A stretch of 64,000 nt of DNA from Macrostomum hystrix (lineage: Eukaryota; Animalia; Platyhelminthes): positions 8,370,001 to 8,434,000 of the forward strand of contig CATNEN010000003.1 of the NCBI GenBank assembly GCA_950097015.1, in the 5' to 3' direction. This document shows, piece by piece, positions 1-64,000 of this stretch. The notes beneath the pieces were generated by a model. That model was not told the DNA's origin, did no database searches, and saw nothing but the letters and a program-made list of their open reading frames with translations. The position numbers were made by a program, and so were the translations under genes. Within the stretch, counting starts at the first letter, position 1. Each line of letters begins with the position of its first letter.

Positions 1-22
1 TTTTGGAATTTAAGTCAAGAAC

Positions 23-2484
23 TTAAAAATCGCGAAGACTTACAACTTCAAAGGGCACTGGCACGGCAAAGAATTGCACGTTCGGTTGGCTACTCCCGCC
101 GCCACCATCGCGGCGTCCGCCTCGGTGACGATTTCGTCGTTGAGCCGCCCGTTCGGCTTCCTCGATGTCCTCCTGAAGGCGAGTCTTCTCCCGGCGTTGC
201 TTCCGAGCTGTGGCATCGATCTGCAAATGAACGAAATAAATTTTCGTTGGAATTTTAATTATTTTTAATGCATCCCGATAAGCACGTAATATTCATCACT
301 TTTTTCGATACATATCGGATTGACATATCCGATATATGTACAATGCGATATATACATATCGCATTGTACAACTATATTTTTTCAAAGCAGTGTAACTGAT
401 AGGCATGATGATCACTTGTAAGTTCGTGGCCTAGTGGTTGAAGCCTCGGTACAGACCGAGAGGTCGGGATTTCGAATTTCAGACAAAAGAGATAAAGACA
501 AATTATGTGCTCAAGCTGGACACTGTACTCCTTAATGCTTGATGCTTCCTTAATGCCTCATTTCGATGTAAGATAAGTGCCTTTGTCCCCAACCCCAGTC
601 CACAGGCTGAAAAGCTCATAGCCGCTCAAAAGGTGCAGCTGTGCCACCAGCATATATACAGTTTTCTATACATATCGGATCAAAGCATCTCGTTATGATA
701 TAGACTTTCACCTGCTTCTCAAGCGATGCGATTCGGGTCTCAGCCTTGTCTAGCAGCTGGTACAGTTCCAGACGCTCCGAACTCTCCATGCCGTTTCTTT
801 TCTGCTGCTGGCTGGCCTTCACAGACGCCATCTCGTCGCGCAGCTTCCGATTCTCCTCCATCAGCGCCTTCGCCCGCTGGTCGTCGTCGCGTCCGGCTGC
901 GTTGCGCCGATCGCGCAGCAGTCGCTCCATGCGCTCAATGACCTTCTCCTGTTTGGCGCAGGCTTCCTCCAGACTGCGCTGCTTGGCTACTCGCTCTTGA
1001 AGACGCTGAAGCAGACGCTGTTGAGATTCGTGAGCGTCTGCTAGTCGTTCCATACCAGTCTCTGTCTGATTGCCAGCGATCAGCTCGTTCTGAAGCCGAT
1101 GTACCCGATCCTTGTACTGTTGCAGTTGGGCCACGCTGCCCCGCAGGTTCTGGCGCAGGGCGACTGCAAAGGCCCAGGTTTTCACGGGATGTTTGGTGAT
1201 TTTACGGCAGCTGGGCTATAAAGCTGTGCATATGGGGGGATCGGATCAGGAATAAATGAGAGCTCGGATTAAGGGGAAATGGAAATATTAAAATTATGCT
1301 TGATTAAACGATTCTTCATTAGATGAGAACGAATAATTAGTGATAAATGAGAACGAAATAATAATAATCAATAAGACAGGGGCGTTGCCAGGAGGGGGCA
1401 CAGAAGCCACGCCCACTAACGGCTGACGAAACTTTAGGCAGCGCGGCGTCCCCTGGTAGTGGCGCCCCCTGGTAGTGGCGCCCCCTGGTAGTGGCGCCCC
1501 CTGGTAGTGGCGCCCCCTGGTAGTGGCGCCCCCTGGTAGTGGCGCCCCCTGGTAGTGGCGCCCCCTGGTAGTGGCGCCCCCTGGTAGTGGCGCCCCCAAG
1601 AGGCGTGCCCCCTCTAAAGGAAAAATCCTGGCTACGCCACAGCTATGAGAACGAATAATGTAGATGAAAACGTTATAACGAAATATATTTGGTTTTAGGA
1701 ATGATTAACGCAAACCATGACAGATAAGAGGATAAGAGTCCTCATTACCGTATCGCGCCATGAGCTCAGCCCTGGGAATGCCATCCAACTCGACGCTATC
1801 CTGCAGTATTTTCGATGCATCCGAATAGCTTCCAAGATCGCGCCTGAGCGCTGAATTTTCCATCTCCAGCTCGCGCACCCGATCTCGCAGGGCCAGAATG
1901 TCTTGACCCATCTTGCGCAGAGCGTCGCGATATTTTTCAATCTCGCCCAGCTGTCCGTCCAGTTGAGCAATGTAGTCGGGTCCGTAGTTGTGCAACTTTG
2001 GCACTAGGGCGTTGCTAAGTGGCGCGGCGGCTGCAGCCGCAGCCTGTGGTCGACGGGCGGTGCCGGGACCCGCGGGGAAGATATAGTCATAGTCTGCAAG
2101 TGCGCCTGCCGGCAGAGGCGTGGAGCCGGCCGCATCTGGCAGGTCGCCGTCTGTGATTGGCTGACGTGGCGGAGTGAAGTTGGAGATGACGTGTGCGTAA
2201 GAGATCTGATTGGCTCGAATAGCCTTTTTTGTTTCGAAAATTCATCTGCTAATTTTGATCAGGTCTTAAATGCTCGTACATGCATTTTAAAATTAAATGC
2301 AGTTTAATTTGGCCATAGAATTTGGATATTTTCAATATAACCTGACCATTGCCTCAAAAACTCAGTCTGGCCATAGACTATCGAAGCTTAAAACTATCAA
2401 TGTCTGTAAAACAATTTCCTCGAAAAAGAATCAAGTTTTCACACTTACATCGCTGGTATATGGTCGATAGTACAAGGTTGCCAT
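23..2484 (-). CDS. CCDC33: CCDC33-like coiled-coil protein; inferred exons 2484-2449, 2205-1749, 1163-712, 220-(44 or stop at 23)
   Basis: Peptides EIEKYRDALRKMGQDILALRDRVRELEMENSALR, LQNELI, LEEACAKQEKVIERMERLL and LLDKAETRIASLEKQ resemble the CCDC33 C-terminal coiled coil. GT-AG junctions join in frame. The 5' and 3' ends are uncertain; a possible extra 30-nt exon lies at 3976-3947. Confidence 0.7.
420..560 (+). mobile_element. degenerate tRNA-derived SINE head in intron
   Basis: A-box TGGCCTAGTGG and degenerate B-box ATTTCGAATTTC; similar to 39170-39280. Confidence 0.4.
1377..1642. mobile_element. MITE carrying a 17-bp minisatellite (CTGGTAGTGGCGCCCCC, ~1449-1597)
   Basis: Imperfect terminal inverted repeats CAGGGGCGTTGCCAGGA / TCCTGGCTACGCCACAG; about 9 internal tandem units. 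Confidence 0.65.
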
Positions 2485-4057
2485 AGTACTATAGGAACGA
2501 CCAAATCAGATTAAGATTGTATTCCTTGGTTTCTTGGTTTTCCTTCTCTTTGTTGTCTTTTCTTAATTTCTGATTTTATGCGTCATATAAAAACACGATC
2601 GCCTTTGCTTTAAAATTAATTTTCTGTCCAGAACTATAGGAGAGGCAGAAGCACAGTCTGTTTGGTTTGTGCTGCGAGAAAAAGAGAAAAATGCTGGCCT
2701 TCTATTAAAAGACGCCAAGAAGAGTTGCTCTTCTGTGCTCTAAAAGATACGCTGGGCGCTATGTGTGCGCAATGTGCACACACCTTTTTAAGCTTAGAGT
2801 GACCAAATTATTCTTTGCGGAGTATAGGAGTGTACACAAACAGTGTACTCAGCACCTTGAATCTTTCGCTTCGCTTTTCTCTCTGTCCCTCTCCCTCTTG
2901 ATCCTTCTGTAGTCATGGGATACGCTTTAGCCCTATAAACATTGCAACATAAGCATGCATAATTATGGGATCTTATATAATGGTTTGGGAATTTACGAGC
3001 GTAGTTTGTTTGCAAAATTCCAACTCCACAGCATATTTGCAGATATAGAAAAGAAGGAAATGAGAATTTCAGTTGTCTGCTATGGGTAGCTTTGAAAACG
3101 TTATCTCATTCTGTCAATACTTGTGCGATAGGCTATACGTTAAAGATAAATCTGCAGCGCATGCATGCCTACTTATAGTAATGCAAATCTTGACAGTTTT
3201 TAGAAAGTGAAAAATCTTGATCCCTTTTATCAATCGAATATAGCCCGAGTAAGTATGGATTGGACAGTCAAAATTATAGGGTTGGAGATTTTAGTTAAGT
3301 GTAGAGTGGAGAGTGGAGATTTTGAAGAGCGGAGAGTGGAGATTGTGTAGAGTGAGGTTGAGATGGTCTAAAGTGGAGGGTGAAAAATTTGGTTACATTT
3401 TTTCTCTAACGTGCCATGAATACTAACGCAGCACTATAAATAATACGCTAATATTATTATTAATTATTAATAAATAATTTGTCTAATTTACGGTACTTTT
3501 GAGGCAACTCAGTGAGCTGATGAGAACCAATTAGCTGCACTTCGATCTGCGTCTGCATAAGCTTTTTTGTTGCATTAAAAAGTGAAGAATAAAGTCAATA
3601 AAGGGCGATTACATCAAGAAGCATATGGGGCAATGGGCACACGAGTTGGTTAAAGACTGATAAAATAGTTTCAAGTTCTAACCACTGGAAATTGTCTTCT
3701 TTAGCCAGCTGAAATCTAATTTGTTATTCAATTTCTATGACAAAGAGAGTCTGACTTGTCTAATACTAACAGTAGTGCTATTTGCACATTTTCATTCCGC
3801 TTGTATAGTATAGCAAATTTATGTAGCTTCTATATATTTAGCCTTTAGGAAACTATAGATTGGCTTCTCTTAGAGTTAGTCTCTAAAATAGCAGTAATGT
3901 TTTCATTCATTAATAAAAATCAACAGTTTTCAGAAACTTTACTTACTTGTTTAGGTCGAATTCGGCATCTGAGGCTCTGCAACACGAAAAGTAGTATAAT
4001 AAGAATTAATGTTAACCGTTAATCAAAAACAAAATGCAGCATTAACATTTTCCCTTT

Positions 4058-4248
4058 ATCGCTTCTCGGCCTTATTGGCTAAGATCAAAGTGTAGTTTCT
4101 GTTCTTTTGAGATTAATACCTCAAACGTAGACCATTGGTCTACTACGTTATTAATCCAGTTTTTGTGGAATCGGGCCAGTGCTTCGTGTTCACACGACCT
4201 GGTCCACGCGTAGGCCTTGCGCTGCAGTACAGCAAGGATCTGCGCATC
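4058..4248 (+). ncRNA. U2: U2 spliceosomal snRNA (variant branch-point recognition sequence)
   Basis: Starts ATCGCTTCTCGGCCTTATTGGCTAAGATCAAAGTGTAGTTTCTGTTCTT; stem IIa TTGAG..CTCAA, stem IIb GTAGACC..GGTCTAC, Sm-like AGTTTTTG, stem IV loop CTGCAGT; about 190 nt. Confidence 0.93.
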
Positions 4249-4793
4249 TAAGAAATACAAAAATAAACCGAGCGGGCAGCGTAAAACACCCTTCTGTAAA
4301 ATCCTTGGAAATAAGTGTTAAGCCGTATACTTTCATTTCACTGAGACGCTCACAAGAAACGAAATTGGTGTGTTTTTATACAAGCCTACGTACGCATTAC
4401 TAGTAAAAAAGTTTCTTGCTTTAGCAGTTAACTAATTTTTTTCCAAACTAATTTACAATATTAGATTTGAATTCAATCGAATACTTATGCAACTTAAATA
4501 TAAGACTGTTGAAAAATACATTTTGTCATTCCTCATAATTTTTACTATAATAAAAAACTTTTTTATTATACTTTCCTAATTATTATAAAAAAGACTGGAA
4601 CACAAGTAAAGACGAAAACATTTTAAAGTACTAACAAAAAATTTTTATATAGAATTTCTATTATATTTATACATACCGACTGTGGCTCCACGCAAATATT
4701 AAGTCCAGTTTTAAAACTGGAAGTAAAAGCGCTTCATGCTTTGGTAGAAAAAACTACCAATATGCCTAAATAAAAAGGGCTGTTTTCCAAAAA

Positions 4794-4829
4794 CTTCTCG
4801 GCCTTATTGGCTAAGATCAAAGTGTAGTT
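4794..4829 (+). pseudogene. U2 snRNA 5' fragment (36 nt) fused to downstream element
   Basis: Identical to 4062-4097 and stops at the branch-point recognition sequence; upstream flank differs from that of the full U2 gene. Confidence 0.9.
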
Positions 4830-5700
4830 GATCTTACCGGAAACATCGGCAACACAACAATGGCAACAGCATCGACCAGCCTGGAACAACAACACGACAG
4901 CGTCGACGAAGACGAAGAAGGAGACAGGCAACCCAACAGCCAACCAACGCGTACCGCCTGCCCAGCCTGTGGAAAGCTCCTCACCATCAAAGGACTACCA
5001 CGCCACCTCAAAGCCTGTCGAGAACGCCACTTACAAGCCGGAGACATCACTGGCGCCGACCGGGCGGCTAGCGCAATGGACGGCCAGCATCGTTGTCCCC
5101 ACTGCAGAGCGACCTTCGCCAGGCTTGCTAAACACATCAGCACCTGCCCAGCTGCTCCTGCCAGCAGAACCGCCCAGCGCAGGAAAGCCCCGTCGGAGGA
5201 GACCACAAATGCGACAGATGCGGCGCGGAATTCGGCACGGCACGCGCCCGCAACATCCACGCCGCCAGGTGCAGGCCAAAGACGACGCCGAGCTAACGAA
5301 CGCAGTCGCATGCCGGCACTGCCACATGATCATCTCCAGCGCCAGATGGGCACGGCACGCGACCCTTTGCGCCACGAGACGGGGAGCCCCGGCAGCAGCA
5401 GCGGCACCTACGGCGGCGGCAGCGGCTCCAGCAGTCCCTGCCGTCTCAGCAGCACCAGCGACAGCGACACCAACAACACCAACGGCGGTGGCGTCAGCGG
5501 CAGCACCGGTAGCGGCCGTGACAGCAGCAGCACCGACGGCGGAGGCGGCGGCGACAGCGACACCCGCGACTCCAACAGCACCCGCGGCGCCAGCTCCAGA
5601 GGCACCAACTACGGCCGCGGCGGCAGCATGCCTCCAAGCGATCGCCAACCTACCTGAGGACGACGCAACAGCCTGGCCGGCGTTCTGCACCGCCTGCGAT
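4830..5700 (+). mobile_element. 5' fragment of putative U2-targeting retrotransposon (Utopia/NeSL-like); zinc-finger ORF from ATG 4860, frameshifted near 5270-5290, truncated at ~5700
   Basis: Three C-x2-C..H-x3-C fingers (CPACGKLLTIKGLPRHLKAC, CPHCRATFARLAKHISTC, CRHCHMIISSARWARHATLC) followed by an Ala/Thr/Pro linker; GC-rich island starting at the U2 junction; no RT visible. Confidence 0.6.
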
Positions 5701-6435
5701 TTATCCTGTTATCGCAGGATAAATATGCGAACTTTTGCATGTAATATTCGGGATGTTTTTGGAAAACAAAGGTGAAATAATGCACGTCTTGCCGTCAAAA
5801 TAACGAAAAAACTTAGCAGAAGCGATAGAAAAACTGCTATCAAAGTAAAAATTGCGAAAAGATTATACTAAGGAGAAAAAGCATTTTATGCTATGTCAAA
5901 ATGACACCTACGTTGATCTCAGCCGATATTAAGTCAGTAAAAATTCAATCGGTTATAAAAATATTAACAAATTAACAACTACAGATTCGATTTTTCGCTG
6001 AAATTTATATTTGCTAGAATAATGGCTTTTCAATAATTCACAAATATTGTTAATAACGGCATTAAGTTTAAACAAAACGCATGCAAATGATATAGTCGAT
6101 ATTGTCTACTTCCTATTCTCTACTTCTCATTCTCAACTAAACTCTATACTGAACTACTGAGCACGGAGTAGCAGACGACCCTAGTATCGATGTCAAACTA
6201 GATGCCACAGAGGAATTTGATCAGTTTGATGCATAGCAACAACATATCAAAAAGAGCAGACGGAAAAAAGCAGGCCTGTACCTAACTTCGTGGCCCCGCA
6301 CAATTATCGATCGCTTTCGAGTGAGGACACCGGGACTTCTTTTTCCACTGTCATTTGATCAAAAACAAGCCCAAGCAAGAAATGCGGCATGCGCAATCTA
6401 GTTGTACTCATTAGTCTGCGTGACACCAACTGAAT

Positions 6436-6517
6436 GCCAATAAGGCCAAGAACCAACACCCACATTGATCTTAGCCAATAAGGCCGAAAAGCGACACCCA
6501 CATTGATCTCAGCCAAT
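6436..6517 (-). repeat. 38-bp tandem repeat of U2 snRNA 5'-end sequence (antisense on + strand); related copy at 5903-5928
   Basis: 6465-6494 reverse-complements to TCGCTTTTCGGCCTTATTGGCTAAGATCAA (29/30 match to U2 nt 2-31); motifs recur at 6436/6474 and 6465/6503. Confidence 0.85.
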
Positions 6518-7111
6518 TGCACTTTACAAGCATCGAATGTATGTTTCCCATGGGCCCATATTTGACAGACTTTTTAGACGGAGCCAGGTTAACGAAAACT
6601 AGTTACTTTTCTTCAATCACAACAAATCGTTCTTTCTCAGATTCCTCCGCACCTCAGATCCCTGCACATCCTAAACCACAGATCCCATATCTCAGAAAAT
6701 ACATCCAATATGGGACAGCTGATCCTACATCCGAGATCCTATATCTCATTCGACAGACCTTAGATCTCAAATCGCAGATCCTGAATCGCACATTCTGAAT
6801 CGTGATCGAAAAAGCCCTTTCAAGTTCCAATGAACCCGAATAATAATAGAGAGCGGAGGGACAGGATTTTGAAGTGTCTGGGTGGGGTCTCACAATGAGT
6901 CATGCTCATTGGATTGTCTACACTGCTCTTACCAACACTTTGCAAAACGATGCTGCGGAAGCAACGACTGAAAAGACTGAAGAGCCATAAAGAAAACGAT
7001 TGGACATTGAGGCCTTGGCAACAAGACATTGAGACACGCTTAGAAGACACAGGGGAGAGGTGAGACGGACAAAAAAGTAAAGGGGAGAAATGAGAGAGGC
7101 ATGAGAGAGTC

Positions 7112-7425
7112 TTGGTTGTCTAGCAGTCTTGGGTGTCTAACAGTATTGGGTGTCTAACAGTATTGGGTGTCTAACAGTATTGGGTGTCTAACAGTATTGG
7201 GTGTCTAACAGTATTGGGTGTCTAACAGTAATTGGGTGTCTAACAGTATTGGGTGTCTAACAGTATTGGGTGTCTAACAGTATTGGGTGTCTAACAGTAT
7301 TGGGTGTCTAACAGTATTGGGTGTCTAACAGTATTGGGTGTCTAACAGTATTGGGTGTCTAACAGTATTGGGTGTCTAACAGTATTGGGCGTCTAACAGT
7401 ATTGAGTGTCTAACAGTATTGGGTT
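7112..7425. repeat. 17-bp minisatellite (CAGTATTGGGTGTCTAA)n
   Basis: About 18 tandem units. Confidence 0.95.
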
Positions 7426-7499
7426 AACTCCCCCCTCCTGCCTCCTCCCCTCCCCCTCCCTCCACCTCGGCCCCTTCCTTTCCTCCCCTCCCCAGGCCC

Positions 7500-8932
7500 C
7501 TCCCCACCCTTTCCGCAGTCCCGTCCCCGTCCATAACTGCTACGTCCCACCAGCCAGCTCCTGTCCTGCCGAGCACCAACTTGACCCTGCGTCCTTCCTG
7601 GAAGACACCTCGCACGGGACTCACCTTGTCGTTGGCGACTTCAATGCGCACAAGGTTCTCTGGCACTTGCCCCTCTCCGACTCCAGGGGAGATCTTTTGG
7701 CGGAATTCCTCTTGGAACAAGGCGTCGCTGTCCTCAACGAAGATGCTCCCACGCGGCTACTCCAGTCCGGGCAGCCAACCTCCCCGGACATCAGCCTCGC
7801 CAACCTCGACATCTTCTTGTCCTGTGAATGGGAGACCCTTGTCACGCTAGGCTCGGACCACCTCCCATTCTGCTTACTATCAACACCGTGGAGTCCCCGG
7901 TGCCAGCTACTCAACACTCCTTTGTCAACTTCAAGAAGGCAAATTGGGAGAAACTCACCACTGAATGTGAAGACCTGTTTGAGAAGCTTCCTGCTCCCAG
8001 GCATCCTCATCCTGGAGAGAAAGCCTTCAGGCAGGCTATCCTTCAAGCAGCTAAGCACCACATCCCAGCTGGGAAACTTCAACATTTTCGTCCCCACTTC
8101 CCGCCGGAAGCCGACGCCCTCTGCAAGCAAAGAGACCTCATTCGCACGGATAACCCTCACGGAAGCTATCACCATCATTCAAGACGAAATCAACCAGATC
8201 TGCTCCAAATTTCGCCGGGCGAACTGGAGGGTAAAGCTTGAGCAGTTCAGCATCAAGCACCAGGTCTCTGAACTGTGGCGAACCATCAAGAACCTCAGCG
8301 GTAAAGGCCACAAAAAAAACTCCGCTGGCATCCTTTTTGACGAGCTTCCTTTAACTGATTCCAAACGCATTGCCAAGGCCTTCAACAGGCAGTTCTTTGA
8401 TCAAATTCATCCGGCCACCCCGGACGACAGACGCCTCAAAAGGGACATCAGACTTTACCCCACCAATGGCTTCCTGCTCACGTCCAAGGGACGTCACGTC
8501 GGCCATCAAAAGCTCTTCGCCGTCCAAAGCCACCGGACCGGATGGCCTTTCCCCCATCGTCCTGAAGCATCTTGGACCAAAGGGAATTGCCTTCCTCTGC
8601 TGCCTATTCAATCTGAGCCTTAGCACCAGTATCGTTCCTAGCACCTGGACATCTGCCAAGGTAGTGCCTCTTCTCAAAGGGACAAAGATGCTACCTGCAG
8701 CTCCTCCTACAGGCCAATCTCGATCCTTTCTCCAGCCGCCAAATTGCTGGAAAATTGCCTGCTGTCCACCTTTCAGAGCGCACTTCCGCTCCCCACCTGG
8801 CAGCATGGCTTCCGCGCGGGGCACTCCACCGCCACCGCCCTCACCAGCCTCACCAGCTCCATCAGCAACGGCCTTAACCAACCTAAACCTGCTGAGAGGA
8901 CTCTGCTCATCGCACTCGATCTGCAAAAAGCG
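7500..8932 (+). mobile_element. decayed non-LTR retrotransposon ORF2 (APE endonuclease + N-terminal half of RT)
   Basis: EN motifs NCYVPP, VVGDFNAH, LNEDAPTR, SPDISL, GSDHLP; RT motifs KATGPDGLS, AKVVPLLK, QHGFRAGHST, LIALDLQKA; several frameshifts; breaks off at RT motif A. Confidence 0.92.
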
Positions 8933-9539
8933 TAGAAGGTGTATTCTGCACCGATATTGCATGAAAGACATCAAGGTCAACAAGCAGCCTGTGAAACTCC
9001 AGGTGCAGACTGAACAACCTACTACGGAGGTCTTTACGACACCTGCCTCAAGCCCTGCTCTGGCCTCTGGTCCATTCAGGCAGTCATCTAGATCATCATC
9101 CACTCCTCCAGTTCTCCGACATGCCAACCGCAGGTCATTGGACCAATTAATGTAGACACTCCTTACGGTCTTGGAACTGCCGAAGGACTACTGCGTCCCG
9201 CTAGCAGCCAGGTAGACAGTCCCTACAGCGGTCTGTTGGATCACCAAGCTGTCGAATCCGAAACAGAGATGGAGGTGGATGCTAAAGCAATTGCTAGTTG
9301 TAACACACTAAAAGTGGGGAACGAACCTCGCGCTGGCAGACCGAGACCGGTTTCTGGCTTGTTTGCCTTCGTCAGTCAGCCATAGCCACACGCAGTCCTC
9401 TCCCACCACTCTTAGTGTGCACAGAAGTCTCTTTCAAGCTTGCCATTTTTATGGCGATATTTTTTAGTGTTATTGAGAGTTTTGCAGCCAAGTCTTTGCT
9501 TTTCTACTGTTGTCAGTAGTCTGAATTGTATCTCTCACA

Positions 9540-9885
9540 CTAGTTCAGCATATCCAGAACTCACATGTGACGTCACAGATGCAAAATTTAGCAACCACGA
9601 AGGTGACTGCCTTGTGAACTACTATCCTAAACTCCTAGCTGATCAAGAAGACCTACTGTACCAGCGAATAGTCCGTGTGATGTCCTGTCGCTCGCCATTT
9701 AGACATCGCCCACAAGAAGTTATGATGAAGACGAAATCAGACCTTGGGCTTTCATACACTGCCTGCATGGATCACTCATCATCATGGCCGGTGCCTGCCA
9801 GCGTAAATTACTCCACTCGGTACCTGCAGTCACCGATCATGAAGGCTTACGAATCTCGCTGATCTTCAGGCGTACTGAAGTTATC
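9540..9885 (+). pseudogene. decayed AlkB-family 2OG-Fe(II) dioxygenase domain
   Basis: DCLVNYY..ADQE then, in another frame, LHGSLIIMAGACQRKLLHSVP..RISLIFRR, matching the ALKBH2/3-type C-terminal signature. Confidence 0.7.
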
Positions 9886-10574
9886 ATCAGGCCTCCAAAA
9901 AGACCGGACATAGACAGCATGAGCCCAATCGTCCAGCCAGCGGCGACATCTGAGCGACCAGGCAGTGGTGCGGCGAACTACGGCCCCGCCGCACCTGGCA
10001 GCTCTGGCAAGTCCAATCAGCCAGCTCAAAAGCAACAGCGCCAAGTTCCGATGACCAAGCCAAAGACCTATGCCAACACTGCAGCCGCTGCCAGGCCGAC
10101 GAAGCCATCGTAAAACAATGTCGAAAATAGTGGTTTTTGCCACCAGACACACCAACGAGAATAGTTGATAATCTCGATGATGACGATATTCTGTGATTCT
10201 GGGAGTTGTTTCATCGGATAGAGAAACAATTTTAGTTCATTGTCAATTGTCCATCCATAACTTCAGAAGTCCTTCTCGGTGGTGTTCGAGTCAGCCAGAC
10301 TGGAAGACTGCATCAACGATTTCCAAGTGCGTCGATTTCTTGCCAGCCGTCATTCCTGCTGATCCCGCGGAGCCTGGCCAATCAGCACGGACTGCTTCAA
10401 CTCACAGACCCGGCTGAAATTCATCGCACAGAACATTGCCAGCCTCGTGAGTTACGCCGCCAGTACTCACTCGAACTGGAAGCCAAAAAGCTATGCAAGC
10501 CTCCTTGCACAATTCGACCCGGAAACTGCTCCGGAGTTCCTGCTTAATCATCTGCTAAATTAATAAATTTATTC

Positions 10575-10768
10575 GATAACTAATTGATTACACCTGCCCC
10601 GATTGGGCCAGATGTGCAGCCGACAGCACAGCCGCAGCGCGGCGCATCTGAAGGCTGCGTACCGCTGTTCAGTCCATGGACAGGTGAGGCGCCACAACCA
10701 CCCTCAATTACCCCAGCTGATGCTGGTACCCATTTAACAGCTGGGTGAACTGAAGCAATGTAGAGTTA
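10575..10768 (-). mobile_element. SINE family A, 5'-truncated copy
   Basis: Reverse complement of 58062-58250. Confidence 0.85.
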
Positions 10769-10839
10769 ATTGAATTGTTAAAAGTCGGAAATCAAGTCCC
10801 CAAAATTCATAAGACGTAATTCGTAAGTCGTAAGTCGCA

Positions 10840-12017
10840 AGCCGTAAAGACGGTCTCTTTTGACTCTCTTGGCCACTCTGTCCCTCGGGGCTGAGCATTT
10901 CATTAGCTGGTAGCCTGATATAGGTTACTAGTACCGAGCCGCGCTACCGGAGGTGGCCCTGGCGAATGGAATTAAAAAACTCCATATACTACTTTTCTTC
11001 ATTTTCTCAAAAATAGAATATCACGCTTTTTTCGACAAAAAACAATTTTTTTGGCGAATTAATCAAATTATTTTTCAGTTCATACCAATGGCCTATTCAG
11101 GCCGGAGGTCCAACCAAAGTGGTTTGTTTCAGCGGGGCTTCCCTTTAGAGCCTAAAGGAGTTCGGGGTTGCCTACGTTGCCAAATGGATGCTCCTTTGAG
11201 CCCATTGGCCCCTTGTTGCCCGTACAGGGGTCTAGTCGGGGGCCGGCTTTGCTCGAGGGCCGGTTCCTCGACTGAAGTTAACTCCGACGTCGCGGGTGGG
11301 GCCTTTTAGGCGCTTGGGGGCATCACAATTCTCCAATACTCGGGGGGTTCTCCGGCCCTCCTTGGTCGTCTGTCTGTGGTGCTGTGGCACGCAGGGGCCT
11401 CCTCCTTGGGACGGGAGTCCAAGCTTTGGGAGGTTCACTTGGCTCTCAATTTCCCCGGGAGTGGCTGCCAAGCTGCTTAATCCTGTAATTCCCGACCCGG
11501 GGGCGGCCTGGGTGGGTTGGGAGGCCCTCATTATACACTCAAAAATCATTTTCACTACTCAATACTTCTTCACTTCTCAAATACTTTTCTCCAGCTCCTA
11601 TGGGATGGGGTTGTCAGGGGGTCTCGAGAGTTGTCTTTGCGGCCAGATGCGTTTGTGCGTTTGTGCTTTCATGCGTTGCGGCCAAGCGTACCCAAATCCA
11701 ATGCATTGTGCATTTTCTTCATCCAACATTTTGCGTTCTCATCCAATACTTACCTTTTAACTCATGCGCATTTTTATTGTTTTATGCATTCCTCAAATAT
11801 CTTCGTTACTTCCAATCGTGTAAACTCCCCCCACACCAGCTACGCACTTGTTTTTTAGCTTTGTGTTATCGCACTTTACTGGTGTGGGGGAGTACCAACT
11901 TGACTTCGAATTTTCCAAAAATACTTCGACTTACCAAAAATAAATGGTATTACAGCGGCAGAGCCCCGGCTTGGGGCTGATCCGCGGGACTTGTCCCACT
12001 ACCACTGTAAAAAAAAA
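10840..12017 (+). mobile_element. ~1.18-kb non-coding putative retroposed element
   Basis: Ends in a GC-rich hairpin region plus an A9 tail; AAGTCGCA occurs at both flanks (10832-10839, 12016-12023); no recognisable protein. Confidence 0.45.
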
Positions 12018-12243
12018 GTCGCACAACTAATATGTTCGGCATTGGCTGGGGTAAAATGGTGGGTCTGAAGCCTCCCCTGTTCCTGGATAAAAAAACTGTA
12101 CACAGCATGTGGACAGGTGCTGTGATCTGACTGATTTCAGAAACAATAGTTTTATGTGATGACCGTCTAGTTTAAGTTAGACGAAAGTGGCACTGCTCCA
12201 GGAAGTCGTGAACTGTAACCATGGCAACCAACCAAAATCGCAG

Positions 12244-12563
12244 GCGCATTGGGTCTCTGGTCCAGCGCGTCGGTGTTGACTGTCTGCGAGCTTGTCGAAC
12301 TGGCCAGTCAGCTAGCCGGAGCTCTTCGAGAACGACTTCGACATCGGCGTCAACGTAGCAGCGATCAGTCTCCGAAGCGTCTGCAAAGCATTGACAATGT
12401 CCAGGAAGACTGCAGTGACAATCATTGCGATGATAATTGTACAATGACCGGTACGGCTTCAGACGTCAGACTTAATGCAAAAAGACCGATTCTCTTCTGC
12501 ATGAAGAGAACATTCTGTTTGACACAACTGTGCCGTAAAAGTACAAATTACTACGAATTTTAA
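12244..12563 (+). pseudogene. orphan terminal exon of a DEG/ENaC channel (TM2 + C-tail)
   Basis: After acceptor CGCAG: (G)ALGLWSSASVLTVCELVEL, similar to GLWIGVSVVTLCEFAE at 56643; no upstream ENaC exons found in the window. Confidence 0.6.
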
Positions 12564-12827
12564 TCATGTTCATGACTTAGAAAAATTGACCTGAACCTGT
12601 CCGAAATGGATTGGTTTCGAATAAGTGTTGAAAAGCGTTTTCAAAAGCTCGTATTTATCACGTAGTTTAACAAACCGCATTTTTACCCGATTATAAATGA
12701 TTTATTTGAATGCTACGAGCTGTAATTTCAGAAAGCATTGCTAAACAGAATCTGTAGCTCAAACTAACAATAAAAGAAAAATATTTTAGCCAACTAGTCA
12801 CACAAACTGTCGAACAGGTGATCACTT

Positions 12828-13245
12828 TCTAACAGGTTATTTCACTGTCTAACAGTTGGGTAACAGGTTATTCCACTGTCTAACAGTTGAGTAACAGGTT
12901 ATTCCACTGTCTAACAGTTGGGTAACAGGTGATTCCACTGTCTAACAGGTGAGAACACTGTCTAGCAGGTAAGAACACTCTCTAACAGTTGTGTAACAGG
13001 TAATTCCACTGTCTAACAGGTGAGTCCCCTGTCTAACAGGTTAGTCCCGCGTCTAACAGGTTAGTCCCGTGTCTAACAGGTTAGTCCCCTGTCTAACAGG
13101 TTAGTCGCGTGTCTAACAGGTTAGTCCCGTGTCTAACAGGTTAGTCCCCTGTCTAACAGGTTAGTCCCCTGTCTAACAGGTTAGTCCCGTGTCTAACAGG
13201 TTAGTCCCCTGTCTAACAGGTTAGTCCTGTGTCTAACAGGTGATC
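12828..13245. repeat. minisatellite, 20-bp GTCTAACAGGTTAGTCCCCT plus longer variant units
   Basis: Tandem units with TCTAACAG core. Confidence 0.9.
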
Positions 13246-13992
13246 CCCTAAAGGAAAAATGGGAGTGTTCACTGCCAGTGTGATGAAAGATAAAATTGTT
13301 GCCTGAATATATGCATATTTCTAAACCAAGTTGTTCTTAAAAAAACATCGATATTCTGCAGCAGAAGCAGCATCAGTGATGGATGGATAGATTCAACTTT
13401 TCAAACTACAGCTAGAAGTAGAAATACGGAATCAAAAGTTTAACATGTGTGTTTGTTGTGCTAAGTCAAACCTTAGTGGAAAAAATCTGTCAGTTTTTTG
13501 TCCAACACTGTCGAGTTATTTTGCCAGTCACTGGCGTGTAACTGACATGCTTGCCAACTAGAATTCTAATGTATTATTTTTTCACCTGCTCTAACGGACA
13601 GTGCTTTGCCAGGCCTAGATAGGGGTTATTTACGGGAGGTATTTTCGGGGCTAAGGTCTACTAATGAAGGCCGGTTTTTACACGCCCGAAATGTCTATGG
13701 TCAAAACTTGCTATATCTGTTCAGCTAAACTAGCTTAGCTTTGGCCATAGACACTTGGAGCGGACGAACATTGTGTAATATTTCACGTGCAGACTAAACC
13801 GTTGTTGCACGGTCTGTCTATGGGCACCCAAAAATTATACACTGCCAGTGGAGAATGCCAATAGCTTGCACCAAATGTGACTCCAAAAACATTGGTGCAC
13901 TAATAGCCATTCTTTACTACATCATTGCTTCGATTGCGAATGCAAAAAAGGATGAAATATGTTTTCTCAGCTCTTCGTGTGCCTCAGTCGGT

Positions 13993-14742
13993 TCAGTTGA
14001 AAGGAGAGGCGCATTCGCACAGAACCCGAAGCACGTTGGCGTCATTCCACTGCGCATCTGCGAGCTGGGTGTGAAGTCTGGATCGATAAACCGCATTCTG
14101 GTTGCCATTGTTCGGCTCTCCGCTGCCCCACAGGCTGGCGTCAAGGCTGATGTTGCAGGCGACCCAGTGCCAACCACCTGTCGGGTTGCCATCAGGACGG
14201 AAGCCTCCCAGCCAGAAATTCAGCCCAGCACTGTAGCTTGAGTAGATCTGGTCCACACGGCTCATCTCGGTAGCGTCGGTCACATCGGCCATGATCACCA
14301 GACCGCTCTCGGACTCGCACTTCTGCCTGCTCATCGACCAGTTCCCAGTGCCAGCGAGCAGCTTGTACTTCACTCCGCACAGGTCGTCCCCGTAGCCAGT
14401 CGGACACAGCTGGCCAGCCTCGAGTCCCAGCTGCTGCTTCACAAACACCTGGCCTCTCCTGGAGCAGCTGCAGTCCCTCACCGACTTGCTGCACTTGTCG
14501 AACACGAACAGCTGACACGGACCGTCAGCCATGGTGAAGGCCTGACAGCGCTGATTCAGGAAGCACAGACCAGCGCAAGAAAATGTAATAATTTCCAAGT
14601 GGGTCTCAACAAACTTCGAGTTGATGCAGAGAAAGCCCTCAGTGATGGTGAAGAATCCTGCGAAATCCCTCTGCGCCATTGAGCAGCTGAGCACGGAGCA
14701 GGTGAACAGCAGGACAGTCAAGCGACTGGCACCGAGCTTCAT
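13993..14742 (-). CDS. secreted PAN/apple-like + C-type lectin protein, copy A (intronless, 249 aa)
   Basis: Signal-peptide-like N-terminus; C-x3-C-x5-C..C PAN-like pattern; CTLD motifs FWLGG, WHW, WGSGEPNN, WND, LCE. Confidence 0.88.
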   Translation of the reverse strand: MKLGASRLTVLLFTCSVLSCSMAQRDFAGFFTITEGFLCINSKFVETHLEIITFSCAGLCFLNQRCQAFTMADGPCQLFVFDKCSKSVRDCSCSRRGQVFVKQQLGLEAGQLCPTGYGDDLCGVKYKLLAGTGNWSMSRQKCESESGLVIMADVTDATEMSRVDQIYSSYSAGLNFWLGGFRPDGNPTGGWHWVACNISLDASLWGSGEPNNGNQNAVYRSRLHTQLADAQWNDANVLRVLCECASPFN

Positions 14743-15404
14743 TCTGTCGTTGCCTTTCTAGTCAGTTCTAATCTTCCAGCAGCTAGACCGAATTGTGAAT
14801 ATGTTTTTCCGTTCTCAGGCAGGTGCTGCAGCGTCAGAAATCTGACTCCACAGATTTGCCTTCTGCTAATTTATTGAGCCGGCCAAGGATGCTGTCCTCA
14901 CAGTTGGTGCACAATGGGGATGCTTTTCGAGACCGTAAAATTCTATTGGCTGGTGGGTCTACTGTTTTCATCCTCCTAATAATTCTCAACGCATTTACTC
15001 ATCTATTCGCGTCTCATAGATAGATCGAAATGTCAAATGACCGAGCAGACACATCGGAACAGTGCTTATTTCCAGCGCTCTTGTCATCTCATGTCATTTC
15101 GGAATATTTTCCCCGTAATTAAAATTGCAGCAAAAACTCAGCTGGCAGTAATTCTGTTTGTTATTAAGATTTGAACCTTCTCTCAAAACTGGCCCACCTC
15201 TACCTCCCTAAAAAACCTTACTCTCTGTCGTATTCTCAGAACAGAGAGACTGTGCCAGCTTGTCCGTAGCCTAAGGGCTATTACTGGGACCTCCTGGATT
15301 CCCCTGCTCGACACCGCACAATGCCCACTGCATCTAGGTCACTTAAATCAAGAACCGGATGTGAAACCGTTTTAGATTGCTCGAAAATTTATATAATATT
15401 TGGA

Positions 15405-15745
15405 TGTGGGCCATGAGTAGTGGCACATAATTTCTGACTGTAGACCTGCAGCCAGCGAGGAGGCAATTCTGCCCATTTCGCTGACTCCTGGGCACACACG
15501 CACATAGATACTGTACGCAGGCATACGCTCACACAGGTTTGTATATCTGCCCTGACTCTCTAATTGTCAGGCAGTGTACACTCTCACTGTGCCTTGTAGG
15601 TTGGCCATCAAGGGCGTAAATTGCACAAGTCACCAAGCCTTCTCTCCGCGGCTGCGCCTCAAATGAATGTGGCCTCACCGCGGAATCGAGCTCAGAGACC
15701 TTGGTGCGAGAGGCGCACGAGTTAACCGCTCTGCCACTCACCCTC
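15405..15745 (-). mobile_element. SINE family B (tRNA-like head), near full length
   Basis: Reverse complement of 36860-37198; A-box TGGCAGAGCGG, B-box-like CTCGATTCC. Confidence 0.85.
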
Positions 15746-16662
15746 CTGATTACTCTAAAGGGTTATTCGTCTAACAAAATGTATCTGCAGCATCGATGAT
15801 GCTTTGAAACTGACTGCTTTCCAGAACTAAGCAGGCTAGAAAAAATGCATGCAGTCCTTTTGAAAGTGTACTCGCTCCAGTGCTTGAAATCTTCTAGCTT
15901 CTATTTTTTCGTGATGCTGCGACGCAGAGCTCAGGAAAAATATTCCAAACGTTTTTATCTTTCATCGACTCGGGTGACTGCGGTGAAGTGGCATTGTTCC
16001 GGATCACTCTGCAGTAATTGGTAACTGATAAAGAGCTGTCTGCCATTACCACTTCGCTGCACAAAACAGTAGCGATTATACTTTTTCATTTGGAAAGCAC
16101 AGGATACTTTTTTCAGGAACGCGGGTTAAAAAAATTCTATTTGTAGGCCAAATGGCGACCAGAATATCCTTAAAAAGAAAATCATAACTAACAGTTTTTG
16201 CACACTGCTTCGCAAAACTAATCCTCTAAGTTAGCGATCAACCATTGTTCGGTTTGAGCATGTTTTTTTTGCATATTTTTGCGTTTAATTTCAACAAAGC
16301 TGAGGTTCAATTTAGACAATTTGAAATTCAAATTAGACAAACTGCAGTCAGGTGTTTATTTTGGAAATAATTTTTAACTTTCTTCTTCTCCCATGGCTAG
16401 ATTTGGTTGGATTATTAATACGTTGAATTATCCACATTTGGATCTGCTAATCCAGACCAAATTAATCATCACTGATCCCTTCAGTCCGGAAAAGATCACA
16501 CCAGTTAAAAAAGTTTCCCTTAAAATATTCACTCGGACTCTTAGGCATATATTTTCTGTGCACCAACAAGTTTATCCTCAAATTTTATTAAACAGGCATA
16601 ATTAAACGAGCACTGTGGTTGCGGTAGTTAAATCGACTACACAATTTTACCCCCAATTTCAA

Positions 16663-17141
16663 CCCCCGGTGGCTACAACCCCTGTGACTACAACCCCTGT
16701 GGCTACAACCCCTGTAGCTACAACCCCTGTGGCTACAACCCCTGTGGCTACAACCCCTGTGGCTACAACCCCTTTGGCTACAACCCCGTCTAGCTACAAC
16801 CCCCTCTAGCTACAACCCCCTATAGCTACAACCCCCTCTGGCTACAACCCCCTCTAGCTACAACCCCTGTGGCGACAACCCATGTGGCTACAATCCCTGT
16901 GGCTACAACCCCTGTGGCGACAACCCATGTGGCTACAACCCCTGTGGCTACAACCCCTGTGGCTACAACCCCCTCTAGCTACAACCCCCTCTAGCTACAA
17001 CCCCCTCTAGCTACAACCCCCTCTAGCTACAACCCCCTCTAGCTACAACCCCCTCTAGCTACAAGCCTACAACCCCCTCTAGCCACAACCCCTGTGGCTA
17101 CAAACCCCTGTGGCTACTAACCCTGTGGCAACAACCCCTGT
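16663..17141. repeat. 15/16-bp minisatellite (GGCTACAACCCCTGT / AGCTACAACCCCCTCT)
   Basis: About 30 tandem units. Confidence 0.95.
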
Positions 17142-18013
17142 CTTAGCATTGATCAAAGCACTGCCCGATCTTAAAGGCAAAATGTAGGACAGAATGTACG
17201 TGTAACCAAGCTGGCGAACTAAAGCAATAAATTAAAAAGTTAAGCAGCCTGCTCCAGGACGTTAACAATATTTTCCCGAGCTGAGACTCGAACTCCAGAT
17301 GTCTCGGTTAGAAATCCAAAGCAATACCCAATATTTTAAATCTTAGCTTCAAAGCAACAACAGCAACAACAACAAAAAGCGAAGCTCCATTGTCAGATTG
17401 CGCGCTGCAGAATCAGAGAGAAACGACTTTACCGTATCGCCCTAGTTGCGCCACTTATTTATAAAAAATAAAATTACTGTTGGGTATGAAGCTTTTTGAA
17501 TATTACTCGTACTAGTCAAATTTTGGTTTCTGAATTTTAATAAGTAAAGGAGAACTACTTATCGTTTATCCTACTTTGAGTAGTACTTAATTCCAGATAT
17601 ACTCGTACATGTTCATCTTTTAAAGCAGCTTTCGTTATCGCTACCGCTAATTTCGCTATTGTTCTTTAACGCTGCAAAGAAGACCAGACAATAGACTCTA
17701 TTCCAGACTGCTAAGCTGATAAGTAATCTTGTAAAGCAATGTTTCTGTACTGTATTAATTGGCTTAAACCAATAAATAAACCTATTAAGGTGCAATTCGT
17801 ACTTGGTCTAAAACTAAAACTACAGACCGCTGTAGATAATTGCTATTCCATCCCATCAAATCTAGTGCTTCATCTGATTGGATCGTGTGACTGTGTGCCA
17901 CAGCCCACTAAATATATCAGCAGCTGTCACATGTTCCCCACAGCATAAAAGGAGAACTGAATCTGTTTAGTCAGTAGGCTGAAACAAGCTGCTGTCTTTT
18001 ACAATAAAGCAAA

Positions 18014-18748
18014 ATGGAACTGCCACTACTGCTGCGGCTGCTAGTTCTTCCACTATTCTGCTCTTCACTGGGGAATGTCTGCGAGTATTATAGGGTTGTC
18101 GGCCTGCTTTGCATCCGGCCTGCGTTCACAAGAACCATGTTCCACGTTCGTTCCAAGATATTGTGCTCTGACTGGTGCAGCAGGGAGCACCATTGCCAGG
18201 CCTTCACCATGGCTGACGGTCCGTGTCAGCTGTTCGTGTTCGACAAGTGCAGCAAGTCGGTGAGGGACTGCAGCTGCTCCAGGAGAGGCCAGGTGTTTGT
18301 GAAGCAGCAGCCGGGACTCGAGGCTGGCCAGCTGTGTCCGACTGGCTACGGAGACGACCTGTGCGGAGTGAAGTACAAGCTGTACTCTGGCACTGGGAAC
18401 TGGTCGATGAGCAGGCAGAAGTGCGAGTCCGAGAGCGGTCTGGTGATCATGGCCGATGTGACCGACGCTTCCGAGATGAGCCGTGTGGACCAGATCTACT
18501 CAAGCTACAGTGCTGGTCTGAATTTCTGGCTGGGAGGCTTCCGTCCTGATGGCAACCCGACTGGCGGTTGGCACTGGGTCGCCTGCAACATCAGCCTTGA
18601 CGCCAGCCTGTGGGGCAGCGGAGAGCCGAACAATGGCAACCAGAATGCGGTTTATCGATCCAGGCTTCACACCCAGCTCGCAGATGCGCAGTGGAATGAC
18701 GCCAACGTGCCTCGGGTTCTGTGCGAATGCGCCTCTCCTTTCAACTGA
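18014..18748 (+). CDS. secreted PAN/apple-like + C-type lectin protein, copy B (intronless, 244 aa)
   Basis: Signal peptide MELPLLLRLLVLPLFCSSLG; from ~18194 to the stop nearly identical to copy A; EPN and WND motifs; AATAAA at 18771. Confidence 0.9.
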   Translation: MELPLLLRLLVLPLFCSSLGNVCEYYRVVGLLCIRPAFTRTMFHVRSKILCSDWCSREHHCQAFTMADGPCQLFVFDKCSKSVRDCSCSRRGQVFVKQQPGLEAGQLCPTGYGDDLCGVKYKLYSGTGNWSMSRQKCESESGLVIMADVTDASEMSRVDQIYSSYSAGLNFWLGGFRPDGNPTGGWHWVACNISLDASLWGSGEPNNGNQNAVYRSRLHTQLADAQWNDANVPRVLCECASPFN

Positions 18749-21339
18749 ACCGCCTGGTTCAGTGCAAAGGAATAAAGTCGCACTGCTTGGAAGGCCACCG
18801 GATCGACGGTGGTCTTTGATTCCGTCCTCTGCTTGGAGATCTTGTGGCTGTCCAAAACAAATGAACATCAAATGTTTGTGGGCTATAGAATCGTATTTAT
18901 GCTAAAAAACGAACCCCTGCATGTTAACGATTATAACAAATACGAGCCAATTAAAAATAAAATGATTCAAATCTTCGCAACATCTGTGGCCAAGTAAACG
19001 AGTAGGGAAACTGCGATTTAATCATGTGAATCAGTATATACTCGTATCGTGATTAGCCAGGTAATAACAAGACGAAAAATACTGTTAGCTGTTGAAATCC
19101 TCGTAAATCCTTAACTTCGTTGCAATGTAATAACAAGGGGATTATGCGCATCTTTAAGTAATATAACTCGGCGTATTTACTTGTGTCCATCACATTAGTG
19201 CACGTCAGGAGCTACTTGAAGTAGCATCTGCATCATTTAACCCTGATACACAAATACTAGAATAAAAATAGTGCTTAGAACTATAAAATTTTTCTTAGTA
19301 AATGTTTGTTAAAATAAGCTGGATCTAAAATATATATTTTGTAATAAAATTTTGTTGCCAATTGCTAATAAAAAACTGTATAAGCAAGGAATTTTTTGAG
19401 AGGAAAGTCATCTTCTAGTGCCTTCGGGACAACTTTCCTTGCAAACAAGTGAACAAACACACCACTTAAAATCCGAGGAAAGGAGAAAGAAAAGGTTTTT
19501 GAGAATTAGTTCTTCAGAATCTTTACCTGAGCAGAGAGAGTATTCAGAGAGTGAGAAAGATTTACCTGAACAGGAGAGTTCAGAGGATATAAAGACAGTG
19601 GACCTGAATAGAATATTTAGAGGATAACCAAAGTACTCGTAATTCCCGAAGAAGTATTTTCGGAGAGTATAAAATACTCAGATTTCGGAGTCTATCTATA
19701 GGTGTTAAAAGGCCTATTGCTGTGACCCTCTAATCCACAGGTACTCCTGACGGATTGAGTGCATAACCGGTGCCAAAAGACCTCTCAGGCCACGTATACA
19801 CATACAAGAGAGAGAAAGAGAGAGAAACGCTGCCCTAGAAAAATAAAAGTGCATTTAGTAGTATAAATAAGTAATATCCTAGGAACATTCCTCTGATAGC
19901 AGTCCCTTCTGCTAAGTGGCAGCGCTAGTGACTTTAGTAACTAGAAGGTAAGATTGGTATCGATGAGAGTAGAGACAGTAATAGTGAGAGTGTAACATTA
20001 CAGTCGAGAATATTAAAGAGAGAGCCCTGTAGTAACAGCAATTCTGACTGTCATTAATCACTCTCTGGGAGCTGGAACGTAGCCAAACACCTGGGGTCCC
20101 AAAATCGCATAATTTATGACAATGAAGATGTATTAATAGAAGAAAACTTCCTGAAAATTTCTCAGTTTAATTAGTAAATTTTTTATAAATTTAATTGTCT
20201 GTTAGCACGCGCAGCAATGGTTTTGGTTTTTAAGCCTAACAAGGCATGCATCATGAGAGACAGGTGACGGTTTGAAGTTTGGAGGTATAGGCAGCGTAAG
20301 GAAGAATGCCTGAAACTGGCTTATGCATAAACATGGTTAACATTGCTTACAATTTTAAAATTTTACATTTAATTGGTGCCCGAAAATAGCATGCAACTTC
20401 TTATTCAACCCTAATTTTCATTGATTGGATTTTATTTCTGATAAAACTAATGATTTGAAAAGCTGCAAATGATCATCAAGATCATTCAACATTGTATTGA
20501 ATAAGCATCAACAACTATATATCCATATCTACAGCAATAGATCTCTATTCAAATGGTGACAAGCACTCGCATAGACCTGAAATATTTCAATTCGTCTCTG
20601 CCAGGTCGCAGAGAAACCTGGCTGCGAATGTGGCGTCTTCAGAGCCGCCATTGTTGTTCGGTTCCATGCTGCCCCACAGTCCGCTGTCGATGCCCGGTGG
20701 GACATTACTATACGCCCCCTCTGTACGCCCCACCCTGCGCCCCCCGCCGCGCGCCAGGCGCCTGGGCGTACGGTTTGGCCAACGGCGCAGGGTAACTAAA
20801 ATTCGGCGCAATTTCCTCACAGTCTACTGTTAGTAGGCTGTGCTGTATTTTTTGAGCGCCGTAAAAAGCCTAGCAGCAGGTCCGCTCCTGCCCAGCACCT
20901 CCGCTCGCCACGCTGCCCCCTCCCTCCTGACCATGTACTTTTCATACGTATGTTTCATTTTGTTGTATGCATGCCGTATATACTCGTATAAAGCGGCAGT
21001 CACTTTAAATAAATACGAGCTCGTAATATTGAACATGCTCATGTTAATTTTCTATTCGTCACCGCTATAAATGGTTTACGAATATGTCTCTTCTAGTCTC
21101 ATTAAATACTTTTGACGCAGCTAAAGGTACAAATTTATTATCAAGTTCAAAGCGAATATGCATATGAAACATGTTATAAAGCGCATTCAGAAAGTGAAAA
21201 GCCACGATTGAAAAGAAGAGTAACAGAAGAACATAAATCATTTATATTGCAATGTTTTAGAGTGTCATCATGCAAAGACAGTACGGTGTTTCGTTTTTAA
21301 GTAAATACAAAGCACGAAAATTAGTCCAAATTTTGTTCC

Positions 21340-21520
21340 TGTCATGCCAGCTCTGCCAGTCGTCCCTGCCATGCCACCTGCGCCAGTCGTCCGTGATGCC
21401 ACCTGCGCCAGTTGTCCCTGTCATTCCACCTCCGCCAGTTGTCCCTGTCATGCCACCTCCGCCAGTTGTCCCTGTCATGCCACCTCCGCCAGTTGTCCCT
21501 GTCATGCCACCTCCGCCAGT
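21340..21520. repeat. 27-bp minisatellite (GCCAGTTGTCCCTGTCATGCCACCTCC)
   Basis: About 6 tandem units. Confidence 0.9.
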
Positions 21521-21863
21521 CGACCATGTCTGCGCTTGAGATTCCACTAGCTCCTCCGAACATCCGAAAAAGTCGTCAGTGTCGCACGCAAAACCAGTGG
21601 ATATGTCCTGTTAGGTCGGATAAGTTGGAGGATAAATAAGTCAAGAAAAGGTTGGGGTTACTGACATTGGATTACAGTGATTGATTATCGATAATAGTGA
21701 TTGATAATCGACTGGGGTTATTTATTGTACTGAGATAGGTAGATGTGTGTGCGTGAAAGAGAGAGACATGGATAAAAAGAGAGAGTGGACAGACAAAACA
21801 GATTGTAACTAAAAATGAATAACTTGACTTTTAAACAGCAAAAATATAACATGAGGGTTCATG

Positions 21864-22545
21864 AGGATGAGAATCTAGGATGAGAATCGAGGATGAGAAT
21901 CTAGAATGAGAATCTAAGATGAAAATCTTGGATGAGAATCGAGGATGAGAATCGAGGATGAGAATCGAGGATGAGAATCTAGAATGAGAATCTAAGATGA
22001 AAATCTTGGATGAGAATCGAGGATGAGAATCGAGGATGAGAATCGAGGATGAGAATCTAGGATGAGACTCTTGGATGAGAATCTAGGATGAGAATCTAGG
22101 ATGAGAATCTAGGATGAGAATCTTGGATGAGAATCTAGGATGAAAATCTTGGATGAGAATCTAGGATGAGAATCGAGGATGAGAATCTAGGATGAAAATC
22201 TTGGATGAGAATCTAGGATGAGAATCGAGGATGAGAATCTAGGATGAGAATCGAGGATGAGAATCTAGGATGAGAATCTAGGATGAGAATCTTGGATGAG
22301 AATCTAGGATGAGAATCTAGGATGAGAATCTAGGATTAAAAATCTTGGATGAGAATCGAGGATGAGAATCGAGGATGAGAATCTAGGATGAGAATCTAGG
22401 ATGAGAATCGAGGATGAGAATCTAGGATGAGAATCTAGGATGAGAATCTAGAATGAGAATCCAGGATGAGAATCTAGGATGAGAATCTAGGATGAGAATC
22501 GAGGATGAGAATCTAGGATGAGAATCTAGGATGAGAATCTAGGAT
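21864..22545. repeat. 13-bp minisatellite (GGATGAGAATCTA)
   Basis: About 50 tandem units. Confidence 0.95.
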
Positions 22546-23791
22546 AATCGATGGATAATCGATGGACACCACTGCAGGCCACCCAACGCCAGCCACCGTC
22601 GGGTTCCGCACTCCCCAGTGTCTGAAAGCCGCCAACCCACAGCCAGACGCCTCTAGCAGTCGTGTTGTAAATGAGTCCAATGTGAGACAACTCACTGCTG
22701 CTTGTCACATCGGCGAAGATCAACAAACCGCTCTCGGACTCGCATCTTTGTCTCTGCACTGACCAGCTCCCTGTGGGCTGCACCATGTACTTCACTCCGC
22801 ACAGGTCGTCTCCGTAGCCAGTCGGACACAGCTGGCCAGCCTCAAGTCCCGGCTGCTGCTTCACAAACACCTGGCCTCTCCTGGAGCAGCTGCAGTCCCT
22901 CACCGACTTGCTGCACTTGTCGAACACGAACAGCTGACACGGACCGTCAGCCATGGTGAAGGCCTGGCAGCGCTGCTGCCTGCTGCACATCATCGAGCAC
23001 TCGATCTCCGATCTGAGTTTGACCATGTGCCAGTCGAGTTTGCAACAGCAGTACCGGCAGCTGAAGCATTATTTTCAAAGTCATCGTTTTTATCACATAT
23101 TGCGCAATCGCCATAGTTTTAAGATGAGTAGCTCGTTTTGATGTAATCATGCAGCTCTAAGTCATAAAAATTGTCTAGATAGCTATTTATTCTGCTTAAA
23201 AGAAAACTTAGAAATGCAACGTTTTTTTCTCGCAGGTAAAATCCTTATTGGTCGGAGCAACACCAGCAAATATGTATGCTTCTACATATGTAGTGAATTT
23301 TTGAGAGAAAAGTACGACAAAATTCTAAAATTTTTCGTAACATAGCAGTAGCACATATGCACACGCTCATGCTGTTACGTAAATGTACAGAATTTAAATA
23401 TAGAATGGGATTCAGGATAAAGATTCTTACGTATAGATAAAAATATGCTCAGAACTATTTCACTTTTAAGGCTTTTCTGTGTATTCTGTGGCTTTTCTGT
23501 TGATGTGATATTTCTAATTTCTGAGTGTAGAATTTTCATTACCAATGTCCTAATGTTATCAACTAATGACGACAAAATTATCATATAGCTTCATGGGGAC
23601 CAAAGTTAACCTAGACTTTTCGCTTTGACCATAGACATGGGTCCGTCTAAGACTGTCAACTCCAAAGTAATTCGCCGAGGGGAAGAACGTGCCATTTTAA
23701 TAGCCGCACTGACCGACCAAAGGCGGCTATTTTCGGCTTTCAAGCGGAAATATTAAATTACTATTGTACGAGCATACGGTGTGACGGCATC

Positions 23792-26333
23792 ATGTCAAGC
23801 TACTGCCTCGCAGAGGCATTGAATAGGTCCTGTCCTAAGCAGCTCAGGCGGCACTGTAGCACATACCCGCGCGTCCTTAAAAAAAAAGGCGAGCCCTATA
23901 TCATATCTAGTATGCGACGCTGCAAAAAGGAAGTGATCAGACTACCTGTCAGGCCGTGGCATTCGCCTACCAGACTGTCAAAGCCTTGCCGCGCCACGCC
24001 GCCGACTAAAGATGTGAAGCCGCCGATGATTTTCAAGGATTCGGCAAGCGCTCTGCAGACTCGACCCCGAGGGAGGGCGACGAAAGATTTACCTCATCAG
24101 ATGCTCAGCGCCTCATTGCCATTCAGTCAAGCCAACGACACCGACGAAGACGTAAAATCGATCGGAACTTATTACAGCGTCACGGATAGTTTATCGGCCG
24201 ATCTTAACGTGACGAACGATTTGCTTTTCGAACGCAATGTCAACGGCAGCAATTCGTGTCGTCAAAAAAACCGACCTTCCAGTCGGCTAAAAAATGGATC
24301 GAAGCGTCACCAACGGCTGGATTGTAATGATTCAGACGACGGCTGGTGTTCACCGACACCCTCTTCCAGCACAGTCCATCACCAGAGCGATGCGCGAAGT
24401 GTGCATGTCTCGCTGAAGAGTGTGCAGCCAGAGCATGCCCAGTGCGCATCAGTGTCCAGGCGAGATGAACTCTGCGGCGGAAATGGCATCAAAGGTCAGC
24501 AGTTATTGGTTCAATGTACGAAAATCTCTAGTCTGTGTACGAATGTGTGCTCGATTTGTCTTTCAAATTAGCTCGTAGTTTAATAAATAAGAAGCTTGCC
24601 GATGTAGCTACCACTGCACTGCCCCGTCCCAATTTTCCGCCAATCCAGCTGCAGCTGCCAAGGTCAACTGCGTGGCGGACCAGCGCAGTCCGAGCCAGCG
24701 CAGCAGTCGCAGCGAGTCAGAAATCCGTCGAGAGGAATTGAAAGTCTGCAGCCAATGTCAGGAGTCACTAAGCAGCTGTGACAAAAGCTCTACAGAGAAG
24801 AGCAGCAAGAACGACCAAAATCAGGCTAAAGTTGCAAATATTGGCACAAACTGTGTCAGCGACCGGTCATCTTTATCGTTCAGCCGCGTGGAGATGAGCA
24901 GTTCTCAGGGGGTTGCAGAGACATTGCTGAGACTCCTGGCAGACTTACAAAACCATCAGCAGCAGCAGCAGCAACCTAAGCTGCCCCAGTTCGGTGAAGT
25001 CAATGAGTCAAGTGGAATGTCCAGTGCGATATTGGAATCCAAAGGGCTCAATTACCTCAACACTTTAGTCCAGTGTCAGCAGTTACCACTGCCTCAGCAG
25101 CAGCAACAGCAGTTACCACAACATGAGCAGCAGCAACAGCAGTTACCACAACATGAGCAGCAGCAACAGCAGTTACCACAACATGAGCAGCAACAACAAC
25201 AGCCGCAAATGCAGCTGCAGCCGCAGCAACAGCAGCCGCAACAACAGCAGCCGCAACAACAGCAGCCGCAGCAACAGCAGCCACAGCAACAGCAGCCGCA
25301 GCAACAGCAGCCGCAGCAGCAGCAACTGCAGAAACAGCAGCTAGAGCAACAGCAGCTGCAGCAACAGCAGCCGCAGCAACAGCAGCCACAGCAACCGCAG
25401 CAGCAACAACAGCAACAGCAGCAATTAATGCGAGAACAGCCTCAGCAACATCAGGCACAACAGAGGTCTTATCAATTGTTGACATCGGAGTTTGATCAAA
25501 ATCAAATTATCTCGGCACGGCAGCAAGTTTTTAGTGCCAATCAAAATCTGCAGCAGCAGCATCAAACAGTGGAACAGAACTCCCTGATGCAAAAGTCGCT
25601 ATCTTTGCACCAAGATGAATTAATCAGTTCGGCCACAGCCAACTCCACCCCATACATTCAGCAATATAATATGTCACAGCAGAACGTACAGCATCAGCGG
25701 CAGCAGCAGCAGCAGAATTTTTCCGAAAATCAACAATATAATGAACTGCCGAATCATTTCGAGCAGCAGCATCAACACGAGTATCAGCACTACCAGAGAC
25801 GTCCGAAAAAGGCAATTTTTCGACCGGGTCGCCACCTGTTCGGCCCTAGCAGATCAAACTCCATCTACTCGCTGAGCCAATCACATCTCGCCTCCAGCCA
25901 CTCCAATTGCGCTCGCGAAGAGGAATTTGTACTTATATCAGACGACCTAGTCCACCGGTCCGCAATCGGCTGCTCGGAGACTGGCGAGGTCACTGGTGGC
26001 GTCGAAAAAATTCGCGACCGAATTTTTCATCAAAGCGATGGCTCTGACGGCGAAGTTGGTAGCAGTGCCATCGGTTGCAGCAATAACGCTGGCAACAGCG
26101 GCTTTGGCAGTATAAAAATGCATGAAAAGCATCGGCAGCAAGTTCAAGACCAGCTTGCTCAGAAGGAGCAGAAAGTGGAATCGATCTCGACTGAGTCGTT
26201 CTGTTCCTCTCGCTACGGAAGGCTGAAGACGCCGGAGATTTGCAAGCATGGCTTTCTCTCCATGTTGAGGCAGAACATTACTCTGGGCCGGCTGCATAGT
26301 CGGGCAAAGCTGAGAAACCCCAGGCGCAGATGA
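23792..26333 (+). CDS. uncharacterised Ser/Gln-rich low-complexity protein (ORFs 23792-24571 and 24672-26333, possibly joined by an intron at ~24495-24591)
   Basis: Long open frames with mixed CAG/CAA polyQ-P tracts; the GT-AG pair restores the frame but the acceptor is weak; no recognisable domain. Confidence 0.5.
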
Positions 26334-27399
26334 AAATTAGACCTCGATGCCAGGATACGAAACGCCCGCTGGCTTGACCCAGTCGAATTGTCGCATGCCT
26401 CCTTGGAAACTATGTTTACTGTCGATCAGCTCTTCATGAGTTGAAATATTGTGTTGAAACACTTTTTGAGACAGAAGCGCCAAGAATCGCTTATTTCATT
26501 AACTCGCGAATTCTACTACATCAGCATCGCCTCCTAAAATCCTTACGGCATCTTTTTCGATTTGTTGCAATGTAACTTCTTTACATGGTGCACGCACTCA
26601 TGTTTTTTAGCGCGAATGGCGTGCCGTTGCAGTGTGGCTATGAGCCATTATTTTTCATCTCTAGAAACTTGTTATGCCAATATGCATTAAAATAATTTTT
26701 ACCTTATTTTTTGTCATGCACGCATGAGTTGTTAAACACCGTACAGGTCGAAGCTTGCCAACTTGTGATGGTCAATCAAACGCTTTCCTAAGACGAATAG
26801 CTCGTGCCTAGAGTTTATACATTTGCGTACCTCGCCCTGGTTGCGTGCCAATTCTTGCTGGACTAAAAAATGTTAAAACACTTAACTGTCTCAATCTGCA
26901 TTACGTTTAATTAAATAATTTTTAAATATATAAGTTAACCTACAGGTATCTCGTTTATTTTATTGAGCAACAAAACTTATCTTTAACTAATTTAAGTAAT
27001 TTCACCCCGAGAAGACTGATTGTATTTTGTCTTTAATCCCTAAAAACCTCCCAATCCTGCTATATACGAGTGTACTTAATCAACTCGATTAAGAATTTTT
27101 TCCTTAAAAGTCCAAAAGACCCACAGACCAACGTCGTGTATCGCTATTTTGATTTACAAATAAGGTGAAAGTTCTTTATCGAGATGAATAAATTAAACTA
27201 CACATGGAGGTATTTCAAATACCTACTGCCTACGTCACGCGATAGTTCCAAAACCGAATGATTTCTCGTGAAAGTCCACCAGAATAGATAAAAAATTTCC
27301 GAAGGCTTGAGTGCTCCAAGCCACAGCTTGAGATTGTATACTTCCTGACGATAAGAAAGTCATGCACGTACTGCAAGACCCTCCGCACGCCATCACTTG

Positions 27400-28432
27400 C
27401 TCCACCGCCTGTTGTGCAACAGGACCTCCACCAACATCCGCCCTTTTTCATCACTCCCGTCAGCTTCCCAGTCGCCCCGCGCCTTAAATCGAGCCACAGC
27501 TGCGGTCTTCTCCAGTTTTAACTGTGCTGATTTCAATATTTTAGCATGGATCGTCGCCAACGGGCTCAGTAACGAGACCGAGGAGCATTCACCACGCTGA
27601 CTATACAAGCATCGCTTGGACCCATCCGTTCCCTCGAACTGTCGGATATGCATTACTCGCGTAGACACGTTGGCTCATCTCTTCAAATGCTCTTCTGCTC
27701 CGTCTGTTTTCACATGTCTGGAACTTTTCTGGAAGGAGCGGCTTACAACAACAAGAACAACACCATTCTGCCCTCTGAACTATTATCATCAATGCCTTTC
27801 TAAAGTACCAGCGCGGCTGTTGCGCTCAAGATGGCTATGACTTCACGCTGCAAGAGCTGTAGTCGGAAGCCCTGATGGAAATAAACGTTCAAAGGACCGC
27901 AGGGCCCGGCCGCCTGCACTGCACCCGCGGCTAATCAAAGAGCTCCCGCCGGCGGCTCTCGACTGTGGTGCGTGGTGCGCATCATTCCGCTGCTCAAGAG
28001 GAAAAGGCCGGCTGAAGAAGTGGGTTCCTACAGGCCGATCAGTCAGCTTATCATTCAGCCTTATAGGTATGAAATGGATGTGGTGCTACAAATTCGACAC
28101 AAGGTGCAGCAATGTTCAAGAGTCTCAGTGACAGCAAAGCCGGCGTTTGCATGGGCCGCTGCACGGAAGACCTACTCAAGTCGATCGATCGATGACGGCT
28201 TCCAAAAGAGTGAGCGTACGATCCTCCGCTTTTCAACTTTAAAAGGAGACTTCGACACAAAGTTTGGCAATCCAGGAATCTGTCGCCTCCCGCGCTGTGA
28301 GGTGAACTCATAAAGCTGGCTAGCGAACCGACAAGGCCACGGTAAGGTACTGATAACAAGAGCAAAATATTTCAACAGGGCCTGCCACAAGGGTCATTGC
28401 TGTCGCCGTTGCTCTTCATCATATTCATTGAC
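27400..28432 (+). mobile_element. highly decayed non-LTR retrotransposon RT fragment
   Basis: IIPLLKRKRPAEEVGSYRPIS (27981-28043) and GLPQGSLLSPLLFIIFIDD (~28378-28434). Confidence 0.85.
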
Positions 28433-29765
28433 GATCAGAAACTATATAGACAAGGTCCAAGGTTGTTCAGACCATTTGGTGGCGGGGTGCCGTAACCATT
28501 GAGTGGAACCTGTACTTTCGCAACATCTAGGCCTAGAGTAAATCTAACGGGTAGTTTAGAAAAAAAACTGTTTACTTTTTGTACACTTTGACAACAAATA
28601 AATTCCTCGGTGAAGTTTCTCGAATATAATCGAAAAAATAACTCCAAGCGGTGTTAAGTGCACTTTTAATTTTATATTTTGCCACGATACCTATAGTTTT
28701 TTAATATTTGTTTCGTTTTGATTTGACTGAAAATGTTGTAATTATAATTCTTAGAATTATATTTTCGTTTAAATGCATGATTTACATTTTCCGGATTTGA
28801 CCTTCAGCTTTTAATTTTCTCTTGTTGATGCTATAACGTACTAAGTTATCAATTTATTATTTTTGCCTTAAGATTACTTGTTCTATCTAAACCATGCTCT
28901 CTTAGCTGCAGTCCTGACGATCTTATTTGTATTTTTTAGTGTAAATTATAAAATATCGCTATTCATTTTAATGGAAATTTTTAATTTCATTAGGCCTAGG
29001 CTAATTTTTACTAACATGATGCTGTTGTGTTGGTGTTACATTTTCTCTGTAATGTAGGCCTAATCAGAATTAGAATTCGATTCTTTATGAAACATAAATG
29101 ATGGCTTAAAGTAATTATTGCAATAACTTCAAGTGCACAATTTACAACTAAAGTGTAGCTAGTAAGTCTACATCGTGCAAGTGATCAGTACATTGAGTTC
29201 TAATTAGCTGTTAACCTATTATTTATGTTGACTGATTTAGTGAAACTGCAATATAAATTTAATGGGCCTATTCTTATTCTTATTTTTTTAATTAAGACAT
29301 TGTCATTAGGCCTAGTCATGTTTTAAGTCTAGCTAACTAATAGCACTTTGTTAAAAAGGTTAGGCCTAGGCCTATGGCTATACTTTTACCTAGCTTAGGC
29401 CCTTACTATTGTCAAGCAATAAAGAATTGTCTTAACTTAAACATAAACAGACCTCTAGCTACAATTTTTTTAGGCTTGGCTTAGCTAATTAGGCCCCTGG
29501 CTTCCATTTACAAAGCCAATATTTAGAATCTTAGACTAGTTCTGCAATAGTTGTAGCCTTTGGTCCATGGATATGGTTAGGCCTACACAAAACCTTAGGC
29601 ATTATTAGGCTTAGGGTAGGGTATGGGTATTATTATGGGTAGGGTAGGCCATATAGCTGTTTGGAAATATATTGCTAGAACCATTGTTTTGTATATTTGG
29701 GAAGCATGGCTCTGTTTATTAGTAAATTAACAATAGGCCTAGTCAAAATCAATATTTTGATAGGC

Positions 29766-30438
29766 AGAGCTTATTCCCACGGTCCCGTGCCGATAATTTC
29801 AATTTTATCCACACGGATCCGTGCCGATAATTTTCTGCTTATCCACACGGCAGCTTGTATAAATAGGTCTACAACTCTTTATATATGCCGTGTCGTTAAT
29901 TTCAATTTTATCCACACGGTTCTGTTCTTTGAAACGAGGCCCTTTCAGATTTGAACGTTTTGTTGAACCCTCGAGCCAATAGATCGACAAAGTTGCCAGT
30001 GTGTTACGACAGTGTTCTACATTTCGACCTACACATTAATTAACTGACATTAATGTCATCCTTTTTAATTATTTTAATAACAACTTACTAAATCTTTTGT
30101 CATCGTTACGTGTTTTCATTCAAATTGTATTGACTTAAAGAGTAAAAAGTCTATCAAGGAAAATCATACGAGTCAACCAGCAGAATTCTAGTCAGCACCA
30201 AACTTGTCACACATTATACATCATTGTTATTATTTTACACTATTCATTGATAGTGTACACTATACACTATACTCTGAAGCAAAAGCCTTATGCTCAGAGA
30301 AGAATTAGAATAGGTACGTAGGGACTTGAAAGTAGACCTATTCATACAAGCTGCCGTGTGGATAAGCAGAAAATTATTGGCACGGATCCGTGTGGATAAA
30401 ATTGAAATTATCGGCACGGGACCGTGGGAATAAGCACT
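29766..30438. mobile_element. MITE with ~105-bp terminal inverted repeats
   Basis: 29769-29872 (GCTTATTCCCACGGTCCCGTGCCG...AGGTCTAC) is the near-perfect reverse complement of 30332-30435. Confidence 0.9.
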
Positions 30439-31104
30439 TCCATTTTGATATGCACAACATATTGAATTGACTAAACTACATTAGGGCCTAGTCATCATCA
30501 GGCTAAGTTACAACTAAAAATATATAATCAAGAATAAAACAACAATTATGTAATGTTTCTGCTATGAAGAGTTTAATTATTTAAGTGAAAAAACAGTATA
30601 GGTTTAAACTGTGTAGTCCAAAATCATACATGGTCTAGGGGCAAGAATGGCAGGTAAAGATCAAAGTTTTAGTAGCCACAGTGAGTGCTTGCACCTAGAA
30701 CACTTTCTTTAAGTGGCTCATACCATTGTGTTGTAGTTGAATATTGATACTAGGTCTGCTTATTAATGTGTATTGGTTCCTATATTTTTAGTCTAAAATC
30801 TGACTAGGCATAGCCAGGACTTTTTTGGGGGAATTGGTTTTAGGTTCTGTTCAGCACAAATTTTTAACATACATTAAAAAACCATTAATCTATTTCTTTC
30901 AAAGAAACAAATTGCAAAAAATGAGACATCAAAATTTTGTGAACATTTAAATTTCATGTTTCAATATCACATTGTGTAAATTTGAATTTAAAATAATCAA
31001 AATTCGATTTTTTTCAACTCCAATTTGCAGCACAGCATTGGGGCAAATAAAACTTCTTTAGGTTCTTCCAAAATCAGATAAAATACTATACCAGCAAGCA
31101 AAAA

Positions 31105-34100
31105 ATGACTTTAGATGCAGAAAGTGTTGATGCACTGATTCATGCCATTACTGGACTAAGCTTCTCTGAAGAAGAAATTGCTAAGAACTATGAAAAGATT
31201 CCACCTTATCTGCGAATCTATGAGGCAGAGACAGCTGTGAGTAGATTGAAATCAGTTTTTTGAATTTTTGTTAAGACCCCACATTCCCAACATATTAGAT
31301 ACACATCAATTCTCATAGTTCCTCATAATTGACTTCTAAACACCATATTCTGTTTTAATCTTAAATAAATTCTCCCAGATCCTCAAATTCAACTATGATC
31401 AATTTTCCCAGATCCTTAATTATAATCGAGTCTCCCAGATCCTCAAATTCAACTATGATCAATTTTCCCAGATCCTCAAATTCAGCTCTGATCAATTCTC
31501 CCAGATCCTCAAATTCAACTATGATCAATTCTCCCAGATCCTCAAATTCAGCTCTGATCAATTCTCCCAGATCCTCAAATTCAGCTCTGATCAATTCTCC
31601 CAGATCCTCAAATTCAGCTCTGATCAATTCTCCCAGATCCTCAAATTCAGCTCTGATCAATTCTACCAGATCCTCAAATTCAGCTCTGATCAATTCTCCC
31701 AGATCCTCAAATTCAGCTCTGATAAATTCTCCCAGATCCTCAAATTCAGCTCTGATCAATTCTCCCAGATCCTCAAATTCAGCTCTGATTAATTCTGCCA
31801 GATCCTCAAATTCAGCTCTGATTAATTCTGCCAGATCCTCAAATTCAGCTCTGATCAATTCTGCCAGATCCTCAAATTCAACTATGATCAATTCTCCGAG
31901 ATCCTCAAATTCAGCTCTGATCAATTCTCCCAGATCCTCAAATTCAGCTCTGATCAATTCTCCCAGATCCTAAAATTCAGCTCTGATCAATTCTTCCAGA
32001 TCCTCAAATTCAGCTCTGATCAATTCTCCCAGATCCTCAAATTCTCTCTCAAAATCCTCAAATTCTCAACTATGATCAATTCTACCAGATCCTCAAATTC
32101 AGCTCTGATCAATTCTCCCAGATCCTCAAATTCAGCTCTGATCAATTCTCCCAGATCCTAAAATTCAGCTCTGATCAATTCTTCCAGATCCTCAAATTCT
32201 CTCTCAAAATCCTCAAATTCTCAACTATGATCAATTCTACCAGATGCTCAAATTCAGCTCTGATCAATTCTCCCAGATCCTCAAATTCAGCTCTGATCAA
32301 TTCTCCCAGATCCTCAAATTCAACTATGATCAATTCTCCCAGATCCTCAAATTCAGCTCTGATCAATTCTCCCAGATCCTCAAATTCAGCTCTGATCAAT
32401 TCTCCCAGATCCTCAAATTCAGCTCTGATCAATTCTCCCAGATCCTCAAATTCAGCTCTGATCAATTCTCCCAGATCCTCAAATTCAGCTCTGATCAATT
32501 CTACCAGATCCTCAAATTCAGCTCTGATCAATTCTCCCAGATCCTCAAATTCAGCTATGATCAATTCTCCCAGATCCTCAAATTCAGCTCTGATTAATTC
32601 TGCCAGATCCTCAAATTCAGCTCTGATTAATTCTGCCAGATCCTCAAATTCAGCTCTGATTAATTCTGCCAGATCCTCAAATTCAGCTCTGATCAATTCT
32701 GCCAGATCCTCAAATTCAACTATGATCAATTCTCCGAGATCCTCAAATTCAGCTCTGATCAATTCTCCCAGATCCTCAAATTCAGCTCTGATCAATTCTC
32801 CCAGATCCTAAAATTCAGCTCTGATCAATTCTTCCAGATCCTCAAATTCTCTCTCAAAATCCTCAAATTCTCAACTATGATCAATTCTACCAGATGCTCA
32901 AATTCAGCTCTGATCAATTCTCCCAGATCCTCAAATTCAGCTCTGATCAATTCTCCCAGATCCTCAAATTCAGCTCTGATCAATTCTCCCAGATCCTCAA
33001 ATTCTCTCTCAAAATCCTCAAATTCTCAACTATGATCAATTCTACCAGATCCTCAAATTCAGCTCTGATCAATTCTCCCAGATCCTAAAATTCAGCTCTG
33101 ATCAATTCTCCCAGATCCTAAAATTCAGCTCTGATCAATTCTCCCAGATCCTCAAATTCTCTCTCAAAATCCTCAAATTCTCAACTATGATCAATTCTTC
33201 CAGATCCTCAAATTCAACTATGATCAATTCTCCCAGATCCTAAAATTCAGCTCTGATCAATTCTCCCAGATCCTAAAATTCAGCTCTGATCAATTCTCCC
33301 AGATCCTCAAATTCAACTATGATCAATTTTACCAGATCCTCAAATTCAGCTCTGATCAATTCTCCCAGATCCTCAAATTCAGCTCTGATCAATTCTCCCA
33401 GATCCTCAAATTCAACTATGATCAATTCTCCCAGATCCTCAAATTCAACTATGATCAATTCTCCCAGATCCTCAAATTCAGCTCTGATTAATTCTCCCAG
33501 ATCCTCAAATTCAACTCTGATCAATTCTCCCAGATCCTCAAATTCAACTCTGATCAATTCTCCCAGATCCTCAAATTATACCCGCTAGATGTCTGGTCTT
33601 CAACCGCCTTTGAGAATTTTTTCCTTTCCGCCCCTTGAACGCCTTGCACATCGTCACCACTCTGCAGGAGAAGCTTCGAGTAGTTCGCACTTTGTCAATC
33701 GTAGCCGAAAAAATTGGAGCCGCCAAAATTAAAGAAGTTCTGGTGCCAAAAGTGGACGGTAAGCAAGTCTTTATCTATCACAGGGGTCGGCAAACTTATT
33801 AGCTAGCGGGCCAAAAAGAGAACCTAAAAGACGACAGCGGGCCGCATTAATTGTAGAAATATATCAGAGATAGGGAGAGATGACACACGGGAGAGATGGA
33901 GACATGGGAGAGATGACACACGGGAGAGATGACACACGGGAGAGATGACACACGGGAGAGATGGAGACATGGGAGAGATGACACACGGGAGAGATGACAC
34001 ACGGGAGAGATGGAGACATGGGAGAGATGACACACGGGAGAGATGACACACGGGAGAGATGACACACGGGAGAGATGACACACGGGAGAGATGACACACG

Positions 34101-37100
34101 GGAGAGATAGAGACATTAGAGAGATGAAGACACGGGAGAGACGAGACAATGGAGAGATAAGACACAGGAGAGGTGAGACAGGTAAAAGTCGACACACGGG
34201 AGAGATGAAACAGTATACTATAGGTGTCGGAAGGGGCAACGGGCCGGATTTAGGAGCTTTGAAAGCCGCATCTGGCCCGCGGGCCGGAGTTTGCCGACCC
34301 CTGATCTATCATATCTAAATTGAACTTCAAACTGAGATTCTAACTAGGATACATATATACTTAATTCCTGGTAACATATCCGCTGTTTTAGAACTTATCA
34401 CAGCCTCAATTAACAATGGCGAGGATGAGCTACTGCTTGAGATTTGCTGCCAGTTGGGCAAATTTCCGCCTCACATGGAGCCCGGCAGCGGCACAGGCGT
34501 CTGTCTTGTGCCTCCGCTTGGCCGGGTCCTCTCTCAAGTCGAAGAGGTAGTTGTTGGAGAAGCCGCAGCCGACGCTTTGATTCAAGTTATTGCCGATCTG
34601 ACACCTGCTCAAGTTGATTCCACCTGTCTGCCGCTCATTAAATCTGTCTTTGAAGGTAATTTTTGCAGTTCTTCATTCATTTATCTGTTTAAAATCCATT
34701 CTGGGTTCAGAATCCAATTTTTAGTTCGAAATCCCATTTTGGGATTTGGGATTATCAAATCCCATTTTGACTTCAAAATCCCATTTTGACTTTAAAATCC
34801 CATTTTGAGTTCAAAATCCCATTTTGAGTTCAAAATCCCATTTTGAGTTCAAAATCCCATTTGGACTTCAAAATCCCATTTTGAGATTAAATCTCCATGT
34901 TAATCTTCTTATCTGCATTTCAGACGATCTGTTTTGCTCCTCTCGCCGGGCCGGTTGTCGCCTAATTGTACCCTGCTACTGCAAAACAGCCGGCCTGGAT
35001 CACAAATCCGAGCTGAAATCCCGCCTATTAAACGCAGCCAGTCAGGAGGATGAGATTCTGCTAGTTCGCGAGGCCGCCGTCAGCCAACTGGGCGCACTGG
35101 CTCAACAGGACGCGAAGGATCGTCCAGAGATTCTCACTAGCCTAGTAGCCCTGTCCAATGACAACCATCGAGATATTCGGGCTGCTTCTGTTAAATCCCT
35201 GATTGAAATGATTCAGTTTTGCGGCGAGCGAGAACTAGAGTCTACCGTCATGCCCGTACTCGAGCGATACGCGGAGGATCCCCACAGGAATACAAGGCTA
35301 ATATTCGCTAGCAACCTGGCTGAACTGCAGGTTGCTTATAATAAGATTGGAAAGAGTTTGTGTAAGTTCTTTCACCTTGTCTGTTGATTGCAATGGATTG
35401 GTTCTATTGTCGTGTTGTCATTAGGTTTACGTCACTAGGATAGGATTATCTAGTTCAGGGATTAGCTAGCTCAGGGATTATCACTAGTAAGGGATTATCT
35501 AGCTCAGGGATTATCACTAGTAAGGGATTATCTAGCTCTAGGATTATCACAAATAAAGGATTATCTAGCTCAAGGATTATCACTAGTAAGGGATTATCTA
35601 GCTCAGGGATTATTTCACTGGGATGGCATTATTTAGTTTAAAGATTATGTCACTAGGATGGGATTATCTGGTTCAAGGATTATGTCACTAGGATGGTATT
35701 ATCTAGTTCAAGGATTATGTCACTAGAATGGGATTATCTAGTTCAAGGATTATGTCACTAGAATGGGATTATCTAGTTCAAGGATTATGTCACTAGGATG
35801 GGATTATCTAGCTCAGGGATTATGTCACTAGGATGGGATTATCTAGTTCAAAGATTATGTCACTAGGATGAGATTATCTAGCTCAGGGATTATGTCACTA
35901 GGATGGGATTATCTAGCTCAAGGATTATGTCACTAGGATGGAATTATCTAGTTCAAGGATTATGTCACTAGGAAGGAATTATATAGTTCAAGGATTATGT
36001 CACTAGGTTGGAATTATATAGTTCAAGGATTATGTCACCAGGATGGAATTATCTAGTTTCAGGATTATGTCACTAGGATGGGATTATCTAGTTTCAGGAT
36101 TATGTCACTAGGATGGGATTATCTAGTTCAGGGATTATGTCGCTAGGATGGGATTATCTAGTTCAAAGATTATGTCACTAGGATGGGATTATCTAGTTTC
36201 AGGATTATGTCACTAGGATGGGATTATCTAGTTCAAAGATTATGTCACTAGGATGGGATTATCTAGCACAGGGATTATGTCACTAGGATGGGATTATCTA
36301 GCTCAAGGATTATGTCACTAGGATGGGATTATCTAGTTCAAGGATTATGTCGCTAGGATGGGATTATATAGTTCAAGGATTATGTCACTAGGATGGGATT
36401 ATATAGTTCAAGGATTATGTCACTAGGATGGGATTATCTAGTTCAAAGATTATGTCACTAGGAGATCTCCGTCAAAGGCTTTAACTGCTTTGATGATATT
36501 ATCGGTGTTTTTGTTTCAATATCCATCCAGGCAACTTGTTCATCCGAATGTGGGAGGATAACGAGCCGGATGTTCGTCGAGCTACGGCCAGCAATTTGAC
36601 AGCCTTCGCCGAGGCCAATCCCAAAGATCTAAACGGCCAGCTGGTGCCAAAGCTGAAGGAGCACCTAGTTAACGAGCACGAGGAGCGAGTTAGGCGAGAA
36701 ATTGTCGCCGAAACTGTCAAACTGTTGCCTAAATTGCGCAAAGAAGACGCCGCCGAAGTTGTTAAAACGGTGGTTGGCCTTGTCACTGATAGCGGCTCGG
36801 CTGCAGCCAAACAGGCCGTGTTCGATCATCTCAAGGATGTGCTCAGCGTGAGTAGACTTCAGGGGGTCAGTGGCAGAGTGGTTAACGCGTTTGCCTCGCA
36901 CACCAATGTCCCTAGTCTCCGCGGCGAGGCCACATTTATTTAGGGCGCAGTCGCGGAGAGAAGGCTTAGTAGCTTATCGTGCAATTTTCGCCTCCAAGGC
37001 ACAGTGAGAGTGTACACTGCCTGACGATGAGAAAGTCAGGGCAGATGTACACACCTGTGTGAGCGTGTGCCTGCGTACGGTATCTGTGTGCGTGTGTGCT

Positions 37101-40100
37101 CAGGAGTCAGCGAAATGGGCAGAATTGCCTCCTCGCTGGCTGCGTGGTCTAGTGTCACCAAATGATGTGCCACTGCCCGCAGCCCTCCGGCAATTATTGG
37201 ATTATTTTCAGTAGAATTCTCAATTTACTTTTATGTCCTGCTTTTAGTATGGAGTTAGCAACGTTTAAATTTTTGGGTAGACCTGGTCTAGTGGTAACAT
37301 GCATTTCATTCTTACCTGAGAGATCCCGGGTTCGAATCTTATTGAATCTCACTATAATGATTATAATAGGTGTCTTCTCCAGCCGATATGAAGAGCACAA
37401 TTATTCCCAGCCTGTTGAAACTCTACAGCGATCAGAATTGGCGGGTTCGTCTCGGCGTGGTCAAGAATCTCCCTGAATTGTTGGGCGCCATGGTGAGTTG
37501 CAGTTGAAGTGTTACAGTTTAACTCATGCGATTCACATCTATATGCGCTTATGAAAACCAAAAAATATTCAGTTTTTCCTCCTATGGGAAAATGCTTTTG
37601 CAAGAGCTCTAGGATTCGCTTAGAAACTCCTGTCGAATGACAGCCTTTTGGTCAAGTAATATAAAAGCTCTTGCACTGAGAGAAAGTGTTCCCCTCCCTT
37701 CTCCGACCTCCTTTTGCGCGAGCCAGCCGCAGTTGACCTAATCCGCTCACTCTCTTTTGCTAGCCATTGTTATCCCTGGCCGGCTCTAGACCTCAGACTA
37801 TACCTTAGTCAAAGAGTAAGAATCACTTCATTGAGATTAGAATTCCTGGAACTCCTATCCGATCTCTAATTTGAAACCATTTTCCACCAGTTGTGAGCTA
37901 ACAAAAGGATCCGTGAGTAACCATTAAACACTCGTGTTTGTGAAACACCTCCCGGTAATTTTATAGTGAATCTTTGTGATTGTTTGCTTTGACACCATCT
38001 AAATATAATGCGATTCAGAGCATAACATCTAAAGTGAGTGCAACATCAGGAAAAGATTTCCCACGCCTCCTCATTTCTTAGAAATAGCCGTTTGTAATTG
38101 GCCTTTCTGCTAGAAATAATAATTGAAGATAATAAGAATATTCATTAAGCTAGACATAGATAGTACAGAGGCGAATCGAAAATATTTCACAGTGCAGTCT
38201 AACGCGTTTGCCTCTCGCACCAGTGGCCTGTCTTACAATTTACGCCTAACCGTCAAGGACACTGTCTGACATTGAGAGAAAGTCAGGGCAGATGTACACA
38301 CCTGTGTGCGTGTGTGCTCAGGAGTCAACGAAATGTCTGCGAGTATTCTGTCACTAAATGATGTGCCAGTGCGCGCAGCCCTCCTACAATTATTATTACC
38401 TTAATAATTAAGAACAAACAGGCAAGCATAGTCGCATCCTCTCTTCCCCAGGACGACAGTCAAGTGTCCGGCACCATTGTACCCGCATTCGTATCCTGGC
38501 TGCGCGATCCGGCTCACGACATTCGCCAATCGGCCGCCATCGGTCTTGGCCGAATTGTTCACGATCGAAAGACTTTAGGTGAGGCCGTGGCCAAAAATAC
38601 AGCCCTGGCCTCACTGGCCTCGGATGGAAACTATCAGTTGAGAAAAGTTTGGGCCTTGTGCGCTCAGGTGAGCAGTTGTTGCTACCGTACCTATTTGCTA
38701 AATCGATTTTATTAAGTGTCTATTGCTAACTTGCTAAATGACACAAATTGTTCAGATTAGGCTACAGAGGTTGTAGCCTAGTGGTTAGGGCGTCGGACTC
38801 ACGACTTGAAGGTCGATTCTCGATTCCACTGAAACAATTTGTGTCCTTAAGCAAGACACTTAACTCTGCATTGCTTCAGTTCACCCAGATGTTAAATAGG
38901 TACCAGCATCAGCTGGGATAATTGAAGGTGGGTGTGGCGTCCCCCCAGTCCATGGACTGAGCAGCTGTACGCAGTCTTCAGATGCGCCTCGCAATAGCCG
39001 CTACTGTGCTGTCGGCTGCACATCTGGCCCGATTGGGACAGGTGTAATCAATTATTGTTATTAATTATTATTTATCCATATGGTTGAATTTTACGAAAAT
39101 CGGTCATTCGGTTTGGGAGCTATCGGGAAATTGGCAGCGGGTATTTGAAATATCCCGTAGTCTTTCCCAGGGGGTTGTGGTTAGAGCTCAGGGCTTGTAA
39201 CCGAGAGGTCGTGAGTTCAAATCTCAGCCCAATGGACAAAATCTGTGTACTTGAAAGCAAAACACTAGCACGAGCTTGATTAGAAATTCAGTTGTGTGTG
39301 CCGTCCTCTATTGTCCGCGGACACAACCGCTGTACACCGCCTTTGGAGGCGCGGTGCAATAGCCTAGAAGCTCAGGCACTTGTTGGCGCCAATGAGGATG
39401 GATGTCATAAAATTGTTTTGGATCTTAAGTACTGATTTTTACTCCAGTAAATTCATGTCTGCACATTTTAAATCGTCGCTATTAATTCTAGGAGCTGATG
39501 GACAATGGTCCGGCGTCTTGCATACCACTGCTGCTGCCCCAGCTAATGAAATTAGCCAATGACAAGGTGCCAAATGTGCGAATGGCTCTTGTGAAAGCTT
39601 TGATCCGATTGGCTAAACATCTGGATGCTGGGTTTGTGTTGATTTTTTCTGTCTACTTTTCTATCGTTTATGTGGAAACATGTGTCTTGTGCAAGCATTC
39701 TTATTTCATATTTTCAGCACTGTAAAGAAGGAAGTGTCTGTCCCGCTAAACGAGCTAATCAAGGACACCGATTTGGATGTAAAGTTCTATGCCGAAGAAG
39801 CCCTTTCTTGTAAGCACAATTCTGAGTCTTTTGTTCTGAAAGATCTGAAAGATACTCTTTTGTTTTTCAATGCTCAGCAAAGTCTATCAAAAAGTTTATT
39901 GACGATATGTATAGAAAAGTTTGCTTAGCCGATATGTACCAAAATTTTTAACTTTTGGTATTGGACAATAATATTATCTGATACCGAAGTTGCTATTCTG
40001 TATGAAAATTGTTCTCTAGTTTCGAGTTTCGCACAAAGTTCTTTTTGCTGAACTTACAGAATATTCTTCTTGCCTATATGTTTTTTAAAGTGTTATCAGA

Positions 40101-40288
40101 TAATACGGTACGCGATATGTATCGAAAACTTTAATTTTAAAAGTTTAATGTAAAAGCGTAGCCAATATAAGTAAACATGCAATTTAGATTATTAGTATGA
40201 ATCTGTGGCCCATATGTATTAAACAGTATTATTTCAAATTAACAAAAGTTACTTCTGCGTTTTCCTGTTTTCAGGCCTGAAGAAATGA
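31105..40288 (+). CDS. PPP2R1A: divergent PP2A 65-kDa scaffold (A/PR65) subunit-like HEAT-repeat protein, ~610 aa; exons 31105-31236, 33668-33758, 34392-34655, 34924-35361, 36531-36847, 37370-37492, 38452-38667, 39492-39631, 39718-39809, 40275-40288
   Basis: Motifs EDELLLEICCQLG, CLVPPL..VEEVVV, DQNWRVRL, SWLRDPAHDIRQSA, DKVPNVR, DLDVKFYAEEAL in the canonical order; all junctions GT-AG and in phase; AATAAA at 40364. Confidence 0.88.
31365..33576. repeat. 33-bp intronic minisatellite (CTCCCAGATCCTCAAATTCAGCTCTGATCAATT), 2.2 kb
   Basis: About 65 units with a block-duplicated pattern of variants. Confidence 0.97.
33781..34303. mobile_element. hAT-type MITE with internal 16-bp minisatellite (GGGAGAGATGACACAC)
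   Basis: 16-bp perfect TIR CAGGGGTCGGCAAACT / AGTTTGCCGACCCCTG; perfect 8-bp TSD ATCTATCA (33773-33780, 34304-34311). Confidence 0.95.
34690..34886. repeat. ~19-bp degenerate minisatellite (AAAATCCCATTTTGAGTTC)
   Basis: About 9 units in an intron. Confidence 0.8.
35430..36462. repeat. 35-bp minisatellite (GGATTATGTCACTAGGATGGGATTATCTAGTTCAA)
   Basis: About 29 units, each made of two GGATTAT half-units. Confidence 0.95.
36860..37198 (+). mobile_element. SINE family B
   Basis: tRNA-like head AGTGGCAGAGTGGTTAACGCG; body matches 15405-15745 and 48920-49120. Confidence 0.85.
38195..38400 (+). mobile_element. SINE family B, internally deleted
   Basis: Shares AACGCGTTTGCCTC, AAAGTCAGGGCAGATGTACACACCTG and the 3' tail. 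Confidence 0.75.
38767..39070 (+). mobile_element. SINE family A (tRNA head, CORE-like middle, ATT tail)
   Basis: Near-identical to 57954-58274. Confidence 0.9.
39170..39290 (+). mobile_element. tRNA-derived SINE head (third family)
   Basis: GTGGTTAGAGC..GAGAGGTCGTGAGTTCAAATCTC; similar to 420-520 and to the minus strand at 17275-17325. Confidence 0.5.
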
Positions 40289-41929
40289 ACGCAGCATTGA
40301 TGAACCGTGGAACCTGACTTCTAGAAGAGCCCGCCCCCCCCCAAGTAGAGGACAGCAAGTACTAATAAATATAAATATTTTTTAACATTTTTGATACAGT
40401 AAGCAGCAACTTTTTCGATGTCGTTGAATATTTAGTAATATGCTTGCTAATTTAGTTATGTTTCTAATATAAAAATCTGTTGATAGATCAAACGGGTTTT
40501 ATTAAAGTTTCTCCGATGACAGTCAGTGGAAATAATAGTTAACAAAACGTTTATTAACCAGATTCTACTCTTCCTAGCTCACCGTAAATTTATAGAATTC
40601 TACTAATTATCTTTTGTGTTACTTACATAAGTAGCTTATTTCAACTTTTATCACCCGTTTTTCTTTATTCCCGGCTACTTGATGTAGTTTATTCTGAACT
40701 TATTTCTTGCAATAATGACGGTAAGCCAGTCCTTAGATTGAGAAATCTATTTTGTGCACCTATGAAATTATATATTGAAAGCATTGATTTTTTTAGTTCA
40801 TATAGCAATAACTAACACGACGCATTGCTCTGTGTTATATTTTTTCGACTATATTCGGGATATTTTTAATAAATGATTATAAATTATAGCTAGTCAGCTT
40901 AATAGTTTTAGTTTAGCTTGAAGTTAGTTAGTTGTTTGTGTAAACAATCTCTTTGTTAATGCTCTAGACTAGTTTTTTTTGCTACATATCCTACTTAGCT
41001 TAGTAGCTGCGAAGAGCACGTTTTTAGTGGCATAAAGCAATGCAACAAGTGATTTAGAGCAGATGAGTGCAGAAAATGCAATGACTTTCTAAAGTTATTA
41101 TCCCTCATTTTGCTAATAAATTCACATAAATGCTGACTTTATTAAAAAGTGCGATTCAACTTTTTTCTAGTTTTTTGTTCGATTTTATTAATTTGTTATC
41201 ACAGTTAGAAATTGATTGTTTTAAGCTCAACTGGTTTATGGAAATGTGTGCGAATTTCCTTACTGTTCATTTGTTCCTATGACTTTTTTCTCGATTTGCA
41301 ACCAGAAAACTACACTAATAAAAGTTGTCTATTGTTCTTATTGATTGATTAAAACTATCGTTGTTTTATTGTTTGACTTTGTGAATGCGGTTTTAGCAAT
41401 GTCTCGGCGTATTTTAAAAACATAAAGCTTAAAAAAACAAAATAAGTGTTAAACAAGCTATAAAAAAGCCGCTGCTACTGATAGTAGAGAGTCATGTAAA
41501 TATCGACTTCCAAGTTTTTTAAATATGATGCTTATTTTATTGCAATTCAACCCCATGGTAGTTGTCTAGTATAGACATAAATAGTATTTGTAGTATAGCG
41601 GCTACAATTGTTTATTATTACAGAAATCGGGATTAACAGATGTCAAGAAACACGCGAAGAAAGAAAATAAGTTATTTCTATCTTAAAGGTCAGCTAAGTA
41701 TATTACAAAAAGTAATGATTTCTGAAAAATAAAATTTGCCTGGATCAGACTAAAAAAATAGCTTTTATAAATAGCAAATCTATACAATGCGATCTTTAAA
41801 CTTTGTTTTATCTGACCATGATTTAAATTTAAATTTAAATTTATCGTCCCTTAATCGTCAATAAAAAACAAATTTAACTGCGCATGTTCGCATTCCGCTA
41901 CTACAAGTAGACGCCAAGGAACGCCCAAA

Positions 41930-43330
41930 TCAGTAGCAAATAATATCCTTATCCGGCTTGGACCTGCGATTCTGCGCCTCAAATTTGGCCTGCATCTGGG
42001 CCATTTTCTGTCCGTTCTCCGTTGATAGGCGGTTGCCATAGTTACCAGCGTCAGTGTTTGGTATCTTGTCCGAGAAAACTGACGCCTGCTCCGGCAGTGC
42101 CTTCTTTGTCTTGAGGTTGCCCTGATAGTGCATCAATGGTTTAGTTTGTAGAAGATCCAACGCTCTATTTATATATTAATGCCGAACCCGCGGTGAGTGC
42201 AGTTTCGAGTGGAGTGGATACGGACTTTGTCCCTTAAATGGGATATAGAGATGGAAATCCATTGAGTGGAGGGATATCGAGATGGAAATCCCTTGAGTGG
42301 AGGGATATCGAGATGGAAATCCCTTGAGTGGGATTTCGAGATGAAAATCCCTTGAGTGGGATTTCGAGATGAAAATCTCTTGAGTGGGATATCGAGATGG
42401 AAATCCCTTGAGTGGGATGTCGAGATGGAAATCCCTTGAGTGGGATATCGAGATGGAAATCCCTTGAGTGGGATATAGAGATGGAAATCCATTGAGTGGA
42501 GGGATATCGAGATGGAAATCCCTTGAGTGGGATTTCGAGATGAAAATCCCTTGAGTGGGATTTCGAGATGAAAATCTCTTGAGTGGGATATCGAGATGGA
42601 AATCCCTTGAGTGGGATGTCGAGATGGAAATCCCTTGAGTGGGATATCGAGATGGAAATCCCTTGAGTGGGATATCGAGATGGAAATCCCTTGAGTGGGA
42701 TGTCGAGATGGAAATCCCTTGAGTGGGATATCGAGATGGAAATCCCTTGAGTGGGATGTCGAGATGGAAATCCCTTGAGTGGGATATCGAGATGGAAATC
42801 CCTTGAGTGGGATATCGAGATGGAAATCCCTTGAGTGGGATATCGAGATGGAAATCCCTTGAGTGGGATATCGAGATGGAAATCCCTTGAGTGGGATATC
42901 GAGATGGAAATCCCTTGAGTGGGATATCGAGATGAGAATCCCTTGAGTGGGATTTCGAGATGAAAATCTCTTGAGTGGGATATCGAGATGAAAATCCCTT
43001 GATTGGGATTGTGGGATCTATTTTACCTATTTAAAATGGATAATCAACAATGTCACAATCCTGTTCGCCTCACCTTAGGATCGAAATCAGTCAGAAATCC
43101 CCAGTTCTGTTCCCTGTAAAATTTGTGTATTTAAATGATTCAGCGCATGCCATATATAGTTAACAATCGCACACAATGGCTCGTGGGCCTACTACTAAAA
43201 TTGCATTCTGAGGATCTCACCATTGCTTGTCCAGGCGTTGTTCGTTTTCTAGAAACTGTCTCCAAATCTTGTCCTTCGTGACAGCGTCTTGGCCTTCGGC
43301 AGCAGCGCCATTCACTCCGGTGGAGGTCAT
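41930..43330 (-). CDS. C2orf50: C2orf50/CIMIP5-like ciliary protein; exons 43330(or further 5')-43221, 43113-43074, 42121-41930
   Basis: Spliced peptide DAVTKDKIWRQFLENEQRLDKQWEQNWGFLTDFDPKGNLK..LPEQASVFSDKIPNTDAGNYGNRLST matches the recalled family motif; frame stays open upstream to ~43580, so the start is uncertain. Confidence 0.8.
42240..43010. repeat. 28-bp intronic minisatellite (CCTTGAGTGGGATATCGAGATGGAAATC)
   Basis: About 27 units. Confidence 0.95.
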
Positions 43331-45016
43331 CGCTGCGGTTCTGGCTGGCGCTGCTGGTCTGCTAGGAGCTCTGGCTCTGGGCCCGGACTCGCTGCTGCTT
43401 TTTGTTTGAACGAGAGGGCCGGGAAGAATGTTGGAAAATAATGGGAAGAGTATTGGGATCGAACATTCAGGCGGGCTGCTTGCTGTAGGATCCAGTCTGC
43501 ATTGGCTGAGCAGCCTGAATTGCGCAGATGATGTACGGAGGGACGAATGGAAAACCCAAAGAATGGCGGGGACAAGCGGCGCTTAGACTCTGGGGAAACT
43601 TTTCCTCCCACCTTGTAGCAAAAACGGAAGCACTCTCAATTTGTTCCCTGCTGCTGCTGCTGCTTCTGGAAGACTGGGACAGAATTTTCTCTCAGCAGGT
43701 CTCAGCCCAGCCGTCTTTCATTCCGTCCGATTCCTGAAGTCCAAAAAATTCTCTTGTCCCTAAAGCTCTAACTCTCTTCCCACAATTGTCGATCGGCTTG
43801 ACACGTGCGCTGTCGTCTTGTTTCACCTCTGTAATTAGAAAACTCTTACTGGTTAGTTCCTACAGAGATTCAGGGAACGATTAGAGAAGGTTGGACTTTT
43901 CTAATGAGTTTTGGTGTAGTTTCTACTTTTAGCTTAGCTCACCTACAGATAGCCTTACACTATCTTACACAGAACACTTACAGAAACCTGTAGTTGGGAA
44001 CTTCGGCTAATATCACATGTTCAGAGAGTGTAGCAAGTTTAGGGAATGATGAAAGTTCGTAGTGTATAGGAAATTGGCAAGTTCTGGGAAACTTTGAGTT
44101 TAAGGGACCGCGTAGGTTTAGAGAACGAATGATATCAAAAGCAAATCCAGAGAAGCTTTACCCCGTCGCATTGTTGTTAAAGTAGCTGAATAGTGCTCCG
44201 CTCGATTCTCGCTGCATTTGACTCTTATTTCAGCAGATTGATAATGAGCACAGTAAAAACTTAGAAAAATGTTATATCAGAGTTGAAATGGTGCCAGTTC
44301 TGTCTGTTATATCACTTTTTCTTTTCAGTGGTCCGTGTGTTCCACTAATTAAATTTGTCACTTTTTACTGCCAGGAAAATTATATAAATTTGTAAAAGCT
44401 GCTTAGCATGCTAATTAGCATGCTCCAGAGAATTGTGCTGGCAGTTTTTTGAGAAGCGTTAATAGAACAATCACGCTATAGCTAGCTGCTTCAAACAAAC
44501 GCAACTGTAAAATGCGCGACACTATTGTTTGGCATCTGTGGTTGGCATTTCTGTTCTAGTAGTTGTGAAGAATAGAAAACTAATTAGAGAAGGAAGATTT
44601 TTACTGTGTTAAACGCCATCTTTTTTAGCCATTCTTGTGTTTATATAGCGAACGTATATGCTAACGTTTTTGCTGTGAGGTATCATATTGGGTCAGCATT
44701 ATTCGTAGCGGTAGAAACCGCGAAGCTATTTTTCTGTATCTCTAATTAAGAAACTTTTCTATTGAGACAGACAGGAGCGAAGTGGTCATCGATGTGATTA
44801 GAATTTACTTTTAATAGATTATCAATTTTCTCCAGATAGGACGTACAATTTTATATTTAGCATAACGGCACTAATTATGAGTACAATCCAATAGACTGCA
44901 GAATAGCTCATCAGTTTCGTACAGCCACAAGATCTTCACGCAGCTGCCGAAATCGAAGGTCACCGTCGATCCGGGAATCGTTTTTGCAGACTTACGCTGT
45001 GGTAAAATTATGCCAA

Positions 45017-45603
45017 AGGCGACCCAGTGCCAACCGCCAGTCGGGTTGCCATCAGGACGGAAGCCTCCCAGCCAGAAATTCAGCCCAGCACTGTAGCTTG
45101 AGTAGATCTGGTCCACACGGCTCATCTCGGAAGCGTCGGTCACATCGGCCATGATCACCAGACCGCTCTCGGACTCGCACTTCTGCCTGCTCATCGACCA
45201 GTTCCCAGTGCCAGAGTACAGCTTGTACTTCACTCCGCACAGGTCGTCTCCGTAGCCAGTCGGACACAGCTGGCCAGCCTCGAGTCCCGGCTGCTGCTTC
45301 ACAAACACCTGGCCTCTCCTGGAGCAGCTGCAGTCCCTCACCGACTTGCTGCACTTGTCGAACACGAACTGCTGACACGGACCGTCAGCCATGGTGAAGG
45401 CCTGGCAGCGCTGATTCAGGAAGCACAGACCAGCGCAAGAAAATGTAATAATTTCCAAGTGGGTCTCAACAAACTCCGGGTTGATGCAGAGAAAGCCCTC
45501 AGTGATGGCGAAAAAATTCTGCGAAATCCCTCTGCGCCATTGAGCAGCTGAGCACGGAGCAGGTGAACAGCAGGACAGTCAAGCGACTGGCACCGAACTT
45601 CAT
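45017..45603 (-). pseudogene. PAN + C-type lectin copy D (frameshift near 45515, 3'-truncated after WHWVA)
   Basis: N-terminus nearly identical to copy A; 1-nt insertion in an A-run; lacks the EPN/WND segment. Confidence 0.88.
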
Positions 45604-45605
45604 TC

Positions 45606-45785
45606 TGTCATTTTTCTCACTTTTTATGTCATTTTTCTCACTTTTTGTGTCATTTTTTCTCACTTTTTATGTCATTTTTCTCACTTTTTGTGTCATTTTT
45701 TCTCACTTTTTGTGTCATTTTTTCTCACTTTTTGTGTCATTTTTCTCACTTTTTGTGGCATTTTTTCTCACTTTTTATGTCATTA
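45606..45785. repeat. ~22-bp T-rich minisatellite (TCATTTTTTCTCACTTTTTGTG)
   Basis: About 8 units starting where homology to copy A ends. Confidence 0.9.
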
Positions 45786-46315
45786 TTTGCTACTTTCTAC
45801 CTCATCTTTCGCCTCATTGTCTCTCATGTGTTATCTCCCTGTCAAAATAATCCAGCTACTTTCTATCTCATTGTCTATCCACCTGTACTGAATCTCATTG
45901 TCTCAATCTGCCCATCTCATTCTTCATATTTCTGGCTGACTAACTGACCCCAAACTTAACTATTGATGTCATCATTTATCTTTGAAATCTTCTTAATTTT
46001 TTTTCAGGAATGTACAGCATAATCTACTCAAAAGTAAGATGCATGGAACAAGTTTGCTAAATAGAGGTTCAATTAAAAGTATATACCAGCTCATTAATAC
46101 CAGTTGAAATCGTAGCTCAGGGTACATCAGAAATTCTTGGTACCAACTTTTTTCAAACATACCTATAGACGTGGTACGTCTGACTAATTTCTGAGTCGGC
46201 GCAAATTGGAACCAGCTGAATTCCCAAGTCAACCGTGTTAGTTAGCAACCAATAGCTGTGCATCATTTCAGCCAATCAGATCGCTCCTAAGTTTTAGCTC
46301 GAATAAAATACCCCA

Positions 46316-49300
46316 ATGGGTAAAGCATATTTTTCCAAGAATAATCTGACGAACCGAAGCTTGCTAAAAAATCTGGGTCGAATTTGTGGCCCTTACAAAA
46401 TGAATCCATTGACAAATTCCTTGGGATTTCGCTGCAACAGTGACTCGGAGCTGCAACAGGATCTTAGCATCGGTGACAGTGCCGTGATCGATTTCAACTC
46501 GGATAGAAAGTTCCAGCATCACCATCGGAGACGGATGCTCTACGCCAGTTTGCAGGGCTTCGCTGGCAGGACCTCTGCTCACGGACTGGGCAGGTTCTTT
46601 GCTCAGCAGGTGCCCTGGCTCAGGCTGCTGTGGGGCTGCGTTGTCCTCGGAGCATTCACCGGACTAACTCTGCACACCTACAAACAGATCAGCCTGTTCA
46701 AAGCCTACCCGGTGTCTAGCACCACTCGCCTATTAACTAATCAGTTCACCTTTCCCGATGTGACCTTCTGCGATCCGTTGATGAAGAAATTTTTGACGCT
46801 CAAATCGGACTCGTTGAGACGGGATTCGGGCGACATCAACGACTACTTCACCGCCAGCTACATGCTGGGCTACCGGTTCGCTCCAAGCGCGTCATCCAAA
46901 GATCAGCTGCATCAGCCGCCAGAGGACGAAGAGACTACCGGAAGGGTGAAGGCCATCAAGATTGCCTACGCGAGTTTTGAGCACGCTGTGCATTCCTGGA
47001 AGCAGTTCAACATGAGCGCAGCCAGTGCAAGGATCTACGACATGCTGATCTACTGCCAGTACAATCAGGAGCGCTGCAGCGAGAAGAACTTCACCGTGTT
47101 CTATCACCGCGGCTACGGCAATTGTTTCTCTTTCAAAGCCGACAGTCGGTCAATAAAATCTAGCGGAGTTGAGAAAGGCCTCATTCTTATTCTCTACAGT
47201 CCGAGCGTTGATGTCAAACAGAGTATCGACTACTATAGCGAGATTGTCACCACGGGCCTGGAGACTGGCGGCTTGAGAATTGCCGTGCATCAGAAGGTGG
47301 GTCCTCCAGCTAATAAATCTCGATTGCAATCTTTATTCCATTTAGAACTACCAAGGGGGGAATTACACCCTCGACAATTTTTTGTCACGAACGGAGCAAT
47401 GCGAGCACACGAAACACATGAACACGGGCCAACTATTTGTTGCACATCTTCTGAAACAAGAATCATGTCACCAGCTGTTCAGACCGCCAAAATATTCAAG
47501 GGTTCTGAAGGTCAGATTTTTACAATATGTTCTAGTTTATGTTCTATGTTCTATTTCATACCCCAATACACAAATTTTCACTGCGCCTCAGTGCGGCCTT
47601 GTCAGGCATTCAATATTTAATAGCACGTCACCCGAATGTGCCCCAATCATCTCCAACTTCTGTCGTCACCGAACTTTATCTAGACGCAGCTGCTGGACCT
47701 TCAACAAATAATACTCAAGTTTAGGCCAATATAGAGGCTGCTGACGGTGCTGTCGACGTCGGGGTGGTGAATAATTGGTTGACAGACTAGGCGAGAGTCC
47801 TGTGGTTGAGTTTCGTCCCATATTAAGGCTTGATCAACGAAATTAGAGAAATTTGCATCAGGATGTCCATATTCGGCTGGTGCCACTTGTTGAAGGTCCA
47901 GCAGCTCCGTCTAGATAAAGGTGCGTGACCACCGAAGTCGGAGATGATGCAGACACATTCGTGTGAGGTGCTGATAAAGTTTAAAGGCCTGGCAAGGCCG
48001 CACCAAGGCGCGGTGCGAATTCGTGTATAGGGGTGTATGAGTATCTCGACGATCTGAAGGACTAGCGACTTGATTTTGGGTCCGTGCTCTTGAGTTTCGT
48101 GTGCTTGCGTTGCTCCGTTCGGGTGCAGTACGAAAAATTGTCAAGGGGGGAATTTCCAACTCCAACTTTAATCAGTTCTTTTCTGAGACCTCGAATGCTT
48201 TACAGCTTATGCAGTAATGCATCTTCCAAACTTTGAGAGTCATTTCCTGCCCACCTGCTGAACACTAAATGTCTTGATTTCATTGATCAAACAGATTTAT
48301 AAAAAATAGAGGCTTGTATAAATTATCTCTCTTCCTTCTAGCCCATTGTCTGTTGGTTCTCGAGATCTACTAAGACTCTACTGAGATACTGAGACAAGTA
48401 TAAAAGCAAGTGAGGGAGAAATCGTGACTAGAAATGCGACTTGGGCCAAGTATGCGCAATGTCCCCACCAGCGAGTGTGGTTACGGTTTCTTAGAACCAC
48501 CGCCAATAATGAGACAGGAAAGAGAAAAATCGACTAATTAGATAAATTTCGATTCTTCCCGAAAGTCCACCATCCATTCTCTCTAGGGGCAACTGTGATT
48601 TTAGCAGCAGTAGCAGCAGCAGCAGCAGTAGCAGCAGCAGCGGAAGCAGTGCCTACCGAACTGGGGCAATGGCGAACCGTTTAAATAGACCCTGTACACT
48701 TTCCCCATGACTCCCGCTCATCGATACATCCCTAGGGGAGTCCATCTGAGGCGAGGATGGCCGGATGGCTAGTTGGAAATCCTCCGCATCCTCAGATGAC
48801 TTGTGGGAGATATCTCCCGAAACGTCATGGGACCTCTGCTACTAGACACATGGACAGCCGAACGGCGGCCTGCAAGTATTTGAAATTAATAAATCAGCTA
48901 AGTGGTTCATTCTGCTCACAGGTGTGTACACCTGCCTGACGATGAGCAAGTCAGGGCAGATGTACACACCTGCGTGAATGTGTGCCTGCTTACATTATCT
49001 GTGTGCGTGTGTGCTCAGGAGTCAGCGAAATGGGCAGAATTGACTCCTCGCTGGCTGCGGGTCTAGTGTCACAGAATGATGTGCCATTGCCCGCAGCCCT
49101 CAAGCTAGTATTATTATTATTTGCCGTATCTTAATTACCTGTTTGTTATCAATAAAAAAATAAATAATTACCGTATTACCTCTCTGCCAATCCATATTCG
49201 CTCCATATTCCATCATTCCCATCTAGTACCAAATGACAGAAAATAATTTTACCCACCCGCCCTGTCGTTCGCTTCAAAAAACCGCTAAATCCTTATAATT

Positions 49301-52300
49301 TTTAATTTAGCGAAGAAAGATTATTTGGAGATAGAAAATAGTTTTAGAAAGTAAGAAGCACAACAAATTTGTTGCTCTGTGTTCTGTGTTTTAGCTAAAG
49401 ACAACTAAAATCAGACATGTACTTGTGCACAGCTTGGGCACAGCGAAAAAGTGATCTACTTTCCTTTATAATTTACGAGCAATGCAAGGTTGAAACCGAA
49501 AAGCAAACAGACAGAACTTTCCTGCTGCAAATTGAAGTCCTAGGGGCGAATAGATAAAGGAAAGGGCATTGCAAAGGATCTCTGGTGTCTGCTTTATCAG
49601 TGCGTTCCCATGGCTTGAAAACGAATGCTGAACCTCTAGATCTAATGGGGATATAATATATTTGCTGTAGAGCTTACAATGTATATGAGGCCAAGACTGA
49701 AAACGAACTAAATGAAGCTCTTTCCAGGTGAAACTGGATTCATCTGGTTTTCTAAAATGCTAACGGGGCCAGCAGCGGGAGGAGGCTGACAGCCCGTGTA
49801 GGGAGGAGGCTGACAGCCCGTGTAGGGAGGAGGCTGACAGCCCGTGTAGGGAGGAGGCTGACAGCCCGTGTAGGGAGGAGGCTGACAGCCCGTGTAGGGA
49901 GGAGGCTGACAGCCCGTGTAGGGAGGAGGGTAACAGGCTGTGTAGGGAGGAGGCTGACAGCCCGTGTAGGGAGGAGGCTGACAGCCCGTGTAGGGAGGAG
50001 GCTGACAGCCCGTGTAGGGAGGAGGGTAACAGGCTGTGTAGGGAGGAGGCTGACAGCCCGTGTAGGGAGGAGGCTGACAGCCCGTGTAGGGAGGAGGCTG
50101 ACAGCCCGTGTAGGGAGGAGGCTGACAGCCCGTGTAGGGAGGAGGGTAACAGGCTGTGTAGGGAGGAGGCTGACAGCCCGTGTAGGGAGGAGGCTGACAG
50201 CCCGTGTAGGGAGGAGGCTGACAGCCCGTGTAGGGAGGAGGCTGACAGCCCGTGTAGGGAGGAGGGTAACAGGCTGTGTAGGGAGGATGGTGACAGGTTG
50301 TAGGGAGGATGGTGACAGGTTGTAGGGAGGATGGTGACAGGCTGTGTAGGGAGGATGGTGACAGGCTGTGTAGGGAGGATGGTGACAGGCTGTGTAGGGT
50401 AAAGGTTGACCGTCATTTTAAATAAAATTCTAGTTAGATTATATTTATGGCTGCTCGCTAAAACAGAAATTTCCTGCTATTTCGCTGCACTCTCCTCCAT
50501 ATCTGTGAGCACATATGCTGAGCCTAGTTGTCCGTACGATTATTATTATCGTTTTCTGCCTATTCACGTCTCCAGGGACTCAGATATGACGAACGGAAGT
50601 CGTTAAAAATCGAAGTTAAAAAATGCATTAATTTCCTTTGGCCAATGGCAAACTGACTGAGTGTAAGGCGCCTACTTCTTGGGTACATGAGGTTATCATC
50701 TTTTTGCCTCATCGATTAAACCATTTTTTGTTAAAACTACTCAAGACTTAAGTAGACTTGACGTAATGGAATCGTTTTATTCCATATTATCGATCCAGAA
50801 TAATAATATTGCCCTGCTGATATTGCCCTGCCCAATCTTTTATCTAAAGTTTCTATTCCTTTTTATATCTCTGATCTCTCTTGCCTTGTCTCTCTTGTCT
50901 CGTCTCTCTTGTCTCGTCTCTCTTGTCTCGTCTCTCTTGCCTGATCTCTCTTGTCTCGTCTCTCTTGTCTCGTCTCTCTTGTCTCGTCTCTCTTGCCTGA
51001 TCTCTCTTGTCTCGTCTCTCTTGTCTCGTCTCTCTTGTCTCGTCTCTCTTGTCTCGTCTCTCTTGTCTCGTCTCTCTTGTCTCGTCTCTCTTGCCTGATC
51101 TCTCTTGTCTCGTCTCTCTTGTCTCGTCTCTCTTGTCTCGTCTCTCTTGTCTCGTCTCTCTTGTCTCGTCTCTCTTGTCTCGTCTCTCTTGTCTCGTCTC
51201 TCTTGTCTCGTCTCTCTTGTCTCGTCTCTCTTGTCTCGTCTCTCTTGCCTGATCTCTCTTGTCTCGTCTCTCTTGTCTCGTCTCTCTTGTCTCGTCTCTC
51301 TTGTCTCGTCTCTCTTGTCTCGTCTCTCTTGCCTGATCTCTCTTGTCTGATCTCTCTTGTCTCGTCTCTCTTGTCTCGTCTCTCTTGTCTCGTCTCTCTT
51401 GTCTCGTCTCTCTTGTCTGATCTCTCTTGTCTCGTCTCTCTTGTCTCGTCTCTCTTGTCTGATCTCTCTTGTCTGATCTCTCTTGTCTTGTCTCTCTTGC
51501 CTGATCTCTCTTGTCTCGTCTCTCTTGTGTCGTCTCTCTTGTCTCGTCTCTCTTGTCTCGTCTCTCTTGTCTGATCTCTCTTGTCTGATCTCTCTTGTCT
51601 CGTCTCTCTTGTCTGATCTCTCTTGTCTCGTCTCTCTCGTCTCGTCTCTCTTGTCTGATCTCTCTTGTCTGATCTCTCTTGTCTCGTCTCTCTTGTCTCG
51701 TCTCTCTTGTCTCGTCTCTCTTGTCTCGTCTCTCTTGCCTTGTCTCTCTTGTCTCGTCTCTCTTGTCTCGTCTCTCTTGCCTGATCTCTCTTGCCTTGTC
51801 TCTCTTGTCTCGTCTCTCTTGTCTCGTCTCTCTTGTCTCGTCTCTCTTGTCTCGTCTCTCTTGTCTCGTCTCTCTTGCCTGATCTCTCTTGTCTCGTCTC
51901 TCTTGTCTCGTCTCTCTTGTCTCGTCTCTCTTGTCTGATCTCTCTTGTCTGATCTCTCTTGTCTCGTCTCTCTTGTCTGATCTCTCTTGTCTCGTCTCTC
52001 TTGTCTGATCTCTCTTGTCTCGTCTCTCTTGTCTGATCTCTCTTGTCTCGTCTCTCTCGTCTCTCTTGTCTCGTCGCACCTCTCCTAACTTTCTCATCTT
52101 GTCGCAGCTACAAAGCAGCAAATCGCAGAAGGCTTAACATAGGACTGTCGCCCCTAATGCATATTCAATTAGTTACTAGCAGGAACTCTCTCAATAGATG
52201 GCCTACAAATAAATAAAGTTGTTTGTTAGAGGTCACAGTCGGTTCGTGTGGCCATTCTTGAGTAAAAGAAATCAGAGCGATGGATTTCAATGGGCTCTAG

Positions 52301-55300
52301 TTTCAAGCGATGCTTTCTCGAAGCAATCAGCTGATTTACATTTAAAGAATTTAGATTTACCAAGGATGACACGATCGGGGGTATATTTTTACTACAACTT
52401 ATTTAAATCCTATCTGTGGTGTTTGGATCTCTTCAGCTATCAAATCCAACCTTCAAATATGGATTACTTTCTTACCCTACCGTCTTCATCTACTATCGTT
52501 TTTTAAATCCATCCCATTCTCCATCTAACTTACTGTCCTCTCACAAAACCAGATGCTTTTCGCCCGAACCATCTCTTTCTTACCCCTGTCTCTCCTTCCA
52601 ACTTCCCTGTCTCTCTTACTTACCCCCTGTCTCTCTTTCTTACCCCCTGTCTCTCTTTCTTACCCCTGTCTCTCTTTCTTACCCCTTGTCTCTCTTTCTT
52701 ACCCCCTGTCTCTCTTTCTTACTCCGTATCTCTCTTTCTTACACCATGTCTCTCTTTCTTACCCCCTGTCTCTCTTTCTTACCCCCTGTCTCTCTTTCTT
52801 ACCCCCTGTCTCTTTTTCTTACTCCCTATCTCTCTTTCTTACCCCCTGTCTCTCTTTCTTGCCCCCTGTCTCTCTTTCTTACCCCTATCTCTTTTTCTTA
52901 CCCCTGTTTCTCTCTTTCTTACCCCCTGTCTCTCTTTCTTACCCCCTATCTCTCTTTCTTACCCCTGTCTCTCTTTCTTACCCCTGTCTCTCTTTCTTAC
53001 CCCTATCTCTTTTTCTTACCCCTGTTTCTCTCTTTCTTACCCCCTGTCTCTCTTTCTTACCCCCTATCTCTCTTTCTTACCCCTGTCTCTCTTTCTTACC
53101 CCTGTCTCTATTTCTTACCCCCTATCTCTCTTTCTTACCCCTGTCTCTCTTTCTTACCCCTGTCTCTCTTTCTTACCCCTATCTCTTTTTCTTACCCCTG
53201 TTTTTCTCTTTCTTACCCCCTGTCTCTCTTTCTTACCCCCTATCTCTCTTTCTTACCCCTGTCTCTCTTTCTTACCCCTGTCTCTCTTTCTTACCCCTAT
53301 CTCTTTTTCTTACCCCTGTTTCTCTCTTTCTTACCCCCTGTCTCTCTTTCTTACCCCCTATCTCTCTTTCTTACCCCTGTTTCTCTCTTTCTTACCCCCT
53401 GTCTCTATTTCTTACCCCCTATCTCTCTTTCTTACCCCTGTCTCTCTTTTTTGCCCCATTCTTTCTACATTTTACCTATCCATCTTTCTATCTTCTTTCT
53501 TTTTAAGTCAATCTTCATTAGTACCGTCAGTCTTTCTCACCTCTGCTCTCTCTCTCTCTTACTCCTGTGTGCCTCTCTTTCTTATCAGTGTCTTTTTCCT
53601 TCATTAGAATCCGTTCCAAATGTCTTATCTGCTTCTGTTAGGGGTCCTTATTTTCCCTATAAAACAACACCATGAATATGTTAGCAGTGTCAAATTCTAC
53701 GAGTATTTATATTTTCATCTCATTTTTTTAAGTAACTAAAGCAAATAACGATTGAATTTTATTTAAGATAAAGATAACACATTGACTGGCATCAGTTATC
53801 AATCGCGTTATTTTTGTGATTTTAAGATGGAATTCTTTTTTCAACCACTGAACGTATCGGGAATTACCTGGTTATTTTTGGATAAGTGTAGGAAAAGAAT
53901 CTCTAACAGGTGATCCTAATTTCTAACAGGTGATCCCAATCTCTAACTGGTGGTATCATTCTCTAACGGGTGATCCGAATCTCTAACAGGTGATCCTAAT
54001 TTCTAACAGGTGATCCTAATTTCTAACAGGTGATCGTAATTTCCAACAGGTGATCCTAATTTCTAACAGGTGATCCTAATCACTAACAGGTGATCCCAAT
54101 CTCTAACTGGTGGTATCATTCTCTAACAGGTGATCCGAATCTCTAACAGGTGATCGTAATTTCCAACAGGTGATCCTAATTTCTAACAGGTGATCCTAAT
54201 TTCTAACAGGTGATCCTAATCACTAACAGGTGATCCCAATCTCTAACTGGTGGTATCATTCTCTAACAGGTGATCCGAATCTCTAACAGGTGATCGTAAT
54301 TTCTAACAGGTGATCATAATTTCCAACAGGTGATCCTAATTTCTAACAGGTGATCCTAATTTCCAACAGATGATCCTAATCACTAACAGGTGATCCTAAT
54401 TTCCAACAGGTGATCCTAATCACTAACAGGTGATCCTAATTTCCAACAGGTGATCCTAATCACTAACAGGTGATCCTAATTTCCAACAGGTGATCCTAAT
54501 CACTAACAGGTGATCCTAATTTCCAACAGGTGATCCTAATCACTAACAGGTGATCCTAATTTCCAACAGGTGATCCTAATCACTAACAGGTGATCCTAAT
54601 CTCTAACAGGTGGTATCATTCTCTAACAGGTGATCCTAATCACTAACAGGTGATCCTAATTTCCAACAGGTGATCCTAATTTCCAACAGGTGATCCTAAT
54701 CACTAACATGTGATCCCAATCTCTAACAGGTGATCCGAATCTCTAACAGGTGGTATCATTCTCTAACAGGTGATCCGAATCTCTAACAGGTGGTATCATT
54801 CTCTAACAGGTGATCCCAACCTCTAACAGTTGCTCTTGATCTCTAACAGGTGACCCAATTGTCTAACAGTCTACTCCGCCCCGAACTGCTCACAAGCAGG
54901 ACACCATCCCATATCCCGGCGAGTACGGCATCAATTCGCCAAGCGGCATGCAGACTGTGCTAGCCCTCAGTCAGGTGCAAACCAGCTTGGCTGACACTCC
55001 GACAAAGCGTTGCGAGGCCAAGGACACCTTCCATGCCTATGATCACCTGCTGGAGTGAGTGCGTCCTTGCCTGGTCATTGTTTATATCCTAAAAGTGAAG
55101 ATAATATTTTGCTTCTCTGTTAGGATAAAGTTCAGGGTTACTGATTTGAGTCTCGCACAAAGGTCCCTGAGCTCGATTGCGCGGCGAGGTCACATTCATT
55201 TGGGGCGCAGCCGCGGAGAGAAGGCTTGGGGGCTTGTCGTGCAATTTACGCCCCTGAGGGCCAGCCTCCATGAAGGCATTGCAAAATGTGCACTGCCTGT

Positions 55301-57656
55301 CGATAAGAAATCAGGTCAAATGTACACACCTGTGCCTTTCGAATTCGCAGCACAGTCCAAGTGTACGACAAGCAGCTAGCCGACTGTACCACCTTCGAGC
55401 ACCTTAAAAGCGTCCAAGTGAAGTGCGGCTGCACTATTGAGGGCCTAGTTGAAACCGATCTAGGCCGCAAGCCTCGCTTGGAGTACTGCCATGACCTTCT
55501 GGGAGCACAGAACCAACAACAGCTGCCGGAGTTGTTGAAACAAATTCGACTGTTCTTCGAAAATGATCCGTCAGTTAAAAACCTAGGACTGCTCAGCCTT
55601 GCGGGACAATTGTCTCTAGGAAAATTTAGTCAGCTAGACTACTCAAATAGACTGAGAGTAGCGGAGCTCCTCAGTGCTAGATTTCCAAGCATTCGTCAAC
55701 GCCTCGACCGGTTAAAGTGCGCGCTGCCCTATCTGCTCACTGGTAGAAAGCCGTCCAACTGTTTGAACATCTGCAACTACACCACCTACGACTTTTCTGT
55801 GTTTCAAAGCCGTTGGCCGGATCCGAATTTTCAGATTCGAGGAGCCAGAATTCGATTGGCTAGAATAGCACAGATGCTCAGGTTGAGAATGCAAGAAATC
55901 GATACTCATCTGCAATCGATGAGAGCGTTAAATCCGAATTTCGACACCAACCATGCACTAAATCATTCGATCACTTATCACCAAGTTAATCTCAGCGAGT
56001 GCATCGATGTTCATCTCAACAAGAGCTTGGATAGATTCGATATGGACGAGCATTGCGAACAGGTGCACAGCATTATTAGGCAGAGCTTTCTGCAGTTGCG
56101 AGTCTATCCGAAAACTCTCACTGTTAGACAACTGTACGAAGAGAGAAGCTACGAATTGGTTAATCTGTTCTCAGACCTTGGCGGCATCATGGGTGAGAGA
56201 AATGGGGCAGTTGTAGAACTTTAGTTGGAATGAATTTGATTGGCTAGGCGTGAGATGGGTGATTGGGTGATAGCAAGGGTAGAAAAAACCCAGATTTACT
56301 ATAGTTATGACGCGGATGCTTGAAATGTGTTTAGAATGAATCGGATTGGCTGGGAGTGAGGTGGGTGCTTAAATAAGTTTAGACTGAATCGGATTAACTC
56401 GATTTGAGGTGAAAGGTGTAAAAATGACTGGGACGAATCGGATTGGCTTGGCGTGGGGTGGGTTTTTTAAAGGGTAGGAAAGAACTGGGTTGGTCGGGCG
56501 TGAGGTGGGCGATTTAAATAGTACAATTTAATCTGATTGGCTGGGCGTGAGGATGGTAAAAGGTTATAGAAGGACATTGGATTGACTAGCCATAAAATGC
56601 ATATCAAAAGGGTCTTAAATACTCGTATATGATTCATTCCAGGTCTCTGGATTGGTGTCTCAGTCGTGACACTGTGTGAGTTCGCTGAAATCTCACTAAT
56701 CGTGGCGTCCTACTATGCTCGCCTGTTGTTGCATCGACTAGCGCTGACCTTGGGAGCTGGAATTCTCCTCTGGGGAGAGGAGAAAACTAAGCGAGTACCT
56801 GGGAAACTTAACTCAGCCAGGTGCGTTTACTTAGAAATAGATTTCGTCGTCATTTTTCGTCAATAAATAAACATGACTGACAAATCGTCACGCTGCCTGT
56901 TAGAGACTGTTAGACTACTGCCAGAAGCATTGCCGAAACTACCTGTTAGACAAATTGTTAGACTACCTGTTAGACACATTTTTATACTACCTGTTAGACA
57001 CATTGTTAGACTACCTGTTAGACAAATTGTTAGACTACCTGTTAGACACATTGTTAGACTACTTGTTCGACACATTGTTAGACTACTTGTTAGACTCGTT
57101 GTTAGACTACCTGTTAGACACGTTGTTAGACTACCTGTTAGACACGTTGTTAGACTACCTATTAGACACATTGTTAGACTACCTGTTAGACACGTTGTTA
57201 GACTACCTGTTAGACACGTTGTTAGACTACCTGTTAAACACATTGTTAGACTACCTGTTAGACACATTGTTAGACTACCTGTTAGACAAATCTAAATGGT
57301 CAAATCTGCTACTAAAAGCATCATAACTAATCGATTGCAGCAGGCGGCAAGCCAGTCAACTTCAGCATAGTCAAAAGCGCTTTGCGTCTCTGCAAAACAC
57401 TGACGGCTCGCCAAGCGACTGTCTCCGTGCCGGACCTGTTCAAGATCCAAACAGGTACAGACAGCCGAGACTTAGACACAGCTTTGATCCTAGTTCCACA
57501 GGTCGAATTTCGGCTAACACTGTCACCAACAACACGGTCAATCATTCCTTGAGCGCTACGGATTTTCTGCATTATCAACGTCAGAAGCAGCAACAGCAGC
57601 AGCAACAACAACAACAGCAGGAGAAGCCATTGTGCAACAAAGAGACAAGAATTTGA
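46316..57656 (+). CDS. DEG/ENaC-family (ASIC/FaNaC-like) sodium channel; exons 46316-47296, 54900-55054, 55351-56192, 56643-56820, 57341-57656
   Basis: FAGRTSAHG gating motif, TM1, FPDVTFC, YGNCFSF, GLRIAVH|DTIPYP, KCGC, LFSDLGGIMG|LWIGVSVVTLCEF (TM2, GxS filter); in-phase GT-AG junctions; AATAAA at 57742. Confidence 0.92.
47358..48158. mobile_element. foldback/MITE element with long imperfect inverted arms
   Basis: 47358-47430 pairs with 48080-48158 and 47567-47708 pairs with 47887-48028. Confidence 0.8.
48920..49120 (+). mobile_element. SINE family B, 3' half
   Basis: Matches 37010-37198. Confidence 0.85.
49777..50400. repeat. 24-bp minisatellite (GTGTAGGGAGGAGGCTGACAGCCC)
   Basis: About 26 units; a variant unit recurs every 4-5 units. 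Confidence 0.96.
50870..52075. repeat. 14-bp minisatellite (GTCTCTCTTGTCTC)
   Basis: About 85 units. Confidence 0.96.
52570..53458. repeat. ~20-21-bp pyrimidine-rich minisatellite (TCTCTCTTTCTTACCCCCTG)
   Basis: About 43 units. Confidence 0.95.
53899..54870. repeat. 20-bp minisatellite (CTAACAGGTGATCCTAATTT)
   Basis: About 48 units with TCTAACAG core. Confidence 0.96.
55150..55335 (+). mobile_element. SINE family B, 5' half, in ENaC intron 2
   Basis: GGCGCAGCCGCGGAGAGAAGGCTTGG..TGTACACACCTGTG. Confidence 0.8.
56897..57290. repeat. 24-bp minisatellite (ACTACCTGTTAGACACATTGTTAG)
   Basis: About 15 units; reverse strand carries the GTCTAACAGG core. Confidence 0.93.
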
Positions 57657-57820
57657 CTTTTAATTTGCTAGTTGTTTTATTGTATCTTTCGCCGCGATCA
57701 AATAGCTAAGATTTTACATACATTTTTGTACGCCCAAAGTCAATAAATTAAAACATCGCACACTATAGAGACCATATCCAAACATCTTGTCAGTTTGATA
57801 TATATTATAGATAATAACTG

Positions 57821-57917
57821 TTTACACGTGTCCCAATTGAGTCAGATGTGCAGCTGACAGCACAGCCGCAGCTATTGCGCAACGCACCTGAAGGCTGCGT
57901 ACGGCTGTTCACTGGGG
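57821..57917 (-). mobile_element. SINE family A 3' tail, inverted copy
   Basis: Imperfect reverse complement of 58152-58242. Confidence 0.8.
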
Positions 57918-57953
57918 GAAGGGAGGAAGCGAACCTTTGACCCTTCCAGTCTA

Positions 57954-58274
57954 GAGGTTGTAGCCTAGTGGTTAGGGCGTCGGACTCACGACTTGAAGGT
58001 CGGGGGTTCGATTCCCGACTCCACTGGAACAATTTGCGTCCTTTAGCAAGACACTTAACTCTGCATTGCTTCAGTTCACCCAGCTGTTAAATGGGTACCA
58101 GCATCAGCTGGGATAATTGAAGGTGGGTGTGGCGTCCCCCCAGTCCGTGGACTGAACAGCTGTACGCAGCCTTCAGATGCGCCACGCATTAGCTGCGGCT
58201 GTGCTGTCGGCTGCACATCTGACCCAATTGGGGCAGGTGTAATCAATTATTATTATTATTAAATTATTATTATT
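57954..58274 (+). mobile_element. SINE family A, full length
   Basis: A-box TAGCCTAGTGG, B-box GGTTCGATTCC, CORE-like GTCCTTTAGCAAGACACTTAAC, (ATT)n tail, AGTCTA at both flanks (57948-57953, 58275-58280). Confidence 0.92.
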
Positions 58275-58635
58275 AGTCTACAGAAGTCCGAAATCAGACT
58301 AACAGAAGTCCTCAGTTTACTCAGATAGTTTGCACTGTAGGCTTCAAAAGGCTTCGTAAAATAATTATTGCTTTTTTATCAGCATCCAGTGCGCAGGCCG
58401 CTACGAATTGTAACAATCGCCTATAAGCCCTTGCAACTTCGAAGCTTAAAAACATATTTTACGACAGTAACTACGACGTATGCGATCGGATCCCAGACAA
58501 ACGGGTACAGTGCGCATGCCTCATAATTGCAAATGCACTTCGCGTTAAGCATAATTCGAGTAACGATGCCATCAATTCTGTAAGGCTAATCCAGAGACTT
58601 GCGAAATTGGGTCTATAACCATTTTATCGTGTCTA

Positions 58636-59428
58636 TTTGACTGTCATTTCCGTGTGTTTGACTGTCATTTCCGTGTGTTTGACTGTCATTTCCGTGTGTT
58701 TGACTTTCATTTCCGTGTGTTTGACTGTCATTTCCGTGTGTTTGACTGTCATTTCCGTGTGTTTGACTGTCATTTCCGTGTGTTTGACTGTCATTTCCGT
58801 GTGTTTGACTGTCATTTCCGTGTGTTTGACTGTCATTTCCGTGTGTTTGACTGTCATTTCCGTGTGTCTATTTGACTGTCATTTCCGTGTGTCTATTTGA
58901 CTGTCATCTCCGTGTGTCTATTTGACTGTCATTTCCGTGTGTTTGACTGTCATTTCCGTGTGTTTGACTGTCATTTCCGTGTGTTTGACTGCCCTTTCCG
59001 TGTGTTTGACTGTCATTTCCGTGTGTTTGACTGTCATTTCCGTGCGTCTATTTGACTGTCATTTCCGTGTGTTTGACTGTCATTTCCGTGTGTTTGACTG
59101 TCATTTCCGTGTGTTTGACTGTCATTTCCGTGTGTTTGACTGTCATTTCCGTGTGTTTGACTGTCATTTCCGTGCGTCTATTTGACTGTCATTTCCGTGT
59201 GTTTGACTGTCATTTCCGTGTGTTTGACTGTCATTTCCGTGCGTCTATTTGACTGTCATTTCCGTGTGTTTGACTGCCATTTCCGTGCGTCTTTTTGACT
59301 GTCATTTCCGTGTGTTTGACGGTCATTTCCGTGCGTCTATTTGACTGTCATTTCCGTGTGTTTGACTGTCATTTCCGTGTGTTTGACTGTCATTTCCGTG
59401 TGTTTGACTGCCATTTCGGTGTGTTTGA
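58636..59428. repeat. 21-bp minisatellite (TTTGACTGTCATTTCCGTGTG)
   Basis: About 36 units. Confidence 0.96.
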
Positions 59429-59843
59429 AATGCTTATTTGTCCCCTAGAATCTTATGGAATCAGTCCTATCGGGGGGGAATATATCTTGTTCCTTAGCAG
59501 CACTCCACTCTTGCAACAGCTTCCCACACTACAGTGCAGTCGATTTGAGCTGATTAGCAAATCAAAGACTTGCGCTTTGGCGCCTCCAATCTTACTAGCC
59601 ACTAGTTGCTATAGGCCAGCTTAGTTGCCACCAAGGCCTGGATCGTTAACTAGTTAGAATGATGCCGATTTCGGAAGGAAGAAGAAGTTGGCCCAGAAAG
59701 GCAAACCAAGAGAGAAAGAGAGAAGATGATAGCACCCATGCTTGGTCCGATAAAATAATCTATTAGATGCCACATAGACAGATAGATGGATAGATAGATG
59801 AGAGCGTTAACTCTTGACTAGTACAAACCATTGACTAGTATGC

Positions 59844-59957
<114 letters not shown>

Positions 59958-62900
59958 AGATTTCTGCAGTCCATTGATGCCACAGCAGTACAAGTGTGTG
60001 TAAGTTTACAGTATCCTGTAACATAGCAGCATCCTGGCTTGGCATACATCAGTCAAGCGAACATGCAGTAGACTGGTCTCCATGCAGCAAAAGGCATCGC
60101 TAGAAGCGGTCAGTTGCGCATTGCCTGTAGCTAAAATTGGCCGACATTCGGTGGAAATCAGCGCTTCTAGTTTGGTTTTTTTCCCTGAGAAAAAAGTTTT
60201 TTCGCAAGCGCACTGGAAGGGTTACAAGCGGGCTGACCTATATTGCTAGCACTGACCAAAGTAACATCATCTGCTACTGTTAGTCTGGCCCGCTAGTCTG
60301 TGTCTGGGAAAGAATAATTTCCCGCTAATCCAAAAAACTGGGATTTGTATCCACATCAAACTGGGTGGAATCAACATCTATACAATAGATAAGAAATCGC
60401 CCATCCTGGACCTATTCTTCTTTTCTTTTGGATTTCTATCAGACTCTCTAACAACAAAATTTATGTTTCCAAAAGTGTGTAAAAAAGAAATGCATGATTT
60501 CTATATGACTGCACCGCTATAAGTATCACTGCGCGTATAAATCTAATCCAAGACAAGTGCCAGCATTTTGGGAGTTTTAGTAGCCTAATCCAGTTTGAAA
60601 ATTCGACAATGCGATTCCATAGATAGTCTATGGCCAAACTTTGCAGTTAATTTCTATAGCAATAGCCTGCTGTTCGTGTCTATGGCCAGAACTCGCAGCT
60701 GTTAATCGTCATGCCCAGAAGTATTCCCCACTAAAAGAAACTAGTGGAAACTCTTAGACTCGAAGAATCTGTCTACAAAAATTTATAGGCCAAGCTTTTA
60801 AAGTTTTCATGAAGATTAATCAGGAATATAGCACTTCGGAGTTAACTTGTAAAATAAAAACCTAATCGTTGTCGAACTCTACTTTAAGTAGCAGTAAATG
60901 TATACGCATTTTAAAGTAGTAAGTCTCATGTTAAGATAAAAAATCTTGATATTGATATTGATACTGGTCTAATATACCAGTATATAAGATATGTGTATGA
61001 TTTTACATATGATTTGAATTTCACATCATGAATTTTATTCATGATTTCCTTCATATTCCTTCATCCATGATTTGCGGTTTAGTTTTTTTCAGCTCTACAA
61101 TTAGTTTATGGTAAAAGGTCCCTTAAAAAATCCGAAATTCTTCAAGTTAAAACCACATTCTGGAGCAGTTTTCATTAGAAATTATATTATCCTTGGTTCG
61201 TGTTCATCGACCAAGTTCAACCGAGGTTTCTTCCCAATAGTTTCAAGCCGCCACCATGCCAACCGATTCGGAACGTCGGGACGCCATTCAAATGGCTGCA
61301 CAGCATTTAAAAAAAATGATCACTCTAAGAAAACCTGTATATCAACCTGATGAGCTGACGACTGACGGGCGGCACAGCCTTCAAATAGGTAACGCAATGC
61401 ACCTAGGCCTAGTCAAGACGGGTACTTTTTAGTACGCGTATATTACGTATATATACACATGCAGTTGTAGCAGCACATGGCAGGAAGCTGACAGTTTAGA
61501 TGAGCAACTGCATGGACCCGGCGCCCTGAAACAACCTCACGCCAACACCACAAATATCCACACCCAACTCACGCCAACACGAAAAAATTTTACACCTACC
61601 TCACGCCAACACCACGAATTTCGACACCCACCTCACGCCAACATCACACCCACCTCTATCCACACAGGTTGCGCGGATGCAAAAGGCGTCACCAATAGCA
61701 GGGGTGGCAAACGCATCTCGTCTGTAAACGATTGGCTGCCGTTTGAACCCTACTGTATGTCATTCCTGCTGCCGTTGTCGAACGCAGTGATCGAGATGTT
61801 CACGGATGATGCTGTGCAGTTAAGGAAGCTGGCTCGAATCACTCACTGCGCTGTTGAATTGCAACGAACTATTGTACTCCGAAAATCTCCTGGCTCCTCG
61901 AGTTGGACAAAATTTGGCCGGATTGTCATTGAAGGACTGACAGTCAGAAGCATTCTTGTAAGTCAGTCACGACTGTACTCGACAAACCATTATCAAATCA
62001 AATATTTAGATTTTATTGACCCAAATTTCCGCAGCAAATGGACAGCATGATGCGCAAGCGATTCCCGGTGTACCTCAACCGGCTGCAGCAGCAGTCTGTG
62101 GCCACACAGTCGAGTGCAAGAGGGAAGCCGACGTCATCCGCGTGCCATCTATTCGTTTCCGAATCTGTGCCCGACAATGCTACGTTGTCGTTTGGCAGCC
62201 AACGCACTGGCGCAATTGATCACCACTTTGGAGCTCTGTTACTGCATCAGGAGCGGAAAATGCAGCTAGCAAATAGCGATAAGCATCATGCTAATTATTT
62301 GCAAAAGCGTAAACAGGTACCCTCGAGGACCGCCAGTTTTGACAAAGCGGCCAGTTTTTTCTACAGTCGAGGTTATTCTAATCACACATTGGCGGCGAAA
62401 AAGTTTTAGTTTAATTAATTTGATCGTCTTAATTGTTGGGGGCACCAGACAGATTGATGCTTCGAACTGCAGCGCACGTGGTTTTCAATCGACAATCAAC
62501 AAGTTTTGGTTTGTTTATTTTCAAACAAGCTTCACTGCTGTGTCGATGCCTAAACGTTAATTTAATTTTAAAAAATTAAATTTTAGTTTTCGTGGAAGCA
62601 CGAAAACTCATTTTGTTTTATCAAAACAAAATTATGTTGATTAAAATGAAAAAAATTGGGTGGCATCGTTGGAAAATTATTTTAATTGCGTTTTTTATTT
62701 GTGAAATTTCATAATTGCACGTGATCTGCAATATATGTATCAACCAGTATTAAATTTTCACTTTTACTATATATCAGATTGCAATCAGAGTTTTTCTTGG
62801 AAGCAATAGATTTTCGATCAAAAAGTATATCGATCTAACAGTATTGATGGTCAGACGGTCTTTCGTACGTTGATCTGCAGCCTGACATTGCAAGTATAGC

Positions 62901-64000
62901 CTTTGAGTTCATTCGGAAGTGAACGACAAAAAAGTGTCGGCATTGGCGAGAACTGAAAAAATTAACTGTACCTCGCCAGTGTGTGTCGACGCAGGACGCC
63001 AGAAAGGTCATGCAGAATTATCCGTTCGAGGGGCCATCCGACAGCAGATCTTGGTATTTCTGTAAAGTGACATCACAGACTGCACCAGCTAGCTGCTGGG
63101 ACTCCATAACATTAAGTACTCGATCAGTATATACCATGCAGCATCGCGTGCTACACAGCAGTGTGCGTGTTGCAGCCTTTGATGACGCAGCGCGGAGGCT
63201 GTGGATCTGCGAGATTGTTCCTCTATGGCGTCGAAACCCATTTTGCTCATGCTGCGTCCAGAACCTACTGCAACGAAGTTTTAATTATTAGTAGCATATT
63301 TGATATTAATAGTCAACCGTGTACGACATATGGCGATGCCACGGTTATTCTTTATTCGGGCTTTCAGGGATTTTTGGAAAATGGTAGGATGCGTGCGAAC
63401 ATCCACTCTTACGGCACGACGCCGGTGTTTAACACAGTGTTCATCAGCACAGGGTCCTGGCTTGCCACCTGTGGAATGCGCAGTGGCTTCTATATTGCAC
63501 GGATTGAACGGACTTCCATGCATGTCTGGAACATTTTCCTGCTTCAAAACTTTTAACTGCTTTGCGTTTTTGCCAAGAATACTTATTCTTTGTAGATTTA
63601 TTCGCTTCTTTCATAAAAGATGCCGTGCTTGTTATCATCCATAAATTTTTGCGCGAAATTAAATTACATGCGTTTCTTATAATAACTTTACTGACTATGT
63701 GTCATTATTTGCCTCAGCCCTCAGACATTTTGACTAGTATGCCAGCTACGAATATTACCACTTTCTCTGAACCCAATTTAATGGTATTTTAATTTATTAC
63801 CAATTTTGTGTTGTTTTACATGTTCTACATTAGTTTTTCACTTCGAATGTAAAACTATGTAGACCCTCTGAGTCTCTGGCAATCGAAACTATTTCTACTA
63901 CTACTAGGGTAGTAGTCGCAGCATCGCTATCAGTCTATGACTGTACTAGATTTTCTATTGGCTTAACTTAATATAATAACATCTGTTTGTCTGCACCATA

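What the first reader, a model, noticed from the sequence alone, without database searches (positions are those of the whole stretch)
5903..6517. Antisense array of U2 5' ends with a 38-bp period downstream of the U2-fused element
Seen: 6436-6517 holds one complete and two partial head-to-tail units. Read on the minus strand, the unit is GTCGCTTTTCGGCCTTATTGGCTAAGATCAATGTGGGT, i.e. U2 from its first nucleotide to about the same point where the element junction lies. A fourth partial copy is at 5903-5928. A + strand transcript would be complementary to U2 stem I and to the element's own U2 head at 4794, so the two form an inverted pair around the ORF. Inference: these could be scars of repeated reverse transcription or template jumping on cleaved U2 targets, decoy target sites, or an element-borne antisense guide to U2. 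I know of no description of such an array.
Basis: partly seen in the sequence, partly recalled or inferred. Interest (0 to 1): 0.82.

Follow-up and report, generated by a model that had tools for sequence, protein, structure and literature searches.

The report
U2 5'-end minisatellite at Utopia relics
A short tandem array of copies of the first 38 bases of the U2 splicing-RNA gene occurs only beside this genome's U2 genes and the decayed remains of a U2-targeting jumping gene. It is most likely a scar of sloppy retrotransposon integration, not an antisense guide carried by the element.

Summary
Positions 6436-6517 hold a 38-bp tandem repeat whose minus strand is U2 nt 1 to about 39.

It is larger than reported. 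Units run 6423-6517. A truncated hAT-like transposon (5936-6422) splits the array, and 5895-5941 is its continuation. An abundant repeat whose terminus is at 6518 cuts the far end.

The array is not unique. Homologous arrays sit at all three main-type U2 loci of this 220-Mb genome (C3 and two on C35) and nowhere else detectable. All units share G at nt 1 and a rewritten last 6-7 nt, which points to one ancestral unit spread by DNA duplication.

The unit ends are U2 nt 1 (the start of the U2 RNA) and the published Utopia/Keno insertion site. Decayed Utopia-like (RLE-type) fragments lie beside the arrays.

The closest precedent is R2. There, tandem duplications of upstream 28S have a length equal to the distance from the RNA 5' end to the insertion site. 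I read the array as an old by-product of Utopia integration from a U2-headed RNA.

The array lies outside the head+zinc-finger insertion, one array has the opposite orientation, and a third Utopia copy has none. An element-borne antisense guide is therefore not supported. The inverted head arrangement remains unexplained.

The parts
4058..4252 (+). Intact U2 snRNA gene, the source sequence of the repeat unit
   Evidence: Rfam RF00004, 147 bits, E 3e-30, full length
4781..5780 (+). About 1-kb insertion relative to the paralogous empty site in C35b. It holds U2 head nt 5-40 (4794-4829) fused to a Utopia-like 5' end with C2HC zinc-finger ORF pieces, and is bracketed by a 20-nt inverted repeat (4781-4800 / 5749-5768)
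   Evidence: Head is 100% identical to U2 nt 5-40. Empty site: window 4576-4763 and 5775-5860 are contiguous in L031. Inverted repeat I2. One zinc-finger piece weakly matches N-terminal fingers of RLE-type RT proteins
5781..5894 (.). Ancestral U2 downstream flank between the insertion and the array
   Evidence: 79% identical to L031 6193-6107, which follows the same flank at the C35b U2 gene
5895..5941 (-). Array continuation: unit W4 (5906-5941, about nt 6-38) and the first 11 nt of W5 (5895-5905)
   Evidence: Local alignment to the unit, direct-repeat family D2, model R1 hit 5899-5924, alignment A4
5936..6422 (.). Truncated hAT-like DNA transposon fragment that splits the array. It is not part of the array. 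Its left boundary is approximate and overlaps unit W4 by a few bases
   Evidence: Dispersed copies. Full copies L070/L071 have 32-34-bp terminal inverted repeats and 8-bp target duplications. The window copy keeps the right terminus at 6422 and lacks about 170 bp at the left
6423..6457 (-). Unit W3, a full but degenerate unit (first 22 nt clear, last 13 diverged)
6458..6495 (-). Unit W2, the best-preserved 38-nt unit (U2 nt 1 to about 39, with G at nt 1 and a rewritten last 6-7 nt)
6496..6517 (-). Unit W1, nt 17-38 only, cut off by the repeat that begins at 6518
   Evidence: More than 25 genomic copies of the neighbouring repeat begin their homology exactly at 6518

Best explanation
The array is a non-functional relic: a minisatellite whose unit is the part of the U2 gene that lies upstream of the Utopia insertion site (U2 nt 1 to about 39).

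Inferred mechanism. A Utopia-type retrotransposon sitting in a U2 gene is transcribed from the U2 promoter, so its RNA starts with U2 nt 1-39. During target-primed reverse transcription into another U2 copy, the cDNA carries this head. If its end is joined without pairing to the target's own head, or the reverse transcriptase switches template at the RNA 5' end, heads are laid down head to tail, with non-templated or miscopied bases at the joints.

Shown. One such ancestral unit, marked by G at nt 1 and altered final bases, was then amplified and spread with the U2 loci by ordinary DNA duplication. It was inverted in some copies, and later cut by a hAT-like transposon and by LINE-type repeats.
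For: 1. Unit ends. The head-to-tail joint links about nt 39 to nt 1. Nt 1 is the first base of the U2 RNA in the Rfam alignment. Kojima and Jurka place the Utopia and Keno insertion between U2 nt 38 and 39, with TCTGTTC as the 3' flank (PMC4640811). This U2 has two extra bases in its first 31 nt relative to the Rfam U2 consensus, so the site is 40/41 here. It is seen directly at window 4829/4833 (5' junction) and L033 2853/2854 (3' junction).

2. Co-occurrence. A sequence model of the unit dimer hits, at E below 0.01, only the three main-type U2 loci. The 21-mer core gives the same result.

3. Utopia-like relics beside the arrays. L033 1716-2494 and 6130-6378 match the region C-terminal to RVT_1 in 800-1500-aa RT proteins. 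Those proteins have no AP-endonuclease domain, and one has a Ulp1 protease as in the NeSL clade.

4. The head can travel with the element. Head nt 5-40 plus the element's 5' end sits as an insertion in a non-U2 site. No ribozyme was found by Rfam, and only 27 nt separate the head from the ATG.

5. Precedent. R2 5' junctions carry tandem duplications of upstream 28S, up to three copies, of a length set by the RNA 5' end. Substitutions or non-templated bases sit between the repeats (PMC3774820).

6. The positions nearest the joints are the most altered, whereas nt 2-31 are nearly intact in the best-preserved units (W2, a1_u2, a2_u2).

7. An inverted head-to-head joint at L033 3002-3005 also falls within 5 nt of nt 1.
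Against: - No array is followed directly by a sense-oriented Utopia 5' end, which is where the R2-type model puts such duplications. Two arrays abut antisense Utopia 3' parts instead: directly (a2), or through antisense U2 nt 118-41 (a1).
- Because all units share derived bases, the arrays may trace to a single event, so the coincidence of unit ends with nt 1 and the insertion site rests on few independent events.
- Array boundaries in the window (nt 11) and at a2 (nt 29) are out of phase with the unit.
- Transcription of Utopia from the U2 promoter is inferred, not shown.
- Searches of the whole genome score only the best candidates, so very decayed arrays elsewhere could be missed.
Confidence: 0.5

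Rival explanations
1. Purely DNA-level origin. Repeated double-strand breaks made by the Utopia endonuclease in clustered U2 copies, some of them convergent, were repaired by end joining, slippage or unequal exchange. This gave tandem and inverted head fragments with no RNA template for the heads.
For: Shared derived bases in all units show that DNA duplication spread the arrays. Arrays are joined to varied partners: U2 nt 118 antisense, Utopia 3' UTR antisense, and U2 downstream flank. The loci are heavily rearranged and full of transposons.
Against: A DNA break model explains the unit end at nt 38-40 but not the other end at nt 1, where the RNA starts. The same nt 1 region is also the centre of an inverted head joint.
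Confidence: 0.25
2. U2-derived satellite serving as an extra or decoy target. The head-to-head joint recreates the upstream half of the target, and partly the downstream half, so the endonuclease could bind or cut it. This would resemble the U2_sat repeats hit by YURE elements in Ciona.
For: U2 nt 2-9 resembles nt 41-48 (6 of 8; read), so the joint mimics the site. The paper reports insertions into U2-derived satellites. Utopia fragments lie next to two arrays.
Against: No Utopia copy sits in sense orientation inside an array joint. The units are few and decaying. The elements are dead.
Confidence: 0.12
3. Element-borne antisense U2 guide or regulatory RNA. A + strand transcript through the array pairs with U2 stem I or with the element's own U2 leader.
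For: 31-nt, 94% complementarity between 4794-4824 and 6461-6491. The order sense head, Utopia fragment, antisense heads recurs at L033 6053-6523.
Against: The array lies outside the insertion that holds the ORF. The C35b array has the same orientation as its U2 gene. The C33 Utopia copy has no heads at its 3' end. The array is broken by two transposons. There is no intact element and no conservation of the units.
Confidence: 0.05

Closest known systems
Tandem duplications of upstream 28S rDNA at R2 5' junctions (Eickbush et al. 2013, PMC3774820)
   Same: The repeat unit is the target segment between the 5' end of the template RNA and the insertion site. There can be one to three head-to-tail copies, with substitutions or non-templated bases at the joints. 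The host element is an RLE-type, site-specific non-LTR element.
   Different: In R2 the copies sit directly 5' of a sense element, and their length (13-28 nt) is set by a ribozyme cut. Here the unit would be set by the U2 RNA start (38 nt). The arrays are detached from any sense 5' end, partly inverted, and duplicated between loci.
Utopia, U2-gene-specific non-LTR retrotransposons of the NeSL clade (Kojima and Jurka 2015, PMC4640811)
   Same: Same insertion site in U2 (3' flank starts TCTGTTC). N-terminal zinc fingers. The RT-downstream region is homologous to RLE-type elements lacking an AP endonuclease. Copy number is low and confined to U2 loci.
   Different: The paper reports tandem elements and, in oomycetes, loss of U2 nt 1-38. 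It does not mention head-to-tail arrays of nt 1-38 or a U2 promoter or co-transcript (no occurrence of those words). Its host list (Table 1) has no flatworm. Earlier notes of this scan call this genome a flatworm; I did not test that.
U2_sat, U2-derived satellite of Ciona hit by YURE elements (mentioned in PMC4640811)
   Same: A tandem repeat derived from U2 gene sequence and associated with Utopia-related elements.
   Different: The unit structure of U2_sat is not given in the text I could read, so no comparison of unit ends was possible. Here the arrays have only 2-7 units.
snRNA/LINE chimeric retrocopies made by template switching (U6/L1 type; from my own knowledge, not checked here)
   Same: A reverse transcriptase switching between a LINE RNA and an snRNA gives snRNA pieces joined to LINE pieces.
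   Different: Those chimeras are dispersed single copies with a full snRNA in sense orientation 5' of a truncated L1. They are not tandem 5' fragments at the snRNA gene locus.

Membership tests
Utopia (NeSL-clade U2-specific non-LTR retrotransposon), for the neighbouring element fragments | Insertion at U2 nt 38/39 of the consensus numbering, with 3' flank starting TCTGTTC | tested here: met
   L033 2853|2854: element 3' end followed by U2 nt 41-112(-118), starting TCTGTTC. Window 4829-4833: U2 nt 5-40 followed by the element 5' end. Site as published.
Utopia (NeSL-clade U2-specific non-LTR retrotransposon), for the neighbouring element fragments | RT followed by a zinc finger and a restriction-like endonuclease, with no AP endonuclease | tested here: inconclusive
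   The L033 fragments match the region after RVT_1, and the extreme C-terminus, of 800-1500-aa RT proteins that show no Exo_endo_phos domain; one has Ulp1. The PD..D/ExK motif itself could not be read in the frameshifted copy.
Utopia (NeSL-clade U2-specific non-LTR retrotransposon), for the neighbouring element fragments | One to three N-terminal zinc fingers | tested here: met
   Window 4860-5400 holds four Cys2-His-Cys-type fingers spread over shifted frames. There is a weak Pfam C2HC hit. The word search found no relatives.
Utopia (NeSL-clade U2-specific non-LTR retrotransposon), for the neighbouring element fragments | Placement inside the Utopia clade in an RT tree | not tested
   No named Utopia sequences were available in the tools, and the RT core is missing from the U2-linked copies.
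R2-type tandem duplication of the upstream target at the 5' junction | Unit equals the target segment from the template RNA 5' end to the insertion site | tested here: met
   The unit is U2 nt 1 to about 39, and the joint is about nt 39 to nt 1, in four arrays. That the template RNA begins at U2 nt 1 is inferred.
R2-type tandem duplication of the upstream target at the 5' junction | Copies lie directly upstream of a sense-oriented element 5' end | tested here: not met
   In the sense direction the arrays are followed by antisense U2 flank (window), antisense U2 nt 118-41 plus antisense Utopia (a1), or antisense Utopia 3' UTR (a2).
R2-type tandem duplication of the upstream target at the 5' junction | Substitutions or non-templated bases concentrated at the joints | tested here: met
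   Nt 1 is G in the units whose first base can be read, against A in U2. The last 6-7 nt differ from U2 and differ between arrays (TGTGGGT, TTAGGGT), while nt 2-31 are nearly intact in the best units.
Element-encoded antisense or guide RNA | Constant position and orientation inside the element, and presence in independent copies | tested here: not met
   The array lies outside the insertion. Orientation relative to the U2 gene differs at C35b. The array is absent from the C33 copy.
Element-encoded antisense or guide RNA | Transcription of the + strand | not testable with these tools
   No expression data were available.

The most novel reading that the evidence does not exclude
The heads are cDNA concatemers of free U2 5' fragments (nt 1 to about 39), or of U2-headed Utopia transcripts. 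They would be made by repeated template switching and snap-back of the Utopia reverse transcriptase, primed from whatever 3' ends lay near cleaved U2 genes. The recurring order 'sense head, Utopia fragment, antisense heads' would then record an integration route in which both flanks come from head-side ends of cleaved U2 copies. That would be sequence-level evidence for how a U2-specific RLE element is expressed (Pol II snRNA promoter, U2 leader) and how its integration fails.
Probability: 0.15. Interest if true: 0.6.

Novelty: new variant of a known kind. Interest (0 to 1): 0.38.

Why it matters
How Utopia elements are expressed and how their 5' ends are attached has not been worked out. The paper that defines the family never mentions a promoter or a co-transcript.

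A repeat unit that runs exactly from the U2 RNA start to the insertion site is indirect evidence that the element's RNA begins with the U2 leader, as R2 RNA can begin with 28S sequence. It also shows that the imprecise 5' attachment seen in rDNA elements happens at an snRNA gene too.

The finding further shows how a very small gene family, three or four U2 genes, accumulates debris from its own parasite. The practical value is modest: it gives a testable prediction for species with active Utopia copies.

Tried and rejected
1. I first read 5921-5928 and 6436-6443 as an 8-bp target duplication of the intervening transposon. Comparison with full copies showed that the transposon's right end is at 6422 and its left 170 bp are missing, so I dropped that reading.

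2. I first read the sense head next to array a1 (L033 3005-3023) as only a snap-back product. Its nt 9-23 are one copy of the 15-bp target duplication of a 3-kb LINE (L033 3024-6052), and the other copy is at 6053-6067. The inverted joint near nt 1 remains after the LINE is removed.

3. A junction motif search (GATCAANNNRGGTGTCR) was no better than its reversed control. The two extra exact hits on C24 are chance.

4. Word-index protein searches with the zinc-finger ORF and with the L033 ORF found nothing.

5. The C32 hit to the zinc-finger query is a cellular C2H2 gene, not an element.

6. Extending the 20-nt inverted repeat of the 1-kb insertion into a longer inverted head was not significant. 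The score was 57, against 43.7 +/- 5.1 for shuffles, with a shuffle maximum of 58.

7. The variant U2 gene on C1 is not the source of the unit and has no array.

ORF pieces were always searched apart.

Full report
**Observation**

Tandem Repeats Finder gives a 38-bp period, 2.2 copies and 88% matches at 6436-6517. Read on the minus strand, the full unit (6458-6495) is U2 from its first base. It matches nt 2-31 of the intact U2 gene at 4058-4252 at 96.7%. In alignment A4 it agrees at 29 of the first 31 positions. It differs at nt 1 (G for A) and in the last 6-7 bases.

The sense head at 4794-4829 is U2 nt 5-40 at 100%. It forms a 31-nt, 94% inverted pair with 6461-6491.

This is not chance. The 21-nt core with up to 2 mismatches occurs 8 times in the 220-Mb assembly, the reversed control gives 0, and all hits are in U2 loci.

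**True extent in the window**

- 6423-6457 is a third full but degenerate unit.
- 5936-6422 is a fragment of a dispersed DNA transposon. Full copies (L070, L071) have 32-34-bp terminal inverted repeats and 8-bp target duplications, a hAT-like signature. The window copy keeps the right terminus at 6422 and lacks about 170 bp on the left.
- Left of it, 5906-5941 is another unit and 5895-5905 is the start of the next.
- At the other end, more than 25 genomic copies of a 90%-similar repeat begin their homology exactly at 6518. The first unit, which holds only nt 17-38, was cut by that insertion.
- A full-sensitivity scan finds no further unit in the 64-kb window.

**Elsewhere in the genome**

The exact 38-mer is unique, but homologous arrays exist at three other places:
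- C35:934924-935005 (L033 2924-3005; TRF period 38, 2.2 copies).
- C35:938465-938523 (L033 6465-6523).
- A decayed array of 6-7 units at C35:992132-992356 (L031 4132-4356). It has one more unit at L031 4620-4656 and inverted units at L031 3978-4037.

A sequence-only model of the unit dimer (A3, R1) hits, at E below 0.01, only these places and the U2 genes themselves. These are the three loci that hold the main-type U2 genes: C3:8374058, C35:931521 and C35:994641. The divergent U2 on C1 has no array. One caveat applies: the genome search scores only the best 150 of about 48,000 rough candidates.

Units whose first base can be read begin with G instead of A. Their last bases are rewritten relative to U2. 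The arrays therefore descend from one ancestral unit and were spread by DNA duplication along with the U2 loci. Array-to-array divergence is about 13%. I counted this by eye from alignment A4, comparing unit W2 with unit a1_u2. It is similar to the divergence of the flanks, which are 75-88% identical.

**What lies beside the arrays**

- L033 1716-2494 (+) matches 88 proteins in the 1.8-billion-protein library, with best E 2.5e-12. In long hits, the match falls just after the RVT_1 domain. None of the eight hits examined has an AP-endonuclease domain; one has a Ulp1 protease and one a Myb domain. This is the build of RLE-type (R2/NeSL/Utopia) elements.
- Its 3' UTR ends at L033 2853 and is followed by U2 nt 41-112(-118), starting TCTGTTC. 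This is the published Utopia/Keno site. The numbering is shifted by two because this U2 has two extra bases in its first 31 nt.
- A second fragment, L033 6130-6378, matches the extreme C-terminus of the same proteins.
- The window's zinc-finger ORF (4860-5657 and shifted frames) has four Cys2-His-Cys fingers. One piece weakly matches N-terminal fingers of the same RT proteins.
- Only fragments of this element exist in the genome.
- A third decayed copy on C33 has a 3' UTR but no U2 sequence or head after it.

**Relation of array and element in the window**

The paralogous C35b locus shows the empty site. Window 4576-4763 and 5775-5860 are contiguous there. The head plus zinc-finger ORF is therefore a roughly 1-kb insertion (about 4781-5780) into the U2 downstream flank. 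It is bracketed by a 20-nt inverted repeat. The array begins 115 bp beyond it, in ancestral flank. The array is not part of that insertion or of its 3' UTR.

Orientation is not constant either. The array is antisense to the nearest U2 gene in the window, and sense at C35b.

**Structure at C35a**

I find it at L033 3024-6052. Its duplicated sequence is U2 nt 9-23, at 3009-3023 and 6053-6067.

With this LINE removed, the + strand reads in this order:
1. Utopia 3' part.
2. U2 nt 41-118.
3. Two antisense units.
4. Two bases.
5. Sense head nt 5-36.
6. About 55 bp.
7. 5'-truncated Utopia (end of the ORF plus 92 nt of UTR).
8. Antisense head nt 29-1.
9. An antisense unit.
10. A second LINE copy.

The order 'sense head, Utopia piece, antisense heads' thus recurs. 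A head-to-head inverted joint lies within 5 nt of U2 nt 1.

**Interpretation**

The unit's two ends are U2 nt 1, where the RNA starts, and the Utopia insertion site. A DNA break model explains only the second. An RNA that starts at U2 +1 and runs into the element explains both.

R2 gives the precedent. Where R2 RNA carries upstream 28S sequence, some 5' junctions have tandem duplications of exactly that segment, up to three copies. Substitutions or non-templated bases sit between them, and the duplications can be propagated (PMC3774820). R1 insertions outside rDNA carry 7-28 bp of 28S at the 5' end (PMC2718515), much as the head here travelled to a non-U2 site.

No ribozyme family matches the 5' region, and only 27 nt separate the head from the ATG. 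This fits an RNA that keeps its U2 leader.

I therefore read the array as an old by-product of Utopia integration (confidence 0.5). It was later amplified, inverted and broken by DNA-level events.

The main weakness is that no array now sits 5' of a sense element. The inverted arrangements are unexplained. Template switching with snap-back, or joining of two head-side ends of cleaved convergent U2 copies, are both possible.

**Rivals and novelty**

The rivals are listed separately with their odds: a purely DNA-level origin (0.25), a decoy or extra-target satellite (0.12), and an antisense guide (0.05).

I rate the finding as a new variant of a known kind. Tandem duplication of the upstream target is known for R2. 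The Utopia paper does not report it for U2, and I did not search other literature for it. The detachment and inversion seen here are also unusual.

The sequence is not human. No spliced model was involved. ORF pieces were searched apart. The only model built is of the 38-bp non-coding unit.

Noticed in passing
window 4781-5780: The U2 head plus zinc-finger ORF is a roughly 1-kb insertion relative to the paralogous C35b site. It has AAATAA on both sides and a 20-nt, 90% inverted repeat (4781-4800 / 5749-5768) just inside. A 10-bp-stem hairpin lies at about 5701-5726. [quoted passage not shown] It may be an internally deleted derivative or a foldback product.
   Followed up: partly
window 5936-6422; L070 54-1348; L071 7-1584: A hAT-like DNA transposon family of about 1.3-1.6 kb, with 32-34-bp terminal inverted repeats starting CACAGACC and 8-bp target duplications. 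There are several genomic copies.
   Followed up: partly
window 6518-10110 and beyond: A high-copy repeat (40 or more copies at 88-94%, mostly on contig C39) starts exactly at 6518. It runs through a 17-bp tandem repeat (7108-7424, 18.6 copies) into an AP-endonuclease/RT ORF (7406-8623). Further on, 8948-10110 matches the AlkB-domain LINE of L033 3365-4535.
   Followed up: partly
L033 3024-6052 (C35:935023-938051): A LINE inserted in a U2 head, with a 15-bp target duplication equal to U2 nt 9-23 (3009-3023 and 6053-6067, 13 of 15 identical). A further isolated nt 9-23 fragment lies at L030 6634-6648, next to the zinc-finger ORF fragment.
   Followed up: partly
L030 6666-7055 (C35:930665-931054, minus strand): A second copy of the zinc-finger ORF fragment, 92% identical to window 4921-5308. 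It lies downstream of the C35a U2 gene but has different boundaries and no U2 head at its 5' side.
   Followed up: partly
L072 (C33:1928300-1931300): A third, decayed Utopia-like copy with RT, ORF end and 3' UTR. It is not flanked by recognisable U2 sequence.
   Followed up: partly
L032 6048-6236 (C1:22007041-22007235): A divergent U2 gene, 76% identical to the main type. Loop I reads CCCACAAGG and it has CATTGTG before the branch-site box. It is structurally complete by Rfam (138.7 bits), and no array or Utopia fragment lies nearby.
   Followed up: no
window 1445-1597; L031 4396-4578 and 4714-5000: Near-perfect short tandem repeats lie around the U2 loci: 16 bp x 9.6, 13 bp x 14 and 18 bp x 16.
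   Followed up: no
L033 1164-1715: The ORF that runs into the Utopia 3' fragment starts with about 188 codons. Those codons are 71% identical to ORFs of 523 aa on C39 and C2. This is a different repeated gene fused in frame to the truncated element.
   Followed up: no
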